From positions 20,411 through 84,410 of the forward strand of contig QHSU01000057.1 in NCBI GenBank assembly GCA_003220535.1: a DNA stretch of 64,000 bases. Reading direction: 5' to 3'. How positions within the stretch are numbered: the first letter of the stretch is position 1; every line of letters begins with the position of its first letter. The notes under the pieces were generated by a model that saw only the letters and a list, made by a program, of their open reading frames with translations, ran no database searches and was not told the DNA's origin. The stretch is from Candidatus Rokuibacteriota bacterium. GTDB taxonomy: Bacteria; Methylomirabilota; Methylomirabilia; Rokubacteriales; CSP1-6. Positions 1-64,000 of this stretch are shown piece by piece. The position numbers and the translations under genes were made by a program.

Positions 1-1
1 T

Positions 2-688
2 AACGACCCGGACCTGATCGACCAGCTCGGCACGCTCGACGTGGACGGCATCTGGCTGGAGGGCGAGCACGGCGGCGTCGACTACGCCGACCTCGGCAAC
101 CTGACGCGGGCCTGCGACCTTTGGGGAAAGACCTCCGTCGTCCGCGTGATGGACAATGACTACGCCACGATCTACCGTACCCTCGATCGCGGCGCCCAGG
201 GCATCTGCGTGCCCCACGTCAACACCCGCGCCGAGGCCGAATCGGTTGTCGCGGCCGGAAAGTTCGCGCCGCTCGGCAAGCGCGGCATGTACACAAGCCG
301 CCAGGGCTTCGGCGTGGGCGACTATCTGAAGACCGCCAACGACCAGAGCCTGCTGATCGTCTTGATCGAGGACATCGCCGCGGTCAGGAGCCTCGACGAG
401 GTCGTCAAGGTCGACCACATCGACTGCTTCTTCGTGGCGCCGAGCGACCTGGCGACCTCGATGGGCCAGATCGGTAACCCGGGACACCCGGAGGTCCAGC
501 AGACCATCGACGGGGCGATCAAGAAGATCATCCAGTCCGGCCGCGTGGCCGGCACGCTCGTCAACGTCACCAACGTCGAGCGCTACACACGGCTGGGCGT
601 GCGCCTCGTGATGACCAGCTTCTTTCCCTGGATCCAGGCCGGTGCGAAGGATCTGATCGACCGCGCCGCGGGCGGCGCCCGGAGCTGA
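2..688 (+). CDS. HpcH/HpaI-family aldolase, 5-prime end lies outside the window
   Basis: The frame is open from base 2 with no start codon. The translation ...LDVDGIWLEGEHGG...CVPHVNTRAEAE...FFVAPSDLATSMG fits the HpcH/HpaI TIM-barrel aldolase pattern. Confidence 0.7.
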   Translation, partial: NDPDLIDQLGTLDVDGIWLEGEHGGVDYADLGNLTRACDLWGKTSVVRVMDNDYATIYRTLDRGAQGICVPHVNTRAEAESVVAAGKFAPLGKRGMYTSRQGFGVGDYLKTANDQSLLIVLIEDIAAVRSLDEVVKVDHIDCFFVAPSDLATSMGQIGNPGHPEVQQTIDGAIKKIIQSGRVAGTLVNVTNVERYTRLGVRLVMTSFFPWIQAGAKDLIDRAAGGARS

Positions 689-693
689 CGCGC

Positions 694-1647
694 ATGGCCA
701 CGGTAGAGACCGCGCTCGGCCCGGTGGCTACGACCGAGCTCGGCCCGACGCTGATGCACGAGCACATCGTCACGCGCTCGCCCGGGGTGCAGGAGAACTG
801 GCCCCACCTCTGGGACCGCGAGGCCATCCTCGCGATCGGCGAGCGGAAGATGGCCGACCTCCACGGCCGGGGCATCCGCGCGCTCGTCGACCTGACCACC
901 GTCGATCTGGGCCGCGACATCGACTTGATCGTCGGCGTGGCCCGCCGGTCGCGCGTTCACGTGATCGTCGCCACCGGGGTCTGGTGGATGCCGCAGCGAT
1001 ACTTCAGCGCCCACGGCGTCGATGCAGTGGCCGAGCTGTTTATCCGCGACATCACCCGAGGGATCGGCACGAGCGGCGTCAAGGCCGCCATCATCAAGTG
1101 CGCCACCGACACCGCCGGCGTGACCCCGGTGATCGAGAACATCCTGAGAGCCTCCGCGCGGGCCCAGAAGGCGACCAGGGTGCCGATCTCGACGCATACC
1201 TGGGCCGCGGGCAGGTCCGGCGAGGCGCAGCAGGCGATCTTCGCGCAGGAGGGCGTCGATCTGAGCCGGGTCATCATCGGCCACAGCGGCGACAGCGCCG
1301 ACCTGGGCTATCTGCGCGGGCTGATGGAGCGGGGGAGCACGATCGGGATGGACCGCTTCGGCCTCGAGCACTTCTTGCCGACGGCGAAGCGGGTCGAGGT
1401 GCTGGCCCGGCTCTGCGCCGAAGGCTATGCCGGCAAGATGGTCCTCTCGCACGACGCCAACTGCTGGACCGACATGGTCTCCGAGGACGACAAGCGCCGG
1501 ATCCGCCCGCTCTGGCACTACAATCACATCTCCGACGACATCCTCCCCGCGCTTCGCAACGCGGGCGTCACCGAAGATCAGATCGAGCAGATGCTCGTGC
1601 GTAACCCGCGCGCCATCTTCGAGGCGCCGAAGAAAGCAAACGCGTGA
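694..1647 (+). CDS. Phosphotriesterase-related protein (PTE/Php amidohydrolase-fold hydrolase)
   Basis: 317 aa. The N-terminal GPTLMHEHIV carries the H-x-H metal motif. The length and the ...IIGHSGD... and ...LSHDANC... blocks are typical of the PTE family. Confidence 0.8.
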   Translation: MATVETALGPVATTELGPTLMHEHIVTRSPGVQENWPHLWDREAILAIGERKMADLHGRGIRALVDLTTVDLGRDIDLIVGVARRSRVHVIVATGVWWMPQRYFSAHGVDAVAELFIRDITRGIGTSGVKAAIIKCATDTAGVTPVIENILRASARAQKATRVPISTHTWAAGRSGEAQQAIFAQEGVDLSRVIIGHSGDSADLGYLRGLMERGSTIGMDRFGLEHFLPTAKRVEVLARLCAEGYAGKMVLSHDANCWTDMVSEDDKRRIRPLWHYNHISDDILPALRNAGVTEDQIEQMLVRNPRAIFEAPKKANA

Positions 1648-3719
1648 TGCCGGTCATCCCGGGCAGCAAGCTCATGTTTTGCGCCCAGAATGGGCTTGCT
1701 GTCGCGATGCTCCTTGTCCTCGCCACGGCGGCCGGCTGCGTTCCCCGTCCCGCTGCCACCAGGGCGCCCGAGCGTGCGTCGCCCGAGGTCGTTGCGTCCA
1801 TGGCTGCCTCGACCGAGGGCCAGCCCGCCGACCGCCAGGTGACGCTTCCGTCGGGCGCCACGCTCAAGGTTGCCGCCGACTGGACGGTGACCGCGGTCAA
1901 GGACGGGCTCACCCTCGAAGATCCCGAGAGGCAATTGAAGGTCGAGCTGGTGGAGGTCGCGGCGAGCGTCGGGATGAACGACGCCATCGCCGCGGCCTGG
2001 CTGCGCCGCCGCCCGGACTTCGACCGGCAGGAGCTCGCCTCTTCCGACTCACCCGGCCGCGAAGGCTGGGACCTGTTCCACTGGTCCCGGTACAAGACCT
2101 CTCCGGCGGAAGCGCGCAGGGTCTCGGCGTTCGCCGCACGGAAGGGTGCGCTCGCGGTCGTCGTTCTGATCGACGGCCCTCTCGCGGCGGCCCAGCGGCG
2201 CAGCTCGCAGATCGCGCTCGTCCAGGACAGCCTGCGTCCCGCCGGTTACGTCCGCGAGACCTACATCGGCCGAACGCCGAGGCCCCTGAACGCGGCGCGC
2301 GTGGCCTCCCTGAAGGCGTTCATCGATCAGATGCGCGAGGCGGCCGACGTGCCGGGCGTCTCCGTCGTGCTCTTCGACAAGGACGCCGTGCTCATCGAGC
2401 AGGGCTTCGGCGTTCGCGAGCGCGGCTGGCCCGAGCCCGTCACCGCCGACAGTCTCTACATCATCGCCTCGAACACCAAGTCGCTCACGACGCTCTTGCT
2501 CGCCAGGCTCGTCGACGAGGGCCGTTTCGCCTGGGACACGCCGGTGACGCAGATCTACCCCGCGTTCCGGATCGGCGATCCCGACGTCACCAGGCGCATC
2601 CTCCTGAAGCACCTCGTCTGCGCGTGCACGGGCCTGCCCCGACAGGATTTCGAGTGGCTCTTCACCTTCGAGCGCTCATCGCCGCAGGGGCAGCTCGACG
2701 TGCTGGCGACGATGAAGCCCACGACGGAATTCGGCGCGCTGTACCAGTACAGCAATCCGCTCGCCTCGGCCGCCGGCTACATCGGCGCCCGCTCGCTCAA
2801 GCCCGACGGCGAACTCGGACAGGCCTACGATGACATCATGCGCGACAAGGTGTTCCGTCCGCTCGGGATGGATCGGACCACGTTCTCCTTCGACGAAGCG
2901 CTGCGCACCGACCACGCATCACCACACTCCTGGGACATGTCGCTGAGGAACGTGCCCATCGACATGGGGCTGAACCACTCCATCATTCCCGTTCGCCCCG
3001 CCGGCGGGGCATGGTCGAGCGTGCGGGACTACGCCCGCTATGTCCGCCTCGAGCTCGCCCGCGGCCGGCTCCCGGACGGTGCGCCGTTCGTGACCGAGAA
3101 GAACCTTCTCGCGCGGCGCGTCCCGCAGGTGCGGGTCGGTGAGGAGTCCTGGTACGGCATGGGGCTCTCGCTCGAGGACGTCAAGGGCATTCGCGTCGTC
3201 AGCCACGGCGGCTCGATGTTCGGCTACAAGAGCAACTTCTTCGTCGTCCCGGACGCCGGAGTCGGCGGTGTCGTTCTCACGAACGCGGATTCCGGATGGA
3301 ACGTGACCCGGGCGGTCATGCGCCGAACGCTGGAGCTGATCTACGACGGCAAGGCCGAAGCCGAGGAGGATCTGCTGTCGGCGGTCCGTGAGTCCCGGGC
3401 GTTCCTGATGGGCGCGCAGAGGGACTGGAAAGTCCCTCCCGAAGCCTCCGAGGTGAAGCGCCTCGTGGGCTCGTTCCGGAACGCGGCGCTCGGCGAGATC
3501 GTCGTCCGCGCCGGCCAGGACGACCTCGTGTTCCAGTTCGGCGGCTGGAAGAGCCGCATGGCCACCAGGCTGAACCCGGACGGGACCACGTCCTTCGTCT
3601 CGATCGATCCGGGAGTCCGTGGCTTCGAGTTCCACGCGGCCGCCGCCAGCGGGGCCTACAGGCGGCTGACCGTCCGTGACCCGCAGCACACCTACGAGTA
3701 CGAGTCGTCGGATCGATGA
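1644..3719 (+). CDS. Serine hydrolase of the beta-lactamase/PBP-like family, probable lipoprotein
   Basis: 691 aa. The signal peptide has a lipobox (LATAAGC). The S-x-x-K motif is present in IIASNTKSLTT. The start overlaps the upstream stop (GTGATG). Confidence 0.75.
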   Translation: MMPVIPGSKLMFCAQNGLAVAMLLVLATAAGCVPRPAATRAPERASPEVVASMAASTEGQPADRQVTLPSGATLKVAADWTVTAVKDGLTLEDPERQLKVELVEVAASVGMNDAIAAAWLRRRPDFDRQELASSDSPGREGWDLFHWSRYKTSPAEARRVSAFAARKGALAVVVLIDGPLAAAQRRSSQIALVQDSLRPAGYVRETYIGRTPRPLNAARVASLKAFIDQMREAADVPGVSVVLFDKDAVLIEQGFGVRERGWPEPVTADSLYIIASNTKSLTTLLLARLVDEGRFAWDTPVTQIYPAFRIGDPDVTRRILLKHLVCACTGLPRQDFEWLFTFERSSPQGQLDVLATMKPTTEFGALYQYSNPLASAAGYIGARSLKPDGELGQAYDDIMRDKVFRPLGMDRTTFSFDEALRTDHASPHSWDMSLRNVPIDMGLNHSIIPVRPAGGAWSSVRDYARYVRLELARGRLPDGAPFVTEKNLLARRVPQVRVGEESWYGMGLSLEDVKGIRVVSHGGSMFGYKSNFFVVPDAGVGGVVLTNADSGWNVTRAVMRRTLELIYDGKAEAEEDLLSAVRESRAFLMGAQRDWKVPPEASEVKRLVGSFRNAALGEIVVRAGQDDLVFQFGGWKSRMATRLNPDGTTSFVSIDPGVRGFEFHAAAASGAYRRLTVRDPQHTYEYESSDR

Positions 3720-4696
3720 CCGACCTCCCGATCTCGCTCACCTGCGCCGACTATGCGCGCGTGATGCCTCTCGCGACCGGCGCCGTGAAGCCGGAGGGGA
3801 TCGCGCTCACGATGATCCTGGGCAGCCGCGGCTCGTGGCCGGCGCGCGCCGAGATGCTCCGTCGCGCCGTGCAGGATGCCGGGGTGCAGGGCGGCGAGTG
3901 GTCGATGGCGCAGTACCTCTACCGCATCGACAAGGGCGATCGCCGCTACGTCGGTCTCCCCGTGTTTCCGCTGCGCAACTTCACGGCGCGCGACCTGTAC
4001 GTCCGCCGGGGTGGCCCGATACGCCAGCTCAAGGACCTGGCCGGCCAACGCATCGGGATGTACAGCTACACTGCGAGCGGCTCCATCTGGTACCGCCACT
4101 TCCTGCGCTTCATCGGTCTGGACCCGGCTGCCATCCGGTGGTGGATCGGCGACATCGACACGCCCTGGTCCGCGCCGATGGACCAGACGCTGCCATCGGG
4201 CGTGAACGCGCCAGCGAAGGGCAGATCGTTGTCGGACATGCTGGTCGCCGGCGAGCTGGAGGCGATCTACAGCCCGCCGCGCCCCGAGGCCTACCATCCC
4301 AGGACGGGTCCGATCGTGCGCCTGTTCCCGGACTTCCGCTGGATCGAGCAAGAGTACTTTCTCAAGACCGGCGTGTTCCCGCCCCAGCATCTGATCGTCA
4401 TCCGGCGCGAGGCCTGGGAGGCGAACCGGTGGATCGCCCGGAGCCTCACCGACGCGTTCAAAGCCGCCAACGATTGCTTCACCGCGGCGCAGAAGGGGTT
4501 TCCGTACGCCACACCGTGGCTCGAAGCTGAGCTCGAGGACACGGTGGCCGTGATGGGTGAGGACTTCCATCCCTACGGACTCGAACGGAACCGAGCGCAG
4601 ATCGAGGCGTTCGCCGGCGAGGCCTTCCGGCTGGGTCTGACGAGCCGTCAGGTCACGACCGAGGAGTATTTCGCCGACTACCTGCAAGGAGGTTGA
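3716..4696 (+). CDS. 4,5-dihydroxyphthalate decarboxylase-like protein (periplasmic-binding-protein/NMT1-like fold, cytosolic)
   Basis: 326 aa with no signal peptide. The blocks ISLTCADYARV...G.VKPEGI and ...LFPDFRWIEQEYFLKTGVFPPQHLIVIRRE resemble the PhtD-type decarboxylase family as I remember it. There is an ATGA overlap with the upstream gene. Confidence 0.55.
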   Translation: MTDLPISLTCADYARVMPLATGAVKPEGIALTMILGSRGSWPARAEMLRRAVQDAGVQGGEWSMAQYLYRIDKGDRRYVGLPVFPLRNFTARDLYVRRGGPIRQLKDLAGQRIGMYSYTASGSIWYRHFLRFIGLDPAAIRWWIGDIDTPWSAPMDQTLPSGVNAPAKGRSLSDMLVAGELEAIYSPPRPEAYHPRTGPIVRLFPDFRWIEQEYFLKTGVFPPQHLIVIRREAWEANRWIARSLTDAFKAANDCFTAAQKGFPYATPWLEAELEDTVAVMGEDFHPYGLERNRAQIEAFAGEAFRLGLTSRQVTTEEYFADYLQGG

Positions 4697-4700
4697 ATCG

Positions 4701-5663
4701 ATGCCGGTCATCCTGGGCACGGGCGCCTATCGCTACGAGGTCGTCGACCAGTGGGCCAAGCTGCCGCCGGGGCGGGAGTTCAACGCCGATGTCGCCGCGG
4801 TCGGGGTCGACAAGCAGGACCGGGTGTATGCGTTCAACCGCGGCCAGCACCCGATGGTCGTGTTCGACCGCGACGGCAATTTTCTGCGTTCATGGGGCGA
4901 AGGGGTGTTCCGGCGTGCGCATGGCGTCCACATGGCTGCCGACGACACGCTCTGGCTGACCGATGACGGCGACCACACTGTCAGGCACTGCACGCTCGAC
5001 GGCAAGGTGCTGCTGACACTCGGCATCCCCGGCACGCCGAAGCCCTACATGAGCGGCGAGCCGTTCCACCGCTGCACGCACACGGCGCTGTCGCCGCAGG
5101 GCGATCTCTACGTCTCCGACGGCTACGGCAACTCGCGCGTCCACAAGTTCGCCCCGAACGGCACGCTGCTCCGCTCGTGGGGCGAGCCCGGCACCGATCC
5201 GGGCCAGTTCAACATTCCGCACAACATCTGCTGCGACGCCGACGGCTGGGTCTACGTCGCCGACCGTGAGAACCATCGCGTCCAGGTCTTCGACGGCCAT
5301 GGCAAGTTCGAGGCGCAGTGGAACAACATGCATCGCCCCTCGGGCCTGTTCATGGAGCGCGGGCCTCACGGGCGCTTCTACGTCGGCGAGATCGGCGGCG
5401 GCATGGGCGTGAACTACGACATGCCCAACATCGGGCCGCGAGTCAGCATCTATAGCCACACGGGCGAGATGCTGGCGCGGCTGGGCCATCGCCCGGCCGG
5501 GCTCGAGCCGGGCCAGTTCATCTCGCCGCACGGGCTGGCCGTCGACTCGCGCGGCGACGTCTACGTCGGCGAGGTATCGTTCACCAACTGGGGCAATCGC
5601 TACAAGGGCCAGCCCCACCCGCCGGGCCTGCGCAGCCTGCAGAAGCTCGTCAAGGTTCGCTGA
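4701..5663 (+). CDS. NHL-repeat six-bladed beta-propeller protein (peptidyl-alpha-hydroxyglycine lyase-like)
   Basis: 320 aa. It contains repeated ...D..G.VYVAD..NHRVQVF-type NHL blades. A strong SD (AAGGAGG) lies 8 nt upstream of the ATG. Confidence 0.7.
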   Translation: MPVILGTGAYRYEVVDQWAKLPPGREFNADVAAVGVDKQDRVYAFNRGQHPMVVFDRDGNFLRSWGEGVFRRAHGVHMAADDTLWLTDDGDHTVRHCTLDGKVLLTLGIPGTPKPYMSGEPFHRCTHTALSPQGDLYVSDGYGNSRVHKFAPNGTLLRSWGEPGTDPGQFNIPHNICCDADGWVYVADRENHRVQVFDGHGKFEAQWNNMHRPSGLFMERGPHGRFYVGEIGGGMGVNYDMPNIGPRVSIYSHTGEMLARLGHRPAGLEPGQFISPHGLAVDSRGDVYVGEVSFTNWGNRYKGQPHPPGLRSLQKLVKVR

Positions 5664-5871
5664 CTCCTGGCGACGACGACCGTCCCGAAGCTGACGCCCT
5701 CGTCCGTCTAGCGTGCCACACTGTCGACATTCGGTCACGGCTTGCAGGTTGGGCCAGCCGCCGATTCGATCGTAAGTCGGCACCATGCCGAATCTTTCTG
5801 GCCCCAGCGGCGGGAATCGATCCCCGGGTACCATTATTGCTGGAATCGACCGTGGAAGTCAGATAACGGCC

Positions 5872-5887
5872 CCAGAGGATCCTCTGG
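5872..5887. promoter_or_regulatory. Perfect 16-nt palindrome CCAGAGGATCCTCTGG abutting the SD of the beta-helix gene
   Basis: Read directly from the sequence. The palindrome ends at the first G of the GGAGGGGAG SD and lies 16 nt before ATG 5903. It could be an operator or an SD-proximal hairpin. Confidence 0.3.
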
Positions 5888-5902
5888 AGGGGAGTGAATT
5901 AA

Positions 5903-7810
5903 ATGAAACTAGAGACCAAAGCCGCCATGCGCTTGGGTGCTTGGCTCGCCGGGCTCCTGATCCTCGCCGTCCCCGTGGTTGCCCACGCGCAATCATGGTC
6001 CGGCATCATCGCCCGGTCGCGTGCGACGGACTGGAGCGGGGCCGGCGCGGCGATCCAGACTCGGAACACAGTCTGTCAGACGATCGCTCCATACTCCGGC
6101 TCGGCGGCGACCATCAACAACGCCATTGCCGCATGTCCAGCGGGCCAGGTCGTGCAGCTCGGGGCCGGGACTTTCAATCTCTCGACGGGCGTAGAACTGG
6201 GCAAAAGCAACGTTACCCTCCGCGGCGCTGGGGCCAGCTCCACCCTCCTCGCAATCAGCGGCCTGACCGGGAGGAGCTGCCATATCGGTGCCGGGCGCGT
6301 ACTCAACATGTGCTCGGACGGCGGGGGCAATATCGGCGTCGACAGCGCCGAGCACACCGCGAACTGGACAGCGGGCTACGCCCAAGGGACAACGGTCGTG
6401 ACGCTCAGCAGCGTCACGGGCCTCCAGGTCGGCAGCACGCTGTGGCTTGATCAATTGGATGATCCGGCCGATGGCTGGCCCCTGCTTGGCGACCTCTACA
6501 TCTGTGACGTCGGTTCTCCGAACTGTGGCAACAACGGCACTGGTGAATCCTATGCGCGAGGATCACGAGGCCTGACGGAAGGCCAGATCGTCACGGCAAT
6601 CAACGGGAACCAGGTCACGATCTCGCCTGGGGTCAGAATGCCGAGTATCCGGGCATCGCAGAGTCCTGGGGCTTGGTGGGGAAACGCCGCCACCATTATG
6701 CAAAATACCGGGTTGGAACATCTGACCGTCGATTTCACGAATGCCGGGGGGGCGGCCGGGGCCTTCATCATCAACTGCACGCATTGCTGGGTGAAAGGCG
6801 TCCGGTTCATCAAGAACAATGAAGTTGGAAGCAACGTCCACCACCTTTTCACCGTGAACGCGATGAATGTGTCGATCGTGGACAACTACTTCTACGGTCC
6901 CAACACGACTCAGCTGGTCTCGATCTATCAGAACGCCATTCACGTGACAAGCAACTCGCTCATCCAGAACAACATCTATCACACGGCTTCGTCTTCTATC
7001 GTGCTGAACTCGACCCACTGGGGCAACGTCGTCTCGTACAACTATTTCGATAACGACGTCCAGCCGGGCATCATCCTGCACGGCGTAGGCGGCATGAATC
7101 TGCACGAGGGGAACAACGCCAACAATTTCTCGGGCGACACCATCCACGGCCCGCACTTCTTCGATACGCTCTTCCGCAACCATCACGACGGCCGCGCGCA
7201 CAACCCGAGCGAGACGGAAACAGAGGCCGCGGTGACGCTGTATTCCAACAACCGATTCTTCAATATCATCGGCAACGTCTTCGGCGCGCCAAACTGGAGC
7301 CGCTACCAAAGCAATCTCGGGCAAGACCAGGCGGCGATCTATGTCCTCGGGTGGCGGGGCACGGGCAGCGGCACTCCTGTACCCGACGACGTCAACGTGC
7401 TCCGGACCATCATGCGGTGGGGCAATTGGGACAACGTGAACAACGGGGCGCGGTTCGTTGCGAGCGAGGTACCGAGCCTGATCGGGAATTTCGCGAATCC
7501 CGTGCCGGGGAGCCAAGCGCTCCCGGCGTCGTTCTATCTCTCGGCGCGACCGGGGTGGTTCCAGACGCCCTGGGCTACGCCGCCGTGGCCGCCGATCGGC
7601 CCGGACGTGACGGGCGGCAATGTGGCGAACTCTGCGACCGGGGGCCATGCGTACAAGATACCGGCGCGGCTTTGCTTCGAGAATACGGGTGTGGATCCCG
7701 CCTATCCTTCGAGCAGCCCTCGAATCCGGCAGTTCAGCGCCGGCACGTGCTATGGGCAGGCCACGCAGCAGGCTATACCTGCGGCTCCAGGAGCCCCATC
7801 CCTTCAATAA
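5903..7810 (+). CDS. Secreted right-handed parallel beta-helix protein (pectate-lyase-superfamily-like), in a lower-GC patch
   Basis: 635 aa. The Sec signal peptide ends in VVAHA-QS. Beta-helix-type turns recur (INCTHCWVKGVRFIKNN, VSIVDNYFYG, NSLIQNNIYH, NVVSYNYFDN). Sampled lines are about 52% GC, against about 70% in the neighbours. Confidence 0.6.
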   Translation: MKLETKAAMRLGAWLAGLLILAVPVVAHAQSWSGIIARSRATDWSGAGAAIQTRNTVCQTIAPYSGSAATINNAIAACPAGQVVQLGAGTFNLSTGVELGKSNVTLRGAGASSTLLAISGLTGRSCHIGAGRVLNMCSDGGGNIGVDSAEHTANWTAGYAQGTTVVTLSSVTGLQVGSTLWLDQLDDPADGWPLLGDLYICDVGSPNCGNNGTGESYARGSRGLTEGQIVTAINGNQVTISPGVRMPSIRASQSPGAWWGNAATIMQNTGLEHLTVDFTNAGGAAGAFIINCTHCWVKGVRFIKNNEVGSNVHHLFTVNAMNVSIVDNYFYGPNTTQLVSIYQNAIHVTSNSLIQNNIYHTASSSIVLNSTHWGNVVSYNYFDNDVQPGIILHGVGGMNLHEGNNANNFSGDTIHGPHFFDTLFRNHHDGRAHNPSETETEAAVTLYSNNRFFNIIGNVFGAPNWSRYQSNLGQDQAAIYVLGWRGTGSGTPVPDDVNVLRTIMRWGNWDNVNNGARFVASEVPSLIGNFANPVPGSQALPASFYLSARPGWFQTPWATPPWPPIGPDVTGGNVANSATGGHAYKIPARLCFENTGVDPAYPSSSPRIRQFSAGTCYGQATQQAIPAAPGAPSLQ

Positions 7811-7990
7811 GCGCTCCTCTGGCTGACCGCTGACGGCGACCACGCCGCCAGGCACTGCACGCTCTCGACGGCAAGGCGCTGCTGACGGCCTTGCCGTCGA
7901 CTCGCGTGGCGCCGTCGTGCGCGAGAACCTCGCTCGCGGAGCCGACCGCGCCATCCTTCCCCCACGACGATTGCGCACGGCGTGGACGTC
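7811..7990 (+). pseudogene. Decayed partial copy of the NHL-propeller gene (internal deletion of about 500 nt plus a frame-breaking indel)
   Basis: 7818-7886 aligns to 4951-5027 at roughly 90% identity with a 2-nt insertion. 7888-7930 aligns to 5535-5575 at roughly 85% identity. No intact frame remains. Confidence 0.6.
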
Positions 7991-8080
7991 GGCGTTATGC
8001 TCAGGCATGCTGACGGCAGGACGGCGAGCCGCAGGCTCAACCTTGTTCACCACTGAGTCGTGATCGACGGAGGGGTACCC

Positions 8081-8740
8081 ATGGCATTGCGGATCAACAG
8101 CGAGGCACCGAACTTCACCGCCGAGACCACCCAGGGCCGCATCACGTTCCACGACTGGATCGGCAACGGGTGGGCCATCCTCTTCTCGCACCCGAAGGAC
8201 TTCACGCCGGTGTGCACGACCGAGCTCGGCTACATGGCGGGCCTGAAGCCGGAGTTCGACAAGCGCAACTGCAAGATCATCGGCCTCAGCGTCGACCCGG
8301 TCGGCGATCACCAGCGCTGGTCCAAGGACATCGAGGACACGTCAGGTCACGCCGTGACCTATCCGATGATCGGCGATCCGGAGCTGAAGGTGGCGATGGC
8401 CTACGACATGCTGCCGGAGAGTGCCGGCACGACCTCTCAGGGCCGGACCCCCGCCGACAACGCGACGGTGCGCTCGGTGTTCGTCATCGGGCCGGACAAG
8501 AAGGTCAAGGCGATGCTCACGTATCCGATGTCGACGGGCCGCAACTTCGACGAGGTGCTGCGGCTGCTGGACTCCTGCCAGCTCACGACTAAGCACAAGG
8601 TGGCCACCCCGGTCAACTGGAAGCAGGGTCAGGACGTCATCATCGTCACGTCGGTCTCCGACGATGAGGCGAAGAAGACGTACCCGTCGGGCTTCAAGAC
8701 GGTGAAGCCCTACCTGCGCACCGTCGCCCAGCCGAAGTAG
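8081..8740 (+). CDS. 1-Cys peroxiredoxin (Prx6-type)
   Basis: MALRINSEAPNFTAETTQG...FSHPKDFTPVCTTELG carries the peroxidatic Cys motif. GGAGG lies 7 nt upstream of ATG 8081; the track ORF starts earlier, at a GTG. Confidence 0.9.
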   Translation: MALRINSEAPNFTAETTQGRITFHDWIGNGWAILFSHPKDFTPVCTTELGYMAGLKPEFDKRNCKIIGLSVDPVGDHQRWSKDIEDTSGHAVTYPMIGDPELKVAMAYDMLPESAGTTSQGRTPADNATVRSVFVIGPDKKVKAMLTYPMSTGRNFDEVLRLLDSCQLTTKHKVATPVNWKQGQDVIIVTSVSDDEAKKTYPSGFKTVKPYLRTVAQPK

Positions 8741-8756
8741 CCGCGACGCATGCTTG

Positions 8757-8788
8757 CGCCGGTGGCCGCAGCGCCCGGGCCACCGGCG
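8757..8788. terminator. GC-rich hairpin between convergent genes (11-bp stem, 10-nt loop), no clean U-tract
   Basis: CGCCGGTGGCC (8757-8767) pairs with GGCCACCGGCG (8778-8788). The hairpin lies between the prx stop (8740) and the ABC ATPase stop (8801). Confidence 0.35.
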
Positions 8789-8800
8789 CACTCGTTCGGC

Positions 8801-9817
8801 TCAATCCACACCCGCGAGGTGAAGTTCGTAGGCGCGGTGGCAGCTGACGAAGTGGCCGCGAGAGATCTCTTGCCACGCCGGCGCCTGGGTCCGGCACACC
8901 TCGATCGCGTGCGGGCAACGCGGATGGAAATAGCATCCGGGTGGGGGAGAGGCCGGGTTCGCCACCTCCCCTTGCAGCACGATGCGCCGCGAGCGTGTGC
9001 GTGGATCGGGCTCGGGAACGGCAGACAGCAGCGCCGCCGTGTAGGGGTGCTTGGGGGCGTTGAAGATCTCGTCGGTCTCGGCCAGTTCCACGATACGGCC
9101 GACGTACATCACCGCCACGCGATTGCTGATGTATCGCACGACACTGAGGTCGTGCGCGACGAAGAGATACGTCAGCCGAAAGTCAGCCTGCAGGTCGAAC
9201 AGGAGATTCAGGATCTGGGCCTGCACCGAGACATCCAGGGCCGAGACCGGCTCGTCCGCGACCACCAATCGGGGATGCAGAGCCAGTGCCCTCGCGATGC
9301 CGATGCGCTGACGCTCGCCGCCGCTGAAGGCATGGGGGAACCGCCGCATGTACTCGGGGCGGAGCCCGACCCGGCGCAAGAGGTCCGCCACGCGGTCTTC
9401 GCGCTCCCGTCGGCTCTTCATGCCGTGGACGAGCAGCGGCTCGCCGACGAGGTCGAGTAGCGTCATGCGAGGGTTGAGCGAGGTGAACGGGTCCTGGAAG
9501 ATCATCTGCATTTCGCGACGCAGCGCGCGCAGCTCCGCCCGGCGTAGCCGGCCCATCTCGACCACCGAGCCTCCCGACACCCGCATGAAGATCTCTCCCG
9601 CGGTCGGCTCGATGGCTCTCAGAATGCAGCGGGCGGTCGTGGTCTTCCCGCAGCCACTCTCCCCGACGAGGCCCAACGTCTCGCCCTCGTCGATGTGGAA
9701 GCCGACGCCGTCGACCGCGCGGACATAGCCCACCGTCCGCTTCAAGAAGCCTTTCCGAATGGGGAAAAGCTTCTGCAGCCCCGCGACCCGTAGCAGGGGC
9801 TCTCGCAGCGTGCTCAC
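8801..9817 (-). CDS. ABC transporter ATP-binding protein (OppF/DppF-like)
   Basis: 338 aa. Walker A is GESGCGKTT, the signature is FSGGERQR and Walker B is LVVADEP. The C-terminal oligopeptide-type extension has Cys residues. Confidence 0.9.
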
Positions 9818-10863
9818 TCGTAGAGGAAGCAGCTCACGGCGTGCTGATCTCCGACCGGCCGCAGACTCGGCGCCAGTCGATCACACGTCCCCGCCATGAA
9901 GTCCGCGCAGCGCGGATGAAAGGGGCACCCGGTCGGCCGGTCATAAGGGTGCGGCACGGATCCCGCGATCGGGGTCAGTCGTTCTCGCGACCGTGACCGG
10001 ATGCGGGGGATGGACCGCAGAAGGGCCCGGGTGTACGGGTGCCGGGGCGCATGGAAGATCGCGTCGACCGGCGCCTGCTCGACCATGCGGCCCAGGTACA
10101 TCACCGCCACGTCGGTGGCCATCTCGGCGACCACGCCGAGGTCATGGGTGATGAGCATGATGGCCATCCCGTCTTCCTGCTGGAGCTGGCGCATCAGCTC
10201 GAGGATCTGCGTTTGGGTGGTGACGTCGAGCGCGGTGGTGGGCTCGTCCGCGATCAAGAGCGTCGGCTGGCAGGAGAGCGCCATCGCGATCATGGCCCGC
10301 TGACGCAGCCCCCCGCTCAGTTGATTGGAGAGCTGATCGACCCGCTGTTCCGGCGATGACACGCCCACTCGCCGCAGAATCTCGATGGTCTTGTCGCGCG
10401 CTTGTCGCCGACTGACCGGCTGGTGGAGGCGAATCGCCTCGATGATCTGGTTGCCGACGGTGTGGACCGGACTGAACGAGGACATCGGCTCCTGGAAGAT
10501 GAGGGCGATCTCCGCTCCGCGGATCGTCCGCATTTCCGGGCCGTTCGGCGCGAGCTTCGCCAGGTCGACCACCTGACCGCCCCCCGTCCCGCCGTCGGCC
10601 GCCGGCCGACGAAACTGGATCTCTCCTTCGACGATCCGGCCGGGCCGATCGACGATTCTCAGGATCGACCTGGCCGTGACGCTCTTACCGCAGCCGCTTT
10701 CGCCGACGATCCCCAGTGTTGCCTCCGGGTACAGGTCGAAGCTGACCCCATCGACCGCCCTCACCAACCCCTCGTCCTGCGGAAAATACGTCTTCAAATT
10801 CCGCACCGACAGCAACACCTCCCGCGGTGGGGACATCTCCGGTTCACGCACGCCGTCAACCAT
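9814..10863 (-). CDS. ABC transporter ATP-binding protein (OppD/DppD-like)
   Basis: Walker A is GESGCGKS, the signature is LSGGLRQR and Walker B is LLIADEP. The start is set at ATG 10863 (MVDGVRE...), because the longer track ORF would overlap the permease gene. Confidence 0.85.
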
Positions 10864-10883
10864 CAAGTAGTCCGCGTTCGCGC

Positions 10884-11990
10884 CTACCGGCCATAGGGGT
10901 CGGCGGCGTCCCGCAGTCCATCGCCCAGGAAGTTGAACGCCATGACGGCGATGATCACGGGCGCGGCCGGGAGCATGAGCCAGGGGGAGATGGCGACCGT
11001 CTGGACATTCTGGGCCTGCTGCAACAGAACGCCCCAGCTGATCGCTGGCGGGCGCAAGCCCAGGCCGAGGAAGCTGAGCGCTGTCTCGCTGATGATCATC
11101 GCGGGCAGGGCCAAGGTGGTCGCCGCGATGATATGGCTCATGAACGAGGGCACCATGTGGACGAAGATGGTGCGCATCTGGCTGCACCCGACCAGGCGGG
11201 CGGACACGACGAAATCTTCTTCGCGCATGGCGAGAAACCGGCCGCGCACGACGCGCGCCAGCTCGGTCCACCCCAGCAGCGAGATGATGATGGTGATGGC
11301 GAAATAGACCTGCAAGATGGACCACTCGCGGGGGAGGGCCGCGGCGAGGCCCATCCACAACGGAATCGTCGGGATCGAGCGCAGAATCTCGATCGTCCGC
11401 TGGATCAGCGTATCGATGATCCCGCCGTAGAATCCCGAGAGCCCGCCCAGGACGACGCCCAGGATGAGGCTCACCGTGACCCCGAACAGCCCGATCGTGA
11501 GCGAGATGCGCGTGCCGTACATGAGCCGCGACCAGAGATCGCGTCCTTGCACGTCCGTGCCGAGCAAGAAGATCGTCTTGGTGGCGTCGAGGTCCCCATC
11601 AACGCCGATCAGATGGCGCGTCGTCGGGATCACGCCGAGGAATCGATACTCGAAGCCCTGGGCGAAGAAGCGAAGCGGGATTTTCTGGCTGGGGTCGGGT
11701 CGATAGACACGCTTGAAGGTCTCGGGGTCGCGGACGCCCTTGACGCCGTGGACGTACGGGCGGAACTGCCCGCCGTCGAACCAGTAGACGCGCTGCGGCG
11801 GCATCAGCCCGCGCTGCGCCTCGGAGGCATGGGGGTCAGCATAGGCGAGAAAGTCCGCGCCGAGCACGGCCAGATAGAAGCCGGCCACGACGACTGCGCT
11901 GGCCACGGCCACGCGATGCTTGCGGAAGCGCCACCACGTCAGCTGCCACTGCGAGGCCACGAAGACCCGTTGCTCCTGCGCGACGGCCAT
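10884..11990 (-). CDS. ABC transporter permease (OppC/DppC-like)
   Basis: Multi-pass membrane protein with the EAA-type BPD_transp_1 region (...ARLVGCSQMRTIFVHMVP...). The start at ATG 11990 overlaps the upstream stop (ATGA). Confidence 0.85.
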   Translation of the reverse strand: MAVAQEQRVFVASQWQLTWWRFRKHRVAVASAVVVAGFYLAVLGADFLAYADPHASEAQRGLMPPQRVYWFDGGQFRPYVHGVKGVRDPETFKRVYRPDPSQKIPLRFFAQGFEYRFLGVIPTTRHLIGVDGDLDATKTIFLLGTDVQGRDLWSRLMYGTRISLTIGLFGVTVSLILGVVLGGLSGFYGGIIDTLIQRTIEILRSIPTIPLWMGLAAALPREWSILQVYFAITIIISLLGWTELARVVRGRFLAMREEDFVVSARLVGCSQMRTIFVHMVPSFMSHIIAATTLALPAMIISETALSFLGLGLRPPAISWGVLLQQAQNVQTVAISPWLMLPAAPVIIAVMAFNFLGDGLRDAADPYGR

Positions 11991-12979
11991 CAGGTCTCCT
12001 CGAGGCGGATGCGGGGGTCGATCCACACGAGAAGAATGTCCGAGACGAGGGTGCCGATCACGGTCATCACGCCCAGCAGCAGGACGATCGTCCCCGCCAG
12101 GAACATGTCCTGCGCAATGAGGGCCTTGAGCAGCAGGGGCCCCACGGTCGGCAATCCGAGGACGAGGGAGACGATGATGCTGCCCGATACGATATAGGGC
12201 AGGGTGTAGCCGATCGTGCTCGCGAACGGGTTGAGGGCGACCCGCACCGGATACTTCGTGATCACCCTGAGCTCGGGCAGGCCCTTGGAGCGCGCCGTTA
12301 CCACGTAGGGCTTGCGCAGCTCATCGAGCAGGTTCGCCCGCATGATTCGGATCTGCTGCGCCGTCCCCGCCAGGCCCAGGATCAACGCCGGGATCGGCAG
12401 GTGCTTGAGCAGGTCCCACGATCGCGCCCAGCTCCAGGGGGCGTCGTTGAACTCCGGGGAGAACAGCCCGCCGATGTGGGCGTTGAACAGCACGAAGCCC
12501 AGATAGAGCAGCACGAGCGCCAGGAGAAAGTTTGGGACGGCGAGGCCGATGAACCCCACGAACGTCGCCAGGTAGTCGCCCATCGAGTACTGTCGGACCG
12601 CGGAGTAGATGCCGATCGGCAGCGCCAGCACCCACGTGAGGATCAGCGCGGCCACCGACACCACCACCGTCAGCCACAGACGCTCGCCGATCACCTCGGT
12701 GACGGGACGCCGCCACTCCATGGACATGCCGAAATTGCCCTGGGCGATCAGTCGCATCCACTTCAGATACTGCACGTAGATGGGCTGGCCGAGGCCGTAC
12801 TGGATCCGGAGGTTCTGCGCCTCCTCGTCGGTGACGACGCTGCCCATGGACGCCATCTGGGCGATGTACGAGGTGACGTAGTCGCCGGGCGGCAGCTGGA
12901 TGATGACGAACGACAGGACGGAGATCGCCCAGACGGTGAAAATCGCCAGGACGGCGCGGCGGCCGATGTACGCCAGCAT
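11990..12979 (-). CDS. ABC transporter permease (OppB/DppB-like)
   Basis: 329 aa. It has the typical N-terminus MLAYIGRR...FVIIQLPPGD and the ...YVVTARSKGL... motif. Confidence 0.9.
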   Translation of the reverse strand: MLAYIGRRAVLAIFTVWAISVLSFVIIQLPPGDYVTSYIAQMASMGSVVTDEEAQNLRIQYGLGQPIYVQYLKWMRLIAQGNFGMSMEWRRPVTEVIGERLWLTVVVSVAALILTWVLALPIGIYSAVRQYSMGDYLATFVGFIGLAVPNFLLALVLLYLGFVLFNAHIGGLFSPEFNDAPWSWARSWDLLKHLPIPALILGLAGTAQQIRIMRANLLDELRKPYVVTARSKGLPELRVITKYPVRVALNPFASTIGYTLPYIVSGSIIVSLVLGLPTVGPLLLKALIAQDMFLAGTIVLLLGVMTVIGTLVSDILLVWIDPRIRLEET

Positions 12980-13033
12980 GGGACGAAGCCCGGGTCACCG
13001 CTCGAGGCGCGGTGACCCGGGCGCGTTGGCCGT

Positions 13034-15085
13034 CTACTTCTTGTAGAAGAACGTCGCCGGCCGCGAGATTCCCGGGGTCTTGCCGTCCGGGCTGTTGTAC
13101 TGGCGCGACGGAATGTTGCCCATGTTGGTCTTGACGACGCGCACGCCCATGGAGGCCGGCCCCATGCCGATCACGCCGATGATGTAGACCTCCTCGGCGG
13201 CGATCTTCCAGACCTCCTTGCCGAGCTGGATCCGCTCCTTCTCGGGCACGCCGAAAGCCTTCTTCCATTTCTCCATCAGCTCGCGCATCCGCGGCTCCGG
13301 CTCCTTGCCCTGTGTGCCGGCGGAGTGGAACCACTTGACGTAGAGCGGCCCGGACGTGGCGACGGCAGCGAGCTCGAAGGGAAACACGTGGAGCGGGAAG
13401 GTGAAAAGGTGCTCGCTGCCGTCGTTGTTCCACGCGCCGAGCTGCTGCTCGTTGGCGGCGGTCCGCTTGAGGGCCAGGCTGCGCTCGACCTCCTGCACGA
13501 CGAGGTCGAGACCGATCTTCTTCCACTGCTCGCGGATCATCTCGGCGATCTGCGTGAACTGGACGAACTGGCCGCCGAGCGTCATGATCTCGATGCGCAG
13601 CCGGCCCTTGCCGTCCGAGCGCAGGCGGTAGCCCTGCGCGTCCTTCTTGCTGAGCCCGATCTTGTCGAGCATCTCGTTGGCCTTCTTGACGTCGAGCGTG
13701 GCCCACATCTTCCGGTACTGCGGACCCGGGTTGTACTTGTTGTTGTCCGCGGGCACCACGGAGCTGGGCGTGCCCGTTCCCAGCCAGAACGTCTCGTTGA
13801 TCTGGTCGCGGTCGATGCCGAGCGCCAGCGCGCGCCGAAAATCGGCCGTGTTGAACCACTTCGCGATCTCCGGGTCGGCGTCGTAGTTCAGGTTGAACTT
13901 GATGATCATGTCGCCGCCGTAGTCGCCGGGGTCGAGGTAGACCTTGTAGCCACCCTTGACCTGGTTCTCGATGAACACCGGCAACTTGCCGAGGTCGATG
14001 TGCCTCTGCTGGAAATCGTACTCGCCCGCGATCGCGCGCAGGTTGACGACTTCGAGATTCTCGGCCAGCGTCAGCACCACCCGGTCGATGTAGGGGAGCT
14101 GGTTGCCCTCCGTGTCCACGAAGACGCTATAGGGGTTGCGTTCGAGCGTCCACGTCGCCGTGTTGATCGCCGTCGCCGTCTTCCACGGCGAGAGCACCGG
14201 CAGGTCCGGGTTGAGCGCCCAGTCGTTCTTGGCCAGGAACATGCGCACCCAGCTGTCGAACTTCGCCTCCTTCACCTTCCGGTCCAGCTCGGCCTCTCCC
14301 ACGTACTTCGGGTGGAACTGCTTGAGGTAATGGGCGGGCGCGAAGCCGCCCATGCCCCGGTACGCGCTCCACTGGCCGCCGAGGTCGGTGGAGCCGGCCA
14401 GGACGTCGGGCAGCATGAAATAGGGCTCGGGGAACTTGAACCTCACCGTGTGGGTGTCGACTTTCTCGATGACGCCCTGCTTGCCGTTGATGGCCATGGC
14501 CGCCGAGGGGGTGGGGATCAGGTCCTTGTTCCGGTAGATGTCCTCGAACCAGAACACGAAGTCGTCGGCGGTGAACGGCTTGCCGTCGCTCCACTTCATG
14601 CCGCGGCGCAGGTGCAGGAGCCACGCGCGCCCGCCGTCCTGCATCTCGAGGCCCCTGGCGAGGTTCGGCATGACCTTGTCGCCCGTGTAGTCCCAGAACA
14701 TCAAATGATCCGGGCCCGAGCAGCACCGGTAGCCGTTCCAGAAATCGGCCGGCCCGGTGAAGCCGCCGCGCCAGGCGCCGCCATACTTGCCGATCTCGTG
14801 CAGCGGCTTGATCACCAGTGGGTCCTGGCCGACGCGCTCGGCCACAGGCGGCAGCTTGCCCGCCTTGACCAGCGCCGCCAGCTGCGGCGCTTCCTTCAGG
14901 CTCCTGGGGAACTTCGCGGGGTCGGTCACGACCTCCGGGCCTTCCAGCTTGCCGATCAAGCTGCTCTTGCCGCTCTGCGCGAGCGCCCCTGCGGCGACGA
15001 CCGCGCCGAGGGCCCCCACCACGAGAACGGCCGTGAGTCGCGATCGGAGCGTGCGTATCCACGGCGTGCGCCCAGGTTCCGTCAT
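13034..15085 (-). CDS. ABC transporter substrate-binding protein, family 5 (peptide/nickel type)
   Basis: The start is set at ATG 15085 (MTEPGRTPW...), which has a GGGAGG SD and a signal peptide. The size (683 aa) and its position at the head of the Opp-like operon support the call. Confidence 0.85.
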   Translation of the reverse strand: MTEPGRTPWIRTLRSRLTAVLVVGALGAVVAAGALAQSGKSSLIGKLEGPEVVTDPAKFPRSLKEAPQLAALVKAGKLPPVAERVGQDPLVIKPLHEIGKYGGAWRGGFTGPADFWNGYRCCSGPDHLMFWDYTGDKVMPNLARGLEMQDGGRAWLLHLRRGMKWSDGKPFTADDFVFWFEDIYRNKDLIPTPSAAMAINGKQGVIEKVDTHTVRFKFPEPYFMLPDVLAGSTDLGGQWSAYRGMGGFAPAHYLKQFHPKYVGEAELDRKVKEAKFDSWVRMFLAKNDWALNPDLPVLSPWKTATAINTATWTLERNPYSVFVDTEGNQLPYIDRVVLTLAENLEVVNLRAIAGEYDFQQRHIDLGKLPVFIENQVKGGYKVYLDPGDYGGDMIIKFNLNYDADPEIAKWFNTADFRRALALGIDRDQINETFWLGTGTPSSVVPADNNKYNPGPQYRKMWATLDVKKANEMLDKIGLSKKDAQGYRLRSDGKGRLRIEIMTLGGQFVQFTQIAEMIREQWKKIGLDLVVQEVERSLALKRTAANEQQLGAWNNDGSEHLFTFPLHVFPFELAAVATSGPLYVKWFHSAGTQGKEPEPRMRELMEKWKKAFGVPEKERIQLGKEVWKIAAEEVYIIGVIGMGPASMGVRVVKTNMGNIPSRQYNSPDGKTPGISRPATFFYKK

Positions 15086-15197
15086 GAAGCCTCCCTTTTT
15101 CGCGCTTGTTGAGACCAACGGGCTCGTGCCCTCAGCGGGCGCCTGATTATCGTGACATTCGAGTGGCAAGTCCAGGGTGGAACTGGTGGGCTCGTAC

Positions 15198-15226
15198 TTG
15201 GCTGGAATCCCACCGTCTCGTAAGAT
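15198..15226 (+). promoter_or_regulatory. Possible sigma-70 promoter TTGGCT-N17-TAAGAT for the alpha/beta hydrolase-M20 pair
   Basis: The hexamers were read directly. The element lies in the 218-nt divergent intergenic region, about 78 nt upstream of ATG 15304. Confidence 0.25.
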
Positions 15227-15303
15227 ACGCTCGCGCTGCCACAGAGGAGTCGGCGACTTCGGGATCACACATATGCAGCAACGACCTAGCCGGGAGGAAA
15301 GCG

Positions 15304-16056
15304 ATGCCAATCTTCACACGTCCTGATGCCGAGATCTACTACGAAGTCCACGGATCGGGTTACCCGCTGCTGCTCTTCGCGCCCGGGGGCCTGCGCTCTG
15401 AGCTCGAGTTCTGGCGCTCGAGCCCGAGCAATCCCTCCGCGCCGCCGCCGTGGATGAATCCCATGGTCGATCTCGCCGGCCGGTTCTCGGTGATCGGCAT
15501 GGATCAGCGCAATGCCGGCAAGTCGCGCGGCACGGTGACGTCGACACACGGCTGGCACACGTATGCGAGCGATCACCTGGCGTTGATGGACCACCTCGGT
15601 CATCGGCGCTTCCACGTCATGGGCGGCTGCATCGGCGGCACCTTCTGCCTGACGCTCTGCGAGATGGCGCCCGAGCGGGTGACCGCCGCCGTGCTGCAGA
15701 ACCCGATTGGCCTGCACGAGAACCGCGATACCTGGGACGAGGCGGTCACGGGCTTCGCCAAGACCATGCTGGCTCGCGATTCCACGCTGACCGAGGGCGT
15801 CATCAAGAAATTCGGCCACAACATGTTCGGCGGCGACTTCGTCTTCTCGGTGAGCCGCGAGTTCGTGCGTAGCTGCCGCACGCCGCTCCTGCTCCAGCCC
15901 GGCACCGACAAGCCGCATCCGGCCGAGACCAGCGCCGAGATCGCCCGCCTGGCCCCGAATCTCGAGATCCAGAAGGACTGGCGTGGCCCCACGCATCTGG
16001 CCGAGTCGATCCGGAAGGTCACCGACTTCCTGACCCGCAACGCGCCGTCGTCGTGA
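15304..16056 (+). CDS. Alpha/beta-fold hydrolase with Cys at the nucleophile elbow (dienelactone-hydrolase-like chemistry possible)
   Basis: MPIFTRPDAEIYYEVHGSGYPLLLFAPGG is a typical N-terminus. The nucleophile elbow reads GGCIGG (G-x-C-x-G) rather than G-x-S-x-G. A GGGAGG SD is present. Confidence 0.7.
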   Translation: MPIFTRPDAEIYYEVHGSGYPLLLFAPGGLRSELEFWRSSPSNPSAPPPWMNPMVDLAGRFSVIGMDQRNAGKSRGTVTSTHGWHTYASDHLALMDHLGHRRFHVMGGCIGGTFCLTLCEMAPERVTAAVLQNPIGLHENRDTWDEAVTGFAKTMLARDSTLTEGVIKKFGHNMFGGDFVFSVSREFVRSCRTPLLLQPGTDKPHPAETSAEIARLAPNLEIQKDWRGPTHLAESIRKVTDFLTRNAPSS

Positions 16057-17393
16057 ACGACGCGCTGACCGCTCAGACCGTAGAGCTGCTGCAGCAGCTG
16101 ATTCGCAACCAGTGCGTGAACGACGGCACCGTCGCCTCCGGCCAGGAGGTGCGCACCAGCGACGTGCTGCACGCCTACCTGGAAGGCAGCGGTCTCGACA
16201 TCGAAGTCTACGAGCCCGACGGGGCGCCGGGTCGCACGAGCCTCGTCGCCCGCATCGAGGGCAGCGATCCGGCCGCGCCCACGCTGTGCCTGATGGGCCA
16301 CACCGACGTCGTGCCCGTGACCCGAGCGAACTGGACGCGCGATCCGTTCGGGGGGGAGCTCGTGAAGGGCGAAGTGTGGGGGCGTGGCGCGATCGACATG
16401 CTGAACCTCACCGCCTCCCAGGCCGTCGCCCTCAAGACGCTGGCGCGGCGTGGGTGGCGGCCGCGAGGCACTCTGGTCTATCTGGCGTGCGCCGACGAAG
16501 AGGCCGGCGGCGCGCTGGGCGCCGGTCACGTGTGCAAGCGACACTGGGGCGCGCTCCGGGCTGACTACCTGTTGACCGAGAACGGCGGAACCGTCAGCGC
16601 GCGCGGCGACGAGCTGAACGTCACCGTGCACGTCGGCGAGAAGGGCGTGGCCTGGCGGCGCCTGCGCGTCAAGGGCACGCCCGGCCACGGGTCCATGCCG
16701 TATGGCGCGGACAACGCGCTCGTCAAGGCCGCTCACGTGGTCACGCGTCTGGCGGACTATCGGCCGGCGCCGTACGTCGGTGATCTGTGGAGCGCGTTCG
16801 TCGGCTCGCTCGATTTCGACCCGGCGGTGAAGGCCGCGCTCGTCGACCCCTCACGCGTCGACGAGGCTATCGCCAAGCTTCCCCAGGGCATGGCCAGGTT
16901 CGCGTGGTCCGCCACGCACACGACCTTCTCGCCGAACATGTGCCGCGCCGGCGTGAAGACCAACGTGATCCCCGACGTCGTCGACATCGAGGTGGACATC
17001 CGCACCATTCCCGGAGACAGCGAGGACGAGGTGCGCCGGCATCTCGACAAGGCCCTCGGCGATCTGTCCGAGGAGGTCATCGTCGAGAAGCTCTTCTCCA
17101 AGCAGGCGTCGGTGTCACCCACGGGGACGCCGCTCTGGGACGTGCTGGGGCGAGTGGTCGACGCGCACTACCCGGGCGCCAAGCTGCTACCACGCCTGCT
17201 CGTCGGGTTCACCGACGCGCCGTACTTCCGCGAGCACGGCGCGGTCGCCTATGGCTTCGGCCTGTTCTCGCGGGCGTTGACCGCCGAGGCGATGACCGGG
17301 CGCTTCCACGGCAACGACGAGCGGATCGACGTGGAATCGCTGGCGCTCACCACCCAGGCCTGGCTCGACACCTGCGAGCTGTTCCTTGGATAG
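16053..17393 (+). CDS. M20-family metallopeptidase/deacylase (ArgE/DapE/CPG2-like)
   Basis: 446 aa. It contains ...LMGHTDVVP... and ...GRGAIDMLN..., and has an M20 dimerisation-domain architecture. There is a GTGA overlap with the upstream gene. Confidence 0.8.
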   Translation: MNDALTAQTVELLQQLIRNQCVNDGTVASGQEVRTSDVLHAYLEGSGLDIEVYEPDGAPGRTSLVARIEGSDPAAPTLCLMGHTDVVPVTRANWTRDPFGGELVKGEVWGRGAIDMLNLTASQAVALKTLARRGWRPRGTLVYLACADEEAGGALGAGHVCKRHWGALRADYLLTENGGTVSARGDELNVTVHVGEKGVAWRRLRVKGTPGHGSMPYGADNALVKAAHVVTRLADYRPAPYVGDLWSAFVGSLDFDPAVKAALVDPSRVDEAIAKLPQGMARFAWSATHTTFSPNMCRAGVKTNVIPDVVDIEVDIRTIPGDSEDEVRRHLDKALGDLSEEVIVEKLFSKQASVSPTGTPLWDVLGRVVDAHYPGAKLLPRLLVGFTDAPYFREHGAVAYGFGLFSRALTAEAMTGRFHGNDERIDVESLALTTQAWLDTCELFLG

Positions 17394-17488
17394 GCGCCGC
17401 GCGCGATGGCCCCGCGCCGGATGGTAGCTTATGCTACGGCGGGCGACGAGAGTCGATCCGACATCCCCAACGAAGAGGAGATCTCTGC

Positions 17489-18595
17489 ATGACCGAGCCC
17501 GTTCCGACCGCGGTCACCCGACGCGGCTTCCTGAAAACGAGCGCGCTCGCTGCGGCAGCACCCCTTCTGGCCGGAGCGCCGCTCGCCTCGGCTCAGAGCC
17601 CGGTGCGCGCTGCGACCAAGGTGCTGGACTTCCAAACCCTCGCCGACGTCGCCAAGGCCGAGCAGGAAGGCGAGGTCGTCTACTACGGCCACGACGGCGA
17701 GGCCGGGATCGGCGTCCTGCTCGACTCGTTCAAAAAAGATTTCCCGAAGATCAAGACCAGTTACGTGCGGCTGCAGACCGGGGCGCTCTACGCGAAGATC
17801 ACCGCGGAGCGGTCGGCCGGGCGCTTCGGGGTCGACGTGCTGCAGCTCTCCGACATCTCGCCGGCCATCGACTTCCAGAAGAAGGGCGGGTGGGAGGTGC
17901 ACGTCTCACCGGAGCTCGCCGCATACAAGGCCGAGCACCAGTCGGGCCCCGCCGGTCACTACACCTGGGGCGGCGTCAGCTTCGCGGGCATCTCCTACAA
18001 CCGCGCCAAGGTGAAGCCGGAGCAGGCGCCGAAGACGTGGAAGGACATCCTCAACCCGGCCTTCAAGGACGGCATCAGCGCCAAGCTCGCCACCTCCGGC
18101 ATGCAGCACGCTCAGTGGTACACGCTGCGTAAGCTCTACGGCAACGACTTCTGGCAGGAGTTCGCCAAGCAGCGCCCCAAGGGGTTCGACGCCCGCGCCC
18201 AGCTCTTCGACCGGCTGTCCAAGGGCGACGACCGCATGTGCGTGCTCGCCGAGTACGCCGGCTACACGCTCTTCCAGGAGAAGGGCGCGGACATCGAGTT
18301 CGTGGCGCCGGCCGACGGATTACCGGCGACGGCCTTCTTCATCGGCGTCGTCAATCGCGCTCCCCATCCCGAGGCGGCCAAGCTCTTCGTGGACTGGGCG
18401 CTGTCCAAGCGCGGCCAGGCAGTCTACCAGAACCAGAAGATCCTCCTCTACGGTTCGCTGCGGACCGACGCCGGGCCGATGCCGACAGGCAAGCGGCTGG
18501 CGGACTTCAAGCTCCTCTTCCCCACGGACTGGAACGATTACGTGGCGAGCCACCCCGTGTTCGTGAAGGAGTGGAACTCGATCATGGGGTTGTGA
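17489..18595 (+). CDS. ABC transporter substrate-binding protein, family 1 (Fe3+/polyamine-type), Tat signal
   Basis: MTEPVPTAVTRRGFLKTSALAAAAPLLAG is a twin-arginine signal. A GAGGAG SD is present. A fused double permease and a PotA/FbpC-like ATPase follow. Confidence 0.75.
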   Translation: MTEPVPTAVTRRGFLKTSALAAAAPLLAGAPLASAQSPVRAATKVLDFQTLADVAKAEQEGEVVYYGHDGEAGIGVLLDSFKKDFPKIKTSYVRLQTGALYAKITAERSAGRFGVDVLQLSDISPAIDFQKKGGWEVHVSPELAAYKAEHQSGPAGHYTWGGVSFAGISYNRAKVKPEQAPKTWKDILNPAFKDGISAKLATSGMQHAQWYTLRKLYGNDFWQEFAKQRPKGFDARAQLFDRLSKGDDRMCVLAEYAGYTLFQEKGADIEFVAPADGLPATAFFIGVVNRAPHPEAAKLFVDWALSKRGQAVYQNQKILLYGSLRTDAGPMPTGKRLADFKLLFPTDWNDYVASHPVFVKEWNSIMGL

Positions 18596-20307
18596 GCCTC
18601 CGCGCTGTGAGGCATGTCGCGCGGGCCCAGTCCTGGTGGCCGGGCCCGCGCCTCGTGAGCTTGCTCGTCGGTGGGGGCGCCGCCGTCCTCGTTCTCTATC
18701 CGATAGCCTATCTCGTCCAGGCCTCGCTGAGTGTGGGCGATCCGCAGGCTCGCCCGCCCGAGGCCTACGGGCTCGCCAACTACGCGGACCTTGGCCGCTA
18801 CGCCCACATCTTCGGCAACACGCTGCTCGTCGCCGCGATGGCGACGGTGCTGGCCGTCGTCTTCGGGTTCACTATGGGGTGGATCCTCTCGCGCGCGAAC
18901 GTCCCCGGTCGTGCGGTGTTCGAGCAGCTCATGGCCCTGCCGTACTACGTGACGCCGCTGATGGGCGCGCTCGCCTGGGCGCTCATCGGCTCGCCGACGA
19001 GCGGGTTCGTCAACCAGATCTGGCGCGCGCTCGGGGGAGACGGCCACCTCATCGACGTCAACACGCCGTGGGGGATCGCCTGGGTGATGGCCCTCTTCGA
19101 GGGCGCGGTCGCCTTCGTGATGATCGGGGCGGTGATGAAGTCGATGGACCCCGCGCTAGAGGAAGCCTCCCAGGTCCTCGGCGCCAGGCGTGTGCGGACG
19201 ATGCTGCGCATCACGCTGCCGCTCGTCCTGCCCGGCGTGCTCGGAGCGGCCATCTTCGTCTTCGCCGAGATGCTGGGCTCGTTCTCGGCCGCGCTGGTCC
19301 TCGGCCTGCCCAACCGCTTCTACGTCGTGACCACCGCCATGTACCAGCTCGTGTCGCAATATCCGCCGCGCTTCCCGACGGCGGCGGCCATGGGCGTGTC
19401 GCTGTTCGCCGTGATGTTCGCGATGGTGTGGGTCTACCGTCGCATCGTGAGCGAGGGCAGCTACGCCACCATCACCGGCAAGGCGTTCCGGCCTCGCGTC
19501 ATGGACGTCGGGCGACTGCGCTGGCCGTTCCTCGGCATGTGCCTGGGATATCTGGGCGTCGCGGTGATCTTGCCCGTGCTGACGATCGTGTACGCGTCGT
19601 TTCAGCGCCTGACCACCGCGTTTCCCCGGCGCGACAACTTCACGCTCGCCAACTACGCGACCGCGTTGTCGCTCGACGCCGTGCGCTCGGCGCTCTGGAA
19701 TAGCCTGCTCCTCGGCCTGGCCACCGCGAGCCTCGGCGTCGTCCTGATGGGATTCCTCTCCTGGCTGATCTACCGCTCGCGCCTGCCCGGCGCCGGTCTG
19801 ATCGAATATCTCTTGATGTTTCCCCAGGCGGTCCCGCGCCTCGTCTTCGCCTTCGGGATGCTGTGGGCGTGGCTGGTCTTCCCGATTCCGATCTACGGCA
19901 CGCTGTGGCTCCTGCTGATCGCGTACCTCACGGTGTTCCTGCCGCTCGGGCTCCGGACGATCTCGGGCGTCATCTTACAAATCGACCGCTCGCTCGAGGA
20001 GTCCGCCCAGATGTGCGGGGCGACGTGGGGCTATCGCCTGCGCACGGTCACCATGCCGCTGCTCAAGCCCGGCCTGGTCGCGGCGTGGCTCCTGCTCTTC
20101 ATCGCCAGCGTCCGCGAGCTCGGCGCGTCGATCTTGCTGATGGGGCCGAAGTCCAAGGTCATCACCCCGGCCATCGTCGAGTCGTGGTTCTCGACCAGCT
20201 CGGAGCTCACGGCGGCTCTGGCGCTCTTGCAGACGCTGGCGGTGGCCGCGGCCCTGGCGATCATGTTCGCGGTGGCCCGCCGCGCCGTTCAGGCCGGAGG
20301 CGAGTGA
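18592..20307 (+). CDS. ABC transporter permease, two fused BPD_transp_1 domains (FbpB-like)
   Basis: About 571 aa with about 12 TM segments and two EAA-loop regions. The GTG start overlaps the SBP stop (GTGA). The exact start is uncertain. Confidence 0.8.
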
Positions 20308-21401
20308 GCGTGAGCCGGGCGTCGATCGAGGTGCGCGACCTGGTCGTCCGCTACGGCGCGGTCGTCGCCGTGCGGGGCGTGACGTTCAGCGTCGGCGCCG
20401 GCGAGCACCTCACGCTGCTCGGGCCCTCGGGGTGCGGCAAGACGACCACGCTCCGCGCGATCGCCGGGCTGGAGCGGCCGACGTCGGGCGAGATCCGGAT
20501 CGGCGGCCACCTGGTCTTCTCGTCATCGCCCAACGTGAACGTTCCCGCCGAGCGCCGCGGGCTGTCCATGGTCTTTCAGTCGTACGCCATCTGGCCCCAC
20601 ATGAGCGTGTTCGACAACGTGGCCTACGGTCTCCGCGTCCGGAAGCAGCCCGAGGCCGAGGTGACGACCCGCGTGCGCGAGGCCCTCGACCTGGTCCAGC
20701 TGGGCCAGCTGGGCGCCCGCAGCGCGTCCAAGCTTTCGGGGGGCCAGCAGCAGCGCGTGGCGCTGGCCCGCGCCTTCGTCTTCTCGCCCTCGGTGCTCCT
20801 GTTCGACGAGCCCCTGTCGAACCTCGACGCCAAGCTGCGTGCCGAGATGCGGGTGGAGCTGAAGGAGCTCCAGCGCCGCCTCGACATCACCTCGGTGTAC
20901 GTCACCCACGACCTCGAGGAGGCGCTCGCCATCTCCGACCGGATCGTGGTGATGCGCGACGGCGCCATCGAGCAGGTGGGCACGCCGGCCGAGATCTACG
21001 ATCGGCCGCGCAACACGTTCGTCGCCGACTTCGTGGGATCGGCGAACCTGATCCGCGGCCGTCGCCGTCCCGACCTCGAGCGCGATGGGCTCGTGGTGCT
21101 GGAGACGCCCGGCGGGGCGCTGGTCCACGGCACGGCGCTCGGCCGTCGGGCCGGGGCCGAGGCCCTCATGGCCGTCCGCACCGTCCGTCTCCGCCTCGAG
21201 CGCGCGCGCCCCGAGACGTCCGTCAACGCGTGGCCCGCGCGGATCCGAGCACGTGTGTTCCAGGGCGATTTCACGCAGTATCACGTCGAGTGGGACGGCC
21301 GGCAGCTCATCGTGCGCTCCGCCGCGTCGGACCCGATGGCCGAGGGCGACGAGGTGTTCGTCAGCGCCGACCCTCGTCATTGCGTGCTGCTCGAGGAATG
21401 A
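20304..21401 (+). CDS. ABC transporter ATP-binding protein (PotA/FbpC/MalK-like)
   Basis: Walker A is GPSGCGKTT, the signature is LSGGQQQR and Walker B is LLFDEP. A C-terminal TOBE-like domain is present. The GTG start overlaps the permease stop. Confidence 0.9.
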
Positions 21402-21424
21402 GACCGATCTCACAGGAGCGTGAC

Positions 21425-22360
21425 ATGAACTTCGGGATCCACATCGGCCACATGGGCGGCCCGCTCGACGAGATGCGCAAGCTGTGGAAGTTCGCCGACG
21501 CAAAAGGCTTCGACTGGTTCTCCGTCTCCGATCACTTCCAGGAGTCGCCGCCGCGCGGCGGCGACATGGACTGCTTCGAGTCGATCGCGACGCTGACCGC
21601 AGCCGCGATGGACACCGAGCGCGTCCGCCTCGGCAGCGGCGTCTACTGCGTCGCGTACCGCAACCCCGGCCTTCTCGCCAAGTCGCTCACCACGATCGAC
21701 CATCTGTCGAACGGGCGCGTCGACTGCGGGCTCGGCGCCGGCTGGCACGACGTCGAGGCGAAGGCCTTCGGCTACGCGTTCCCGTCGATCGGCCCCCGCG
21801 AGGACATGCTCGAGGAATACGCTCAGATCCTGCGCCTGCTCCTCGACCCCGAGCAGCGGCGCGCGAACTTCGAGGGCAAGCACTTCCGCCTCGCCAACGC
21901 CCCCAACAATCCCAAGCCGCTCCAGCCCCGCATTCCCATCTGGATCGGCGGGCGCGGCGAGAAGCGCACGCTCCGCGCGGCCGCGAAGTACGCCGACGGC
22001 TGGAACGGCGCCTACATCGGTCCGGACGACTGGAAGCAGAAGAGCCAGGTGCTCGACCGGTGGTGCGAGACGGAAGGGCGCGACCCGAAGTCGATCATGC
22101 GCACGGTGAACCTCGGCTTCTACCTCGGGGCCGACGCCCGGGGCGCCGCGCGCGCCGACGAGGTCTTCCGCAGTCACTTCGGCACCGGCGCCCGCGCCGA
22201 CCGTACGGGCTATCTCAGAGGGACCGTGAAGGACGCGCACGCGATGGTGGACCGGTTCCGCGCGCTCGGCTGCACCCGGCTCAGCATCGCGTTCCGCAAC
22301 GGGCCCTACGACTGGGAGGCGCTGGAGGCCTTCGCCGCCGAGATCGTGCGCAAGGGCTGA
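21425..22360 (+). CDS. LLM-class (luciferase-like) F420/flavin-dependent oxidoreductase
   Basis: MNFGIHIGHMGG...FDWFSVSDHF...IWIGGRGEKRTLRAAAKYADGWN is typical of the LLM family. An AGGAG SD is present. Confidence 0.8.
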   Translation: MNFGIHIGHMGGPLDEMRKLWKFADAKGFDWFSVSDHFQESPPRGGDMDCFESIATLTAAAMDTERVRLGSGVYCVAYRNPGLLAKSLTTIDHLSNGRVDCGLGAGWHDVEAKAFGYAFPSIGPREDMLEEYAQILRLLLDPEQRRANFEGKHFRLANAPNNPKPLQPRIPIWIGGRGEKRTLRAAAKYADGWNGAYIGPDDWKQKSQVLDRWCETEGRDPKSIMRTVNLGFYLGADARGAARADEVFRSHFGTGARADRTGYLRGTVKDAHAMVDRFRALGCTRLSIAFRNGPYDWEALEAFAAEIVRKG

Positions 22361-22388
22361 TCGCCAGGCGTCGAGTTCGACGCTCGCC

Positions 22389-22796
22389 TCAGCGCAAGCC
22401 GCGGGCGACGAGCAGCGTCTCGCCGGTGATCCAGCCGGTGCCCCCGGAGGCCAGGAAGACCACGACCGGCGCGCTGTCGCGCGGCTGCCCGATCCGCCCG
22501 AGCGGGGTTTGCGCCTCGAGCTGCTTGAGGAGGTCACTCTCGATGACGCGCGGCCCCGTCTCGAGCGGGTCGGCGAAGGGCAGTGCGACCAGGGCGGTGA
22601 GCGCCGTCGCCAGCGCCGCCGCCGGCGCCATCTGGATCTCGGGGTGGCGGCGGACGAGAACGGTGGCGGTGGCGAAGCTCGCCGCCATGACGATCGCCAG
22701 CAGGTCGCCAGCGATCGCGCCCCGGCTGTAAGAATCGGACACCATGACGACCGCGCCCGCGAGCGCGACACCCATCGCGCCGATCGCCTCGAGGTC
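22389..22796 (-). pseudogene. Chimeric gene remnant: EamA/DMT-transporter-like internal fragment fused to an SDR C-terminal tail
   Basis: One frame reads ...GDLLAIVMAASFATATVLVRRHPEI...LVALPFA (EamA-like TM segments). It then continues as ...TPLGRIGQPRDSAPVVVFLASGGTGWITGETLLVARG, a classic SDR C-terminus. Neither part is complete. Confidence 0.45.
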
Positions 22797-23028
22797 GCAC
22801 CGGCCCCATGGTTCACCAGAAGGACTGCGATCAACCTGTTGGGACGAATGAATGAGCTGATCGACTGAGACGGTCTGTTCGGTGGGCGCCACCGGGGGGG
22901 GAAATCGAGCAATATCGGAAATCCTGGTCGAACTATGTCCTTGACACTGATACTCGAGGGCACCCACACTCCTCCCGGTCGGCGGCCATGATGACTCATG
23001 GAATCAGTGTTCAACGGAGGAACGTTAC

Positions 23029-23730
23029 ATGTCTGACACGCGATGGGGCTTCGTGTTCCTGCTCGTGGCAGCGCTCTCCATCTTCGCTGGCCCGGCGTGG
23101 GCCCAGTCTGCCCAGCAGCAGTACGTGGTTATCTATGTGGAGTTCAAGCCCTCGGATACCAAGGCCGGGAGCCGAGTGCTCGCCGATCTGGCCTCGCACG
23201 GCCTGAACAGTGCCGGCTTCATCCGCTTCGATGTGCTGCAACAGGTCGATCGATCCAACTTCTTCGCCCTCTTCGAGATCTGGAGCAGTGCGCAGACGTA
23301 CGCGGCGTACAAGAGCTCGTCGGCCACCCAGGCCATCCTCGCCCAGCTAGCACCTCTGCTAGAGGCGCCGCTCGATGAACGGGACGGCAATTTGCTCGAG
23401 GGGAGCGTGACTCCCCGCAGTGGCCACGCCGAGGCTCGTCAGATCTTCGTGATCACGCACCTCGATATCATCCCCACGTTCGTCGACCAGGCTCGCCCGG
23501 TGCTCAACGAATTCGTGAGTGACAGCACCGGCGATCCCGGGGTCCAGACGTTCGCGATGCTGAGCTGGACGCCGACCACGAACCACTTTCAGCTCATCGA
23601 GGTCTTCGCGAACCAGCAGGCGTTCGATGCCCACGTGAGCGCTCAGCACTCGGTGGACTTTCGGAGCGATCTCCAAGCGACCATCGGCGCGCCCTACGAT
23701 GAACGGCTCTATCAGTTCGTCAACCGGTGA
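23029..23730 (+). CDS. Secreted protein with two tandem ABM (antibiotic-biosynthesis-monooxygenase/Dabb-fold) domains
   Basis: The signal peptide is ...FAGPAWA-QS. There are two segments of about 95 aa, each with the ABM pattern (VVIYVEFKP...FALFEIWSSAQTYAAY and FVITHLDIIP...FQLIEVFANQQAFDAH). A GGAGGA SD is present. The gene lies in a lower-GC patch. Confidence 0.6.
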   Translation: MSDTRWGFVFLLVAALSIFAGPAWAQSAQQQYVVIYVEFKPSDTKAGSRVLADLASHGLNSAGFIRFDVLQQVDRSNFFALFEIWSSAQTYAAYKSSSATQAILAQLAPLLEAPLDERDGNLLEGSVTPRSGHAEARQIFVITHLDIIPTFVDQARPVLNEFVSDSTGDPGVQTFAMLSWTPTTNHFQLIEVFANQQAFDAHVSAQHSVDFRSDLQATIGAPYDERLYQFVNR

Positions 23731-23780
23731 CGCCACGGGTTTCACCAACGGCTGACGTTGCAGGTCGCGGGTAGCGACAC

Positions 23781-23948
23781 CTAGTCTCCACCATGTTCGA
23801 TGGCCGGCGAGTGCGGCGGCGCGCTCGCCGACCGGCATCGAGAGGCCGCATCCCGAGCCTGGATCATGGTGCCCATGGCGGCGTCCATGAGAAGGATGCT
23901 GCGCTCGAAGGCCCGCGCGAACGCGGACGTCACTGCGAGTGTACTCAT
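23781..23948 (-). pseudogene. Isolated 5-prime fragment of a homocysteine S-methyltransferase-domain gene (MetH/MmuM-like N-terminus)
   Basis: The translation MSTLAVTSAFARAFERSILLMDAAMGTMIQ... matches the ...RILLLDG(A/G)MGTMIQ start of that domain. It then degenerates and stops after 55 codons. Confidence 0.4.
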
Positions 23949-24097
23949 GCGCTCATTCTAGCGCTGGCGCACCGAAACCCGCAGTCGGGCCCTTGGCCAG
24001 TTGATCGGGAAGCGACTCGCGATTCCTAGGGAAACCGGAGGGCCGGGCAACCTCGGGACCTGCTTGTCACAACTCTCCAGGGAGCCACGACGCGCGG

Positions 24098-24145
24098 GCA
24101 GAAAGAGGCCGCCCCTCTCAGTCAGGAAGGGCGGCCTCTTTCTGC
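24098..24145. terminator. Long perfect hairpin (about 17-bp stem, 14-nt loop) downstream of the PEP-CTERM gene; works in either orientation
   Basis: GGCAGAAAGAGGCCGCCC pairs with GGGCGGCCTCTTTCTGC. The hairpin starts 36 nt after the TAG at 24181 in the minus-strand sense. T-rich stretches form the outer parts of both stem arms, the lower stem. Confidence 0.6.
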
Positions 24146-24180
24146 TTAGGTACTCGCGCGAAGGGTACGCGCTCGGAGAC

Positions 24181-25210
24181 CTAGAGTGCCCGCGCCTGCC
24201 GGTAGCGAACCAAGGCGGCCGTGGCGAGCCCGCTACCAAGCAGCAGGAGACTCGAGGGCTCCGGGACGGATGGGACGCCGCCGCCAAGGCCCGAGAGGGG
24301 GGCGATGTCGTCGAGAGCGCCCGCCAAGAACTGAACGTTTGTGAAATTGCTGCCGGCGCCGATCAGGCCGGTGGCGTCATAATCGAGGAACAGCAAATTC
24401 CCGTTATTGGATGCGACGAAAAGATGCCCCTTCCCATCCGCGGCTCCCTGGTCGAAAGTATTGCCTGCCGCGGTGAAGGAGGACAGGATGTTGCCGGCAG
24501 CGTCGAGCTGCTGGACGGTACCTGCGCTGTTCACGATCACATCGTTCGTGAACGGATCGAACGTCAGGCCGTGCGCGAACAGGCCGGTTTTCAGCCTGGT
24601 GAGGGTCGCTGTGTGGAGAGTGTCGTCGAAGACGACCGTCCCAAATTCTCCGGAGCCGCCATCCGGAGCCGTCCCGTAGTACCAGGTGTTGTTGTTGGTA
24701 TTTAGGATGACGCCGCGGACGTCGGCGCTACAGCCGGCGCAGGGGATAGTCGTGTAGAGGACACCGTTCAGCGACAGGCCTCCCCCGGACAGGGTGACGG
24801 CAGATATGCAATTGTTGCCGCAACCACCGTTATTTAGATTGTAGACGAGAGCGTTCGGGGCGCTGGACGTCAACGCCAAGTGAAAGGATCCGCCGCCGGG
24901 GGCGACCGTCTTCACTATGGTGCCGCCCGGCGTCACCTCGGTTAGGTTATTCCCCTGACCGGCCACGAGAAGGTTCCCATCCGGAGCAAACAGCAAGCCA
25001 TCGGCTCCGCTCGTGCTTGCTATGCCGTGATTGTTCGAGAGGAGGAATGATGTTCCGTTTGAAGTCGACGCTATGGACATTGACGCCACCCGCAAAGGTC
25101 GTATAGAAGAGCGTTCCGGTGACTACGTCTGCGTTCGCCGTAGCCGGGTACCAGCTGCACATCAGAGCTGCCGAACACAGCGCGTACAGTAAACCCCGTC
25201 TCATTTTCAT
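24181..25210 (-). pseudogene. PEP-CTERM-anchored secreted beta-propeller-like protein, interrupted by one extra base (frameshift or sequencing error)
   Basis: The signal peptide MKMRRGLLYALCSAALMCSWYPATANA (ATG 25210, GGGGAGAG SD) is in one frame. The body ending in VPEPSSLLLLGSGLATAALVRYRQARAL (PEP motif, TM segment, basic tail) is in the next frame. The span is 1030 nt, which is 3n+1. The likeliest lesion is the A3 run at 25058-25060. Confidence 0.6.
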
Positions 25211-25314
25211 CCAGGCTCTCCCCTTGGGGTGGACTTCCCGCCAGATCGCCACGCCACCAGCGGCCCAACTCTCCTAAAAGTCTCGCGGCTACGTTACTGA
25301 ACCCAGGGCTATTG

Positions 25315-25330
25315 CGCATTTTCCGTGCCG
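25315..25330 (-). promoter_or_regulatory. Candidate sigma-54 (-24/-12) promoter upstream of the PEP-CTERM gene
   Basis: The minus-strand sequence is CGGCACGgaaaATGCG, compared with the consensus TGGCACG-N4-TTGCW. The GG-N10-GC spacing is exact. It lies about 105 nt upstream of ATG 25210. Confidence 0.4.
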
Positions 25331-25570
25331 AGACCCGAAGTAGCAGAAATCTGGGCACTTATAATCTGGTGGGTATGTGGCGGAGTCGATTTTCGTAAAC
25401 TGCGCCGACACCCCCGACGTGTAGTAGCTAGAGCACGTCGCTCCCACTCGAACTTGAGGGTGTTGACCGCAACTCCCGTGCGGGGAGGTTTGAGGCGTCG
25501 AATTCGCTTACACGATTTCGGGTAAGACCTGGCCCCATCCAGGTAGTCGCCACTCTCCTATGTCTCGAGG

Positions 25571-25710
25571 CTACCTCTCCTGTGGAAAGCGCGGGGGCGG
25601 AATCAGCAGCGTCAGCTTCTCGATCAGCTCCAGCGGGCTTAAGGTGTTTTGCGAACTGCGGCGTCAGGACGGTCAAGGTCAAAAACCTTCCGTCAGGAGT
25701 CTCACCAAGT
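25571..25710 (-). mobile_element. Degenerate relic of an IS91-family (Y2 rolling-circle) transposase C-terminus
   Basis: Two minus-strand frames together read ...TPDGRFLTLT...(34-nt disruption)...PLELIEKLTLLIPPPRF. This resembles the conserved ...LTLTPLEF...LAALIPPPR.H..RYHGV block as I remember it. Only about 45 codons are recognisable. Confidence 0.35.
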
Positions 25711-25819
25711 GGCTGGAATTCGATAATCCGGGTCGGTCCCGTACGGCTGACCGAAAATAAATGATTGTGGGATGGAGCTGAGAGCGTCGGTGACATAACC
25801 TCCAAAACCCGGAAGCCCT

Positions 25820-26587
25820 CTAGAGGAGACGTCGCCGTGCCACGCGGATTCCGTGTTCCGCCGAGAAGTCGATTCGCAGGACCGCGCCTTCCGGATGCCC
25901 ACCTCCCCACTCGACCATCGGGGCTCCCGCATAGTAGGCGGCCACGGTGCCCTGGCTGACGTCGGTCTGGACGTGGTGGTGACCGAGGGCGACATAGTCC
26001 CAGCCGGTGTCCCGGACCTCGTCGGCGAAGATCGGCGACGAGCGCTCCGGCCGTTGACGCTCCCCGTAGAAAAAGCCGTGCGCCATGGCGAGACACCAGC
26101 GGCGATCGTCGCGCCCCGGAATGTGGGCGAGCGGCTGGAACGCGGGCTCGTGCTCTTCCATCGCACGCCCCCACACGACCACGTCGAGCTCAGGGAAATC
26201 GATGGTCTCGCCGTTCAGCCGGCGGATCACGTGGACATGGCTCGCGCCGGCCGTGAAGTCGTGTCGATCGTAGATGGCGTTCGCGCACAGCGCGTCGTGG
26301 TTCCTGGGAATGATGACGACCGGCTGGCGAAGGCGATCGAGCTCGGCCCGAACGAAGGCGACGGTTTCGTCCGGCACGCGGTTGTGATCGAAGAGATCGC
26401 CGGCGATCAACAGCAGATCGACCCGGTCGGTCAGGGCGCGATCGACGATGCGCCGGAAGACGCGCCGGCCGTGCTCGCGATGCGCGGCTTGCCGCTCTGG
26501 ATGTCCGCCGCCGTCGCTGTCGAGATGTACGTCGGCGGTGTGAAGCACTCGCAGGGGTCGTCGTGACGGAGGCATGACCAGCAGCAT
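25820..26587 (-). CDS. Calcineurin-like metallophosphoesterase (SbcD/Mre11-superfamily fold, standalone)
   Basis: It contains LRVLHTADVHLD, ...LLIAGDLFD..., ...IIPRNHD... and ...GHHH..., which are the metallophosphatase motifs I-IV. The start is ATG 26587 or 26575. The 824-aa track ORF beyond this point is a shadow ORF. Confidence 0.75.
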   Translation of the reverse strand: MLLVMPPSRRPLRVLHTADVHLDSDGGGHPERQAAHREHGRRVFRRIVDRALTDRVDLLLIAGDLFDHNRVPDETVAFVRAELDRLRQPVVIIPRNHDALCANAIYDRHDFTAGASHVHVIRRLNGETIDFPELDVVVWGRAMEEHEPAFQPLAHIPGRDDRRWCLAMAHGFFYGERQRPERSSPIFADEVRDTGWDYVALGHHHVQTDVSQGTVAAYYAGAPMVEWGGGHPEGAVLRIDFSAEHGIRVARRRLL

Positions 26588-26619
26588 GCCACATCGCGGC
26601 GGCGCGTAGGCATCGCGGA

Positions 26620-26647
26620 TTGACAGGGCTCGGCGCCGTCGCATAAT
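26620..26647 (+). promoter_or_regulatory. Near-consensus sigma-70 promoter TTGACA-N16-CATAAT; predicts a leaderless transcript
   Basis: The hexamers were read directly. The -10 element ends 7 nt before ATG 26655, and no SD lies in between. Confidence 0.45.
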
Positions 26648-26654
26648 GCCGCCC

Positions 26655-27089
26655 ATGGCTACCCCAACCACCACACCCGAGCAGTGGCTCCAGACGTTCG
26701 AGGCCGCGGTGCGCGCCCGCGACTTCACCGCGGGCCGCGCGCTGTTTGCCGACGACGCGGTGGCCTTCGGCACGTGGGCACGCGCCGTGGCCGGCCTCGA
26801 CAACATCATCCGGGAGCAGTGGCACAACGTCTGGCCGCGCATCCGCGACTTCCGTTTCGAGGCGGATGCTCGCGTCCGTACCTCTGGCGACAGCGCATGG
26901 ATCGCCGGGGGCTGGCTGACCGAAGTCACCGGCCCCGATGGCCGGCCGTTCACCCGGCCGGGCCGGGGCACGTTCGTGCTCGAGCGGCGAGGGGGGAAGT
27001 GGCTCGCGGTGCACAGCCACTTCTCGCTGCTGCCGTCGCAGTCCGAGACAGCGCACGGGCGGCTTTCCAGCGACGCCGCGCGCCCGTGA
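26655..27089 (+). CDS. SnoaL/NTF2-like fold protein (DUF4440-like)
   Basis: It contains ...PEQWLQTFEAAVRARDFTAGRALFADDAVAFGT... and ...GRGTFVLERRGGKWLAVHSHFS, which is the typical NTF2-like pattern. The alternative ATG at 26646 lies inside the -10 hexamer. Confidence 0.65.
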   Translation: MATPTTTPEQWLQTFEAAVRARDFTAGRALFADDAVAFGTWARAVAGLDNIIREQWHNVWPRIRDFRFEADARVRTSGDSAWIAGGWLTEVTGPDGRPFTRPGRGTFVLERRGGKWLAVHSHFSLLPSQSETAHGRLSSDAARP

Positions 27090-27580
27090 GTACCGTCCGG
27101 GTGCGCCCGGCGCGCTCCGACGAGGCCGCGATCCTGGCCGAGATGGCCAACGATCTCAACGACCACGTCGGGGTCCACGGGCGGCCGTTCACACCGGAGC
27201 GCGTGCGGGCCGCCGGTTTCGGTCCCGGGGCTGCCTTCACCCCACTGGTCGCCGAGCTCGACGGTGCCGTGGTGGGCTACGTCTTCTTCAGCCCGGGCTA
27301 CAACACGGACGTGGCGGCCCGGGCGATGTGGCTCCACGACATCTTCGTCGCGCCGGCGGCGCGTGGACGCGGCGTGGGTCACTCGCTGATGGCCGCCGCC
27401 GCGGCGGAGGCGGTGCGCATCGGTTGCGTCTCGCTGGAGTGGGGCGTGCACGCGGCCAACGCGGGGGCGCTCGAGTTCTACCGCCGCCTGGGCGCCGTCG
27501 GTGCGGAGGTGCGAATCATGGGTGTCACCGGCGAGCGGCTGCGTGCGCTGGCCAAGGCTTGCGACGGCGGACGAGAGTAG
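27086..27580 (+). CDS. GNAT-family N-acetyltransferase
   Basis: It has the motif A region LHDIFVAPAARGRGVGHSLM and ...ANAGALEFYRRLGA. The GTG start overlaps the upstream stop (GTGA). Confidence 0.75.
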   Translation: MSTVRVRPARSDEAAILAEMANDLNDHVGVHGRPFTPERVRAAGFGPGAAFTPLVAELDGAVVGYVFFSPGYNTDVAARAMWLHDIFVAPAARGRGVGHSLMAAAAAEAVRIGCVSLEWGVHAANAGALEFYRRLGAVGAEVRIMGVTGERLRALAKACDGGRE

Positions 27581-27592
27581 GCTCTCCTGGCC

Positions 27593-28486
27593 GTGATCGT
27601 CCATCTGGTCGACGGAACGTACGAGCTGTTCCGCTCCTTCTTCTCGCCGGCGGCGGCCTTCGACCGCAGCGCTCCGGAAGAGCTGCGGGCGGTGCGCGGC
27701 GTCGTCGGGTCGATGCTGGGGATGCTCGAAGGCGGCGCCACGCATCTGGGTGTGGCCACGGACCACGTCATCGAGTCGTTTCGCAACGGGCTCTGGCCGG
27801 GCTACAAGACGGGCGAGGGCGTGGACCCGCTGCTGCTCGCGCAATTTCAACCGCTGGAAGAGGCGTTGAGCGCGCTCGGCGTGGTCGTCTGGCCCATGGT
27901 CGAGTTCGAGGCCGACGATGCGCTCGCCGCGGCCGCGGCCATGGCCGCCGCCGATGCGCGCGTCGACCAGGTCGTCATCTGCACGCCCGACAAAGATCTG
28001 GCGCAGTGCGTGCGGGCCGACCGGATCGTCCAGCTCGATCGCCGTACGCGCGAGCTGCGCAACGAGTCGGGGGTGCGTCAGAAGTTCGGGGTCTCGCCCG
28101 CGTCGATTCCGGATTGGCTGGCGCTCGTGGGTGACAGCGCCGACGGTTACCCCGGTTTGCCGGGCTGGGGCGCGGCGTCGGCGACGGCGGTCCTCGCTCG
28201 CTATCAGCACCTCGAGCACATTCCGAAGCTGGCCACGGAGTGGGAGGTGTCCGTGCGTGGAGCGCAGCGCCTGGCCACGACGCTCACGGCGCAACGCGAG
28301 CGCGCGCTGCTCTTCCGCGAGCTGGCCACGTTGCGTGGGGATGCTCCCATCGGCGTCGACGTGGACGGGCTGCGGTGGAGGGGACCGCGCGCCGACTTCG
28401 CGACCTGGTCAGAGCGACTCGGTACGCCGGCGCTTCAGGAGCGCGCCTCGAAGCTGGCAGCAACGCGCGCCGTCGCGACGCGCTGA
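27593..28486 (+). CDS. Standalone 5-prime-3-prime exonuclease / flap endonuclease (Pol I N-terminal nuclease family)
   Basis: It contains IVHLVDGTYELFRSFF, EFEADDALA and LVGDSADGYPGLPGWG (H3TH). These correspond to the PIN-like and helical-arch motifs. Confidence 0.8.
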   Translation: MIVHLVDGTYELFRSFFSPAAAFDRSAPEELRAVRGVVGSMLGMLEGGATHLGVATDHVIESFRNGLWPGYKTGEGVDPLLLAQFQPLEEALSALGVVVWPMVEFEADDALAAAAAMAAADARVDQVVICTPDKDLAQCVRADRIVQLDRRTRELRNESGVRQKFGVSPASIPDWLALVGDSADGYPGLPGWGAASATAVLARYQHLEHIPKLATEWEVSVRGAQRLATTLTAQRERALLFRELATLRGDAPIGVDVDGLRWRGPRADFATWSERLGTPALQERASKLAATRAVATR

Positions 28487-28514
28487 GCGAATGGCGCCAT
28501 ACACCGAAGGACGT

Positions 28515-29594
28515 CTATTCGACCCGCCAGACCTCGACGCCGTAGGTCAGGTTCCTGCCGGCCTGGGCCGACGTGATCGTCGCAAACCTGGTCGCGTCGT
28601 CGGTGATGGCGACAACGTGGTAGGCCTTCGATCCCGACGCGACGACCTGCGATGTCTTCCGCGACACGTCGAAGAGGCGCATGCCGTACCGGTCCCCGGT
28701 GGACGCGAGCAATCGACCGTCACCGGCGAAGCGCAGCGAGCCTGCCGGTGGTCCGCCGGCCTCGGCATCGGCGTCGACGAGCAGCTCGGCGCCCGTCGCC
28801 AGATTCCACACGTAGACCGTGCCCTCGATGGTGACGGCCGCGGCGCGCGAGGCATCGGGCGAGAGGGCCACCACGACCGCCCACACCTCGGGTGGCTCGA
28901 GCCCGCGAGGCGGCCGGTCCGGGCGGCGCGAGCGGCTGACCGAGAAACGGCGGATCGGCGTCGCGGGGGTCGCCGTGTCCCACACCGCGACTTCTCCCTC
29001 GTGTCCTGCCGTCAAGAGCCTCGTCCCGTTCGTGGCCAGGTCGAAGGCCGTCAGGGCCTCGCGATGGGGATTCGACACGCGCACCGTCTCCGACCGCGTC
29101 GCGACGTCGAGCAGCAGCACCTCGCGCTCGCACATGACCGCCAGCCGCTCTCCCGAGCCATCGAAGCGCAGCGCGAGGCAGCGGCCCATCGGCACGGCGG
29201 CCACCTCCGCCCACACGATCGCCCCGGCGCGCTCGTCCGGTCGCCATAGCCGCAGGGCTCCCTCGCCGTGCCGGCCGAGCGAGGCGAGCAGGCCGCCGTC
29301 AGGCGAGAACGCGAGGTCGGTGATGGCCTGGCGGTATTTCGCGAGGGTGTTCTCGGCCGCACCCGCCGGAGCCCAGATGCGGATCGACCCGTTCCGCTCG
29401 CCAGTCGCCACGCGGCTGGCGTCCCGTGTCAGCGCGATCGAGTCCACGAACCCACCGGCGGTGTTCACCTCGCCGATCTCCGCGATCCTGGTGGCCACCA
29501 CCGGCGCGACCGGCGCCTCCTGGCGGCAGCCGATCGCGAGCGCGGCGGCGCCGATCACGATCGGCAGGAGGCGGGCCGACGGGGCCTTGCGCAT
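28515..29594 (-). CDS. WD40-repeat beta-propeller lipoprotein
   Basis: The lipobox is LAIGC. WD-like units recur (...GSIRIWAP..., ...GALRLWRPD..., ...GEVAVWDT..., ...GTVYVWNL...). Confidence 0.7.
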   Translation of the reverse strand: MRKAPSARLLPIVIGAAALAIGCRQEAPVAPVVATRIAEIGEVNTAGGFVDSIALTRDASRVATGERNGSIRIWAPAGAAENTLAKYRQAITDLAFSPDGGLLASLGRHGEGALRLWRPDERAGAIVWAEVAAVPMGRCLALRFDGSGERLAVMCEREVLLLDVATRSETVRVSNPHREALTAFDLATNGTRLLTAGHEGEVAVWDTATPATPIRRFSVSRSRRPDRPPRGLEPPEVWAVVVALSPDASRAAAVTIEGTVYVWNLATGAELLVDADAEAGGPPAGSLRFAGDGRLLASTGDRYGMRLFDVSRKTSQVVASGSKAYHVVAITDDATRFATITSAQAGRNLTYGVEVWRVE

Positions 29595-29732
29595 GCCAGA
29601 AATTCTACGACAGCGGTCCGACGCCAGACGAAGATGATTCTCAAGCTCGAGGCCCCGGGCCCCGACCGGGTCGAGCTGCGGCGCTTCGTCGCGCGCGTGC
29701 TGGACGCGTTGTAGCGCCGACGTCGATCGGCT

Positions 29733-30470
29733 TCATCCCGGCGATGTGTCTCCACATTTCTCCCGCAGAAATCCGATGGCGATGCCGTACTGCCCCAGAT
29801 AGTACGTCGGCCAGATCAGATAGACAGCCAGCGGAACGGGCGTTCTGAAACGCCCGGCGGCGATCAACGAATCGGAAATCATGAACAGCATCGCGCCGAT
29901 CCAGACGAACGGCCTGGAAAATCCAGCCAGGATCGTCGACACGGTCATCACGGTGATCGCGCCGCTGTAGATCAGCACCGGCACGGCCTGGGCGCCCAGT
30001 CCTGACGACAGCCAGCTCGACAGCAACACGCTATAGACCAGCACCAGCACCGTCAGGACGACCTGACCGCCGCTGGGGCGCAATGGTCGTGGCCAGGCTC
30101 GCGTAAAGAGCAGAATGTATGCGAGGTGCGCGAACAGAAATGCCCGCAAGGCGTGAATGAAGTACCGGCGCGGGCCGAGCGCGAGCAAGATGTCGCCGAG
30201 ACACGAGAGCGCCAGCGCCGCCGCCAAGATCAGGTGGTCGCGGCCGCGGAGCCACCCGGCGCCGTCCGGTCTGCGTTCGGCGCTGCCCAGGACTCGAAAG
30301 GTCAGCACCGCCAGCGGAGCCATGCTCAGCGCCTTGAGCGCAATGCGGCCCGGAAACGGCTGCACGCCTCGCGTCGCCAGGTACGCCGTGCTGCTCATGA
30401 TCGAAAGCAACAACAGCCATCGGTCTGCCTGACCGAAGTCGCGGAGGCGGCCGAAAGTCAGAGCGTCCAT
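29733..30470 (-). CDS. YhhN/lysoplasmalogenase-family integral membrane protein
   Basis: 245 aa with about 7-8 TM segments. The blocks ...LSCLGDILLAL... and ...FMISDSLIA... resemble the YhhN family. Confidence 0.5.
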   Translation of the reverse strand: MDALTFGRLRDFGQADRWLLLLSIMSSTAYLATRGVQPFPGRIALKALSMAPLAVLTFRVLGSAERRPDGAGWLRGRDHLILAAALALSCLGDILLALGPRRYFIHALRAFLFAHLAYILLFTRAWPRPLRPSGGQVVLTVLVLVYSVLLSSWLSSGLGAQAVPVLIYSGAITVMTVSTILAGFSRPFVWIGAMLFMISDSLIAAGRFRTPVPLAVYLIWPTYYLGQYGIAIGFLREKCGDTSPG

Positions 30471-30492
30471 GGAATGATGCCAACGAGTGTCG

Positions 30493-31650
30493 TCAGACGA
30501 ACGTCAGCGGCTCGACGTGCGCCTCGCCGCGCGCGAACCGCGCGAGGTCGAGCGCGGTGGCGTCCATCGTGACGGCGCGGCCGTGCACGAGCATCTCGGC
30601 CATGAGCTGCCCGGCGATCGGGCCGTGCATGAAGCCGTGGCCGCTGAAGCCGGCGATGACGTGCAGTCCCGCGACGCCGGGGACGGCGCTGACGATCCCG
30701 GTCTGGTCCGGGGTCATTTCATAGAGGCCGGCCCACGCGCGCATGAGCTCGGCGTCGGCCAGCGCCGGCGCGCGGTGAATCGCGCGCTCGATTGCCCCGG
30801 GCTCGAGGCTCCGATCGATCTCGGTGCTGAAGCTGTCGGGCTCGTTCGGGCGCCCGTGACCGAGCAGCAGCCCGAGGCCCTCTCGGCGCAGGGAGAAGTT
30901 TCGGTGCGGATCGATGACGAACGGGGTGGCCGCGGGGATTCGCTCCGCGGGAAAGGGTGCGGTCATGAACTTGTGACGCCGGTGCGGACGGACGGGGATG
31001 TCGACGTTGGCGAGCTTGCCCACGACCCCCGACCAGGCTCCCGTCGCGATGACGACGGCCGACGCCTCGAAGGTCCCGGCCGCGGTGGTGACGCCGCGCA
31101 CCCGGTCGCCGTCGCGGAGGAACCCATGAACCTCGTGCTGCTGCTTGATCACCACGCCGAGATCGCGCGCGCGGGCGGCGATCGCGGTCGCGCAGAGGTA
31201 CGGGTCGGCGTAGCCGTCGCGCGGCGTGTACGTTGCGCCGAGGAGATCGTCGGTGTTGAGATAGGGGCAGAGCGCGCGTATCGCCGCCGGTTCGAGCAGC
31301 TCGGCGGCGACCCCGAGGCTCCGCTGGAGCGCGACGCTGCGCCGCGCGGTGGCCAGCTCGTCTTCCGTCGCGATCAGGATGAGGTACCCGTGCTGGCGGA
31401 AGTGGGGATCGACGCCGAACTCGTCACGAAAACGCTCGTAGGTGACGATGCTGTGCGTCGTCAGCTCGATGCCGAGACGGTTCGCGTACTGATGGCGGAT
31501 GCCGCCGCTGGCGAGGGCCGTCGAGCCGGAGCACACGGTGTCGCGCTCGAGGACGGTCACGCGCCCCGCGCCGAGCCGCGCCAGGTGGTACGCCGTGCTG
31601 ACGCCCATGATGCCGGCGCCGACGATCACGATCTCTGCGGTTTCCGTCAT
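30493..31650 (-). CDS. FAD-dependent oxidoreductase (DAO family: sarcosine/glycine/D-amino-acid oxidase-like)
   Basis: The N-terminal dinucleotide fold is IVIVGAGIMGVSTAYHLA...LERD, and the protein contains ...GHGFMHGP... . Confidence 0.85.
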   Translation of the reverse strand: MTETAEIVIVGAGIMGVSTAYHLARLGAGRVTVLERDTVCSGSTALASGGIRHQYANRLGIELTTHSIVTYERFRDEFGVDPHFRQHGYLILIATEDELATARRSVALQRSLGVAAELLEPAAIRALCPYLNTDDLLGATYTPRDGYADPYLCATAIAARARDLGVVIKQQHEVHGFLRDGDRVRGVTTAAGTFEASAVVIATGAWSGVVGKLANVDIPVRPHRRHKFMTAPFPAERIPAATPFVIDPHRNFSLRREGLGLLLGHGRPNEPDSFSTEIDRSLEPGAIERAIHRAPALADAELMRAWAGLYEMTPDQTGIVSAVPGVAGLHVIAGFSGHGFMHGPIAGQLMAEMLVHGRAVTMDATALDLARFARGEAHVEPLTFV

Positions 31651-31677
31651 CTCATCCCCCAGGAATCGCCTCGAGCC

Positions 31678-32451
31678 TCAGCGAGAGCCCAGACGACCCG
31701 AGCGCCTCGACGGCGCGTCCTCCAGTTCGATCCCGAACACCGCCGAAAGCCGATCGTCGGCGATGCGCTTGCCCGCCGCCTGGCGCGCGCGCGACACCGC
31801 GCCGGCGGTGGCCGAGCTGAGCAGCTCCGTCTGGTCCACCTGGCGTAGGACGAAGAACAGCTCCGGCCTGGCGTCGAGACGGATGCCCACTCCGTAGAGG
31901 ACCGCGGCGAGGTGCTTGCACACGCCGGCCCGGTCCGGGCACGAGCAGTCGAGCGTCATCTCGCGCGGCTGCGGGAACAGCCCGTCTTTCGCGTGGGTCA
32001 GCACGGCCAGCACGTCGTCGGACAGCTCGCCGCGCAGCAGGCCGACGAGCGAGCCGATCCGGCCGGTGCAACGATCGATCACGCGACGCCAGCGCGACTT
32101 CGCCAGGGGAGCGATGCCGATCGTCACGCGATACAGCTCGCCGCCGGCCACGTAGGCCTCGACCCGGCCCCCCGCGATCGCCAGGTCCAGCACCGCGCCG
32201 TTCCGGAGGTAGGCGCGCCCGCGCGGCAGGCGATTGGCTAGGTCGGCGTAACGCTCGAGATTGTCGGCCCACGCCTGGCCCCAGAACGTCGTGGTGAGCC
32301 GCCGCTTGCGGTGCGCGATCACGACCGGCTCGGCCGGGCGCTTGCTCTTCTTCAGCAGCTTCGCCAGCGCCCGGGCGCCGTTCGCCCTCTTTTCCGCCAC
32401 GGAAACGTAGGGCGGGTAGTAGTCCCATCCGCCGCCGCCGTACCACGCCAT
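31678..32451 (-). CDS. SWIM zinc-finger protein (partner of the upstream SNF2 helicase)
   Basis: The C-x-C...C-x-H SWIM signature is present in LDCSCPDRAGVCKHLAAVLY. An AAGGAAG SD is present, and the start lies 14 nt after the SNF2 stop. Confidence 0.75.
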   Translation of the reverse strand: MAWYGGGGWDYYPPYVSVAEKRANGARALAKLLKKSKRPAEPVVIAHRKRRLTTTFWGQAWADNLERYADLANRLPRGRAYLRNGAVLDLAIAGGRVEAYVAGGELYRVTIGIAPLAKSRWRRVIDRCTGRIGSLVGLLRGELSDDVLAVLTHAKDGLFPQPREMTLDCSCPDRAGVCKHLAAVLYGVGIRLDARPELFFVLRQVDQTELLSSATAGAVSRARQAAGKRIADDRLSAVFGIELEDAPSRRSGRLGSR

Positions 32452-32465
32452 CACGCTTCCTTATC

Positions 32466-35174
32466 TCATGCCTCGGCCGTGGCGCGTCGGAGGTCTAGCG
32501 CGACCATGGTCATCAGCTCCGCGTCGCTCATCTCGGTCAGCAGCGTCTCGCCGCCACCCTGGAGCACTCCGCGCACCATTGCCTGCTTGTCCTGGATGAG
32601 CCGGTCGATGCGTTCCTCGACGGTGCCACGGCATACGAGCTTGTGCACGAGGACATTCTTGTGCTGGCCGATGCGGTAGGCGCGGTCGGTCGCCTGGTCC
32701 TCGACCGCGGGGTTCCACCAGCGGTCGAAGTGCACCACGTGCGAGGCCGCGGTGAGGTTCAGGCCGCTTCCACCCGCCTTCACGGACAGCACGAAGAACG
32801 GCACCGTCGCGTCCTCCTGGAAGCGTTTTACGAGCCCGCCGCGAGCCCGGACCGGTGTGCTGCCGTGGAGCACGAGCCCGGGCCGGCCGAACAGACCCGT
32901 CAGGAACGTGGCCAGTGGCTCGGTGGCCTCGCGGAATTGCGTGAACACCAGCACCTTTTCCTGCTTCGCCGCCACCGCTTCGACGATCTCGCGTAGCCGC
33001 GCGAGCTTGCCGCTCCCGGCCTCGTCCCAGATCCCTTCGCCCAGCCAGTGCGCCGGGTGATTACAAATCTGCTTGAAGCGCATGAGATAGGCCAGCACCA
33101 GGCCGCGCCGCTCGATGCCCTGCGTGAGGCCTGTGATGGCGCGCTCGAGTTCGTCGACCGTCTTCTGATAGAGCGCGGCCTGCGGGCCGGAGAGCAGGCA
33201 GAACGCCTTCACCTCGGTCTTGTCGGGAAGGTCGGCCACGACGGAGCGGTCGGTCTTGAGCCGGCGCAGGAGATAGGGCTGGATCAGGCGGCGCAGTGGC
33301 GCGTAGCTCTCGTCCGGGCGGTCGGCCAGCCGCTTGGCGAACGCCGAGAACTCGCGCGCCGAGCCCAGCAGGCCCGGGTCGAGGAAGTCGTAGATCGACC
33401 AGAGATCGCCCAGACGGTTCTCGACGGGCGTGCCGGTGAGCGCGATCCGGGCGCGCGCCTTCAGCGCCTTGACCGCCTGCGTCTGCCGCGCCCCGGGATT
33501 CTTGATCGCCTGCGCTTCGTCGAGAATCGCGAGCGACCACTCACGCGCCCGCAGCGCCTCGACGCGCGCCAGCGTCCCGTAGGTGGTGATGACGAGATCG
33601 GTGGAGCCGAGATCGGCGCCGGCCAGCTCGGCCAGCTCGCGCGTGGGCATTGCGGAGGGATGGGCCACGAGCGTCGTCAGCGACGGCGCGAAGCGCTCGA
33701 TCTCGGCCTGCCAGTTGGCGAGGAGCGACGCCGGCGCCACGAGCAGATGCGGAGGCTCGCCAGCCCGCGCGCGCCGCTTGTGCAGGAGCAAGAGGCCGAG
33801 CACCTGGATGGTCTTGCCGAGCCCCATGTCGTCCGCCAGGCAGACGCCGAGCCGCAGCGACGAGGCGAAGGCGAGCCACGACACGCCCGCCTTCTGATAG
33901 GGCCTCAGCGTGCCGCGAAAGTCGGCGCCCGGGTCGGCCGCCGCGAGCCCCGCCGGCCCGCGCAGCCCCTCGAGCGTGTGCGCGAGCCAGGCGCCGGCCT
34001 CGACGCGTGACCAGCCCTCGCCCGCCGCGAGCGCGGCGGCGACATCCTCCGTGCGCGCGGCGCCGGCGAGCAGTCTCATGCCCTCGAGGAACGAGAGCCC
34101 GCCTTCCTCGGCCTCACGCCGCACACGCTCCCAGTGGGCCAGCACCTCGCGCAGCCGCTCGCGGTCCAGCTCGACCCATTGCCCGCGCAGCCGCACCAGC
34201 CCGCTCGACGACGCCAGGAGCTGGCGCACCTCGGCGGCCGTCAGCTTCTCGTCACCCAGCGCGACCGCGACCGAGAAGTCGAGCAGCGCGTCCATGCCGA
34301 CCGCGCTAGGCTTTTTCTCGCCCACGCGTACGGCAACCTCGGGCCGCGGCGGGCGCCGCGGGCGCCACCAGTCGGGGACGCGCACGACCAGCCCGGCCGC
34401 CTCGAAGGCCGGGATCGCGCGCAGGAAGCGATGCGCCTCGGCGGGCGTCCAGGCCATCGCCTGGTAGATTTCGCCGGAATCGATCAGCTCGGCCAGCCAC
34501 TCGCTCTGCTCCGCCGCACGCTGGAGTGGCACGAGCAGATGGAGCAGCGCCTGCCGGTCGCCGCGTGCGGAGGATTCCTCGAGCGCGCGCGCGAGCGGAC
34601 GATGCTGCACCTTGCCGCCGGCGCCCGCGCGCGCCGCGTAGGTGGCGAGGAAGGCGAACGGGTGCTCCTCGTCGCCGCGATTCTCGGCCAGGTGCAGGCA
34701 CACCTTGCCGACGACGTGCCACGAGGGATGATGCGCGCGCAGCCAGTCCCCGACCGAACCGCGGTGCGTGCGGATCTCGTCGGCTAACGCGCGGTTGAGT
34801 TCGGCCCAGCGCGCGGCGACCCAGTCGGCGTCCACGTACTCGCCGCCGTCCATGGGCGGGACGGCGCTGGCCAACCGCACGCGCTCGTCCGCGGGGCAGT
34901 TGACCTCGACCCGCTCGTGCCGCTCCTCGAGATCGGGCAGGGCGCAGAGCCGTGTCACGAATGCGCGGCCGAGGTCGCGCAGGAACGCGAGCGGTGGGGC
35001 AAGCGGCGTGTCGAGCTCGGTCGCACCGAGGTCGAGCAGCGCGTGCCCGGGCCCACGCCCGAAGGCGCGAGCGACGCGGGCACGGGCCGCGACGGACAGA
35101 CCGTCGCTCGCTTCGTCGTCGTCGGGTGTCGTGTCCGCGAGCAGCGCGCCCGACGGCAGGATGGCAACGCGCAT
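32466..35174 (-). CDS. SNF2-family helicase/ATPase with a long N-terminal non-helicase region
   Basis: It contains GVCLADDMGLGKT, LAILDEAQAIKNP, LTGTPVENRLGDLWS and SVKAGGSGLNLTAASHVVHFDRWWNPAVEDQATDRAYRIGQ. The start is ATG 35174 or 35210. Confidence 0.9.
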   Translation of the reverse strand: MRVAILPSGALLADTTPDDDEASDGLSVAARARVARAFGRGPGHALLDLGATELDTPLAPPLAFLRDLGRAFVTRLCALPDLEERHERVEVNCPADERVRLASAVPPMDGGEYVDADWVAARWAELNRALADEIRTHRGSVGDWLRAHHPSWHVVGKVCLHLAENRGDEEHPFAFLATYAARAGAGGKVQHRPLARALEESSARGDRQALLHLLVPLQRAAEQSEWLAELIDSGEIYQAMAWTPAEAHRFLRAIPAFEAAGLVVRVPDWWRPRRPPRPEVAVRVGEKKPSAVGMDALLDFSVAVALGDEKLTAAEVRQLLASSSGLVRLRGQWVELDRERLREVLAHWERVRREAEEGGLSFLEGMRLLAGAARTEDVAAALAAGEGWSRVEAGAWLAHTLEGLRGPAGLAAADPGADFRGTLRPYQKAGVSWLAFASSLRLGVCLADDMGLGKTIQVLGLLLLHKRRARAGEPPHLLVAPASLLANWQAEIERFAPSLTTLVAHPSAMPTRELAELAGADLGSTDLVITTYGTLARVEALRAREWSLAILDEAQAIKNPGARQTQAVKALKARARIALTGTPVENRLGDLWSIYDFLDPGLLGSAREFSAFAKRLADRPDESYAPLRRLIQPYLLRRLKTDRSVVADLPDKTEVKAFCLLSGPQAALYQKTVDELERAITGLTQGIERRGLVLAYLMRFKQICNHPAHWLGEGIWDEAGSGKLARLREIVEAVAAKQEKVLVFTQFREATEPLATFLTGLFGRPGLVLHGSTPVRARGGLVKRFQEDATVPFFVLSVKAGGSGLNLTAASHVVHFDRWWNPAVEDQATDRAYRIGQHKNVLVHKLVCRGTVEERIDRLIQDKQAMVRGVLQGGGETLLTEMSDAELMTMVALDLRRATAEA

Positions 35175-35463
35175 CGGTGGCAATCTAAGCGCCGGGCTCG
35201 ATCGGCGCAACGACGACCGTTGGCGGGTTCGCCGTCTCCAGCCGGCCGTCGATGACAGCCTTCATGGCACGTACGGTGCCACAAAAAGATCGAATCCAGC
35301 GACGCAGGCTTTCTCGGACGTCGACGCAAGGCTCCGCGGTATCATCCGGTCGCCATGTCTCTGAGCGCCCCGACTATACGCGCCGATGAGAAGAGTTGCC
35401 GCCGCCGACCTCCTGTGCAGGTGGGAAGCGATGGTGGTGGCAAGCGATGAAAGGAGTCGCGCC

Positions 35464-37626
35464 ATGTGGATGAAGCAAGCACTGTGGCTGGGCGTGGCGG
35501 CGGTCGCGATCGCCGTGATCTGGACCGGCTCGGTGGTCAAGCTGAGCGCCCAACAAGCGGGCGGAACGGTGCAGATCGACGGCGACGATATCGGCGGAGT
35601 CGTCACGGGGCCGAACGGGCCCGAGGCCGGCGTGTGGGTGATTGCGGAAACCACCGACCTTCCCACCAGGTTCGCCCGGATCGTGGTCACGGATGACCGG
35701 GGCCGGTACGTGGTGCCCGATCTGCCGAAGGCCAAATACAAAGTGTGGGTGCGGGGCTACGGCCTCGTCGATTCACCGAAGGTCGACGGCGAGCCCGGCA
35801 AGCAGTTGAGTCTCCGGGCGGCGCCAGCGCCGGATGCGGCCGCGGCGGCGCAATATTATCCGGCGATCTACTGGTACTCGATGCTCAAGATCCCGGACGC
35901 GAGCGAATTCGGCGGCAAGAGCAACATCCCTGCGAACATCACCCAGAGCGACTGGCTGACCGTCGTGAAGAACAGATCCTGCGTCGGCTGCCATCAGCTG
36001 GGCCAGCTCGCGACCCGTACGATTCCCGCGGCGCTCGGCCAGTTCGAATCATCGGAGAAGGCGTGGATCCGCCGCGTGCAGTCGGGACAGGCCGCGCCGC
36101 TGATGCTCACTCCGTTGACCGGAGTCCTGGGCGGCGTACCGTTCAAGTACTTCGGCGATTGGACCGACCGCATCGCCAGGGGTGAGCTGCCGCACAGCAA
36201 GCCGGCGCGGCCGCAAGGCGTCGAGCGCAACATCGTCGTCACCACCTGGGAGTGGGGGGACCCGAAGAAATATCTCCACGACCTGATCGCCTCGGATCGG
36301 CGCTATCCGACGGTCAACGCCGGGGGCCCGCTCTACGGCTCGCCCGAATACGCCACGGACGACTACCCGATCCTCGATCCCAAGACGCACACCGTCACGA
36401 GCTTCAGAGGTTCCGTGCGCGATGCCGACACGCCGGAGGCGCTCGGACCCGGACACGCGGCGATCGAGAAACCGATGGCGCCGTCGCCCTACTGGGGCGA
36501 GGAGAAGATCTGGGACACCAAGGCCAACAACCACAACGGCATGTTCGACAGGAAGGGCAGGGTCTGGTTCGCGGCGGCGGTGCGCGGCCCCAACAACCCG
36601 GACTTCTGCAAGAAGGGCTCGGATCATACCTCGGCCAAGCTGTTTCCGCTGGAGCGGACGAACCGCGCGCTCACGTTCCTCGATCCGAAGACGAAGAAGT
36701 ACACGTTCGTCGACACCTGCTTCCAGACGCATCACCTGCAGTTCGGCTACGACGCCAACGACACCTTGTGGACCAGCGGCGGCGGTCCGGTGGTCGGCTG
36801 GGTCAACACCAAGATGTTCGACGAGACGGGCGATGCCGCCAAGTCGCAAGGCTGGACGGCGTTCGTCCTCGACACCAACGGCAACGGCAAGCGCGACGAC
36901 TACGTGGAGCCCGACCAGCCGCTCGATCCGACCAAGGACAAGCGCATCGGCGGAGGCTTCTATGCCGTCATGCCGAGTCCGGTCGACGGCTCGATCTGGG
37001 GTTCTGTCGGGGTCTTCGGCGGCACCGCGGCGGTGGTACGGCTCGTCCCGGGGCCGAACCCGCCGGCGACCGCGCTTGCGGAAATCTACAACGTGCCGAA
37101 GCCCTATTTCGGCATCCGCGGCGCCGACATCGACAAGCAGGGTGTCGTGTGGGCGTCAATGGGGAGCGGCCATATCGGTAGCTTCGACCGCCGCAAGTGC
37201 AAGGGGCCTCTCAATGGACCGAAGGCCACCGGCGATCACTGCCCGGAGGGCTGGACCTTCTACCAGTATCCTGGGCCCGGCTTCCAGGGCATCGGGGAGA
37301 ACAGTGCCGAGTCGAGCTACTACACCTGGGTCGACCAGCACAACACGTTCGGGCTCGGCGAAGACGTGCCGCTGTCGACCGGCAACCTCAACGACGGCCT
37401 GATCGCGCTCAAGGACGGCAAGATGATCGTGCTGCGCGTCCCGTATCCGCTGGGCTTCTACGCCAAGGGGTTCGATGGGCGCATCGATGACCCCAACGCC
37501 GGCTGGAAGGGTCGCGGGTTGTGGACGACCAGCGGAGACAGGGCGCCGTGGCTCATGGAAGGCGGCAAGGGAAAGAAGCCCATCGCCGTGCACTTCCAGC
37601 TGCGCCCCGATCCGCTCGCGCATTGA
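35464..37626 (+). CDS. Secreted CarboxypepD_reg-domain protein with a single CXXCH heme-c motif and a large C-terminal (propeller-like) region
   Basis: The signal/TM is MWMKQALWLGVAAVAIAVIW. The Ig-like CarboxypepD_reg block is GVWVIAETTDLPTRFARIVVTDDRGRYVVPDLPKAKYKVWVRGYG. The heme motif is in NRSCVGCHQLG. An AAAGGAG SD is present. Confidence 0.6.
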   Translation: MWMKQALWLGVAAVAIAVIWTGSVVKLSAQQAGGTVQIDGDDIGGVVTGPNGPEAGVWVIAETTDLPTRFARIVVTDDRGRYVVPDLPKAKYKVWVRGYGLVDSPKVDGEPGKQLSLRAAPAPDAAAAAQYYPAIYWYSMLKIPDASEFGGKSNIPANITQSDWLTVVKNRSCVGCHQLGQLATRTIPAALGQFESSEKAWIRRVQSGQAAPLMLTPLTGVLGGVPFKYFGDWTDRIARGELPHSKPARPQGVERNIVVTTWEWGDPKKYLHDLIASDRRYPTVNAGGPLYGSPEYATDDYPILDPKTHTVTSFRGSVRDADTPEALGPGHAAIEKPMAPSPYWGEEKIWDTKANNHNGMFDRKGRVWFAAAVRGPNNPDFCKKGSDHTSAKLFPLERTNRALTFLDPKTKKYTFVDTCFQTHHLQFGYDANDTLWTSGGGPVVGWVNTKMFDETGDAAKSQGWTAFVLDTNGNGKRDDYVEPDQPLDPTKDKRIGGGFYAVMPSPVDGSIWGSVGVFGGTAAVVRLVPGPNPPATALAEIYNVPKPYFGIRGADIDKQGVVWASMGSGHIGSFDRRKCKGPLNGPKATGDHCPEGWTFYQYPGPGFQGIGENSAESSYYTWVDQHNTFGLGEDVPLSTGNLNDGLIALKDGKMIVLRVPYPLGFYAKGFDGRIDDPNAGWKGRGLWTTSGDRAPWLMEGGKGKKPIAVHFQLRPDPLAH

Positions 37627-37698
37627 GAGACCGTGGCGTGAACCAGTGAGACGCGGACCGAGGGAGGGTAGGACACCACTCGTCTCCTCCAGGCAGTT

Positions 37699-38997
37699 AT
37701 GAGGCGACCGCTGACTCAAGGTCCGGGTCGTCTGTTCTATGGCTGGTGGATCGTGATCATCGGCTGCATCCAGGATGCCGTGAAGGGGGGGACGTTCAAC
37801 ACCGGGTTCACCCTGTACTTTCTGCCCATTCTCAACGAGCTGCACCTCAGCCGGGCTGCGACGTCTCTGCCCTTCTCCCTCGCCAGAGTCGAGGCCGCTC
37901 TGGGAGGCCCGATCGTGGGGTACCTCATCGATCGGTTCGATGTCCGGGTAATGCTGGTTGTCGGGACGATGTTAGCTGGGCTGGGATTTGTGCTGCTGTC
38001 CTTCACTCCCAGCTATGTCCTCTTTGTCCTCGTGTTCATGGGTCCCCTGACCGTAGGTTTTCAAGGCTTCAACCACGCCACGATGGCCTCGGTCAACCAC
38101 TGGTTTCGGAGACAGCGCGGGCTCGCGATGTCCATCGTCCAGACCGGCCAGGCGATTGGCGGCGTGGTGATCTTTCCCCTGGTGGCCCTCGCCGTCTTGA
38201 AGCTGGGCTGGCGACCTGCCGCGTTCCTTTCCGGTCTCGTCGTGCTCATGCTGCTCCCCCTGGTGCTGCTCATCCGTGACTCGCCGGAGAGCATGGGGTT
38301 GTTGCCTGACGGCGAGCGTCCCACCGCGCACGATCCGTCAGCAGGTGCGGTCAGGCCCGAGCATCGGCCCGATGACATGCGAGAATTTACTGCCAGGGAA
38401 GCGTTACGGACGCGGGCCTTCTGGTTGCTCGCCGCCTTCCATGGCCTCCGCAATATTCCTTATAGCGGAGTATCCGTCCACCTGGTGCCCCTGCTGGTTT
38501 GGAAGGGGCTGGACGAGCCGATGGCGGCGTTTTTCGTGGGGCTGACGGCCTTCAGCACCGTCATCGTCCGGCCGCTGATGGGATGGCTCGGTGACTGGCG
38601 GTCGAAACAGAAGATCGGTGCCGTGGGCGTGCTCCTGGGCGCCCTCGGCCTCCTCGTGCTGACGTACAGTGACGGCGCGCTCTCGCACATGGTCTTGTTC
38701 GCCGTCTTGTTCGCGTGCGGCGAGGGGATCAACTCGGTGACGTGGGCGTTGGTCGGCGACTTGTTTGGTCGCAGGCACTTCGCCACGATCCGCGGCTGGA
38801 TCGGGATGCTGCAAAGCATTGCTTCGATACCCGGCGCGGTGTTCACCGGCTGGATCTATGACCAGACGCAGAGCTACACGTATGCGCTGATCCCGTTCAC
38901 CATCTCCTACAGTGTGGCGGCACTGGCCTTGTGGCGGCTTCCTCACCCCAAACGACTCGCACAACTCGAGGTCCGGCCGCGTCAAGCGCTTTCATGA
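37699..38997 (+). CDS. MFS transporter
   Basis: 432 aa with 12 predicted TM segments and an MFS loop-2/3 motif region (...GYLIDRFDVR...). Confidence 0.8.
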   Translation: MRRPLTQGPGRLFYGWWIVIIGCIQDAVKGGTFNTGFTLYFLPILNELHLSRAATSLPFSLARVEAALGGPIVGYLIDRFDVRVMLVVGTMLAGLGFVLLSFTPSYVLFVLVFMGPLTVGFQGFNHATMASVNHWFRRQRGLAMSIVQTGQAIGGVVIFPLVALAVLKLGWRPAAFLSGLVVLMLLPLVLLIRDSPESMGLLPDGERPTAHDPSAGAVRPEHRPDDMREFTAREALRTRAFWLLAAFHGLRNIPYSGVSVHLVPLLVWKGLDEPMAAFFVGLTAFSTVIVRPLMGWLGDWRSKQKIGAVGVLLGALGLLVLTYSDGALSHMVLFAVLFACGEGINSVTWALVGDLFGRRHFATIRGWIGMLQSIASIPGAVFTGWIYDQTQSYTYALIPFTISYSVAALALWRLPHPKRLAQLEVRPRQALS

Positions 38998-39145
38998 GCA
39001 GGCAAGGCGCCCGCCGTAGCGGCCCGCGCTAACGATGCCGCGCACCCGCCCGCCATCACCCGGCGACTTTTCGCCGATTCGAAGATGATCGACTTCCTGA
39101 CCTTTGCCGGGGTCGATCCGACCAGTCGAGGCCAGTGAGAATAGA

Positions 39146-39667
39146 TCAGGCCTTCGCCGGCGGCCGCGCGGTCACGTGACCGCAGCGACCGCAGGTCCGG
39201 TGGGCTTCGGACCCGTAGAACTCCTCGTAGGCGCGCGACACCGGATCCTCGCGATAGTCGGCGACCTGCTTGACGCTCTCGTGGAGCTGAGCACCGCACT
39301 TGACGCAATACCACGTGAAGCGGTCGCGCTCGTCCGGCCGCCGCTTGCGCTCCAGGACGAGAACGAACGAATCGGGTGAGAACCGCGGCGAGTGTGGGGT
39401 GCCCGCCGGGCAATACACGATCTGGCCCTCGCGGACGACGGCGACCTTCTCGTCGCCTTCCGGCGTCCGGTAGTGGAGGTTCATATCGCCCTTGATCATG
39501 TACATGACCTCGTCGCTCGGGTCACTGTGGAACTCGCTGCGGAACTCGCGGCCTCGCGCGACGAAGGCGACGCTGTCGGGCGCCTGCCAGAGGACCGTAT
39601 TGGGCCGGCCGGCGGCCCGAATGCTGCTCATGACCTGACCCAGATCGACCGCCTTCATCTCGTCCAT
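39146..39667 (-). CDS. 3-hydroxyanthranilate 3,4-dioxygenase (cupin, with C-terminal rubredoxin-like Cys4 site)
   Basis: It contains ...FHSDPSDEVMYMIKGDMNLHY...VREGQIVYCPAGTPHSP... plus WYCVKCG...CGRCGH. The start is ATG 39667; the longer track ORF is an upstream shadow. Confidence 0.8.
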   Translation of the reverse strand: MDEMKAVDLGQVMSSIRAAGRPNTVLWQAPDSVAFVARGREFRSEFHSDPSDEVMYMIKGDMNLHYRTPEGDEKVAVVREGQIVYCPAGTPHSPRFSPDSFVLVLERKRRPDERDRFTWYCVKCGAQLHESVKQVADYREDPVSRAYEEFYGSEAHRTCGRCGHVTARPPAKA

Positions 39668-39693
39668 TGCGCTTGTCCTTTCGAGCCCAACTG

Positions 39694-41262
39694 TTACGGC
39701 TGTCCCTTCAATTTCACGTCCTCCAGCGGCGCCGAGTACGCGAAGCTGCGGACCAGGTTGATGCCCGGCTCCTCCACGCGCGGGCCGACGCCCCAGATGA
39801 ACGCCAGCTCGTAGATCGGGATGTGCGTCACCCGGTCGTGGAGGATCTGCTGGATCTGGTGGAGCAGCGCCTCGCGCTTCTTCACGTCGAGCTCGCGGAC
39901 CTGACGCTGGAAGAGATCCTCGACCTCGGGGATGACGCCGGCCGTGTAGGCGCCACCCTTGCTGACGTACGCCTCGAGCCGCGTGGACGCGTTGCTGCCC
40001 GCGCCGCTGATGCCCACGATCACGTTCTTGAGCTTGCGGTCGCGCCAGGCCGTGGTCAGCGCCGCGCGCTCCATGGTCCGGACCTTCGTCCGGATCCCGA
40101 CGGCCTGGAGGTACCCGGTCAGGGCCTCGCCCATCGCGACATATGGAGGCCACGGGTAGAGATCGCCGGCGTCGAAGCCGTTCCGATAGCCCGCGTCGGC
40201 GAGGAGCCGCCTGGCCTTCGGGGGGTCGAAGGGATCCGGCTCGAAGAACTTCGAGAACTCCAGGGCACCCGGGATCAAGGAACCGGTGGGCTTCGAGAAG
40301 CCGAGCGTCTCGGCCTGGTTGAGCGCCTGCCGATCGATGGCGTAGCTCGCGGCCTGGCGCACGCGCCGGTCGTGCCAGGGCGACTTCGGATCCCACTGAT
40401 CGGGGAGATCGAGCCAGAAGACCGCGGGAGATTCCTTGCGCGAGACGAGCTTGAATCCGGGAGTGCGCTGGATGTCCTCGGCCACGGGACCCGTCAAGAG
40501 ATAGGCGATGTCCACCTCGCCGTTCTTGAGCGCGGCGGCGCGCGTCGTCTCCTCCGTCAGGCTCCGGTAAACGAGCCGCTTGACGTTGGGGACCTTCCGC
40601 CAGTATCCCTCGAACGCTTCCATCACCAGCTCGATCCCGGGAGTGAAGCTCACGAACCTGTACGGCCCGGCGCCGATCGGCGCCTTCTTGAAGCCGTCCT
40701 CACCCACCTTCTCGACGTACGCCCTGGGCACGATCCAGCCGGCGCCGGTGGCCGTCGTGCCGTAGAACGCCATGAAGTCCGGCCACGGCTCCTTCAGGTG
40801 GAAGCGCACGCGGCCCGGGTCCACGGCCTGGACCTCGCGAACGCGCTCCTTCAGGATCTTCGCGCCCGCGCCCTTGTACCGCTCGAAGGAGAACTTCACG
40901 TCAGCGGCCGTGACCGGTTCCCCGTTGTGGAACTTCGCTCCCTTGCGGACGACGAACTCGTACGTGAGCCCGTCCTTCGACTGCGTGAACGACTCCGCGA
41001 GGCTCGGCGTGTAGAGGCCGGAGGGCATTGGCTTCACCAGCGCGTCATGGAGGGCGTAGATCACCATGAACGGCGTGGAGATTCCCTCGGTCTCGCCGGG
41101 GTCGAGCCAGCGGGAGGCCAGCGTGATGTGGACTCCCCAGGTCATGGTGCCTACAGGCGCGGCCGCGCGCCCCGGGGGCTGGGCAGTCACCGGGCTGGCG
41201 GCACCGAAACCCAGGACGAGCGCGACGGAGACGATGACGGCGCGCGACGTGCATGGCCTCAT
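39694..41262 (-). CDS. ABC transporter substrate-binding protein, family 5 (no cognate permease or ATPase adjacent)
   Basis: 522 aa with a signal peptide. It contains ...TMTWGVHITLASRWLDPGE... and shows family-5 SBP architecture. A GGGAGGA SD is present. Confidence 0.85.
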   Translation of the reverse strand: MRPCTSRAVIVSVALVLGFGAASPVTAQPPGRAAAPVGTMTWGVHITLASRWLDPGETEGISTPFMVIYALHDALVKPMPSGLYTPSLAESFTQSKDGLTYEFVVRKGAKFHNGEPVTAADVKFSFERYKGAGAKILKERVREVQAVDPGRVRFHLKEPWPDFMAFYGTTATGAGWIVPRAYVEKVGEDGFKKAPIGAGPYRFVSFTPGIELVMEAFEGYWRKVPNVKRLVYRSLTEETTRAAALKNGEVDIAYLLTGPVAEDIQRTPGFKLVSRKESPAVFWLDLPDQWDPKSPWHDRRVRQAASYAIDRQALNQAETLGFSKPTGSLIPGALEFSKFFEPDPFDPPKARRLLADAGYRNGFDAGDLYPWPPYVAMGEALTGYLQAVGIRTKVRTMERAALTTAWRDRKLKNVIVGISGAGSNASTRLEAYVSKGGAYTAGVIPEVEDLFQRQVRELDVKKREALLHQIQQILHDRVTHIPIYELAFIWGVGPRVEEPGINLVRSFAYSAPLEDVKLKGQP

Positions 41263-41294
41263 GGGTTCCTCCCAGTGGCGGGTGTCGAGGAAGC

Positions 41295-42176
41295 TCAGGT
41301 CTGGAGATCACCCACGGCCGCAGCGAGGGCCTCGAGCTCGGCGCGCCAGGAGGCAGGCGCGACAACAGGACGCACGACGAACTTGGAGAAGCCGACGGCG
41401 ATGAAGTGCTCGATGAGCTCTCGCAACGCAGGGAGCCCCACCGGCGTGAGCTCGAGCGCTCGGGGCCGCCGGGCGGCCATCACGCGCGCCGTGGCGGGGT
41501 CGATGGGCGCTCCGGCGTAGCCGATGCTCATGCCGAAGTGCTCGCCGCTGATCGAGCGCCCGGCTTGGGCCGCCGCTTTTTCGATCACGACCCGTCCCGC
41601 GGCCGCTTCTTCAGGCGTGCACAGTGAAGGGAGCCACCCGTCGGACAAGCGACCGCAACGCTCGAGAGCGGCGGGCACCGTGCCGCCGAGCCACACTTCG
41701 AGCGGCTGCTGCACCGGCAGGGGCGAGAGCTTGACGTCATGGAAGCTGCCGGCGATGCCCTCGTGGCTCACCGTCTCGCCCGCCCACAGGCGCCGCAACA
41801 GCGGCAACGCCTCGTCGATAACTGCGCCGCGGCGCTTGGGATCGACGCCGATGGCATCGCGCTCCGGCGCGTAGGTGAGCCCGGGCACAAGCGTCACGAG
41901 CAGCCGTCCTCTGGACAGCACGTCCAGGCTCGCGAGCTGCTTGGCGAGCCGGAGCACGTGGCGTCCTGGCAACAGCATCGTGGTCCCGAGCTTCAACCGC
42001 GGATTGTTCGCGGCCGCCCAGGCGAGGCCCACGACGGGATCGAGCACGGGCGCGGTCAGCACCTCCGAGAGCCACAGGGAGTCGAACCCCAGGTCGTCGA
42101 GACCCCGGACGAGCTCGGCCAGCGCGTCAGGTGTCGACGAAGTGTTGCCGGCTCCTACGCCGATGCGGATCTTCAT
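41295..42176 (-). CDS. LLM-class F420/flavin-dependent oxidoreductase
   Basis: It contains MKIRIGVGAG...FDSLWLSEVL... and ...VWLGGTVPAALERCGRLSDGWLP. Confidence 0.8.
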   Translation of the reverse strand: MKIRIGVGAGNTSSTPDALAELVRGLDDLGFDSLWLSEVLTAPVLDPVVGLAWAAANNPRLKLGTTMLLPGRHVLRLAKQLASLDVLSRGRLLVTLVPGLTYAPERDAIGVDPKRRGAVIDEALPLLRRLWAGETVSHEGIAGSFHDVKLSPLPVQQPLEVWLGGTVPAALERCGRLSDGWLPSLCTPEEAAAGRVVIEKAAAQAGRSISGEHFGMSIGYAGAPIDPATARVMAARRPRALELTPVGLPALRELIEHFIAVGFSKFVVRPVVAPASWRAELEALAAAVGDLQT

Positions 42177-42251
42177 CGCTGGTCACGCTCCCTCCGCCAC
42201 GTCATCACGACTGTTGCCACGATACGGCAACCGCGGCCGGGGCTCAACTTT

Positions 42252-42875
42252 CTACCAGAGGCGCTGGCTCGCCAGACGCGCGCCCTCCGAGAGCATGCGA
42301 AACTTCTCCCACATGATGCTCGGGTGCACCCGCGCGGTCGCGAGCCCTTGCGCGAAGCCGCAGTCGACGCCGGCGATGACGTTCTCGCGCCCGACGAGCC
42401 TCGCGTAGCGCATGATCAGTTCGGCGACCAGCGCGGGATGCTCGACGCAATTCGTCGTGTGGGCAATGACGCCCGGGATGAGGATCTTGCCGCTCGGGAA
42501 CTTGATGGTCTCCCAGATGTGATACTCGTGCTCGTGGCGCGGGTTCGCCGCTTCGAGCGAGCGGGCGCCCGCCCTGATCTGGAGTATGACCGGGGCGATC
42601 TCCCGCAGCGGCGCGTCCGTCGTGTGGAGATCGTCGCGCACCTCGAAGCCCGTGAGGCGATCCGTGATGTACTGGGCGAAGCCGGATTTCGAGTACTTGC
42701 CGTCGCTCGGGACGGTCGATTCCGCACTCAGTCTGCATCCTCACGGCCTGGGCGGGCCAGGATGGCGCGCTCATCGTCGCTGAACGCGGAGCCGTCCTCT
42801 TTGCGCCGAAGAATCTCGACCATCTCCGGGGCTCCCGACGTGGGTCGTGAGGATGCGGCTCCGGCTGCGCTTCAC
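42252..42875 (-). pseudogene. Decayed cobalamin-independent methionine-synthase-like (MetE C-terminal-domain/COG0620 family) gene
   Basis: The GTG start still overlaps the VOC stop, and the N-terminus reads KRSRSRILTTHVGS. A frameshift then follows (PEMVEILRRKEDGSAF... is in another frame), with stops at 42771 and 42741. Next comes ...SDGKYSKSGFAQYITDRLTGFEV, joined directly to the C-terminal ...HTTDAPLREI...SLEAANPRHEHEY...AGVDCGF... . About 208 codons remain, against the 370 or so expected. Confidence 0.6.
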
Positions 42876-43414
42876 TGATAGGTCACGCCCGGCAGCGGGT
42901 GGGCCACCGCCTCCTCGAGAGTCTTGGCCCGGCGCCATTGCTCCGCCGGCCGGCTCTTGCCATCCGGGCCGATCTGATCCATCGACGCATACAGCTCGAT
43001 ATTGAACCCGTCGGGATCCTTGAACTCGACTCCGGGATTACCTCCCGGGCCCCGCCGTCCTTCATAGACGATCGGCACGCCCCTGGCGTGGAGAAAGTCG
43101 CGAATCTTGAACAGCTCGGAGACGGTGCCGACCTCCAGGGCGCAGTGGTGAAAGCCGGGCTGCCCCTCTCGGGGCACTTCGTGGTGCGGCTCGGCCGGCA
43201 CCAGGGCGACGGTGTGATGATCCGACGCGTTGCGGAGAAAGACCATGCCACGCTCGTTGCGGTCGGACACGTGGAACCCCATGATCTCCGTCCAGAACTT
43301 CGTGGTCCGCTCGATGTCGGTCACCGTAAACACGACGTGACCCAATTTCTTCACCTTGACCGGCGTCCCTACCGGAGACTGCGTCGCGGGGCCGTCCTGA
43401 CGATCGCTCGGCAT
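42872..43414 (-). CDS. VOC-family (glyoxalase/extradiol-dioxygenase fold) protein
   Basis: It contains KLGHVVFTVTDIERTTKFWTEIMGF... and ...HHCALEV...DPDGFNIELY. A GAGGAGGA SD is present. Confidence 0.75.
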   Translation of the reverse strand: MPSDRQDGPATQSPVGTPVKVKKLGHVVFTVTDIERTTKFWTEIMGFHVSDRNERGMVFLRNASDHHTVALVPAEPHHEVPREGQPGFHHCALEVGTVSELFKIRDFLHARGVPIVYEGRRGPGGNPGVEFKDPDGFNIELYASMDQIGPDGKSRPAEQWRRAKTLEEAVAHPLPGVTYQ

Positions 43415-43492
43415 ATTTCATTCCTCCTCTCGCCGTATTGTAGGCTTCTTGGTACCAACGCAGTTTGATCCGGGAGGTTCTCACAGAGTCGG

Positions 43493-44764
43493 CTAGCCAG
43501 CCACCGCCCACATGTCCATCGTCACTCCGCACCCGGGAATGGGCATCGCCGGCACCTGCAAGACCGAGGTGGCCGGCATGGCGTCACCATGCCGCGCGGC
43601 GATCGACTGCCAGGACGCGTCGAACTCGCGCAGGTCCGAGTAGAAAAGCTGTTGGCGTGTTACGGCGTCCAGTCCAAGACCGGCCGCGCGGCAGAGCGCC
43701 TCGGCCTGGGCCAGGATCCACTCGGTCTGGGCGCGGCTCGACGAGCCCGCGTAAGGGAAGCCGGAATCCACGCGGGCCGCCGGGATCGCCCCCGCACCGT
43801 CGGCGGCGCAGAGGCCGGAGAGGAAGACGAGGTCGCCCGCGCGTACGACGGGGCTGGCGTGGCCGAGCGGCACGGGGCATGTGGTCGGTATGACTTCCTT
43901 GCGGACTTTGCCGCCGGTCCGCACAGCGATCACGTTTATCTCGATGAGCCCGCCCACGACGCCGAAGTCGCTCGCGGCCAGCACCGTGCGCGCGGGAGGG
44001 TTCTCGGGGAACGCCGCGCGCCAGGCGTCCTCGAAGCGCGGCAGGTCCGCGATGTCGGCCAGCCAGACCTGCGCCTTGACGACGTCCTTCATCGACGACC
44101 CGCCCGCCGCCAACGCGCGGGCGAGATTTTGCAAGATGAACTCGGTCTGGCGCCGGATCGGCGAGCCTTCCCAGAAGATTGGGTTCGCCTGGGCCTCGGG
44201 TGGGATGCCGGTGCGGAAGTCGGTCGCCATCTGGCCCGCGAGGAACAGGTGGTCACCCACGCGCACGACCGGCGAGTAGCCGGCTCCGGAGAGCGGCTGG
44301 GGGATCTCGTCGGAGGTGATCCCTTCCTTGGCGGGGGCGAGCGTAGGGTCGAAGGCGACCATGTCCACCTGCACGGTGGCGTCCCTCGCGAGTAGCGCGG
44401 GTTGGGCCACCGTGGTGCTGGCCGGACGTGGAGGCTTGATGAAGTCGCGGCGGATCTCGTGGTACGGGTCCACATGCTGGCGCGCGGTGACGAACTGGTT
44501 CAACCACACTCCGTGAGCGACGCTCGTGCCCGCCGCCTTGAAGGCCGCGTCGATCGTGGTGAGGATGTAGCGCGCTTCGCGAATGCCTCGGGCTTCGCCG
44601 GCCAGCGGTAGGTTCGGGTTGCCGCGAACCTCGGGAGCAAGGCCGCCGCCGACGGGGCCGCCCATCGTGCCCGAGGCGAACACCCAGGGGCCTGCCTTCA
44701 CGGCGTTCGGGATGCGCAGCGGTGTCGCGGACGAGGTCGGCAGCCAGATGCTCTTCTTCGGCAT
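43493..44764 (-). CDS. Triple-domain RidA/YjgF/UK114-family protein (three tandem RidA folds in one chain)
   Basis: 423 aa. Three units of about 130-140 aa each start with a ...V(K/R)AG..(V/L)F(A/L)(S/A)G... strand (AVKAGPWVFASG, VVRVGDHLFLAGQ, VVRAGDLVFLSGL). Each ends with a ...V.(I/M).(V/A)(I/W)A(F/V) strand. An AAGGAGAG SD is present. Confidence 0.7.
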   Translation of the reverse strand: MPKKSIWLPTSSATPLRIPNAVKAGPWVFASGTMGGPVGGGLAPEVRGNPNLPLAGEARGIREARYILTTIDAAFKAAGTSVAHGVWLNQFVTARQHVDPYHEIRRDFIKPPRPASTTVAQPALLARDATVQVDMVAFDPTLAPAKEGITSDEIPQPLSGAGYSPVVRVGDHLFLAGQMATDFRTGIPPEAQANPIFWEGSPIRRQTEFILQNLARALAAGGSSMKDVVKAQVWLADIADLPRFEDAWRAAFPENPPARTVLAASDFGVVGGLIEINVIAVRTGGKVRKEVIPTTCPVPLGHASPVVRAGDLVFLSGLCAADGAGAIPAARVDSGFPYAGSSSRAQTEWILAQAEALCRAAGLGLDAVTRQQLFYSDLREFDASWQSIAARHGDAMPATSVLQVPAMPIPGCGVTMDMWAVAG

Positions 44765-44806
44765 GATCTCTCCTTAACTCGGACTATTCATGAACGATCG
44801 GATGCA

Positions 44807-45577
44807 TCAGGCGGCCCCATGGGCCTCGAGGTAGCTCGACAGGGCCCGCGCGGTGACGAAGAGGAAGGCCCTGTCCGACAGGTAGCCCAGGATACCGAAG
44901 ACGGCGAGGACCACGAAGATCCGGTTGGTCTGCACGAGCAGGCTCGACTGCTGCAAGAGAAAACCGAGCCCGGAGTCGGCGGCCAGAATCTCGGCGGGAA
45001 TGATCGACAGGTACGAGGAGGCGAGCGCCACGCGCATGCCCGTCACCACGGAGGGCACGGCCGAGGGAAGTACGATCAGCGTGAAGATCTGCAGCCGCGT
45101 GGCCCCCAGGCACTCCGCCGCCCGCAGGCGGTCCCACGGGGTGGCCATCACGCCGTGGATCGCGTTGATCAGCACGATGAAGAACGTGCCCCAGAAGATC
45201 AGGAAGTACTTCGAGGTCTCTCCGATCCCGAACCAGATCACCGCGATGGGGATCATGGCCGTGGGTGACAGGAACCGGAAGAACTCGATGACGGGATCGA
45301 GCAGGTCGTGCACCCAGCGGATGCGCCCCATGAGGACTCCCAGCACGATTCCGAGCGCGCTGCCCAGCACGAACCCCACCGCCACCCGCGCGAGGCTGGC
45401 GGACACGTGGCGTGGGATCTCGGCGGTAGTCAGCATCGGGATCGCCGTCTGGAGGACCACGCCCGGAGGCGGGATCAGGTGCGGGCTCACGAACCATGTA
45501 GAGGCGATCTGCCAGATCCCTATGAGGACACCGAAGGACAGGCAAAACATCGCCACCGACCGCACCCGGTCCGTCAT
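44807..45577 (-). CDS. ABC transporter permease (NitT/TauT/SsuC family)
   Basis: The start is ATG 45577 (MTDRVRSV...), which overlaps the ATPase stop (ATGA). There are 6 TM segments and an EAA loop (...ECLGATRLQIFTLIVLPSAVP...). Confidence 0.85.
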   Translation of the reverse strand: MTDRVRSVAMFCLSFGVLIGIWQIASTWFVSPHLIPPPGVVLQTAIPMLTTAEIPRHVSASLARVAVGFVLGSALGIVLGVLMGRIRWVHDLLDPVIEFFRFLSPTAMIPIAVIWFGIGETSKYFLIFWGTFFIVLINAIHGVMATPWDRLRAAECLGATRLQIFTLIVLPSAVPSVVTGMRVALASSYLSIIPAEILAADSGLGFLLQQSSLLVQTNRIFVVLAVFGILGYLSDRAFLFVTARALSSYLEAHGAA

Positions 45578-46341
45578 CCGCTTTGCGCCTCCGGCAGGAG
45601 CAGCGCCTCGACTCGGGCGAAGGTCTCTCCGAAGCGGGGGTTGCCCGGGTCCCGGGGGCGCGGCAACGGGATCGGCAAGACGGCCTTGAGCCCTGCGTTC
45701 GGGCCGCGGGTCATCACGCCGACGCGATCGGCCAGCACCAGCGCCTCGCTCACGTCGTGGGTCACGAATACGACCGTCTTGCCGGTGGCCGCCCAGATCC
45801 GCAAGAGCTCGGTGTGCATGAGGCGTCGCGTGATGGCGTCCAGGGCCGCGAAGGGCTCGTCCATCAGAAGGATGGCGGGATCGATGGCCAGCGCGCGGGC
45901 GATCTGGATGCGCTGCTTCATCCCGCCCGAGAGCTGGCGCGGAAACTTCTGGCGATCGTCCCACAGCCCGACCAGCTTCAGAAAGCGCTCGACCACCGGC
46001 GCCCGTCGGGCGCGGTCCAGGCCCTGAATGCGGAGGCCGAAGCCCACGTTCTCCTCCGCGGTGAGCCAGGGGAAGAGCGCGGCGTCGGCGTTCTGGAAGA
46101 AGACCACCCGGTCGCGCCCGGCGCGGGTGATGGGGACGCCGTCGAGGAGCAGCGCGCCCGCGGAGGCCGTCTCGAATCCGGCCAGGATGTTCAGGAGCGT
46201 CGTCTTGCCGCAGCCGCTCGCTCCGAGCAGACAGAAGAACTCACCGTCGCCGATCTCGAGGTCGATCCCGGCCAGCACCCGCACGGCCGCGCCGCCTCGG
46301 CGCAGCACAAAGCTCTTCTCGAGGCGGCGGATCGCCAGCAC
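45574..46341 (-). CDS. ABC transporter ATP-binding protein (NitT/TauT family)
   Basis: Walker A is GASGCGKTT, the signature is LSGGMKQR and Walker B is LLMDEP. Confidence 0.9.
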   Translation of the reverse strand: MLAIRRLEKSFVLRRGGAAVRVLAGIDLEIGDGEFFCLLGASGCGKTTLLNILAGFETASAGALLLDGVPITRAGRDRVVFFQNADAALFPWLTAEENVGFGLRIQGLDRARRAPVVERFLKLVGLWDDRQKFPRQLSGGMKQRIQIARALAIDPAILLMDEPFAALDAITRRLMHTELLRIWAATGKTVVFVTHDVSEALVLADRVGVMTRGPNAGLKAVLPIPLPRPRDPGNPRFGETFARVEALLLPEAQSG

Positions 46342-46356
46342 CGGGCCCGTCCCGTC

Positions 46357-47373
46357 CTACCAGCGGAACTCCGGCGACACACGCTCGGGCAGCGCCTTCT
46401 GGAGCGGGCGCGGATCGAAGAGCGACTTCGGGCTGAAGTCGCGCTTGGCGATGCCGGCCTCCTTCATCCAGCGGGCGAGCTTCGCGAAGTCGTCCCAGAC
46501 CACTTTGTCGAAGCCGACCACGCGCTCGTTGTACGAGTAGTCGGCCTCCACCGGCGCGGTGTCCTGGACGCTGAACTGCTCCTTGGCGAACTGGATCACT
46601 TCGTCCTTGTGCTCGGCGGCGTAGCGTCGGCCCTTGTCGATCGCCGCCATCATCTTCTCGGCGACGCCCGGGTGCTCTTTGAGGTACCACTTCCACGTCC
46701 CGATCACCAGGTAGCCGTTCATGTAGCCCTTGGCGGTGGTGAGCTTGTGAACACGGCTGCCCGAGACCTTCAGGGCCTGGGCGCCGTACGGCTCCCAGAT
46801 GAAGAAGGCGTCGATGTCCCCGCGGTCCAGCGCGGAGGGCATGATGTGGGTCTCCATGTTCTTGATCGTGACGTCCTTCTCGGTGAGGCCGTGGGCCTTG
46901 AGGTACTCGCTCACGAACCAGGAGCCGGTCGAGCCCACACGAGTGGCGATCGTCTTGCCCTTGAGATCCTTGCCCGTCTTGATCTCGCTCTTGGCGATGC
47001 CGACGTAGCCCTCGGCGTCGCGCTCGACCACCGCGAAGAGCGTGAAGGCCTCGTCCATGTTCTGCCAGAAGTTGACGGCGGGCAGCTCGCCGCCCGTGTT
47101 GAAGTCGCCGAAGCCGCGCTTGCCCTCCTTGCCCACCTGGAAGGTCTGCATGGCGGTCGTCCCCGACGAGAACCACTTGACGGTGACGTCGAGGCCCTGT
47201 TCCTTGAAGTAACCCTTCTTGATCGCCATCCAGATGGAGTCCGCCTTGGCGATCGGCTGTGAGAAGAGGAGCACCTTGCCGTCCTCGTGTCCGGCGCGGG
47301 CCCGCGTGCCGGTCCCCAGCACGGTCACCAGCGCCATGCACGCGATCCAGCCGCTCCACCATCGGGTAGTCAT
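46357..47373 (-). CDS. ABC transporter substrate-binding protein (NMT1/SsuA-like)
   Basis: The start is ATG 47373 (MTTRWWSGWIACMALVTVLG...), with a GAGGAGGA SD and a signal peptide. It lies next to the NitT/TauT ATPase and permease. Confidence 0.75.
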   Translation of the reverse strand: MTTRWWSGWIACMALVTVLGTGTRARAGHEDGKVLLFSQPIAKADSIWMAIKKGYFKEQGLDVTVKWFSSGTTAMQTFQVGKEGKRGFGDFNTGGELPAVNFWQNMDEAFTLFAVVERDAEGYVGIAKSEIKTGKDLKGKTIATRVGSTGSWFVSEYLKAHGLTEKDVTIKNMETHIMPSALDRGDIDAFFIWEPYGAQALKVSGSRVHKLTTAKGYMNGYLVIGTWKWYLKEHPGVAEKMMAAIDKGRRYAAEHKDEVIQFAKEQFSVQDTAPVEADYSYNERVVGFDKVVWDDFAKLARWMKEAGIAKRDFSPKSLFDPRPLQKALPERVSPEFRW

Positions 47374-47489
47374 CGGGTCATCCTCCTCGGGCGTGCCAAA
47401 GACTCGCCAAGCGCATCGCCGGACAGCGGGCCTCACGATAGGCCAGGAGCGGGCCTGGTGACAAGGGCCCCGCCGGCGCTCGGGGACTG

Positions 47490-48263
47490 CTACAGGGCGA
47501 CCGAGAGTCCCGCGTCCACCGTCAGCACCTGGCCCGTGATGTAGGACGCCGCGTCGGACGCCAGGAAGATGGCCGCGCCCACGAGCTCGTCGGGCCGGCC
47601 GAAGCGCTGCAGCGGGATGCGTCGCGCCAGCTCGGCGATGCGCGGCTGGGCGAAGAAGAGGGCGTTTCCGTCGGTCAGGAAGAACCCGGGCGCGATCGCG
47701 TTGGCGGATATTCCCTTGTCGCCGAGCTCGACCGCGAGCGCGCGCATCAGCGCCTCGAGCCCGCCCTTCGACGCGACGTAGGCCGGATCGCCCTGGAACG
47801 ACTGCGGCCCTACCATCGAGCTGATGAACACGAGCCGCCCCTGACCTCGGGCTGCCATGTGCCGGACGACCACGCGGGAGAGCGCGTACTGCGCGACCAG
47901 ATTGGTCTCGATCAGGCGGCGAAAATCCTCGGCCGCGATATCGTGCAAAGGCCGGCGATCGCGCACGGCCGCGTTGTTGACGAGGCAATCGAGGTGGCCG
48001 TACCGCGCCACGAGGTCGTCGATGGCCGACTCCGCCGCGCACAGATCGGTGATGTCGAAGGAGGCGGCGAAAGCGTTTGGAATGCCCTTCGCGACCTCAC
48101 GGGCCCGCGCCGCGTCGCGGCCATTGATCCCGACCACGGCGCCGGCCGCCGCCATGCCGCGCGCGATCTCGAGTCCCAGCCCCCGCGTCGCGCCGGTGAC
48201 CAGCGCGATACGCCCGGATAGCGAGAAGCGCTCGAGTCCCGACGTCGTCGCCACGGGTGTCAT
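47490..48263 (-). CDS. Short-chain dehydrogenase/reductase (SDR)
   Basis: It contains the TGATRGLG cofactor motif, NNAA, the catalytic S...YVASK, and a C-terminal ...ASYITGQVLTVDAG. Confidence 0.9.
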   Translation of the reverse strand: MTPVATTSGLERFSLSGRIALVTGATRGLGLEIARGMAAAGAVVGINGRDAARAREVAKGIPNAFAASFDITDLCAAESAIDDLVARYGHLDCLVNNAAVRDRRPLHDIAAEDFRRLIETNLVAQYALSRVVVRHMAARGQGRLVFISSMVGPQSFQGDPAYVASKGGLEALMRALAVELGDKGISANAIAPGFFLTDGNALFFAQPRIAELARRIPLQRFGRPDELVGAAIFLASDAASYITGQVLTVDAGLSVAL

Positions 48264-48292
48264 TGACAGGCGTCTTCTCGATTCCAGACAAT
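48263..48292 (+). promoter_or_regulatory. Possible sigma-70 promoter TTGACA-N18-GACAAT for the amidohydrolase/LLM/proline-racemase-like operon
   Basis: The -35 hexamer is perfect and overlaps the divergent SDR start codon. The -10 element lies about 45 nt upstream of ATG 48338. Confidence 0.3.
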
Positions 48293-48337
48293 AGGCCAAT
48301 TCTTCGAAGAGTGAAAGTCGTGAAGCAAGGAGGCCCG

Positions 48338-49657
48338 ATGGTGGCCACGAGCGCGCGCAAGGACTTCCCGGTGTTCGACTGTGACAGCCACGTCGTCGAG
48401 CCGCCCGCGATCTGGGACGAGTACGTCCCGGCCAAGAGTCGCGCGTGGATCAAGACACAGTTCTGGTTCCACACCGACAGCGACCTCCTGTACATCAACG
48501 GGCGGGTGGTCCCCGCCGCGCGCGAGCGCTCGAACGCCGCCGAGGTGGGCTGGGCGCGCTGGGACAAGAAGGAGGTGGGCAAGCTCACCCCCGGCACCGC
48601 GGCTTGGCGGGAAAAGTTCGGACGCCTGCTCGGCTGCCGCGACCCGCACGCAAGGCTCAACGACATGGACGCCCTGGGCACCGATCAGGTGATGCTGTTC
48701 CCCACGTGGTTCGTGCGGCTGGCGCTGGTGCGCAGCGCCGAGGCGGCGGCGGTGCTGGCCCAGGCCTACAACGACTGGGTGCTCGACTATTGCGCCGCCG
48801 ACCGGCGGCGGCTATTTCCCTGCGCCGTGTTGCCCTTGCAGAGCATCGAGGCGTCGATCGCGGAGCTGAAGCGCGTCGCCACGCTGGGCTTCAAGGCGGC
48901 GGCCGTTCGCCCCTGCTTCTGGAACGGCCGCTATCCCACGCTGACCGAGTTCGATCCTCTGTGGCGCGAATTCGAGGCCACGGGCGTGGTTCTCGCGATG
49001 CACACCTTTCCGTCGCGCGAGGCGCTGACACCCGAATGGGGCCAGCGCATGTCCCAGGCGCGCGGCCATTCGGGGCAGGGGCTGCTGTTCACCGACGAGT
49101 CTGTCGTCTACTCACCCGGTCAGTTCGTCTCGAACATCACCGCGGCCATGGACCCAGCCATCGACGCCTCCGAGACGCTGGGCTTCTTGATGGAGGCGAT
49201 GACCTGGGTGACGGTGGTGGTGCAGACCGGCTGGCTTGAGAAGTTCCCGAAGCTCAAGGCGGCGGTGCTGGAATCCAATGCCTCGTGGCTGCCGCTGATC
49301 CTGGCGCGGAGCTCGAACTTCTCGAACCTGTTCGCATTTCAGCGTGACAATCGGCTCATCCGCGATCCCGTCGAGGTGTTCAACGAGCGCTGCTTCATCG
49401 GCTTCGAGTCGGACGAGACGCTGGTCTATCGCCTCTGGGACGTGTTCCAGGACGTCGCGATCTGGTCCTCGGACTATCCGCACCACGACGCCGAGGACGC
49501 CTGGGACGGCCTGCACCACCTGGCCGAGTTCAAGGTGCCGGCCAAGGTCCAGCGCCAGCTGATGGGCGAGAACGCGCGCCGGCTCTACGGCATCGAGCCG
49601 GTGATGGCGGTCGAGGAGCGGATCGAGAAGTACGATCCCGCGATCCTGCCCTGGTGA
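48338..49657 (+). CDS. Amidohydrolase-2 family protein (ACMSD-type metal-dependent hydrolase/decarboxylase)
   Basis: It contains FPVFDCDSHVVEP (the metal-binding D-x-H/H-x-H position) and ...IWSSDYPHHD... near the C-terminus. An AAGGAGG SD is present. Confidence 0.75.
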   Translation: MVATSARKDFPVFDCDSHVVEPPAIWDEYVPAKSRAWIKTQFWFHTDSDLLYINGRVVPAARERSNAAEVGWARWDKKEVGKLTPGTAAWREKFGRLLGCRDPHARLNDMDALGTDQVMLFPTWFVRLALVRSAEAAAVLAQAYNDWVLDYCAADRRRLFPCAVLPLQSIEASIAELKRVATLGFKAAAVRPCFWNGRYPTLTEFDPLWREFEATGVVLAMHTFPSREALTPEWGQRMSQARGHSGQGLLFTDESVVYSPGQFVSNITAAMDPAIDASETLGFLMEAMTWVTVVVQTGWLEKFPKLKAAVLESNASWLPLILARSSNFSNLFAFQRDNRLIRDPVEVFNERCFIGFESDETLVYRLWDVFQDVAIWSSDYPHHDAEDAWDGLHHLAEFKVPAKVQRQLMGENARRLYGIEPVMAVEERIEKYDPAILPW

Positions 49658-49661
49658 GCGG

Positions 49662-50579
49662 ATGCGGATCGGGGTGAACCTCCTCAACTTCGGGCCGGGC
49701 GTGAGCCCGGACGCGCTCGCGGGCTGGACGCAGCTTGCGGAGACGCTCGGGTATCACTTCGTGATGATCTCCGACCACGTCGCGATGACGCCGGACGTCG
49801 TGGCGCGCTATCCCGCGCCGTTCTACGATCCGTTTGTCACGCTCGCGTGGCTGGCCCGCGTCACGACACGCGTGGAGCTCGGGACGACGGTCGTGATCCT
49901 GCCGTATCGCCATCCGCTCCACACCGCGCGGCTCGGCGCGAACATCGACCGGCTGTCCGGCGGGCGCTTCATCTTCGGCGTCGGCGTCGGCTGGGCGAAG
50001 CAGGAGTTCGCGACGCTCGGCGTGCCGTTCGAGCGGCGCGGCGCCATGTCGAACGACTACCTGGCCGCCATCAAGACCGCGTGGACCAGCGACCCGGCGT
50101 CGTACACGGGACCGTTCGTCTCGTTCCGCGACGTGCAGACCGGGCCGCGCCCGGTCCGGTCGCCGCATCCGCCGATCTGGGTCGGCGGCGCGAGCGACGC
50201 CGCGATGCGACGCACCGTGCGTCTGGGCGACGCGTGGCACCCGATCCGCGTGCGTATTCCCTGGCTCCGTGACACGGGGCTGCCGAAGCTGCGCGAGATC
50301 GCCGACAAAGAGGGCCGGCCGCTTCCGGCGCTCTGCCCGCGAATCCGACTGCGCGTCACCGACACGAAGCTTGCCGACGATCAGCGGATCGCCGGCGAGG
50401 GGAGCCTCGATCAGGTCCGGGCCGACCTCGAGGCGCTCGCCAGGCTGGGCGCGAGCTACGTGCTGTTCGACACGTACACGGACGACGCGGAGGCCACGCG
50501 CCACCACGAGACCGCCTGGCGCATGCTCGCCCTGGTCGCCGAGCGGGTGCTGGACCTCGGGAAGGAAACGCTGCGGTGA
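49662..50579 (+). CDS. LLM-class F420/flavin-dependent oxidoreductase
   Basis: It contains MRIGVNLLNFGPG...HFVMISDHV... and ...IWVGGASDAAMRRTVRLGDAWHP. Confidence 0.8.
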   Translation: MRIGVNLLNFGPGVSPDALAGWTQLAETLGYHFVMISDHVAMTPDVVARYPAPFYDPFVTLAWLARVTTRVELGTTVVILPYRHPLHTARLGANIDRLSGGRFIFGVGVGWAKQEFATLGVPFERRGAMSNDYLAAIKTAWTSDPASYTGPFVSFRDVQTGPRPVRSPHPPIWVGGASDAAMRRTVRLGDAWHPIRVRIPWLRDTGLPKLREIADKEGRPLPALCPRIRLRVTDTKLADDQRIAGEGSLDQVRADLEALARLGASYVLFDTYTDDAEATRHHETAWRMLALVAERVLDLGKETLR

Positions 50580-51598
50580 GGTGGGAGCGCACGGTGACGG
50601 TGATCGGCTGCCACGTGGGCGGTGAGGACAATCACGTGATCGTGGGCGGCGTGCTGCCGCCGCCGGGTACCACGATGTTCGAGAAGAAGCGCTACCTCGA
50701 GACACACGGGGACGAGCTGCGGCGATGGCTTCTGTTCGAGCCGCGGGGGAAGCCCACGCTCTGCATGAATCTCGTGACGCCGCCCACCCGGCCCGACTGC
50801 GACGCGGGCATGATCATCATGGAAGCCACCGACTATCCGCCGATGTCCGGGTCGAACACCATCTGTACCGTCACCGTCCTGCTCGAGACGGGCATGCTGC
50901 CGATGCGCGAGCCGGTGACGACTCTCACGCTGGACACGCCCGCGGGCCCGGTGCCGGTCGAGGCGCGCTGCCGCGGTGGCAAGGTGGAGCGGGTCCAGTT
51001 CACGAACGTCCCGTGCTTCGTCACGCATCTCGACGCCATGCTCGACGTGGAGGGCGTGGGCCGGATTCCGGTCGACGTGGCCTACGGCGGCGCCTTCTTC
51101 GCCATCGTCGATGCGCCCTCACTCGGCTTCGCGGTCGAGCCAAAGGAGGCGCGGGATCTGGTCGCCGTCGGCAACCGGATCGCGGCCGCGGCCGCGCAGC
51201 AACTGCCCGTGCGCCACCCGGAGAATCCGGACATCCACACCGTGACCTTCGCCGAGTTCGCCATGCCCTTCGCGGGCCCGGGGACGGTGAGCCGGAATGC
51301 CGTGATCGTCGCGCCCGGCCGCATCGACCGCAGCCCGTGCGGCACGGGCACGTCGGCTCGACTGGCGGTGCTGCACGCGCGCGGGCAGCTGGTAGCGGGT
51401 CAGGGGTTCATCCACGAGTCGATCATCGGCTCGAGGTTCGAGGCCGGGATCGTGAGCGAGGCCACGGTGGGCGGACGCCAGGGCATCGTCCCCACCATCG
51501 CCGGCCAGGCGTGGATCACCGGCGTGTTCCAGCACGGCGTCGATCCGTCCGATCCGTTCCGCGGCGGCTACACGCTGCCAGACTTGTGGTTCGCGTGA
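50576..51598 (+). CDS. Proline-racemase-superfamily enzyme with a Ser/Cys catalytic pair (epimerase/dehydratase-like, not a classic racemase)
   Basis: It contains ...LFEPRGKP.... MSGSNT occupies the position of MCGH(N/G)T, so the first catalytic Cys is replaced by Ser. The second site, DRSPCGTGTSA, is retained. The GTG start overlaps the upstream stop. Confidence 0.8.
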   Translation: MRWERTVTVIGCHVGGEDNHVIVGGVLPPPGTTMFEKKRYLETHGDELRRWLLFEPRGKPTLCMNLVTPPTRPDCDAGMIIMEATDYPPMSGSNTICTVTVLLETGMLPMREPVTTLTLDTPAGPVPVEARCRGGKVERVQFTNVPCFVTHLDAMLDVEGVGRIPVDVAYGGAFFAIVDAPSLGFAVEPKEARDLVAVGNRIAAAAAQQLPVRHPENPDIHTVTFAEFAMPFAGPGTVSRNAVIVAPGRIDRSPCGTGTSARLAVLHARGQLVAGQGFIHESIIGSRFEAGIVSEATVGGRQGIVPTIAGQAWITGVFQHGVDPSDPFRGGYTLPDLWFA

Positions 51599-51770
51599 GC
51601 GGCGGACGCGACCTCGACAAGAATTTAGAGTCGCACCTCGGCCGGCGGGGATTTTTCGGATCGCTCGCCTCGGGCCTGGGGGCCCCAGCCCCCGGGCGGC
51701 CCTGCGGCTCGCACGGCAGCCCCGCGACGGCCTGCGGCGCGTACCACCACCAGGACACGAAGGAGCAGTC

Positions 51771-52799
51771 ATGAGCCACCCGACCTTGGAGTTGTCGCAC
51801 ACAGCGATGAGCGAGGAAGAGGCGCTTCGCTTTCTCGACGGCCACCGCATCCGCCAGGGGAGCCGCACGATGGACCCCAAGGCCCAGATCGTGGGTGAGT
51901 TCGTCAAGTCGATCCGCGTGCCGGGCTATTTCCCACCGTTGCCCGAGCTACGCGCCCAGCTCCGCACCATGGTGACGCTGATGGACGAGCCGGCGCCTGC
52001 GTTGTCGCGCATCGAGGACATCCGCATCCCGGGCCCGGCTGGCGAGATTCCGGCACGGGTCTACGCCGCGCGCGCCGAGGGCGCGCCACTGCCGGCCGTG
52101 GCGTACTTCCATGGTGGTGGCTGGGTGCAGGGGGACCTCGAGACTCATCACGGACTCTGCGCGCGCCTGGCCAGGCACGCGGGCGCGCTCGTCGTCGCCG
52201 TCGACTACCGGCTGGCGCCCGAGCACAAGTTCCCCGCGGCGGTCGAGGATTGCGTGGCGGCGTATCGCTGGCTCCGGGCCCGCGGCCGCGACATTGGCGC
52301 TGACCCCGCCCGCGTGGCCGTGGCCGGTGACTCGGCCGGCGGAAACCTCTCGGCCGTCGTCTCGCAGCTCGCGGCTTCCGGCGACACGCCGTTGCCCACG
52401 TGCCAGGTCCTCATCTACCCCGCCGTCGACTTCTCCCTCGAGACGGACTCGCACCGCGACCTGGCGGACGGCCACGTGATCCCGCGCGATCGCATCCTCT
52501 GGTACATGGAGCAGTATCTGAGGAACGAGGCGGACAAGACCGACCTGCGGGCCTCTCCACTGCGTGCGCCGAGCCTCGCCGGCCAGCCGCCGACGATGAT
52601 CGTCACCGGCGGCTTCGATCCGTTGCGCGACGAGGGCCGGGCGTACGGCGATCGACTGCGCCAGGCCGGCGTGGACGTCGTGTACCGCGAGTACCCGGGC
52701 CAGATCCACGCGTTCGTCTCGCTGACCAAGGCCATCCCGCAGGGCATGGCGTGCACGCTGGAGATCGCGGAGTACTTGCGCCGGCTTCTGATAGGCTGA
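51771..52799 (+). CDS. Alpha/beta hydrolase-fold-3 esterase/lipase (hormone-sensitive-lipase family)
   Basis: It has the HGGGW oxyanion motif, the GDSAGGN nucleophile elbow, and later ...DPLRDEG... and ...HAF. An AAGGAG SD is present. Confidence 0.85.
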   Translation: MSHPTLELSHTAMSEEEALRFLDGHRIRQGSRTMDPKAQIVGEFVKSIRVPGYFPPLPELRAQLRTMVTLMDEPAPALSRIEDIRIPGPAGEIPARVYAARAEGAPLPAVAYFHGGGWVQGDLETHHGLCARLARHAGALVVAVDYRLAPEHKFPAAVEDCVAAYRWLRARGRDIGADPARVAVAGDSAGGNLSAVVSQLAASGDTPLPTCQVLIYPAVDFSLETDSHRDLADGHVIPRDRILWYMEQYLRNEADKTDLRASPLRAPSLAGQPPTMIVTGGFDPLRDEGRAYGDRLRQAGVDVVYREYPGQIHAFVSLTKAIPQGMACTLEIAEYLRRLLIG

Positions 52800-52834
52800 G
52801 CGACCAGCCTGAGCGACGGAAAGGATCGACTGCG

Positions 52835-53548
52835 ATGTCGACCGGCATCGAGTTCACGACGTTCTCGCTCATCGGCCGGTGCGAGCGCACCGGTATGTTC
52901 GGGATCGCCATCGCGACCAGCGAGATGGCCGTCGGCTCGCGGTGCATCCATGTCGCCCCGGGCGTGGGCGCCGTCGTCACGCAGGCCAGCACCAATCCGC
53001 GCCTCGGTCATCTCGGTCTGAATCTCCTGCGCGCCGGATACTCGGCGCCGCGCGTCCTGGAGGAGATCGCGGCCAGCGACCAGTTCGTCGAGCGGCGGCA
53101 GCTCGGGTGTCTGGACGTGAGCGGTCTCACCGCCGCCCGCACGGGCTCCGAGAACAAGCCGTGGGCGGGCCATCGCGTCGAGCGGAACGTGGTCGTCGCG
53201 GCCAACGCCGTCGTGAGCAAGGAGGTCGCCGAGGCGATGCTCGGCGCGTTCCAGCGGGGTGCGGACCTCGCGCTCTGGGAGCGGCTTCTCAGATCTCTCG
53301 AGGCGGGAAAGGCGGCCGGCGGTCAGCCCAACGGCGAAGTGTCCAGCGGGCTCTTCGTCGTCGACCGTGAGCCGTTCGCCATGGTCGACCTGCGCGTCGA
53401 TCTGCATCCCGAGCCCGTCGCCGAGCTTCGCCGGCTGGCCGACGCGTACTTTCCGCTTATTCCGTACTACAACTTGCGCCCGGGCGATCCGAGTGTGCCG
53501 TCGGCCGCGGAGTGGCTCGCCGCGCAGCCGCGACGCAACGCCGGCTAG
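52835..53548 (+). CDS. DUF1028-family protein (Ntn-hydrolase-like)
   Basis: TFSLIGRCERTGMFGIAIATS...APGVGAVVTQASTNPRLG matches the DUF1028 N-terminal pattern. Confidence 0.65.
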   Translation: MSTGIEFTTFSLIGRCERTGMFGIAIATSEMAVGSRCIHVAPGVGAVVTQASTNPRLGHLGLNLLRAGYSAPRVLEEIAASDQFVERRQLGCLDVSGLTAARTGSENKPWAGHRVERNVVVAANAVVSKEVAEAMLGAFQRGADLALWERLLRSLEAGKAAGGQPNGEVSSGLFVVDREPFAMVDLRVDLHPEPVAELRRLADAYFPLIPYYNLRPGDPSVPSAAEWLAAQPRRNAG

Positions 53549-53570
53549 ATGCCCGGGCCTCGAAGCTTCA

Positions 53571-54422
53571 TCAACCCTCCAGCGCGACCTGTTCGGCGTA
53601 CGCGGCCCGGTAGCCATCGTAGGAGCGCGCATAGGCCGCACGGGCCGTCTCGTCGAGGTCGGCCGCCGGCGCAGGCTCGAGCTCGAAGTGGCCGAACGTA
53701 TCGAGACCGCGGACCAGCATGGCCGGCGTCTTGTGCTTCACGCCGAGGTGTTGCACGTGCGTCGGGATGTAGCTGATCGCCAGGCCGATCCGACGTCCGA
53801 GCGATCGATTCGGCTTCGAGCGGTGGAGACACAGCGTGTGGTGCAGCGAGAACTCACCCGCGCGCAGGGGTGCCAGAACCGCCGGCGTGTCGTCCACGTC
53901 CGTGGTGACTGCCTGACCCGCACGATTCACGCTGCTGGCGACGACGCCCGCGCGATGGGGCAACTGCCCGCGAGCGTGACTGCCAGGCAAGAACTCCATG
54001 CAGCCATTCTCCGCCGTCGCATCGGTGAGCGCGAGCCACGCGGTGACGTGCTCGTATGGACGCAGTCCGAAATACGTGGCGTCCTGATGCCAGGCGGCGA
54101 TCGCCGCACTCTCGGGCTCCTTGATGAACCACGTCGAGGTGTACACGAGGATATTGGGGCCGATGAGATCCTCGATGGCGTCCAGGATCGCGGGGTGTCG
54201 AGCGAGCGTGTGCACCCAGGTCAAGAGAACGTGCGTACGGGACCGGTAGCGCGGATCCGTGCCATCGGACGTGAGCGGTCCGCCGACGGCCTTTTCGAAC
54301 GCCTCGAGTTTTCCGCGATAGTATGCCGCCTGCTCACCTGTGAGCGCGGCGATGGGCGACAAGAATCCGTCTCGCGCGTAGCTCTCCGTCTGGACTGATG
54401 AAAGCTTCGTCGGCATGGTCAT
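53571..54422 (-). CDS. Phytanoyl-CoA dioxygenase (PhyH)-family Fe(II)/2-oxoglutarate oxygenase
   Basis: It contains YARDGFLSPI..., the facial-triad block ...AWHQDATYFGL (H-x-D), and later ...SLHHTLCLHRS. An AGGTGG SD is present. Confidence 0.8.
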   Translation of the reverse strand: MTMPTKLSSVQTESYARDGFLSPIAALTGEQAAYYRGKLEAFEKAVGGPLTSDGTDPRYRSRTHVLLTWVHTLARHPAILDAIEDLIGPNILVYTSTWFIKEPESAAIAAWHQDATYFGLRPYEHVTAWLALTDATAENGCMEFLPGSHARGQLPHRAGVVASSVNRAGQAVTTDVDDTPAVLAPLRAGEFSLHHTLCLHRSKPNRSLGRRIGLAISYIPTHVQHLGVKHKTPAMLVRGLDTFGHFELEPAPAADLDETARAAYARSYDGYRAAYAEQVALEG

Positions 54423-54528
54423 CCACCTATCTCACTGTCGGGAGGCATGGGTTAGATTCTGCCTCACTGCTCGGGGTCCGGCAATCACTGCCGGCGGCCT
54501 TGTCTTGTCGGAGCGCCGGGGCAGCTCC

Positions 54529-55143
54529 TCAGGCGAGCATGGCCAAGGTCTGTTCTAGGGTGCGAACGCGCGCATACATCTTCATGGACTTGTCGAGGCT
54601 GTAGGCGTGAGCCGCAGCGTCTCCACCCCAGCAACATTCGCGGACGACCACGGTGTCGAGGTCCATGCTGAAGGCCTCGCGGACACTGGTCTCGACGCCG
54701 CGATTGGTCGCGCCGCCGCCGATCACCAGCGCGGTGCGGTGGAGCGCTCGCAGCAGCTCGGCCACTCCGGTGCCATAAAATGCGCTGGGACGGCGCTTGA
54801 GATACACGTAGTCCTGGGGTCGTGGGGCGATCTCCTCCGGGAAGCCGGCCTCGGGTGTGCCCTCGACGCAGTTGGTGAGCGACGGCACTCCTGTCTCGAC
54901 GCTGAGGTCGGTGGGCAGCAGCACGACGTCGGCGCCGTCCCCGCGGCTGACGGGCGTCGTGTAGATGATGGGCATGGCAAGCGCGCGGCACGCGCCGATC
55001 AAGGCGACCCAGGCGTCGAGGACCGGCCGCATCGCCGCGCGCCGCGCGGGATCGGCGGGGGTCAGGGCACGGCGGCAGGCATCGTAGACGATCAGGGCGG
55101 CGCGCGAAGCGTCGATGCGGTCGGGCGCGGGTGTGGTATTCAT
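54529..55143 (-). CDS. Isochorismatase-family cysteine hydrolase
   Basis: The start is ATG 55143. It contains AALIVYDACRRA..., ...YLKRRPSAFYGT.L..LL and ...LVIGGGATNRGVETSVREA. Confidence 0.7.
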   Translation of the reverse strand: MNTTPAPDRIDASRAALIVYDACRRALTPADPARRAAMRPVLDAWVALIGACRALAMPIIYTTPVSRGDGADVVLLPTDLSVETGVPSLTNCVEGTPEAGFPEEIAPRPQDYVYLKRRPSAFYGTGVAELLRALHRTALVIGGGATNRGVETSVREAFSMDLDTVVVRECCWGGDAAAHAYSLDKSMKMYARVRTLEQTLAMLA

Positions 55144-55181
55144 GGCCCGGATTCTAATCCGGTACGATGCGAGGTGATCTG

Positions 55182-55991
55182 ATGACAGAGACGAACTCCG
55201 GCCGCGCACACCTCATCGCCGGTGGCTTTCCGCCTGGATCCTCCGCCGGGCACGACCACGACTATGCGCGCCTGCGACTGCTCGGGCTCCTGGCGGAGCA
55301 GGGCGTTCCGACGTCGGTCGCCAATGACTTCGCCGACGTCGAGAAGTGGCTGCCGGTGAGCCGGTTGCTCATCACCTACGTGGCCGGCCCATACCCCGAC
55401 GCTGCGCAGTGCCGCGTCATCGAGCGCTGGCTGGAAGCGGGCGGCCACTGGCTCGGCTTGCACGGCACCAGCGGTGGCCGCGCCGAGCGGGTGGAGGGCG
55501 CGCGGCAGCGCCGCACCGTGAAGACCGAGCACCACGCGCTGCTCGGGAGCTACTTCCTGACCCATCCCCCGATCTGCAAGATCCGCGTCGACCTGGCGGC
55601 CGGCAACACGAGCCTGACGCGAGGGCTCACCGCGTCCTTCGTCGTCGAGGACGAGCCGTACTTCATCGAGCTCCAGGACCCGGGTTCGACCCGAATCTTG
55701 CTCACGGCGGACTACGGCCCGGGCGCCACGTCGCCCGCCATCGGCACCCTCTATCCTTCGGACACGTCGTTGCTGCCCGACGGCAAGACCCGCGTGCTCG
55801 GCTACACCCGTGAGGTGGGCAAAGGCGGCGTCACGTACTTTGCCCTCGGCCACTGCCACAACCCGGCGATTCGCGCATCGCGGGTCGTCGATCCCACGGA
55901 CACGACGCCGCTCACCTTTCGCGGCTCGTGGGAAACCGACGCGTTCGTCACGCTGTTGCGCAACGCCATCGCCTGGGGCGTGGGAGCCTGA
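55182..55991 (+). CDS. ThuA-like (trehalose-utilisation/class-I glutamine-amidotransferase-like fold) domain protein
   Basis: It contains AHLIAGGFPPGSSAGHDHDYARL..., ...WLEAGGHWLGLHG... and ...YFALGHCH. The family call is made from memory. Confidence 0.55.
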   Translation: MTETNSGRAHLIAGGFPPGSSAGHDHDYARLRLLGLLAEQGVPTSVANDFADVEKWLPVSRLLITYVAGPYPDAAQCRVIERWLEAGGHWLGLHGTSGGRAERVEGARQRRTVKTEHHALLGSYFLTHPPICKIRVDLAAGNTSLTRGLTASFVVEDEPYFIELQDPGSTRILLTADYGPGATSPAIGTLYPSDTSLLPDGKTRVLGYTREVGKGGVTYFALGHCHNPAIRASRVVDPTDTTPLTFRGSWETDAFVTLLRNAIAWGVGA

Positions 55992-55998
55992 CGCCGGC

Positions 55999-56517
55999 TT
56001 ACTTCATCCGCTCCTGGATCTTGGCGATGGCGGCGCGGGCGCACTCCTCGTCGAACTGGCCGCCCGGCGCTCCGCTCACGCCGATCGCGCCGATCGCCTT
56101 TCCGCCGGCCATGATCGTTACCCCGCCGACCGCATACGTCACGTTGGGCAGCGGCGTCTGCGGCACCGTGGTGGCGGGATTCTTGGCCATCCGGTCGGCG
56201 ACGGCCTTCGTGCTGTCTTCCTTGCGCGCGAGCGTCAGCGAGGCGGCCGAGTACGCCTTGTAGAAGGCGTTGTCGAGCGTGTGGATCGGTGCGCCGTTTC
56301 CCCGCAGCAGGGCCTGGCGAACGCCGTCGAGATCGACGACGACCGCCGTCACCGTGTAACCCTTCTGAGCACAGGCTGCGACCGATTCCCCCACCAGCTC
56401 GTTTGCAAGCGGCGCTGACAATTTCTGCGTGGTGACCAACCCCTGGGCCCAAGCGCCCGTCGCGGCGCCAACGAGGGTGAACGCAAACGCTGCACCTGCC
56501 GCCAACGATCGTGACAT
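55999..56517 (-). CDS. GlcG/HbpS-like (DUF336) heme-binding protein, secreted
   Basis: A signal peptide is present (MSRSLAAGAAFAFTLVGAATGAWA). It contains ...VVVDLDG... and ...GGVTIMAGGKAIGAIGVSGAPGGQFDEECA. A GGGAGG SD is present. Confidence 0.75.
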   Translation of the reverse strand: MSRSLAAGAAFAFTLVGAATGAWAQGLVTTQKLSAPLANELVGESVAACAQKGYTVTAVVVDLDGVRQALLRGNGAPIHTLDNAFYKAYSAASLTLARKEDSTKAVADRMAKNPATTVPQTPLPNVTYAVGGVTIMAGGKAIGAIGVSGAPGGQFDEECARAAIAKIQERMK

Positions 56518-56733
56518 TCGTGCCTCCCTGTCGAGTTTTCGGCCAGACATCTCGAGGGCGCAAGGACGCGCCGCACCCGCGCGGATCATACTCCAGGGCG
56601 GGGCGCCATGGGCCGTGCGTGGCCCGGGGTTGTTTCACCGCGCTTGAAGACGGCGGGAATCTCGGCTAAAGAGGCAGTATCCGTTGTCAACGTTTCGCGA
56701 TCATCAGACTGCCGCAGAGGGAAGGGGCACGCC

Positions 56734-57537
56734 ATGCTGATTGTCGACGCGCAGATCCACATCTGGAAGAACAACAAGCCGACGAATCCGAACCACCGTC
56801 AGGTCGCCGACTTCACGGTAGACGACGTGCTGAAGGAGATGGACGAGGGCGGCGTCGACGCGGCCGTGATTCATCCGCCCGGGTGGGATCCCAATTCCAA
56901 CGCGCTCGCGGTCGAAGCCGCGCGCCAGCATCCCAACCGTCTGGCGATCCTCGGCAACTTCCCCCTCGACAAGCCGGAAAGCCGCTCGTTGATCGACGGC
57001 CTGAAGAGTCGGCCGGGGATGCGCGGACTCCGCTTCGCGTTGCTGCAGCCGCATCAGAAGACGTGGCTGACCGACGGGACCATCGACTGGCTCTGGCCCG
57101 CGGCCGAGCGCGCGGGACTGCCGGTCGCGCTTCTCGGACCAGGTCTCCTGCAGGTCATCGGCCAGATCGCGGAGCGTCATCCGGGGCTCAAGCTGATCAT
57201 CGATCATTTCGGGCGCCCCGACGCCGCGTGGTCGAACCTGCCGGATCTTGTAGCGGCGGCGAAGCATCGTAACGTGGCGCTGAAGGCGACCGGGGCGCCG
57301 AGCTACTCGAGCGAGCCGTATCCGTATCGCGACATCCACGGGCATATCAAGAAGCTCTACGACGCCTTCGGCCCCGAGCGAATGTTCTGGGGGACCGACA
57401 TCACGCGGATGCCGTGCTCGTGGAGGCAGTGTGTCACGATGTTCACCGACGACATACCGTGGCTGTCGGCGAAGGACAAAGAGCTGATCATGGGGCGCGC
57501 GCTCTGCAACTGGATCGACTGGAAGCTGCCGGGATAG
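56734..57537 (+). CDS. Amidohydrolase-2 family protein
   Basis: It contains MLIVDAQIHIW (the metal-binding H-x-H) and ...LKLIIDHFG... . The protein is 267 aa. Confidence 0.75.
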   Translation: MLIVDAQIHIWKNNKPTNPNHRQVADFTVDDVLKEMDEGGVDAAVIHPPGWDPNSNALAVEAARQHPNRLAILGNFPLDKPESRSLIDGLKSRPGMRGLRFALLQPHQKTWLTDGTIDWLWPAAERAGLPVALLGPGLLQVIGQIAERHPGLKLIIDHFGRPDAAWSNLPDLVAAAKHRNVALKATGAPSYSSEPYPYRDIHGHIKKLYDAFGPERMFWGTDITRMPCSWRQCVTMFTDDIPWLSAKDKELIMGRALCNWIDWKLPG

Positions 57538-57542
57538 CGACG

Positions 57543-57791
57543 ATGGCTGACGACCCTCTGCAAGCCGAGGTCGAGCGACTCAAGGCGGAGAACGCGGCGC
57601 TGAAGGCCCGGGCGACGCGCGGCGTGTCGATCAAGGTTAGTGAGAAGGGCGGAGTCTCCGTTTACGGGCTCGGCCGCTTCCCCGTGACCCTGTACAAGGA
57701 GCAGTGGACGAAGCTGCTCGACATGGCCGACGAAATCCGGGCCTTCATCAAGGAGCACGACGCCCAGCTGAAGACCAAGGAGCCGCGCTGA
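57543..57791 (+). CDS. Small hypothetical protein (82 aa; N-terminal coiled-coil plus a beta-rich core)
   Basis: The ORF begins 5 nt after the upstream stop and shows in-operon coding-like composition. I recognise no family with confidence. Confidence 0.45.
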   Translation: MADDPLQAEVERLKAENAALKARATRGVSIKVSEKGGVSVYGLGRFPVTLYKEQWTKLLDMADEIRAFIKEHDAQLKTKEPR

Positions 57792-57826
57792 CCGCGTGAA
57801 CCCAGGCCGCCCGTCGTGCTGCTGCG

Positions 57827-59008
57827 ATGGACGATCGTGACGCGATCGTATACGGGCATTGCGAGCCGGCATTCGAGCGGGTCCGCGACTCGCTCGCCGA
57901 AATTCTCGCCTCCGGTTCCGAGGTGGGCGCTGCCCTTGCCGTCTACATCGACAGGCACGCCGTCGTCGACCTGTGGGCAGGCCACACCGACGCCGCGCGG
58001 ACCCGACCGTGGGAGCGAGACACGATCGTCAACCTCTACTCCATCGGCAAGGCTGTCACCGCCGTTTGCGCGTTTCGGCTCGTCGAGGCCGGCCTGCTCG
58101 ATCTCGACGCGCCCGTCGCTCGCTACTGGCCCGAGTTCGCACAGGCGGGCAAGGCGCGGGTCCCGGTGCGCTATCTCCTGACGCATCAGGCGGCGCTGCC
58201 GGCCATCGCCCGCGCGCTGCCATCGGGGGCGTGGAGTTCCTGGGACATCATGACCGAGGCGCTCGCCGCCCAGGCACCGTGGTGGGAGCCGGGCGCCGGC
58301 CACGGGTATCACGTCAACTCACAGGGATTCCTGATCGGCGAGATCGTGCGACGCATCACCGGGAAGACGCTCGGCACCTATCTGCACGAGAGCATCGCCG
58401 GTCCCGCCGGCGTCGATTTCTTCATCGGCTTCGGTCCCGAGCTAGATGGACGCTGCGCCGATTTGCTGCCGCAACAGGCGAGTCCCGAAAGCGAGGAGCT
58501 TCGGCGTCAGCTCAGCGTGAATCCCGAGGGTCTGGACGGCTTGCCTCTGATGCGTGTCAACGCCTATCGCAACCCGCCCGAGGTTTCGGGAACTGGGGTG
58601 GTGAACACGCGCCAGTGGCGCGCGGCGGAGGTGCCGTCGACGAACGGGCACGGCAATGCGCGCGCGGTGGCGCGCCTCTACTCGGCGCTCGCCGGTGACG
58701 GCGAGCTGGACGGCGTCCATGTGCTCGCTCCGGAGACCGTCGCGCGTGCAACCGAGCAACAGGTTTATGGTGACGACATCGTGCTGCAACGCCCTACACG
58801 CTTCGGGCTCGGGTTCCAGCTCGCGATGACCGAGCGCCCGCTCGGTCCCAATCCGCGTGCGTTCGGGCACTTTGGCGCCGGCGGATCGCTCGGGTTCGCC
58901 GATCCCGACGCGCGCGTCGGCTTCGGCTACGCCATGAATCAGGGGCGCGGCGGCTGGCAGCACAAGCACGTTCGTCATCTCATCGATCTGGTCTACGCGG
59001 CGCTCTAA
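57827..59008 (+). CDS. Serine hydrolase of the beta-lactamase family (EstB/class-C-like esterase)
   Basis: The S-x-x-K motif is in YSIGKAVTA. The protein is 393 aa and has no signal peptide. Confidence 0.8.
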   Translation: MDDRDAIVYGHCEPAFERVRDSLAEILASGSEVGAALAVYIDRHAVVDLWAGHTDAARTRPWERDTIVNLYSIGKAVTAVCAFRLVEAGLLDLDAPVARYWPEFAQAGKARVPVRYLLTHQAALPAIARALPSGAWSSWDIMTEALAAQAPWWEPGAGHGYHVNSQGFLIGEIVRRITGKTLGTYLHESIAGPAGVDFFIGFGPELDGRCADLLPQQASPESEELRRQLSVNPEGLDGLPLMRVNAYRNPPEVSGTGVVNTRQWRAAEVPSTNGHGNARAVARLYSALAGDGELDGVHVLAPETVARATEQQVYGDDIVLQRPTRFGLGFQLAMTERPLGPNPRAFGHFGAGGSLGFADPDARVGFGYAMNQGRGGWQHKHVRHLIDLVYAAL

Positions 59009-59023
59009 CGAACAGGAGGCGCG

Positions 59024-59587
59024 ATGAGCGGGACACCGACCTTCGGACGCTATGCCGAGATTCCGATTGACCAGATGACGCCCGGGCAGCGAGACGGATA
59101 CCGCTTCCTGGTTGACGGCCCGCGCGGTCGGCTTCCCGGCCCCTACAAGGTTTGGGTGCACAATCCGAAGCTGGTGCACGCGGCCGCCCCGCTCGGACAG
59201 CATTTCACGCCGGGCCAGTCATCGCTGACGGAGCGCGAGCGAGAGATCGCCGTGATCGTCATGACCAGCAAATGGCATTCGGCCTACCCCACCGCTGCGC
59301 ACGAAAAGCGCGGCAAAGAGGTCGGCCTGTCCGCTCCCGCGGTGGAAGCGATGATCGCGGGCCTTCCGGCCTCGTTCGCGGACCCGCGGGAGCAGGTGGT
59401 CTACGAGGTGGCGATGGCGCTGGCCGGCGGTCAGCTGGTCTCTCAGGGCCTGTATGACCACGCGGTCAAGGCGCTCGGGCATGAGAGCATCACCGACATG
59501 ATCGTCCTGATGGGTTACTACACGGCTGTGTCGCTCACGATGAACTTCTATGCCGTGCCGGCCGGAAGCCCCGGCCTGGCCCGCTGA
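59024..59587 (+). CDS. Carboxymuconolactone-decarboxylase (CMD/AhpD-like) family protein
   Basis: It contains ...LTEREREIAVIVMTSKWHSAYPTAAHEKRGKEVGL..., a typical CMD helical repeat pattern. Confidence 0.65.
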   Translation: MSGTPTFGRYAEIPIDQMTPGQRDGYRFLVDGPRGRLPGPYKVWVHNPKLVHAAAPLGQHFTPGQSSLTEREREIAVIVMTSKWHSAYPTAAHEKRGKEVGLSAPAVEAMIAGLPASFADPREQVVYEVAMALAGGQLVSQGLYDHAVKALGHESITDMIVLMGYYTAVSLTMNFYAVPAGSPGLAR

Positions 59588-59598
59588 GGACCGTCATC

Positions 59599-60411
59599 AT
59601 GGCTCTACTCAAGATCACATCGCTGCATCCCTCGCTCGGCGCCGAGGTCGCCGGCGTCGACCTCAGCAAGCCGGTCGACGCGCCGACCCGGCAGGCGCTG
59701 TCACACGCGCTCGCCGACCATCTGGCGCTCGTCTTTCGCGATCAGGCGTTGACGCCGTCCCAGTATCTCGCCGCCGCTTCGGTGTTCGGCCCGCCGATGG
59801 AGCAGCACTACTCACAGCACAACATGCCGGACTTTCCCCTGATCGGGTTGGTCTGGCACCGGAATGGTCAGCAACCGGCCGAGCAGTGGCACACCGACCA
59901 CACCAACCGCGAGCGCCCGCCGGCCGCCACCATCTTGTATGGAGTGGAGATTCCATCGGCCGGTGGCGGGACCAGCGTCGCGAACATGCGCGCGGCCTAC
60001 GCCGCACTCTCCGAAGACGAACGCCGGCGCCTCGAATCGCTGAAGACGTTCAACAGCCTGGACAGCGGTCGCACCGACACTCGCCAGGAAGACAAGGACA
60101 AGTACGGCAAGCCGATCGAGCATCCGATGGTGCGCACCCATCCGGTGCATGGGTCGAGGGCGGTGTATTTCCACATCTCCAAGGCTCGCATCGACGGCAT
60201 GACACCGGAGGCCAGTCGCGCATACATGGCCGATCTCCTCGACCGGATGATTCGGCCGGAGATCGTCTACCACCATGCCTGGCGCAAAGGTGACGTCCTG
60301 ATCATCGACGACCGCGCGACGATGCACCGGGCGCACGGCGACTACGATCGAAGGCAGAGTCGGGTCCTGTGGCGGATCATCGTCGAAGGTGATCGTCCGC
60401 GGCTGGATTAG
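59599..60411 (+). CDS. TauD/TfdA-family Fe(II)/2-oxoglutarate dioxygenase
   Basis: It contains ...LGAEVAGVDLS..., WHTDH (H-x-D) and ...DDRATMHRA... . Confidence 0.85.
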   Translation: MALLKITSLHPSLGAEVAGVDLSKPVDAPTRQALSHALADHLALVFRDQALTPSQYLAAASVFGPPMEQHYSQHNMPDFPLIGLVWHRNGQQPAEQWHTDHTNRERPPAATILYGVEIPSAGGGTSVANMRAAYAALSEDERRRLESLKTFNSLDSGRTDTRQEDKDKYGKPIEHPMVRTHPVHGSRAVYFHISKARIDGMTPEASRAYMADLLDRMIRPEIVYHHAWRKGDVLIIDDRATMHRAHGDYDRRQSRVLWRIIVEGDRPRLD

Positions 60412-60455
60412 TCGAAGATCCGGCCGGTCCTCGTGGTCGCGACGCCGCTCCGCGC

Positions 60456-62168
60456 CTAGCGGGGCCCGAGGTCGCGCTCGGCGTCGGCGAGCAGGCGCTC
60501 GAAGGATGAGGGCAGCTCGATCGGGCGGCCGACAACGCCGGGGCTGTAGCCCTGCATCCAGTAGCTGTTGGTCGGGTGGCCGCCACCGGCCACGACGATC
60601 ACGAAGTTGTCGGGGCTGGCGGTGATCGGCCACGGGTCCAGGGCGAGGCTCTCGCGCGTCACCTTGCTCGCATCGATCTCGATCCACGCCGGACATCCCG
60701 CGCGACGGAGCTCTGCGACCGGGATCCTCGAATGCTCCCAGAGGAACTCACGGATCGATGCCTTGGTCCACCCGAGCCCGGCCATCGTCTGCGCCACCAC
60801 TCCCGGGATCATCAGGATGCCCGGCGTTCCCCGCTCGTAGCCGGCGAGCCCGGGCATGTTGGGCACGCGCATGAAATCGGCCATACGGTGCATGCCCTGG
60901 AGCGCGTCTTCCTCGGGCGTCTCCTTCTTGGCGCCGCGCCGCCGGATGTTGGTGACCCCATTCGCGAAGGCGAACGAGATCGAGCTTGTGCCCGGCTCGA
61001 AGCCGTGACGCTCGGCGCCGTGCGGCGTCCAGCCGGAGGGTAGATTCGCCTCGTCCTCGGCGAAGACCACGTTCGTGTAGCGCATGCCACCGTAGTTCGC
61101 CATGGTGCCGATGCCGGGCAGGGCGCCGCCGAGGTTCTGCTGCAACAGGCGCAGCGCTCGGCCGATGCTCGCGCCCGCCGGCCGCTGCGGATCCGGGCCA
61201 AGGCAGCCGAAGCCGGCATTCAGCCGGATCTGGGCGCCGATCGGCCCGTTGACGATCACCACCGGAAAGGCGCTGCCCGACGCGGCCTGCAGCTGCTCGC
61301 TCCCGGACTCGGCGTCGAGGAAGGCGCTCACGGCAGCCACGAGCACCGGCACGTACTCGGGCCGCCCGCCCGCCATCGCCAGCGCGATGGCGCATGACTC
61401 GACCGTGGTCACGCCGCCCCGCGGCGGAAAAGTGCCGAGCCCGCGTCCGCGCGGCTGCGCGGCGCCGCCCAGGATCCAGTCCACTCGTTCCCGCGTCGGG
61501 GGCCAGAGCGGCAGGCCATCACCCCAGCGGTTGGCGAGCATCAGATGATTCGCGCGGGCGAAGGCGTCCTCGACACTCGTGCCCTGCACGTGGACCATCG
61601 GCGCCCCGCTCACGCCATCGCCGGCAAAGGCCGAGCGCCACCGCGTCAGGCCGTCGTAGAACTCACGCTTGCGCACCTCCATTGGAGAGATGTCGCTGCC
61701 CGGCAGGAACATCTCGATGGGAAAGGTGACCATCGCCGCGTCCGGCGCCAACCCGACTCCAGCGACGGCGTTCGTCATGACCCCCACGAAATCCTCGCGG
61801 GTCAGCGTGACCGTCGGGATTCCCCGTGCTTCGAGCCTAGCGGCCGCCCGGCCGCATGCAGTGGCGCAGGACCCTCAGGCAGCGTTGCCGATGATGACGG
61901 CGTCGACCCCGCTCTCCTTGACGAGCGCCGCCGTCTCCTCCGAGCCGATCACGGCGTTGCCCTGGGGGAAAGCGTCGATCGGCAGCACCTCGATGCCCGG
62001 GAAGTCCACCTCGAGCAGGGCCTTCAGACGGGGGAGCATGCGGTAGGCCTGCCACTGCTCGTTGCTGACGAAGCCGACGCGCTTGCCCTCGAGGGTGGCG
62101 ATGCGCGGCGCGTGCGGCTGCTTCACTTCGATGGCGCCGGACGGGTCGTGGAACTCGAGGTTCACCAT
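60456..62168 (-). CDS. Candidate selenoprotein: UGSC-family redox domain (Sec at codon 98, TGA 61877-61875) fused in-frame to an uncharacterised module of about 370 aa
   Basis: ORFs 61875..62330 and 60456..61787 share one frame and are separated only by this TGA. The context is ...DAVIIGNAA-TGA-GSCATACGRAAARLEARGIPTV.... AGGAGG lies 7 nt before ATG 62168, and a hairpin lies 20 nt after the TGA. Confidence 0.55.
61840..61855 (-). promoter_or_regulatory. SECIS-candidate stem-loop (6-bp GC stem, GGGC loop) downstream of the in-frame TGA
   Basis: The mRNA sense reads GCGGCC-GGGC-GGCCGC. The loop begins 25 nt after the UGA and starts with G. Confidence 0.35.
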
Positions 62169-62223
62169 GAGATGCCCTCCTGGAAACGTCATCTTACCCG
62201 CGCTGGCCGCGCGACGCGTCAGA

Positions 62224-63453
62224 TCATCCATCGGCGACGCCCTTCGCGGGCCGGGTCGAGGCGGCCGTCGATTGGACGCGAGCCGGGCGCTGATGGGGCA
62301 AGCCGAGCGCCACGAGAATGCCCAGGGCATTGCCGCCGGCGGCGATCAGGATCGCGGATCCGTAGCCCTGAGTCAGGTCGAACAGGTAGCCGGCGGTGAT
62401 TGGCAGGATGATGGCGGCGGCGCACCATGCGAGGTAGATCCGGCTGGCAATCCGGCCGTACAGCGCACGTCTCCAGTACACGGCCACCGCGGCCGCGGTG
62501 ACGCCGGAGATCACCCCGTAGCCCATCCCCACGAGCGCCAGTGCCAGGACCGATACGCCGGGGCCGGGCCACAGCGTCAGCGCCACGTTGCCGGCGAGTG
62601 CGACGGCGTGCGCGCCGGCCGCGACCGCAGGAATGGTCAGCCAGTCGACCATCCACCCGCCTCCCAAGCGTGCGACGGCGATCGTGCCGGCGATGAAGGT
62701 CGTGCCGTAGACGGCGAGCGAGGTCGCGCCACCATAGGCCGCGATGATGCCGGCGGCCTGACTGAGCACCATCAGCCCAGCGGACGCCGCCAGGAAGAAG
62801 ACGATCCACAGTCGCCAGAACACGGGCCGGCGTCGTTCTCCCTCGTCAGGCGCGATGCTCGCGGCGGCCGCCGCCAGCGTGACGCCGGATTGCGCGATCA
62901 GCCACGCGCTGATCGAGCCGGTGACGGCCAGGACCGTGGCGAGGCCCCCGAGCGTGGCGCGCACGCCGAACTCGCCGATGGACCACCCGAAGAGGGGCGC
63001 GGCGATCATCGCGCCGGCCGGATACAGCCCGACGATGTAGCCGTTCACCAGACCGTGGCGCCTCGTCACGGCGAGGTTCACCGTTTGCTGCGCGAGGATG
63101 TAAGCAGCGCCACCACCGGCGCCGAACAACACTCCGTACCCCACGGCCAGCTGGGCGAGACCGCCCGCCGTCGCGGCAACCGCGATGCCCAGCGCGCTCG
63201 CGGCCGCACAGGCCAGCACCAGTGCCGTGGTCGACGCGAGGCCGAAGAAGTGAGGCGCCAGAAGCATGCCGGCGCCGAATCCGCCGGATGCAAGGGCGAA
63301 GACGAGCGCGAGATCGGCCCGGCTCAGCCCGAGCAGCGCTTCCAGCGGCTTCAAGAACACGCTGAACGCGTAGAGCGACCCGAGCGGGGCATTGAGCACG
63401 GTGGCGGCCGCGACGGCGCGCCACGCGCTCGGCCTGACGTCAGGCTCGTTCAC
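62224..63453 (-). CDS. MFS transporter (oxalate/formate-antiporter-like subfamily)
   Basis: 409 aa with 12 TM segments. The N-terminus ...NAPLGSLYAFSVFLKPLE... is typical of OFA-type MFS. It has a GTG start. The stop lies 55 nt upstream of the UGSC gene start. Confidence 0.8.
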   Translation of the reverse strand: MNEPDVRPSAWRAVAAATVLNAPLGSLYAFSVFLKPLEALLGLSRADLALVFALASGGFGAGMLLAPHFFGLASTTALVLACAAASALGIAVAATAGGLAQLAVGYGVLFGAGGGAAYILAQQTVNLAVTRRHGLVNGYIVGLYPAGAMIAAPLFGWSIGEFGVRATLGGLATVLAVTGSISAWLIAQSGVTLAAAAASIAPDEGERRRPVFWRLWIVFFLAASAGLMVLSQAAGIIAAYGGATSLAVYGTTFIAGTIAVARLGGGWMVDWLTIPAVAAGAHAVALAGNVALTLWPGPGVSVLALALVGMGYGVISGVTAAAVAVYWRRALYGRIASRIYLAWCAAAIILPITAGYLFDLTQGYGSAILIAAGGNALGILVALGLPHQRPARVQSTAASTRPAKGVADG

Positions 63454-63516
63454 GATCGATCAGACGTCGCCGTGTCGCCGCTGCTCTCGGCCAGGACCCT
63501 CTCCACGCTTCAAAAA

Positions 63517-64000
63517 CTACGGCAGGAGCGCTGCGACGCGGATTCGCGCTCGGGGCGCGGCCAGCGGCGTGACGATGGCGTTGCGACGGAGCATACGGAC
63601 CGAGTCGTACTTCCAGTCGCCGAGCCCCGATGGGGCGCGCACCGGCTCCCGGTAGACCTCCAGCACTTCGTCGATCAGGTTGACCACCCAGTAGTCGGCG
63701 ATCCCCGCTCGCGCGTAGAGGCCGCCCTTGCGCAGCCGGTCGAGGGCGAGCGACGTGTCGGCGACCTCGACGACCAGCACGGGCCGAGAGGGATGGGCCG
63801 CGAGGTAGTCTCGCAGTCGGCCCGGCACGACGACGACATCGGGCTCGGGCTCCGATTGCTCGTCGAGCGCGATCGGCTTTTCTTCGCGTATGTGGTACGC
63901 GCTGCCGAACGCCTTGTCGAGTGCGGCGCGCACGAGGCCGACCACCGTGGCGTGGCGCTCTGCTTGGGGCTCTCGGGCGACGAGCAAGCCGTCGAGCAGC
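63517..64000 (-). CDS. Uma2-family (DUF820) PD-(D/E)XK endonuclease-like protein, N-terminus beyond the window end
   Basis: It contains ...EPEPDVVVVPG... and ...PVLVVEVADTSLALDRLRKGGLYARAGIADYWVVNL... . The frame is still open at base 64000. Confidence 0.75.
   Translation of the reverse strand, partial: LLDGLLVAREPQAERHATVVGLVRAALDKAFGSAYHIREEKPIALDEQSEPEPDVVVVPGRLRDYLAAHPSRPVLVVEVADTSLALDRLRKGGLYARAGIADYWVVNLIDEVLEVYREPVRAPSGLGDWKYDSVRMLRRNAIVTPLAAPRARIRVAALLP

Follow-up and report, generated by a model that had tools for sequence, protein, structure and literature searches.

A TGA codon in frame between two open reading frames

Does the TGA at 61877-61875 on the minus strand of the window (here, the whole 64-kb stretch of DNA that was analysed) end a gene, or does it encode selenocysteine (Sec) within a longer one? 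An earlier note had pointed to two minus-strand ORFs lying in one frame around this codon, and both are present: a 151-aa ORF (61875..62330) that ends at the TGA, and a 443-aa ORF (60456..61787) that starts at GTG 61787. Translation confirmed that the 29 codons from the TGA to this GTG are all sense codons, and that the frame running from ATG 62168 to the TAG at 60456 contains 571 codons and, apart from the TAG that closes it, no stop other than the TGA at codon 98. Read through, this frame places the proposed Sec at residue 98 as the U of a U-G-S-C motif, as the earlier note had described: VIIGNAA precedes the TGA and GSCATACGRAAARLEARGIPTVTLTREDF follows it, giving NAA-U-GSC.

The start codon is preceded on the same strand by a Shine-Dalgarno-like AGGAGG (62176..62181), 7 nt 5' of ATG 62168. 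While this element was simply read from the sequence, the start itself is backed by the N-termini of full-length homologues, which begin with MVELEFYDPSG where the window protein has MVNLEFHDPSG (conserved MV.LEF.DPSG). Since homologues begin at the position equivalent to ATG 62168, we regard the 151-aa ORF as an artefactual N-terminal fragment, over-extended 5' into the end of the upstream MFS gene. The 443-aa ORF is likewise artefactual, and represents the truncated product reported by gene callers. Such truncation had been anticipated, and 115 of the best 120 database matches are indeed proteins of 425-457 aa spanning 75-80% of the query; where these are named, the name is 'hypothetical protein'. 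Practically all public assemblies that carry this gene split it into two. Recognising the Sec codon restores a gene at 60456..62168 (minus strand) of 570 residues plus TAG, colinear from end to end with Cys homologues of 575-576 aa and with 80 genome loci.

The TGA lies within a UGSC domain

The fused translation matches Pfam PF24696 at 83.7 bits (gathering score 25), with residues 7-151 (61716..62150, minus strand) aligned to profile positions 3-145 of 172. The alignment runs across the stop, in agreement with the earlier proposal that the TGA interrupts one conserved domain at its motif, and 34 of 50 relatives also match this profile. Comparison with the UGSC-family models nevertheless had a divided outcome: the Pfam model is clearly matched, but for NCBIfam NF041046, whose profile positions 1-119 of 147 align with residues 27-149, the score is 52.2 bits, below the equivalog cut-off of 125. 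Other long forms score 112-131 bits against NF041046, one of which (P0250) passes at 131. The NCBIfam UGSC model thus misses the long form of the window protein, and no NCBIfam family except UGSC_fam was matched by the protein at E<=0.01.

UGSC proteins are an established family of selenoproteins whose function is unknown (PMC1976440, PMC2398784, PMC13188914); they have been known since 2007 as the 'UGSC-containing protein' of Zhang and Gladyshev (PMC1976440, PMC2398784). PMC2398784 also reports, in 2008, a 'UGSC/Unknown_1' fusion (Fig. S1A), in which Unknown_1 may or may not correspond to the C-terminal domain described here. With the family described in 2007 and a fusion of UGSC in 2008, the long form is an addition to an already known family.

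The 570-residue protein belongs to this family as a long form: the family model is matched across the TGA, U-G-S-C lies at the family's Sec/Cys column, and Sec and Cys forms both occur. Unlike the stand-alone UGSC protein of ~150 residues, it confines the UGSC domain to its first ~180 residues and carries a fused domain of ~380 residues without family assignment; it also differs from the NF041046 equivalog in scoring under that model's cut-off. All Sec-type loci examined have the motif U/C-G-[S/T/A/G]-C, as do most full-length homologues, while a few distant family members have lost the Cys residues.

Conservation of the TGA column

TGA occupies column 98 in 152 of 160 related loci, and the remaining eight have TGC (Cys). 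All 80 genome loci, which come from MAGs of Rokubacteria and Burkholderiales, carry TGA, as do 72 of 80 metagenome loci (the other eight being the TGC cases), all seven distant 'truncated' relatives at 28-42% identity, and plasmid p2-T1 of the cultured Acidovorax sp. T1. Five full-length homologues of 575-576 aa from the database (65% identity) have Cys at this position (CGSC), and more distant full-length members read GDCGSCT, GGCGTCT or GACGACT there. The expectation that either Cys or TGA would align at this position is thus borne out, and among the homologues examined there was no instance of TAA or TAG at the column followed by an independent gene. The sole true split found, in Halalkalicoccus, spares the motif and falls near residue 201, in the linker between the two domains. 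UGA codon 98 is conserved, aligned with the homologue Cys and located inside one conserved domain. The third position of the TGC codon for Cys101 (61866..61868, minus strand) is invariant across 119 distinct Sec-type sequences; this Cys is proposed to act as the resolving residue within the UxxC pair.

Over the 24 codons 3' of the TGA, mean column entropy is 0.24, 0.10 and 0.94 bits at codon positions 1, 2 and 3. Variation is mostly at third positions, and as judged from these alignments the region after the TGA still evolves as coding sequence. Elsewhere in the window TGA acts as an ordinary stop, ending 12 of 19 long high-GC3 ORFs, and it is not reassigned in this part of the genome.

TGA codons joining two open stretches are common in this window of 67.6% GC. 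A crude scan found 165 such joins with a Cys/Ser/Thr-type motif nearby; the site at 61877, to which alone homology searches were applied, is the only one of the 165 with a protein-like reading on both flanks. It stands apart from the other TGA joins because a Pfam domain spans the stop and the TGA is conserved in ~160 independent assemblies.

A SECIS-like hairpin and alternative readings

A SECIS-like hairpin is located at 61837..61858 (minus strand), starting 19 nt 3' of the UGA, with its apical loop beginning 25 nt 3'. Its 5' arm (61855-61850, GCGGCC) and 3' arm (61845-61840, GGCCGC) enclose the loop GGGC (61849-61846), and outer pairs are formed by A61857-U61839, across a bulged U61856, and by C61858-G61837. 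We take this offset, together with an apical loop that contains G or GU, to fit published bacterial SECIS models; the hairpin presumably resembles that of E. coli fdhF, in being an in-coding stem-loop soon after the UGA, with G/GU in the loop and an upper stem beneath which a U is bulged out. It differs from known bacterial SECIS elements in that it matches no Rfam SECIS model and its stem sequence is specific to the family studied here. An Rfam scan of the window at gathering thresholds gave no match, and a permissive scan of positions 60000-63000 (E<=10) returned chance matches only, with no SECIS family and no tRNA-Sec.

If the TGA were a genuine stop, the locus would encode a 97-residue protein and an independent 443-residue protein starting at GTG 61787. 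This is what gene callers output, as the lengths of most database matches attest, and a real two-gene arrangement of both domains does exist in Halalkalicoccus; its split, however, lies at the linker and so at another column. A genuine stop would moreover break a single Pfam domain at its motif, even though the Cys homologues continue straight through the column and the 29 codons from TGA to GTG are conserved as protein, varying at third positions. GTG 61787 itself lies within conserved coding sequence and is without an SD-like sequence, and we consider two separate genes highly improbable. TGA and TGC differ by a single base, which could make the codon a sequencing or assembly error, or the gene a pseudogene, but this reading is effectively refuted: ~160 independent assemblies, drawn from two phyla, share this TGA and have an open frame on either side of it, and purifying selection is evident 3' of the stop. 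The UGA could also be read through or recoded without Sec, with a near-cognate tRNA inserting Trp or Cys in a hairpin-stimulated programmed read-through. The inserted residue cannot be told from sequence alone, and none of selA, selB or tRNA-Sec was found in the 64-kb window or in 1.7 Mb of related loci; ARAGORN detected no tRNA-Sec in the window and 40 related loci, and tblastn searches of the window and the 1.7 Mb, using SelA and SelB of E. coli as queries, gave generic GTPase-domain matches only. Against such read-through, the homologue residue is Cys in a CxxC motif, where Sec/Cys exchange is classic, and the hairpin's offset and loop presumably suit a bacterial SECIS. Furthermore, the UGSC proteins are recognised as a selenoprotein family, in which Sec members are numerous (PMC2398784), and the host phylum, Methylomirabilota, is reported to be selenoprotein-rich with extensive Sec use (PMC13188914, PMC13582414). 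We give insertion of another amino acid only a slim chance.

A different possibility is that Sec is inserted while the hairpin at 61858-61837 is not a functional SECIS, the true signal lying elsewhere or being less structured. Conservation of the hairpin would then be explained by codon usage rich in GC and by conservation of the encoded peptide, C-G-R-A-A-A. In line with this, four of the six core pairs are invariant and lie within codons of conserved residues (Gly-Arg-Ala-Ala), Cys-type sequences also form GC-rich hairpins nearby, and RNAalifold alone recovered a 5-bp core with no covariation or compensatory pair. The folding energy is no better than that of shuffled sequence (z-score +0.44 for the window hairpin and -2.1 to +0.6 across diverse members, not significant). 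Because folding z-scores are not significant in such GC-rich sequence, the case for the hairpin rests on synonymous-site and compensatory data. Synonymous third positions of the stem show zero entropy in the 119 Sec-type sequences versus 1.41-1.75 bits in 8 Cys-type sequences; four-fold-degenerate sites fixed in the former thus vary in the latter, which encode the same residues. The outer pair covaries between two synonymous sites through three pair types (AU 37, GC 20, UG 9, unpaired 11), with a score reached by 0 of 500 shuffles. In distant Sec forms the hairpin keeps its offset, while its stems are unrelated in sequence (CCGGC/GCCGG, GCAGCC/GGCUGC, GGCUGGU/ACCAGCU and GUCGUGGA/UCCACGAC) and encode different residues. 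On this evidence we judge a non-functional hairpin unlikely.

Our overall reading is therefore of one gene, 62168..60456 on the minus strand, encoding a 570-residue long-form UGSC selenoprotein of a Rokubacteria/Methylomirabilota-type bacterium, to which we assign a probability of about 0.88. It is highly likely that UGA98 is decoded as Sec by SelB bound to Sec-tRNA(Sec), with the hairpin starting 19 nt downstream in the mRNA as the element that would recruit SelB. Read this way, the gene is a further selenoprotein gene for Rokubacteria/Methylomirabilota and for Burkholderiales of soil and groundwater; it leaves knowledge of Sec decoding itself unchanged.

Predicted structure of the UGSC domain

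We obtained an AlphaFold2 (AF2) model of the Cys homologue P0106, which is 65% identical to the window protein. The model based on a 50-sequence alignment reached pLDDT 93.7 and pTM 0.93, while a shallow 28-sequence alignment gave pLDDT 56.7. The UGSC region of the P0106 model has a beta-alpha-beta, Rossmann-like arrangement, with the U/C residue placed between a strand (90-96) and a helix (99-114). By this model, Sec98 and Cys101 would probably sit at the beta-strand end and first helix turn of a Rossmann-like alpha/beta domain, and they probably act there as a redox-active selenenylsulfide/selenol-thiol couple.

This placement recalls thioredoxin-fold oxidoreductases (Trx-, Prx- and DsbA-like), which share a U/CxxC redox-type motif at a helix N-terminus, and a 'Trx-like fold' was guessed for UGSC in PMC2398784. 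The fold of the homologue model, however, is parallel beta-alpha-beta and Rossmann/flavodoxin-like, and does not match thioredoxin: no thioredoxin-fold entries were among the top 50 Foldseek PDB matches of the P0106 model. The best matches of the UGSC domain were instead the N-terminal domains of dehydroquinate synthase, MccF and Fe-ADH, and a B12-binding domain.

An uncharacterised C-terminal domain

The UGSC domain is fused to an uncharacterised C-terminal domain of ~380 residues (60459..61601, minus strand), which is marked by the motifs W-G-D-G-L-P-x-x-P-P-T, A-M-A-G-G-R-P-E-Y and V-N-G-P, and by a second set consisting of I-G-R-A-L-R-L, F-A-E-D-E and V-A-G-G. It has no match in Pfam even at E<=10, and none among PDB sequences with either a single sequence or a profile; Foldseek with the C-terminal domain of the P0106 model likewise found no PDB match at E<=1e-3. 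Against NCBIfam, the C-terminal domain gave only weak, scattered, single-member matches that are mutually unrelated. We had also considered a C-terminal CxxxC tail as a marker of Cys forms only, and rejected it, as betaproteobacterial Sec forms carry the tail too.

In Halalkalicoccus, the C-terminal domain is encoded by a separate gene adjoining the UGSC gene. Since the two are fused in one lineage and encoded by adjacent genes in another, they are likely to share a function. The UGSC module, of unknown function since 2007, is now tied to a specific partner domain; most lineages have the two fused, whereas the haloarchaeon encodes the partner in a neighbouring gene.

Comparison with selenoprotein B and proposed function

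Segments of ~45 residues around the U/CxxC motif of several members gave weak but recurrent matches to the Sec region of GrdB, GrdH, GrdF and PrdB (E 9e-4 to 0.04), and the window protein itself gave only a match to Pfam Gly_reductase, at E 0.038. Compared with the selenoprotein B models TIGR01917, TIGR01918, TIGR04483 and NF040795, relatives score 13-18 bits, the best being 18.3 over ~40 residues, which falls far short of the cut-offs (65 for TIGR01918 and 300-800 for the equivalogs). What the long form has in common with selenoprotein B is the UxxC motif, listed for PrdB in PMC2398784, and the concept of a Sec/Cys pair serving a substrate-binding module. It differs in its domain order and in the remaining sequence, which is unrelated; no GrdA, GrdE or PrdA is encoded nearby, and long-form UGSC proteins give no sign of a pyruvoyl group.

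The redox module might act on a small molecule held by the fused C-terminal domain, in which case the protein would be a reductase with the same kind of design as the B proteins, also containing Sec, of glycine and D-proline reductase. Its substrate might be a carboxylate supplied by transporters often encoded nearby. More generally, long-form UGSC proteins could constitute widespread, unrecognised selenium-dependent small-molecule reductases, in which a Sec/Cys module with a Rossmann-like fold and a remote relationship to the GrdB/PrdB Sec region reduces a substrate on a C-terminal domain whose fold is without a PDB counterpart; that substrate may be a carboxylate imported by the MFS, TctC or TRAP transporters beside many copies. 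We put this reductase proposal forward tentatively, as possible but doubtful. As to how widespread such proteins may be, the full-length Cys homologue search returned 3,402 cluster representatives at E<=1e-3, a count that includes single-domain matches.

Gene neighbourhood and cultured carriers

Upstream on the same strand lies an MFS transporter gene (62224..63453, minus strand; Pfam MFS_1, 43.8 bits), which ends in a TGA 55 nt before the start of the UGSC gene. It is possible that the two genes share an operon; the MFS neighbour is kept only among ~5 close relatives. Clustering of ORFs from 81 loci showed no gene neighbour conserved across loci or phyla, and revealed only abundant Bug/TctC receptors and lineage-local synteny. 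Scans for promoters and terminators yielded nothing useful. For the ORF at 59024..59587, an initial guess of a CMD/AhpD-like protein was dropped, as it had no Pfam match.

Cultured carriers offer a handle on function, among them Acidovorax sp. T1, which has the Sec form; relatives from the family also occur in the cultured Variovorax boronicumulans, Paracoccus versutus and Neorhizobium galegae. Plasmid-borne relatives include those of Variovorax, Paracoccus, Neorhizobium and Halalkalicoccus; among these four, the form was checked in Halalkalicoccus only, where it is Cys-type.

A conserved in-frame TGA within one protein domain

The gene under study, encoding a long-form UGSC-family protein, spans 62168..60456 on the minus strand and translates as 571 codons with only two stops: TGA 61877-61875, at codon 98, and TAG at the end. 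The earlier note described this sequence correctly in every element: the two minus-strand ORFs that it joined across the TGA (61875..62330, 151 aa, and 60456..61787, 443 aa) are both present in one frame, each of the 29 codons separating the TGA from GTG 61787 is sense, and AGGAGG at 62181-62176 precedes ATG 62168 with a 7-nt spacer. The peptide around the TGA, translated from the minus strand, reads ...VIIGNAA*GSCATACGRAAARLEARGIPTVTLTREDF.... A crude scan of the window (GC 67.6%) found 165 sites at which a TGA joins open stretches; since this arrangement is not rare, the case for selenocysteine (Sec) rests on comparative evidence.

With the TGA replaced by Cys, the fused translation matches Pfam UGSC (PF24696) over residues 7-151 at 83.7 bits (gathering score 25), placing residue 98 in mid-domain. 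The NCBIfam model UGSC_fam (NF041046, 147 positions) aligns with residues 27-149 at 52.2 bits, below its equivalog cut-off of 125, so the proposed assignment to the UGSC family stands in Pfam and falls short at the NCBIfam equivalog level. No other NCBIfam family matched the fused protein at E<=0.01, and residues ~190-570 have no Pfam match, even at E<=10.

A protein database search with the fused sequence returned 1,873 matches. Among the best 120, 115 are products of 425-457 aa (75-80% query coverage, 83-100% identity); those that have a name are called 'hypothetical protein', including one of Methylomirabilota origin. The remaining five (P0106, P0114, P0116, P0119 and P0120) are 575-576 aa long, 65% identical at 100% coverage, contain PF24696 and align colinearly with the fused protein from MVELEFYDPSG through the C-terminus; all carry Cys at the TGA column (IGNAA-C-GSC), as had been suggested for Cys homologues. 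A one-genome-per-species scan gave 80 loci (identity 69-95%), the majority of them in Rokubacteria/Methylomirabilota and Betaproteobacteria/Burkholderiales MAGs. Every one carries the TGA in this position, as the U of U-G-[S/T/A]-C, with conserved protein on either side. Scanning metagenomes with P0106, a Cys form, as the seed added 72 TGA and 8 TGC loci. Exhaustive searching with P0106 over 50%-identity cluster representatives brought up 3,402 matching proteins (E<=1e-3); among the best 150, ~30 are ~450-aa proteins whose match begins at query residues 101-131, and ~19 are full-length. In all seven 'short' relatives for which DNA was retrieved (28-42% identity), this column is again an in-frame TGA, in U-G-[S/G]-C, and the N-terminal half of the UGSC domain is open upstream of it.

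The TGA is therefore conserved, aligned with Cys, inside one domain and followed by coding selection. In a two-gene model it would be a real stop, and the stretch after it intergenic. Over 80 distinct sequences, however, mean column entropies in the 24 codons after the TGA are 0.24, 0.10 and 0.94 bits at codon positions 1, 2 and 3, a comparative signature of purifying selection on protein that argues against such a model. TGA also ends 12 of the 19 long high-GC3 ORFs in the window, so there is no genome-wide reassignment and recoding must hinge on local context.

A hairpin downstream of the UGA

Beginning 19 nt past the UGA, GCGGCC-GGGC-GGCCGC (61855-61840, minus strand) can fold into a hairpin. 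Two outer pairs lengthen the stem: A61857-U61839, with U61856 bulged out, and C61858-G61837. The folding energy is unremarkable for this composition (z-score +0.44; -2.1 to +0.6 over ten diverse members) and so provides no evidence. No SECIS family in Rfam matches the hairpin, and RNAalifold by itself returns only the invariant 5-bp core.

Numbering the U of UGA as 1, the third positions in the stem (nucleotides 24, 27 and 36) and of the Cys101 codon (nucleotide 12) are invariant (zero entropy) across 119 distinct Sec-type sequences, in which other four-fold sites near the stem show 0.85-1.65 bits; in eight Cys-type sequences nucleotides 27 and 36 show 1.75 and 1.41 bits. Synonymous sites flanking the stem covary (AU 37, GC 20, UG 9, unpaired 11), with a score that none of 500 shuffles reached and that is lower in all slid registers. 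Distant Sec-form loci have other stems at the same offset, CCGGC/GCCGG (L081), GCAGCC/GGCUGC (L165) and GGCUGGU/ACCAGCU (L168), as does the Acidovorax copy (GUCGUGGA/UCCACGAC), and G or GU is present in all four loops. The hairpin is thus a well-supported but unproven SECIS element, and sequence comparison strongly suggests that the UGA would be read as Sec by way of it.

In the Rokubacteria and Burkholderiales clades, Sec forms carry an extra Cys, Cys105 (U-G-S-C-A-T-A-C; codon at 61854-61856), whose TGC codon gives the stem its first two bases. This position is Leu (TTG, CTC or CTG) in Cys forms and holds other residues in distant Sec forms; at this site the RNA structure may influence which residue is encoded.

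Predicted structure and possible mechanism

AlphaFold2 gave no confident model of P0106 with a shallow alignment and a confident one with 50 sequences (pLDDT 93.7, pTM 0.93); our structural statements concern this 65%-identical homologue, not the window protein. The model has a beta-alpha-beta domain over the first ~180 residues, a linker at residues 181-190 marked by a confidence dip, and a second, larger domain. The U/C residue lies between strand 90-96 and helix 99-114, and the second Cys falls within the opening turn of that helix. In a Foldseek search of the PDB nothing reached E<=1e-3; the best matches (E ~1.4e-3, ~150 aligned columns) are Rossmann/flavodoxin-like domains, namely the N-terminal domains of dehydroquinate synthase, MccF and Fe-ADH, and a B12-binding domain. 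Thioredoxin folds are absent from the top 50 matches, and this non-Trx prediction contrasts with the 'likely Trx-like fold' that PMC2398784 suggested for UGSC.

The C-terminal domain has no PDB neighbour by Foldseek with the P0106 model and no PDB match by sequence search. Across the family its most conserved positions include D217, T225, T255, R337, E371, E373 and W380 (P0106 numbering), with no conserved Cys or His in this domain. A ~45-residue segment around U/CxxC repeatedly, if weakly, matches the GrdB, GrdH, GrdF and PrdB models in their Sec region (E 9e-4 to 0.04) and also Pfam Gly_reductase (E 0.038), a likeness that offers a lead rather than membership. In the model-based arrangement, Sec98 and Cys101 would plausibly form a redox couple at the helix N-terminus. 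By analogy with PrdB/GrdB, this couple might conceivably serve a substrate held by the C-terminal domain, perhaps a transported carboxylate.

A C-terminal tail, ...RD[LI]GCGxxxCx[IV], is conserved in betaproteobacterial Sec forms and in Cys forms (loci L022-L080, L083-L162), and its flexible CxxxC could be a putative electron-shuttling arm. The Rokubacteria clade, including the window protein (60456-60470), ends ...RDLGPR and lacks both tail Cys residues.

Distribution and gene neighbourhood

The window gene adds another member to a known family. The 'UGSC-containing protein' has been accepted since 2007 as a family of selenoproteins, with function not assigned (PMC1976440), and current reviews list it with NF041046 (PMC13188914, PMC9312934). 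PMC2398784 describes UGSC as abundant in aquatic metagenomes (in GOS, 255 sequences with Sec and 21 with Cys) and reported, in 2008, a 'UGSC/Unknown_1' fusion, whose Unknown_1 may or may not equal the C-terminal domain. Methylomirabilota are reportedly rich in selenoproteins (PMC13188914, PMC13582414). The interest here lies in systematic mis-annotation, a defined partner domain without known fold, and the predicted non-Trx fold.

Sharing at ~70-75% identity suggests horizontal transfer between Rokubacteria and Burkholderiales. Copies 71-90% identical also occur on contigs labelled Nitrosotalea (an archaeon), Dormiibacterota, Acidoferrum, Streptomyces and 'Bordetella parapertussis' MAGs (L004, L009, L011, L028, L040, L041 and others), for which mis-binning or poor labelling is likelier than real hosts.

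Acidovorax sp. T1, a cultured carrier, has a Sec-type long form (...VITGSGD-TGA-GSCTSW...; L170 5965-7680) on the conjugative IncP plasmid p2-T1 (NZ_CP021650.1), beside IS1071 and IS91-family transposases; the plasmid's gene table enters only a 96-aa N-terminal fragment. Its C-terminus departs from the family after ...LLVAGG, which may mean that the gene is truncated or has decayed here. Plasmid 2 of Halalkalicoccus jeotgali B3 (NC_014299.1; L169 5932-7536) carries adjacent genes in one frame with the junction TGAATG: a 201-aa Cys-type 'UGSC family (seleno)protein' stops at the TGA, and a 332-aa 'hypothetical protein', starting at the ATG directly after, is the C-terminal domain. The two modules are thus partners, fused or separate.

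In the window, the same-strand gene 55 nt upstream encodes an MFS transporter, and a Uma2-family putative endonuclease gene (63517-63987) is also upstream. Downstream, on the opposite strand, are a convergent TauD/TfdA-family dioxygenase gene (59599-60411), a 187-aa ORF without Pfam match (59024-59587), a beta-lactamase-family gene (57827-59008) and Amidohydro_2 (56608-57537). An ARAGORN call of a 98-nt 'tRNA-Glu (CTC)' at 23830-23927 (minus strand) is probably a false positive in coding-like sequence, not tRNA-Sec; Rfam tRNA models match nowhere in the window. Burkholderiales neighbours of the long form include Bug/TctC receptors, and the Halalkalicoccus cluster holds TRAP transporter, CoA-transferase, RraA-family, amidase, SDR and aldehyde dehydrogenase genes. 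Neighbours thus differ between loci, and none is conserved in all 81. In three loci of a distant Sec-type branch (L081 2859-3443; L082 2157-2741; L167 1813-2463 and 2486-3660), the long form is closely followed by a rhodanese-domain gene, and L167 has an additional, short UGSC gene with a MauE/DoxX gene after it; these neighbours may point to a link with sulfur or selenium transfer.

Follow-up and report, generated by a model that had tools for sequence, protein, structure and literature searches.

A UGSC-family gene interrupted by an in-frame UGA

The window analysed here is a 64,000-nucleotide stretch of a Candidatus Rokuibacteriota contig, and the gene under study occupies positions 60456..62168 of its minus strand, with an ATG at 62168 and a stop codon at 60458-60456. 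The frame is open throughout when TGA is read as selenocysteine (U), giving a product of 570 aa, Met and Sec included. In the protein, an N-terminal UGSC domain is followed by about 420 aa that form an unnamed C-terminal domain. Specifically, residues 6-150 (61716..62150, minus strand) score 83.7 bits against the Pfam profile PF24696 (UGSC; gathering score 25), so that the family profile is matched, and this domain bears the U/C-G-S-C redox motif. The NCBIfam model NF041046 gives 52.3 bits, under its equivalog cut-off of 125, and the host gene is a long-form relative rather than an NF041046 equivalog. For the C-terminal domain, searches returned neither a Pfam family (E up to 10) nor a relative in the PDB.

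The in-frame UGA, a predicted Sec codon, lies at 61875..61877 (minus strand) within the motif AA-U-G-S-C, which reads C-G-S-C in the Cys forms of the protein; the Sec residue is U97, or 98 if the initiator Met is counted. Public gene calls retain just the 440-aa C-terminal piece under the label "hypothetical protein".

The genome encodes the full Sec machinery, namely selA (592.9 bits), the adjacent selB (354.8 bits), tRNA-Sec (selC) and selD (334.9 bits), all outside the contig of the window, the contig with selA, selB and tRNA-Sec being joined to that of the window by binning alone in a MAG of 8.15% estimated contamination. The selD gene has an in-frame TGA of its own with an 8-bp hairpin behind it, the loop of which begins 21 nt past the UGA.

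A GC-rich hairpin downstream of the UGA

A sequence-only reading of this locus had proposed a SECIS-like hairpin downstream of the UGA, with a perfect 6-bp GC stem closing a 4-nt loop that begins with G 25 nt past the UGA, and all of these elements are seen on the minus strand. In mRNA sense the region reads UGA GGG UCC UGC GCC ACU GCA U-GCGGCC-GGGC-GGCCGC-UAGG. The stem-loop GCGGCC-GGGC-GGCCGC occupies 61840..61855, with the 5' arm at 61855-61850, the loop GGGC at 61849-61846 and the 3' arm at 61845-61840, and it is separated from the UGA by a 19-nt spacer (61856..61874). The distance from the UGA to the first loop base is exactly 25 nt, or 24 nt if the loop is taken as 6 nt, and the hairpin encodes the peptide Cys-Gly-Arg-Ala-Ala-Ala.

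The bacterial SECIS (bSECIS) model, as it is given in summary in PMC13188914 (bSECISearch, Zhang and Gladyshev 2005), specifies a loop of 3-9 nt, a stem of 4-16 bp, a G within the first two loop positions, a UGA-loop spacing of 16-37 nt and an MFE of ≤ -7.5 kcal/mol. In the hairpin, the loop GGGC has 4 nt on a 6-bp stem (6 nt if 5 bp are counted), the spacing is 25 nt, and the isolated 16 nt have a folding energy of -11.7 kcal/mol. Loop position and leading G thus agree with the published range, as had been claimed, and the hairpin conforms to the model in all four constraints.

By itself, the hairpin is weak evidence, marginally above chance. Folding had been suggested as a check: the MFE of 96 nt (-39.8 kcal/mol) equals the mean of its shuffles (z = 0.21), and folding energies are uninformative for single sequences in such GC-rich DNA. 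The exact palindrome GCGGCCN4GGCCGC has one copy in the window, where 0.08 would be expected, and at least one copy in 7/100 shuffles. Among 8,310 TGA triplets sampled from this 7.2-Mb GC-rich genome, 4.6% precede a perfect stem of 6 bp or more within the loop and spacing rules, and 14.8% precede one of at least 5 bp. Additionally, an Rfam scan of 61600-62100 (E up to 10) found no SECIS family and only noise matches on the opposite strand. The fold z-score and the random-TGA figures would suit a reading in which GC-rich codons for its six conserved residues give rise to the hairpin by chance and it plays no part at the RNA level, Sec insertion relying on something else; a high-GC genome may plausibly prefer the codons GGC, GCC and UGC. 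The significance of the hairpin derives only from the comparative data.

The stem is frozen in Sec-containing orthologues

TGA is present at the aligned codon in 107/107 homologous loci of a first collection and in 37 further loci of a second scan (144 in total, the two scans partly overlapping). The stem was scored in 76 distinct orthologue sequences, which share 63-95% amino-acid identity and come from Rokubacteria, Burkholderiales, Syntrophales and Desulfobacter, and in the 37 second-scan TGA forms, which reach down to 55% identity; every one keeps 5/5 pairs. The sequence-only reading had considered that a conserved stem-loop might be lacking here, or that Sec-containing homologues might place their SECIS elsewhere. 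Instead, five pairs are 100% paired in the 76 orthologues, and every Sec-containing orthologue examined has the hairpin in the same place. Four of the five pairs are invariant, while the other is G-C in 70 sequences and G-U in 6, an Ala-to-Val replacement being the sole stem change.

The outer 5 bp, GCGGC/GCCGC, form the conserved core, and the sixth pair (C-G) is confined to the Rokubacteria clade. The orthologue consensus from RNAalifold and pair scoring is accordingly a 6-nt loop on 5 bp, with GGUC or C-GUGC-A/U as loop variants; the betaproteobacterial version of the hairpin has an energy of -8.1 kcal/mol. As a side observation, MAGs labelled Rokubacteria, Burkholderiales, Syntrophales and Desulfobacter share the clamp GCGGC/GCCGC letter for letter.

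The search for covarying base pairs, which had been proposed as a check, found no compensatory covariation among the 76 orthologues, since their stem does not change, and the values there stayed within those of the shuffle controls; it did find covariation in the differently placed hairpins of paralogues (see below). Since the orthologue stem does not vary, its structure is inferred from constraint and not from pair swaps. A codon alignment of 81 sequences over the 569-codon gene demonstrates this constraint. Zero third-position variation is found in 2/141 conserved four-fold columns (G105 and A108) and in 2/73 two-fold columns (the UGA itself and C104). The wobble bases of C104, G105 and A108 all lie inside the stem, and apart from the UGA no other synonymous site is invariant; the wobble bases of R106 and A107 (loop) and of A109 (just outside the stem) vary freely. 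Codon bias cannot produce two invariant columns, both in the stem, while neighbouring Ala and Arg codons vary, as they do even in lower-GC betaproteobacterial genes.

Other elements around the hairpin fared differently. A second small hairpin, CGGG-GAAU-CCCG, had been noted at 61815..61826 (minus strand, 61826-61815); it is present in the focal sequence, but it is not a conserved signal, with pair 53-62 formed in 1/76 sequences and 57.9% of cells paired. It was judged a chance by-product of Arg/Gln-Gly-Ile-Pro codons, whose residual pairs persist because Gly (GGN) and Pro (CCN) codons are fixed at their first two bases. The lower stem had been described as not obvious by eye, and indeed none is conserved, the conserved element being the 5-bp GC core (6 bp in Rokubacteria). 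A candidate lower stem pairing GGGUCCUG with CAGGG..CCC appears in the MFE structure of some sequences; it is dropped by RNAalifold, and its partner codons change. Within the spacer, RNAalifold predicts a possible 3-bp mini-helix of UGC (61868-61866) with GCA (61859-61857), which is weakly indicated: it is 97.8% paired among the orthologues and varies on one side only (U-A in 46, U-G in 26).

The same nucleotides might also harbour a different or larger fold as the real SECIS, either the alternative hairpin GCAUG-CGGC-CGUGC, seen in betaproteobacterial orthologues with its loop 20 nt past the UGA, or a composite of the mini-helix (nt 10-21) and the GC hairpin. The high pairing of the mini-helix would fit such a composite. 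In a simple hairpin scan, 39/77 distinct orthologues have the loop CGGC on a 5-7 bp stem, G-U pairs included, and in a typical betaproteobacterial orthologue the MFE structure of the first 48 nt from the UGA differs from the simple hairpin. The alignment, however, places a central A-G or G-G mismatch in the alternative stem of all Rokubacteria sequences, the focal one included. That stem also leaves C36, the wobble base of A108, outside, so the invariance of this base goes unexplained, and GCGGC/GCCGC is the only pairing intact in 100% of Sec forms. We regard a different or larger fold as improbable and retain the GC hairpin.

The hairpin is lost with Sec and has counterparts in paralogues

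Twelve full-length homologues have TGC (Cys) at the UGA codon, and in these the hairpin is lost, with 1-3 of the 5 pairs left. Leu replaces Cys104, so that Cys104-Gly105 becomes Leu-Gly or Leu-Ala, codons 105 and 108 vary, and the RAAA segment is retained. The Cys forms belong to a single clade, which makes this Sec/Cys contrast essentially one evolutionary transition. Loss of pairing at codons that vary while RAAA is kept is again at odds with codon bias, and we consider a chance by-product of codon choice very improbable. The UGA aligns with Cys in homologues and the hairpin is kept together with the UGA; as judged from these alignments, the hairpin is under nucleotide-level selection linked to the presence of the UGA.

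Paralogous long-form UGSC genes, with the same C-terminal domain fused, provide a further comparison. At 86% of 58 distinct UGA sites in paralogues, the model window contains a hairpin of 6 bp or more, versus 18.6% of control windows from the same genes. In the commonest paralogue hairpin, 5 pairs have changed on both sides, and the covariation observed was reached by 0/500 shuffles. These hairpins (e.g. GUCGUGG-AGUNU-CCACGAC, CGCCCGC-CGUGNU-GCGGGCG and CGGC-GGUC-GCCG) directly follow the U-G-S/T-C codons of the UGSC domain, and the paralogues within one genome presumably use the same SelB as the focal gene. They differ from the focal hairpin in their longer stems (7-10 bp) of unrelated sequence, and in their loops, which mostly start 17-19 nt after the UGA, 6-8 nt closer than the focal one (24-25 nt). 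They also covary, whereas the stem of the focal clade is frozen. Read from its sequence, the focal gene lacks a hairpin at the position equivalent to that in the paralogues (nt 14-34).

These comparisons also bear on whether the TGA is a true stop, separating two genes or marking a pseudogene, with the palindrome acting at the DNA level, for instance as a protein-binding palindrome or a repeat element. The public calls, which annotate the 440-aa downstream ORF only, would agree with this, as would the perfect DNA palindrome GCGGCCN4GGCCGC with its 14 copies genome-wide. The frame is nevertheless continuous and conserved across the TGA at more than 140 loci in several phyla, and full-length homologues have Cys at the aligned residue. 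In the N-terminal part lies a Pfam UGSC domain with U inside its defining motif, and UGSC is listed as a recognised selenoprotein family (PMC2398784). Finally, the paralogues bear hairpins of other sequence, not equivalent as palindromes, in the same place. Taken with these observations, we give a true stop almost no credence.

Probable function of the hairpin and its implications

We conclude that the hairpin at 61855-61840 (minus strand) is very probably the bSECIS for the UGA at 61877-61875. As such it is an expected, ordinary feature and not a new kind of element. According to the established bacterial pathway, a ribosome arriving at the UGA would have the hairpin immediately outside its entry channel for mRNA. 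SelB, loaded with GTP and Sec-tRNA(Sec), would use its C-terminal domain to bind the upper end of the GC stem and the apical loop, which is G-rich (GGGC in this gene, and in relatives GGUC or CGUGCA). Sec-tRNA(Sec) would thereby reach the A site, where it would compete with release factor 2, and translation would then proceed through the hairpin codons into the C-terminal domain of the protein. Both SelB binding and actual Sec insertion at this UGA are inferred, by analogy with that pathway.

The hairpin evidence marks the UGA as a probable selenocysteine codon, and because of this the two called or half-called ORFs would be one 570-aa selenoprotein. Moreover, wobble invariance confined to the stem, together with stem loss in Cys homologues, offers a reusable bSECIS test for GC-rich genomes.

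A more far-reaching proposal is that the focal clade uses an unusually small, frozen and portable SECIS, a 5-bp GCGGC/GCCGC clamp placed 19 nt from the UGA; we think this rather unlikely. If it were true, the SelB of several phyla would accept the element, and horizontal transfer of the gene would carry it along. SECIS spacing would also be less strict than supposed, and a compact tag for recombinant selenoprotein expression would be at hand.

Comparison with known systems

The host gene belongs to the known, functionally unsolved UGSC selenoprotein family (PF24696, NF041046). UGSC is described as a selenoprotein family, and a "UGSC/Unknown_1" fusion is reported, by Zhang and Gladyshev (2008, PMC2398784). 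As far as these family descriptions go, the host gene shares both motif and domain and likewise has a large unnamed domain as its fusion partner. Sec forms far outnumber Cys forms in the family, as with the host gene, which differs in scoring below the NCBIfam equivalog cut-off (52 vs 125 bits). Both UGSC selenoproteins and fusions of them with an unnamed domain were already known in 2008, and the gene adds little new biology.

Compared with the bSECIS consensus, the focal element is also a coding-region stem-loop just 3' of a Sec-UGA and lies within the limits of the model, but it is very short (5-6 GC pairs) and has neither a conserved lower stem nor a bulge.

In the SECIS of E. coli fdhF, the loop is GGUC, the upper stem has a bulged U, and the hairpin base lies 11 nt after the UGA, a spacing that is required. 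The focal hairpin follows the same location logic as the SelB-binding hairpins of E. coli fdhF and fdnG, with a G-rich tetraloop closed by C-G, and some Rokubacteria orthologues have GGUC, the fdhF loop. It differs from fdhF in its 19-nt spacer (not 11), in its perfect stem without a bulged U, and in its GGGC loop without the GU dinucleotide. By this analogy, the focal element would work like the fdhF type while falling outside that subtype.

Sequence and gene context of the hairpin

The hairpin lies on the minus strand, 3' of an in-frame UGA (61877-61875) predicted to be read as selenocysteine (Sec), in a UGSC-family gene (62168-60456), and is very probably the SECIS element of that gene. Around the site the minus strand reads ...GGC AAC GCU GCC UGA GGG UCC UGC GCC ACU GCA UGC GGC CGG GCG GCC GCU AGG CUC GAA GCA CGG GGA AUC CCG.... 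Specifically, the stem-loop is comprised of a 5' arm GCGGCC (61855-61850), a loop GGGC (61849-61846) and a 3' arm GGCCGC (61845-61840), with 25 nt between the UGA and the first loop base, and a small hairpin, CGGG-GAAU-CCCG, follows at 61826-61815 on the same strand. The UGA, the 6-bp GC stem, the GGGC loop, the 25-nt distance and the second small hairpin had all been described in the sequence-only reading and are present as described. The bSECIS model, as quoted in PMC13188914, asks for an upper stem of 4-16 bp topped by a loop of 3-9 nt, for G at the first two positions of that loop and mostly then G or U, for a UGA-to-loop distance of 16-37 nt, and for an MFE of -7.5 kcal/mol or lower. Here the loop is 4 nt on 6 bp (or 6 nt on 5 bp), its sequence is GGGC, the distance is 25 nt and the MFE is -11.7 kcal/mol, so that the earlier claim of a loop with G first at a SECIS-compatible distance agrees with this model on all four points.

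Taken by itself, the hairpin is hardly above chance. The fold of 96 nt reaches -39.8 kcal/mol, the same as the dinucleotide-shuffle mean (z = 0.21), and the window holds a single copy of the exact palindrome versus 0.08 expected, with at least one copy in 7 of 100 shuffles. When 8,310 TGA triplets were sampled across the 7.2-Mb genome, a perfect stem obeying the loop and spacing rules came after 4.6% of them if 6 bp or more were required, and after 14.8% if 5 bp or more were. No family in Rfam matched the hairpin.

With the TGA read as U, a single open frame of 570 aa runs from ATG 62168 to the stop at 60456 (minus strand); its protein, P0001, begins one codon after that ATG. Residues 6-150 of P0001 match Pfam PF24696 (UGSC) with 83.7 bits (gathering score 25), the NCBIfam equivalog NF041046 scores 52.3 bits, under its cut-off of 125, and the remaining ~420 aa matched no Pfam family and no solved structure. 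The close relatives in a large protein collection are nearly all 440-aa C-terminal fragments labelled 'hypothetical protein': gene callers halt at the UGA and resume at an internal Met. Such calls were seen at 60456-61787 (minus strand) of the window and in more than 100 close relatives. The UGSC selenoprotein is systematically mis-annotated, and public annotation misses it altogether. Ever since the GOS analysis, proteins with UGSC have been recognised as a major family of environmental selenoproteins; that analysis tallies 255 Sec versus 21 Cys forms and records a UGSC fusion to an unnamed domain, 'Unknown_1' (PMC2398784). The family is also listed in a 2026 review (PMC13188914).

An MFS transporter gene (62224-63453), likewise on the minus strand, has its end 55 nt upstream of the UGSC gene, and an MFS_1/Sugar_tr gene lies directly downstream in two Cys-form loci, which carry TGC at the UGA codon, from unrelated metagenomes (L168:2359-2731 and L169:2307-2728). 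The MFS linkage is thus conserved despite the differing gene order, and may hint at an imported substrate.

Selenocysteine machinery of the genome

The genome contains the Sec machinery, on contigs joined to that of the window by binning only (estimated completeness 93.8%, contamination 8.15%). The genes selA (592.9 bits) and selB (354.8 bits, matched over its full length) are adjacent on contig C107, with a tRNA-Sec ~3 kb away (ARAGORN anticodon tca; Rfam RF01852, 69.8 bits). The selD gene (334.9 bits; C1:110596-111537, plus strand) has a single in-frame TGA at C1:110626 and, judged from its sequence, is itself a predicted selenoprotein gene. Its UGA is followed by an 8-bp hairpin, CUCCUGGA-GAUC-UCCAGGAG, with the loop starting 21 nt after the UGA, an independent example of how a SECIS looks in the same genome.

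The stem is frozen among orthologues

Loci with a protein relative numbered 107 across 61 related genomes and the scanned GTDB species genomes, and TGA stands at the aligned codon in 107/107. The orthologues share 63-95% amino-acid identity and come from MAGs labelled Rokubacteria, Burkholderiales/Betaproteobacteria, Syntrophales and Desulfobacter; some of these labels look like mis-binning. Contigs L056, L073, L081, L099, L100 and others sit in MAGs labelled Nitrosotalea, Streptomyces, Bordetella parapertussis or Chitinophaga pinensis, probably through mis-binning or mislabelled bins, since such labels are unlikely given the gene and the GC content. The orthologue L027/L066 (G011:C24:429293-430849) has two in-frame TGAs and a match ending at residue 519, which may point to another recoding site, to a frameshift or to an error of assembly.

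From these loci, 76 distinct 72-nt segments from the UGA onward were aligned without gaps. Counted from the UGA, the stem pairs 23-38, 24-37, 25-36 and 27-34 are invariant, and pair 26-35 is G-C in 70 segments and G-U in six, where Ala is replaced by Val and pairing is kept. The sixth pair, 28-33, is confined to the 26 sequences of Rokubacteria type. What is conserved is therefore GCGGC-N6-GCCGC, with loops C-GGGC-G, C-GGUC-G or C-GUGC-A/U, and RNAalifold returns the identical 5-bp hairpin. Comparison with Sec-containing homologues thus bears out a conserved stem-loop, with five pairs always paired in the 76 segments. The covarying pairs sought there were not found: no pair of the helix shows a two-sided change, the shuffle controls are not exceeded, and the stem is frozen, not covarying.

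The small hairpin at 61826-61815, present in this sequence, is not conserved among orthologues. We regard it as a codon by-product: only 57.9% of cells are paired, one pair of the four occurs in this sequence only, and its persistent GG....CC arises because the first two bases of Gly and Pro codons are fixed. A lower stem found in some single-sequence MFE folds is dropped in the RNAalifold consensus. Within the spacer, nt 10-12 can pair with nt 19-21 in a 3-bp mini-helix, which is 97.8% paired and alternates between U-A and U-G, too little to interpret.

Synonymous sites are invariant only in the stem

The strongest single evidence for the hairpin is the pattern at synonymous sites. The full-length genes of 81 distinct orthologues were aligned by codon, and third-position entropy was measured in every column whose amino acid was conserved to 90% or more. 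The median is 1.17 bits in 141 four-fold degenerate columns, two of which show zero variation (Gly105 and Ala108); 0.75 bits in 73 two-fold columns, again with two (the UGA itself and Cys104); and 1.01 bits in 55 Arg/Leu/Ser columns, with none. The codons of Cys104, Gly105 and Ala108 have their wobble bases at nt 24, 27 and 36, all inside the stem. The neighbouring wobble bases vary freely: Arg106, outside the stem (G 28, U 53), Ala107, at a loop or closing position (G 24, A 48, U 5), and Ala109, the first base past the stem (U 47, C 25, A 9). Besides the UGA, the only invariant synonymous sites of this 569-codon gene are the three required to pair in the hairpin. Codon bias was rejected as the cause, as it cannot give invariance confined to the stem wobble sites.

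Most of the small remaining doubt falls on the possibility that the real SECIS is an overlapping alternative fold. Such a hairpin, GCAUG-CGGC-CGUGC, can form in betaproteobacterial sequences, but a central mismatch breaks it in all Rokubacteria sequences, and it leaves the invariant Ala108 wobble base unexplained.

The hairpin is maintained with the UGA. CGSC replaces UGSC in three full-length proteins (575-576 aa), all with 65% identity to the query. Their DNA, together with a second scan of genomes that took one of the three as its seed, yielded 12 TGC genes, from an alphaproteobacterial clade and one Variovorax-labelled contig. Only 1-3 of the five pairs are kept at the stem-equivalent positions of these Cys forms, where Leu replaces Cys104, codon 105 is GGA, GGC, GCG or GCC, and codon 108 is GCC or GCG. 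The TGA genes of the second scan keep 5/5 pairs in 37/37 cases, down to 55% identity. The hairpin is thus maintained where the UGA needs recoding and decays elsewhere, a contrast that serves as corroboration rather than as a statistic, because essentially one Sec/Cys transition underlies it.

Paralogues carry covarying hairpins after the U-G-S-C codons

The genome has seven UGSC-type in-frame TGA sites; the six besides the focal one (C39:71465, C137:9694, C137:12948, C1:93879, C139:21295 and C108:80340) each have their own downstream hairpin. Related Rokubacteria genomes hold up to 18 matches to the focal protein, so that the lineage has strongly expanded its UGSC selenoprotein set. A stand-alone copy of the unnamed C-terminal domain, without a stop codon, was observed at C1:92629-93555 (plus strand), just upstream of the TGA at C1:93879 (plus strand); from candidate ORF boundaries, the two modules appear there as neighbouring genes in reversed order relative to the fusion.

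The 58 distinct paralogue sites of this genome and its relatives share 28-36% amino-acid identity with the focal protein. A hairpin of 6 bp or more lies within the window of the model at 86% of these sites, versus 18.6% of 290 control windows from the same genes. These hairpins are unrelated in sequence to the focal one: GUCGUGG-AGUNU-CCACGAC, CGCCCGC-CGUGNU-GCGGGCG, or CGGC-GGUC-GCCG with a bulge. The commonest class comprises 38 distinct sequences, with 92.1% of cells paired and two-sided changes in 5/9 pairs, for example G-C to A-U, G-C to C-G and U-A to G-U; the observed covariation was reached by 0/500 shuffles, and slid registers all score far lower. A SECIS directly after the U-G-S-C codons is thus a family trait, and one backed by genuine covariation.

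Discussion

Together, the alignments show nucleotide-level selection on the hairpin, coupled to the UGA. Going by the pathway established in bacteria, SelB, loaded with GTP and Sec-tRNA(Sec), would use its C-terminal domain to bind the loop and upper stem when the UGA is in the A site or close to it, RF2 would be outcompeted, and the ribosome would then melt and translate the hairpin.

For a known selenoprotein family, in a lineage that has many such genes, a cis-element of this kind is to be expected. Of mild interest are a minimal GC clamp that is letter-for-letter identical across MAGs labelled as several phyla, and a selenoprotein wholly absent from public annotation. The same holds for the displacement of the focal hairpin relative to the paralogues, both being presumably served by the same SelB: the focal stem (nt 23-38) overlaps the paralogue stem (nt 14-34) and lies further downstream, its UGA-to-loop distance of 24-25 nt, versus mostly 17-19 nt, being a shift of 6-8 nt, and as read from the window no hairpin in the paralogue register is possible for the focal sequence. 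In the E. coli fdhF-type SECIS the spacer is 11 nt, a U is bulged and the loop is GGUC. The focal hairpin, with a 19-nt spacer and no bulge, is not of that subtype, but the GGUC loop does occur in some Rokubacteria orthologues.

Follow-up and report, generated by a model that had tools for sequence, protein, structure and literature searches.

What does a bacterium make from a UGSC selenoprotein domain that runs on, in the same frame, into a much larger module of no recognizable family? Selenoproteins of the UGSC family (Zhang and Gladyshev) belong to the most abundant selenoproteins predicted in aquatic and soil metagenomes, and their function, a 20-year-old question, was given as unknown in reviews of 2022 and 2026. 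The locus described here is found at positions 60,456-63,453 of a 64,000-nt stretch of contig QHSU01000057.1 (GCA_003220535.1, forward-strand positions 20,411-84,410), below referred to as the window. Our explanation, to which we assign a probability of roughly 0.55, is that the fusion gene encodes a single-chain selenoenzyme that combines a catalytic selenol with the body of the second module (here, X) and performs a cleavage of the GrdB/PrdB kind.

Gene structure and domain composition

With TGA taken as selenocysteine (Sec), the frame of the fusion gene is open from the ATG at 62168 to the stop codon at 60458-60456 (Table 1) and contains exactly one in-frame TGA (61877-61875, residue 98, ...IIGNAA-U-GSCATACGRAAA...). 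The ATG is preceded, 7 nt upstream, by the Shine-Dalgarno sequence GGAGG. In 80 of 80 orthologous loci across several phyla, this frame is likewise open and has TGA at the identical codon; the orthologues are 62-95% identical to the window protein over residues 1-570, and, judging from the titles of MAG records, their hosts are apparently soil, groundwater and lake bacteria. Two full-length Cys-form homologues (P0123 and P0127, 575 aa) have no break. The claim of the initial annotation that a single frame leads from UGSC into the second module without a stop is thus upheld, with 570 codons open. In homologues, the two parts strictly co-occur, either fused or adjacent, wherever examined, and the refuting condition named in the initial annotation does not apply.

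Table 1. Features of the locus (window coordinates)
Feature	Position	Strand	Remarks
UGSC-X fusion selenoprotein gene, complete	60456..62168	-	570 codons + stop, TGA translated as U
UGSC domain, residues 1-177	61638..62168	-	Pfam PF24696; predicted Rossmann/flavodoxin-like alpha/beta fold
UGA Sec codon, residue 98, first of U-G-S-C-A-T-A-C	61875..61877	-	TGA in 80/80 loci; TGC in Cys-form homologues
SECIS-like hairpin GCGGCC-GGGC-GGCCGC	61840..61855	-	Stem begins 19 nt 3' of UGA; overlaps codons Cys105-Ala110
Inter-domain linker, residues 178-190	61599..61637	-	Least conserved part of the protein, 36%; pLDDT dips to 63
Module X, residues 191-570, uncatalogued alpha/beta domain	60459..61598	-	Constant partner of UGSC; no database match
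Spacer, MFS stop to fusion-gene start, 55 nt	62169..62223	-	GGAGG at 62180-62176
MFS transporter gene, 409 aa	62224..63453	-	Pfam MFS_1, 43.8 bits

The N-terminal domain matches the Pfam UGSC model over residues 7-151 (83.7 bits, cut-off 25) and carries the family motif U/C-G-S-C with a UGA-encoded U (NAA-U-GSC at residue 98), the motif being U-G-[SAT]-C across the 80 orthologous loci. It misses the cut-off of the NCBIfam equivalog NF041046 (52.2 versus 125 bits) and has an additional invariant cysteine, Cys105, on the Sec helix (U-x-x-C-x-x-x-C); by its sequence, we regard it as a divergent UGSC subfamily. A thioredoxin-like fold was proposed for UGSC in 2008. In our full-length AF2 model (pLDDT 87.5, pTM 0.87 for the two domains) the UGSC domain is a parallel-strand alpha/beta structure, in which Sec98 is placed where a beta-strand ends and a helix begins, and Foldseek searches with this model yielded only weak matches, to B12-binding and Rossmann domains, via the UGSC domain. 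No thioredoxin-type Pfam match was found in the domain. From the parallel-strand model and the B12-binding and Rossmann matches, the fold is predicted to be Rossmann/flavodoxin-like and not thioredoxin-like.

Module X belongs to a very large family (3339 clusters at 50% identity). Pfam gave no match to it at E<=10 and none to four paralogues at E<=1, and a Pfam scan of 100 family representatives placed nothing on X; NCBIfam, as well as sequence and profile searches of PDB, also gave no match. A separate AF2 model of X (pLDDT 81.9, pTM 0.86) had no Foldseek match in PDB and BFVD at E<=1e-3. The best one, to class I fumarase (E 0.012, TM 0.22), lies above this threshold, and weak matches to the Toblerone fold and IRG1 were dismissed as noise. 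The initial annotation, which could not assign the second module to any named family and suggested profile and structure searches, was right on this point; the module has about 380 residues. Motifs invariant in X are DGLP..PPT, NGP, IGRA.R, E.E..P..W, and AGG, and the conserved polar residues of its pocket are D217, T225, N307, R337, R340, E371, E373, and W380.

Pairing of UGSC and X

Wherever examined, UGSC and X are obligate partners, either fused or encoded by neighboring genes. The neighborhood check proposed in the initial annotation gave a clear answer: each of the seven UGSC copies of this genome is fused to X or lies next to it, and of 61 genomes sampled from the phylum, 45 possess both UGSC and X and 16 possess neither. 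In five genomes from other lineages, the copy numbers of UGSC and X run in parallel (18/20, 1/1, 1/1, 7/6, and 18/22). Paralogues of both are numerous: Rokubacteria genomes have 2-12 each, and some Proteobacteria as many as 18-22.

Relationship of the Sec segment to GrdB/PrdB

A profile comparison of UGSC with the GRDB selenoproteins of the same genome gave an hhalign probability of 87.6 and E 3.5e-6 over 84 columns, with Sec aligned on Sec (...LLVAT-U-GTCNRCGATIAKEIERVGIP in the GRDB genes, ...IGNAA-U-GSCATACGRAAARLEARGIP in the window gene); the negative control, UGSC against GrdE-like proteins, gave E 0.3. By this alignment, the Sec-bearing half of the UGSC domain is homologous to the segment that carries Sec in reductases of the GrdB/PrdB type. 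Among the observations against a GrdB-like mechanism, the similarity spans just 84 columns, and there is no match to the GRDB model. Indeed, in a search of the genome with Pfam GRDB (PF07355) at E<=10 three other genes were found and not the fusion gene, and a Pfam scan of the UGSC domain at E<=10 gave no GRDB match. A Pfam Gly_reductase match to the UGSC domain (E 0.039) was rejected as a short local similarity, as the same stretch appears in the GrdE-like control.

Also against it, homology did not extend to X: hhalign detected none between X and the GRDB proteins, the N-terminal body of GrdB included, or between X and GrdE-like proteins (probability 0.16). The fusion gene showed no sign of a pyruvoyl signature or group. 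True GrdE/GrdB pairs are present elsewhere in the genome, where the GrdE-like genes adjoin true GRDB genes only.

Proposed function and mechanism

Most likely, the product of the fusion gene is a Sec-dependent reductase in a single chain, with an imported small organic acid as its substrate; both the substrate and the chemistry are inferred, the substrate class from the fact that genes neighboring UGSC/X are transporters and catabolic enzymes, which differ from paralogue to paralogue. X would be the substrate-binding and catalytic body, and the UGSC domain would dock on it, putting Sec98 into the conserved polar pocket; an indirect pointer to such fixed docking is the pTM of the two-domain model. 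The selenolate would then attack the imported substrate, a small organic acid or a derivative of an amino acid, and cleave a bond reductively in the manner of GrdB/PrdB. Cys101 may resolve the adduct, forming a selenenyl-sulfide, and the enzyme may be regenerated by Cys105 or by an external dithiol such as thioredoxin. Against the proposed mechanism, no thioredoxin or thioredoxin reductase gene is adjacent to UGSC/X loci in this genome.

The initial annotation correctly saw a U/CxxC domain tethered to an unfamiliar module and assigned it the role of an internal redox shuttle. In that case UGSC would be a redox helper, a dedicated thioredoxin-like reductant, and X the true enzyme without direct selenium chemistry (e.g., an isomerase, hydrolase or lyase), which UGSC keeps reduced or recycles. 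Several features are in line with this: in most of the family, X has a near-invariant cysteine (MAGC in 114 of 116 profile matches), and this cysteine might pair with Sec in a Se-S bond; in the AF2 model, U-x-x-C is at the N-terminus of a helix, as in redox proteins; and one relative of X carries a fused ferredoxin-thioredoxin-reductase domain. However, the MAGC cysteine is replaced by glycine (MAGG) in 117 of 120 close orthologues of the fusion gene and by alanine in a sister clade, although Sec and the fusion are strictly retained; hence a mechanism built on this cysteine cannot be general. Moreover, the homology of the Sec segment is with a catalytic selenoprotein, GrdB/PrdB, and not with thioredoxin; Sec is therefore more probably a reductase's catalytic selenol than just a shuttle. 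We therefore consider the helper role unlikely, while it is the strongest of the alternatives. Under the catalytic-selenol reading, the loss of the X cysteine together with the gain of invariant Cys105 on the Sec helix suggests that, in the window clade, the redox residues may all have been transferred to the Sec domain.

Gene neighborhood and the MFS transporter

The MFS gene is on the same strand and ends exactly 55 nt upstream, as initially annotated, and no terminator-like site was found in the spacer; from this arrangement, it is probably co-transcribed with the fusion gene at the window locus. Its assignment to the MFS stands, as the protein passes the generic MFS_1 model, while its description as OFA-type can be kept only in a loose sense: it scored 30 bits with TIGR00890 (cut-off 375) and 18.8 bits with TIGR04259 (cut-off 335). 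The top NCBIfam model, lactate MFS SfMCT, gave 129.6 bits, under the cut-off of 320, so that MFS_1 is the sole model passed.

The two genes might form a dedicated, conserved uptake-and-conversion unit. Besides the common strand, the short gap and the uninterrupted spacer, this would agree with the recurrence of the arrangement in three close relatives (loci L013, L016, and L047; in L018 the MFS gene is ~4 kb upstream) and with a second X/UGSC pair of the genome, which is also located 3' of an MFS gene. However, of the 80 orthologous loci only 4, all from close relatives, have the MFS gene near the fusion gene, and the MFS gene was excluded as a conserved partner. Proteobacterial orthologues adjoin genes of Bug/TctC binding proteins instead; these occur in 32 of the 80 loci and are directly adjacent in, e.g., L037, L041, L044, L059, L069, L080, and L084. 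The sub-threshold scores of the MFS protein with every named subfamily also speak against a dedicated unit, and UGSC/X paralogues in this genome adjoin other MFS, ABC or EamA transporters. A conserved unit is thus improbable, and the two-gene unit of the initial annotation does not hold in general. More modestly, the upstream MFS protein probably supplies the substrate of the proposed reductase in this lineage only.

Decoding of the UGA codon

By its conservation and genomic context, UGA-98 is a real selenocysteine codon, decoded with the help of the hairpin just downstream. The genome encodes the Sec machinery (tRNA-Sec, SelA, SelB, and SelD). The protein is best conserved (88%) in the 32 residues following the UGA. 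The hairpin, whose G-rich loop begins 25 nt 3' of the UGA, is kept in all orthologues, and its synonymous sites are under purifying selection. Gly106 is encoded by GGC in 74 of 74 orthologues; among 103 fourfold sites, no other has an entropy below 0.1 (the median for synonymous sites outside the stem is 1.17 bits). Cys105 is encoded by TGC, also in 74 of 74. The codon of Ala109 is GCC in 68 orthologues and GUC in the other six, which retains a G-U pair. The stem is nearly invariant and showed no compensatory covariation, and an Rfam scan around the UGA gave no match to a SECIS family. The RNA fold of the whole region 3' of the UGA was no better than that of shuffled sequences (z 0.39); the case for the hairpin is therefore one of conservation and not of energy.

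The reading of TGA as an ordinary stop, with two genes or a broken gene yielding a fragment of 97 aa and a protein of 440 aa (from an internal ATG, M131, or from a GTG three codons earlier, 61787), agrees with the annotation of all of the ~120 closest database entries, which are ~440 aa long and start past the TGA, but is effectively refuted by the conservation of the 32 codons that it leaves untranslated, the retention of TGA at every orthologous locus across phyla, the continuous frame of Cys homologues, the constrained hairpin, and the complete Sec machinery. These entries show a systematic annotation error: in virtually all database entries examined, gene callers have cut the gene short at the UGA.

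Implications

Taken more broadly, UGSC and X could constitute an unrecognized, very widespread class of Sec-dependent small-molecule reductases, of which the window clade is the self-contained, single-chain form. We put this forward tentatively, at somewhat less than even odds. If true, the class joins a GrdB/PrdB-type selenol to a catalytic fold without a solved relative, and has expanded into many substrate-specific paralogues; in the 570-residue proteins of the window clade, every redox cysteine would have been relocated to the Sec domain. The locus offers several handles on UGSC function: a constant uncatalogued partner of 350-380 residues, a Sec segment homologous to that of GrdB/PrdB, and a natural single-chain version. 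The latter is a good experimental target, as a single gene suffices for expression, crystallization and assays. Ligand screens of the Bug/TctC binding proteins and of the transporters encoded next to orthologues provide a route to the substrate.

Comparison with known systems

The window gene shares with the UGSC family the U-G-S-C motif, the UGA-encoded Sec, and a score above the Pfam gathering threshold. It differs in falling under the NCBIfam cut-off, in the extra invariant cysteine, and in the predicted Rossmann/flavodoxin-like fold. Its fusion to an unfamiliar domain resembles the "UGSC/Unknown_1 fusion" seen in ocean metagenomes, as mentioned in the 2008 report (PMC2398784).

Compared to the split X and UGSC pairs, the canonical arrangement both in this genome and outside it, the window gene has the same two domains and the same invariant motifs of X. 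However, it is fused, in the order UGSC to X, glycine stands in place of the X cysteine in its clade, and the UGSC domain of the clade is far more divergent (Pfam scores of ~80 bits versus 150-190 for canonical copies).

Finally, Stickland reductases are used by amino-acid-fermenting anaerobes, whereas the hosts of the window gene apparently live in soil, groundwater and lakes and do not appear to be such anaerobes. The fusion gene also differs from the GrdB/GrdF/GrdH/PrdB proteins in lacking a match to the GRDB model, and X is unrelated both to their pyruvoyl partner GrdE/PrdA (PF09338) and to the N-terminal body of GrdB. Nevertheless, the two systems have in common a Sec segment consisting of a strand, U-G-x-C, and a helix with ...E..GIP, and both are two-part, with a Sec module and a larger partner.

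Reading frame and selenocysteine decoding

On the minus strand, a 151-codon ORF terminates at a TGA, and a 443-codon ORF continues in the same frame. When this TGA is read as selenocysteine (Sec), the ATG, preceded by GGAGG at a distance of 7 nt, opens a single 570-residue protein in which Sec is residue 98 (...VDAVIIGNAA-U-GSCATACGRAAARLEARGIPTV...). Residues 7-151 belong to the Pfam UGSC family (83.7 bits, cut-off 25), and an MFS gene ends 55 nt upstream; the initial annotation, which placed here a UGSC domain fused to an uncharacterised module, was therefore correct in both description and coordinates. This Sec-fusion anatomy is, in our estimation, very probable. In the approximately 120 closest database entries all gene calls begin after the UGA, giving proteins of ~440 aa, a systematic annotation error.

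Features of the window and of other contigs of the source genome
Feature	Position	Strand	Remarks
Beta-lactamase-family serine hydrolase	57827-59008	+	flanking gene
AhpD-like peroxidase-related protein	59024-59587	+	flanking gene
TauD-family dioxygenase	59599-60411	+	convergent; ends 45 nt from fusion-gene stop
Fusion gene (UGSC-X)	62168-60456	-	TGA 61877-61875; stop 60458-60456
Hairpin GCGGCC-GGGC-GGCCGC	61855-61840	-	stem begins 19 nt past UGA
MFS gene	63453-62224	-	409 residues; same strand as fusion gene
Uma2 endonuclease	63517-63987	-	flanking gene
GrdE-like + GRDB pairs	C111:98162-100476, C111:111790-114350		14-30 kb past window end; in-frame TGA in GRDB genes (…TST-U-GTSTRC…, …VAT-U-GTCNRC…)
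GRDB-like Sec gene	C46:35142		shorter
selD (selenophosphate synthetase)	C1:110596-111537		own in-frame TGA, Sec-type SelD
UGSC-X fusion, frameshifted	C39:71195-72726		frame shift at ~72124 within X; pseudogene or assembly error
Orphan X copy (MAGC)	C44:41875-43041		no adjoining UGSC gene

UGA-98 is a selenocysteine codon, and five lines of evidence agree on this. With each species represented by a single genome, a scan yielded full-length orthologues (62-95% identity) at 80 loci, assigned by record title to Rokubacteria/Methylomirabilota, Betaproteobacteria/Burkholderiales, and Syntrophales and Desulfobacter MAGs; all 80 have TGA at the Sec codon, within U-G-[S/A/T]-C. The Cys-form homologues P0123 (NAA-C-GSC) and P0127 (NAA-C-GAC) are continuous 575-residue proteins. 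Conservation peaks in the 32-residue stretch that separates the UGA from the start chosen by gene callers: mean identity to the window is 88% there, 79% in the N-terminal half of UGSC, and 76% in the C-terminal module. The source genome encodes tRNA-Sec, SelB, SelA, and SelD.

All orthologues have a SECIS-like hairpin following the UGA; its proteobacterial form is GCGGC-CGUGCA-GCCGC, and in some Rokubacteria the loop is GGUC. As the minimum-energy fold of the region was unremarkable and an Rfam scan around the UGA gave no family match for the hairpin, selection at synonymous sites was tested at 103 fourfold-degenerate sites in invariant G/A/P/T/V columns of 74 orthologues. Median third-position entropy was 1.17 bits, and the sole frozen site, Gly106 (GGC in 74/74), lies inside the hairpin stem. 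The Cys105 codon is likewise TGC in all 74 orthologues, and that of Ala109 is GCC in 68, the other six having GUC, which retains a G-U pair. Such codon choice is the signature of an RNA structure overlaid on the coding sequence.

Module X and its pairing with UGSC

The C-terminal module, X (residues ~191-570), represents a very large family, with 3339 clusters at 50% identity (E<=1e-3); a profile built from the X copies of the source genome matched 7464 of the 8000 candidates scored, and the entries inspected were uniformly named "hypothetical protein". Pfam gave no match to the ~380 C-terminal residues even at E<=10 and no domain besides UGSC on the family members scanned, while PDB contained no relative by sequence or profile search. 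A confident alpha/beta model obtained from 63 sequences (pLDDT 81.9, pTM 0.86) had no Foldseek match in PDB or BFVD at E<=1e-3, and X showed no homology to the N-terminal body of GrdB or to GrdE/PrdA. Residues invariant or nearly so family-wide (D217-G-L-P..P-P-T225, M-A-G267, P270-E-Y, N307-G-P, I-G-R337-A..R340, E371.E373...P377..W380, and A527-G-G) are mostly in loops after strands and look like an active site. One representative, P0172 (717 aa), is a tandem X duplication without UGSC; in another, a member of alignment A4, X is joined to the catalytic domain of ferredoxin-thioredoxin reductase (PF02943).

Each of the seven UGSC genes of the source genome contains one TGA, and all seven are accompanied by an X copy. 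Four are UGSC-then-X fusions (the window gene, C137:12678, C108, and the frameshifted C39 copy), and three are adjacent genes, X preceding UGSC on C1 and C139 and following it at C137:9424. Among 61 genomes sampled from the phylum, the same 45 contain both families and the same 16 neither. In five genomes of other lineages UGSC/X copies numbered 18/20, 1/1, 1/1, 7/6, and 18/22, adjacent at the listed positions; the Syntrophales and Desulfobacter genomes have a single copy, of the window-type fusion. By this distribution, UGSC and X are obligate partners. Since they co-occur, fused or adjacent, the homologous loci do not show the ordinary stop and restart without co-occurrence that had been named as evidence against the fusion.

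UGSC/X units have multiplied strongly: copy numbers range from 2 to 12 per genome in the window's family (G001-G060) and from 18 to 22 in two proteobacterial MAGs (G061, G065), with one TGA in every UGSC copy among those listed. Genera of the phylum sample without UGSC lack X too. At two betaproteobacterial loci the window-type fusion is preceded, 1.7-3.8 kb upstream, by an additional UGSC gene of the canonical type (GSGD-U-GSC; L060:1450 and L065:3436).

Genomic neighborhood

The 55-nt gap between the MFS and fusion genes contains no terminator-like site. The proposed two-gene unit is not general, as the MFS gene occurs in only 4 of the 80 orthologous loci, all from close Rokubacteria relatives. 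Its assignment to MFS stands, though only the generic MFS_1 model was passed, the OFA and lactate-transporter models scoring far under their cut-offs. The TauD gene lies downstream in only ~5/80 loci. The sole recurrent neighbor is a Bug/TctC-type solute-binding protein (32/80 loci, within 400 bp in 18, often co-oriented); because Burkholderiales genomes abound in genes of this type, the association is only suggestive.

Elsewhere in the source genome, UGSC/X units neighbor another MFS gene (C1, immediately upstream), an SBP_bac_5/ABC system and amidohydrolase (C137), LigB and a luciferase-like oxidoreductase (C139), amine oxidase, DUF362, and Amidohydro_2 (C108), or EamA and a 3-hydroxyisobutyrate-dehydrogenase-like gene (C39). 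No thioredoxin or thioredoxin reductase gene adjoins these units. These surroundings are consistent with a set of paralogous cytoplasmic enzymes, each handling a different small molecule taken up by the cell.

Possible mechanism and relation to GrdB/PrdB

The UGSC domain of the fusion falls below the NCBIfam equivalog cut-off (52 bits vs 125), and in Pfam it and one other fused copy score ~80 bits, the five canonical copies of the genome scoring 150-190; by these scores it is a divergent UGSC domain. The full-length AlphaFold model (pLDDT 87.5, pTM 0.87) shows UGSC as a parallel alpha/beta domain with Sec98 placed where strand 90-96 ends and helix 99-114 starts. The Foldseek matches, to B12-binding and Rossmann-type domains, were all weak and generic. 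The thioredoxin-like fold proposed for UGSC in 2008 (PMC2398784) is thus unsupported.

A profile of the seven UGSC domains was aligned with one of the three proteins of the GrdB/PrdB selenoprotein family (GRDB, PF07355) encoded in the genome; the match spanned 84 columns (probability 87.6, E 3.5e-6) and placed Sec opposite Sec, vs E 0.3 for the control comparison with the GrdE-like proteins (PF09338, GrdE/PrdA-type partners) of the same genome. Therefore, at the profile level, the Sec-bearing half of UGSC is homologous to the Sec segment of GrdB/PrdB reductases. The fusion gene is not itself a member of GRDB, according to a genome search with the family model and a scan of the UGSC domain.

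UGSC-containing proteins have been reported from metagenomes since 2005-2008, and a "UGSC/Unknown_1 fusion" was recorded in 2008 (PMC2398784); reviews of 2022 and 2026 still leave UGSC without function and mention no partner. The literature searched contained neither the strict UGSC-X pairing, nor the GrdB homology, nor a non-thioredoxin fold for UGSC, nor a Cys-to-Gly clade of X.

The fusion gene is established as encoding a Sec-containing single chain with a GrdB-like Sec segment and a constant, enzyme-sized partner of unknown fold. X would bind the substrate, with UGSC docking on it; the pTM of the two-domain model argues indirectly for a fixed interface. A reductive cleavage resembling that of GrdB/PrdB may then follow, with the Sec98 selenolate attacking the substrate; the adduct would be resolved by Cys101 into a selenenyl-sulfide, recycled in turn by Cys105 or by an external dithiol. 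U98, C101, and C105, all on the Sec helix, are invariant among orthologues, and C259 of X is present in 73/74. We assign this reductase mechanism a probability of about 0.45. Its main rival casts UGSC as no more than a reductant, tethered to X to serve a Cys of that module. A near-universal Cys (AVMAG-C-RPEY) does occur in 114 of 116 profile hits; however, it is lost in the window clade, where 117 of 120 close orthologues have Gly (LAMAG-G-RPEY), which weakens the tethered-reductant reading. A sister clade has Ala at this position.

The two GRDB pairs on C111, the contig carrying the window, resemble glycine/betaine-reductase-type selenoproteins, here in a Rokubacteria-like soil genome. Two GRDB genes of the source genome read through their own UGA, and their Sec contexts, ...AVILTST-U-GTSTRCGAAIARELERAGLPTV and ...LLVAT-U-GTCNRCGATIAKEIERVGIPV, visibly resemble the ...IGNAA-U-GSCATACGRAAARLEARGIPTV of the fusion protein.
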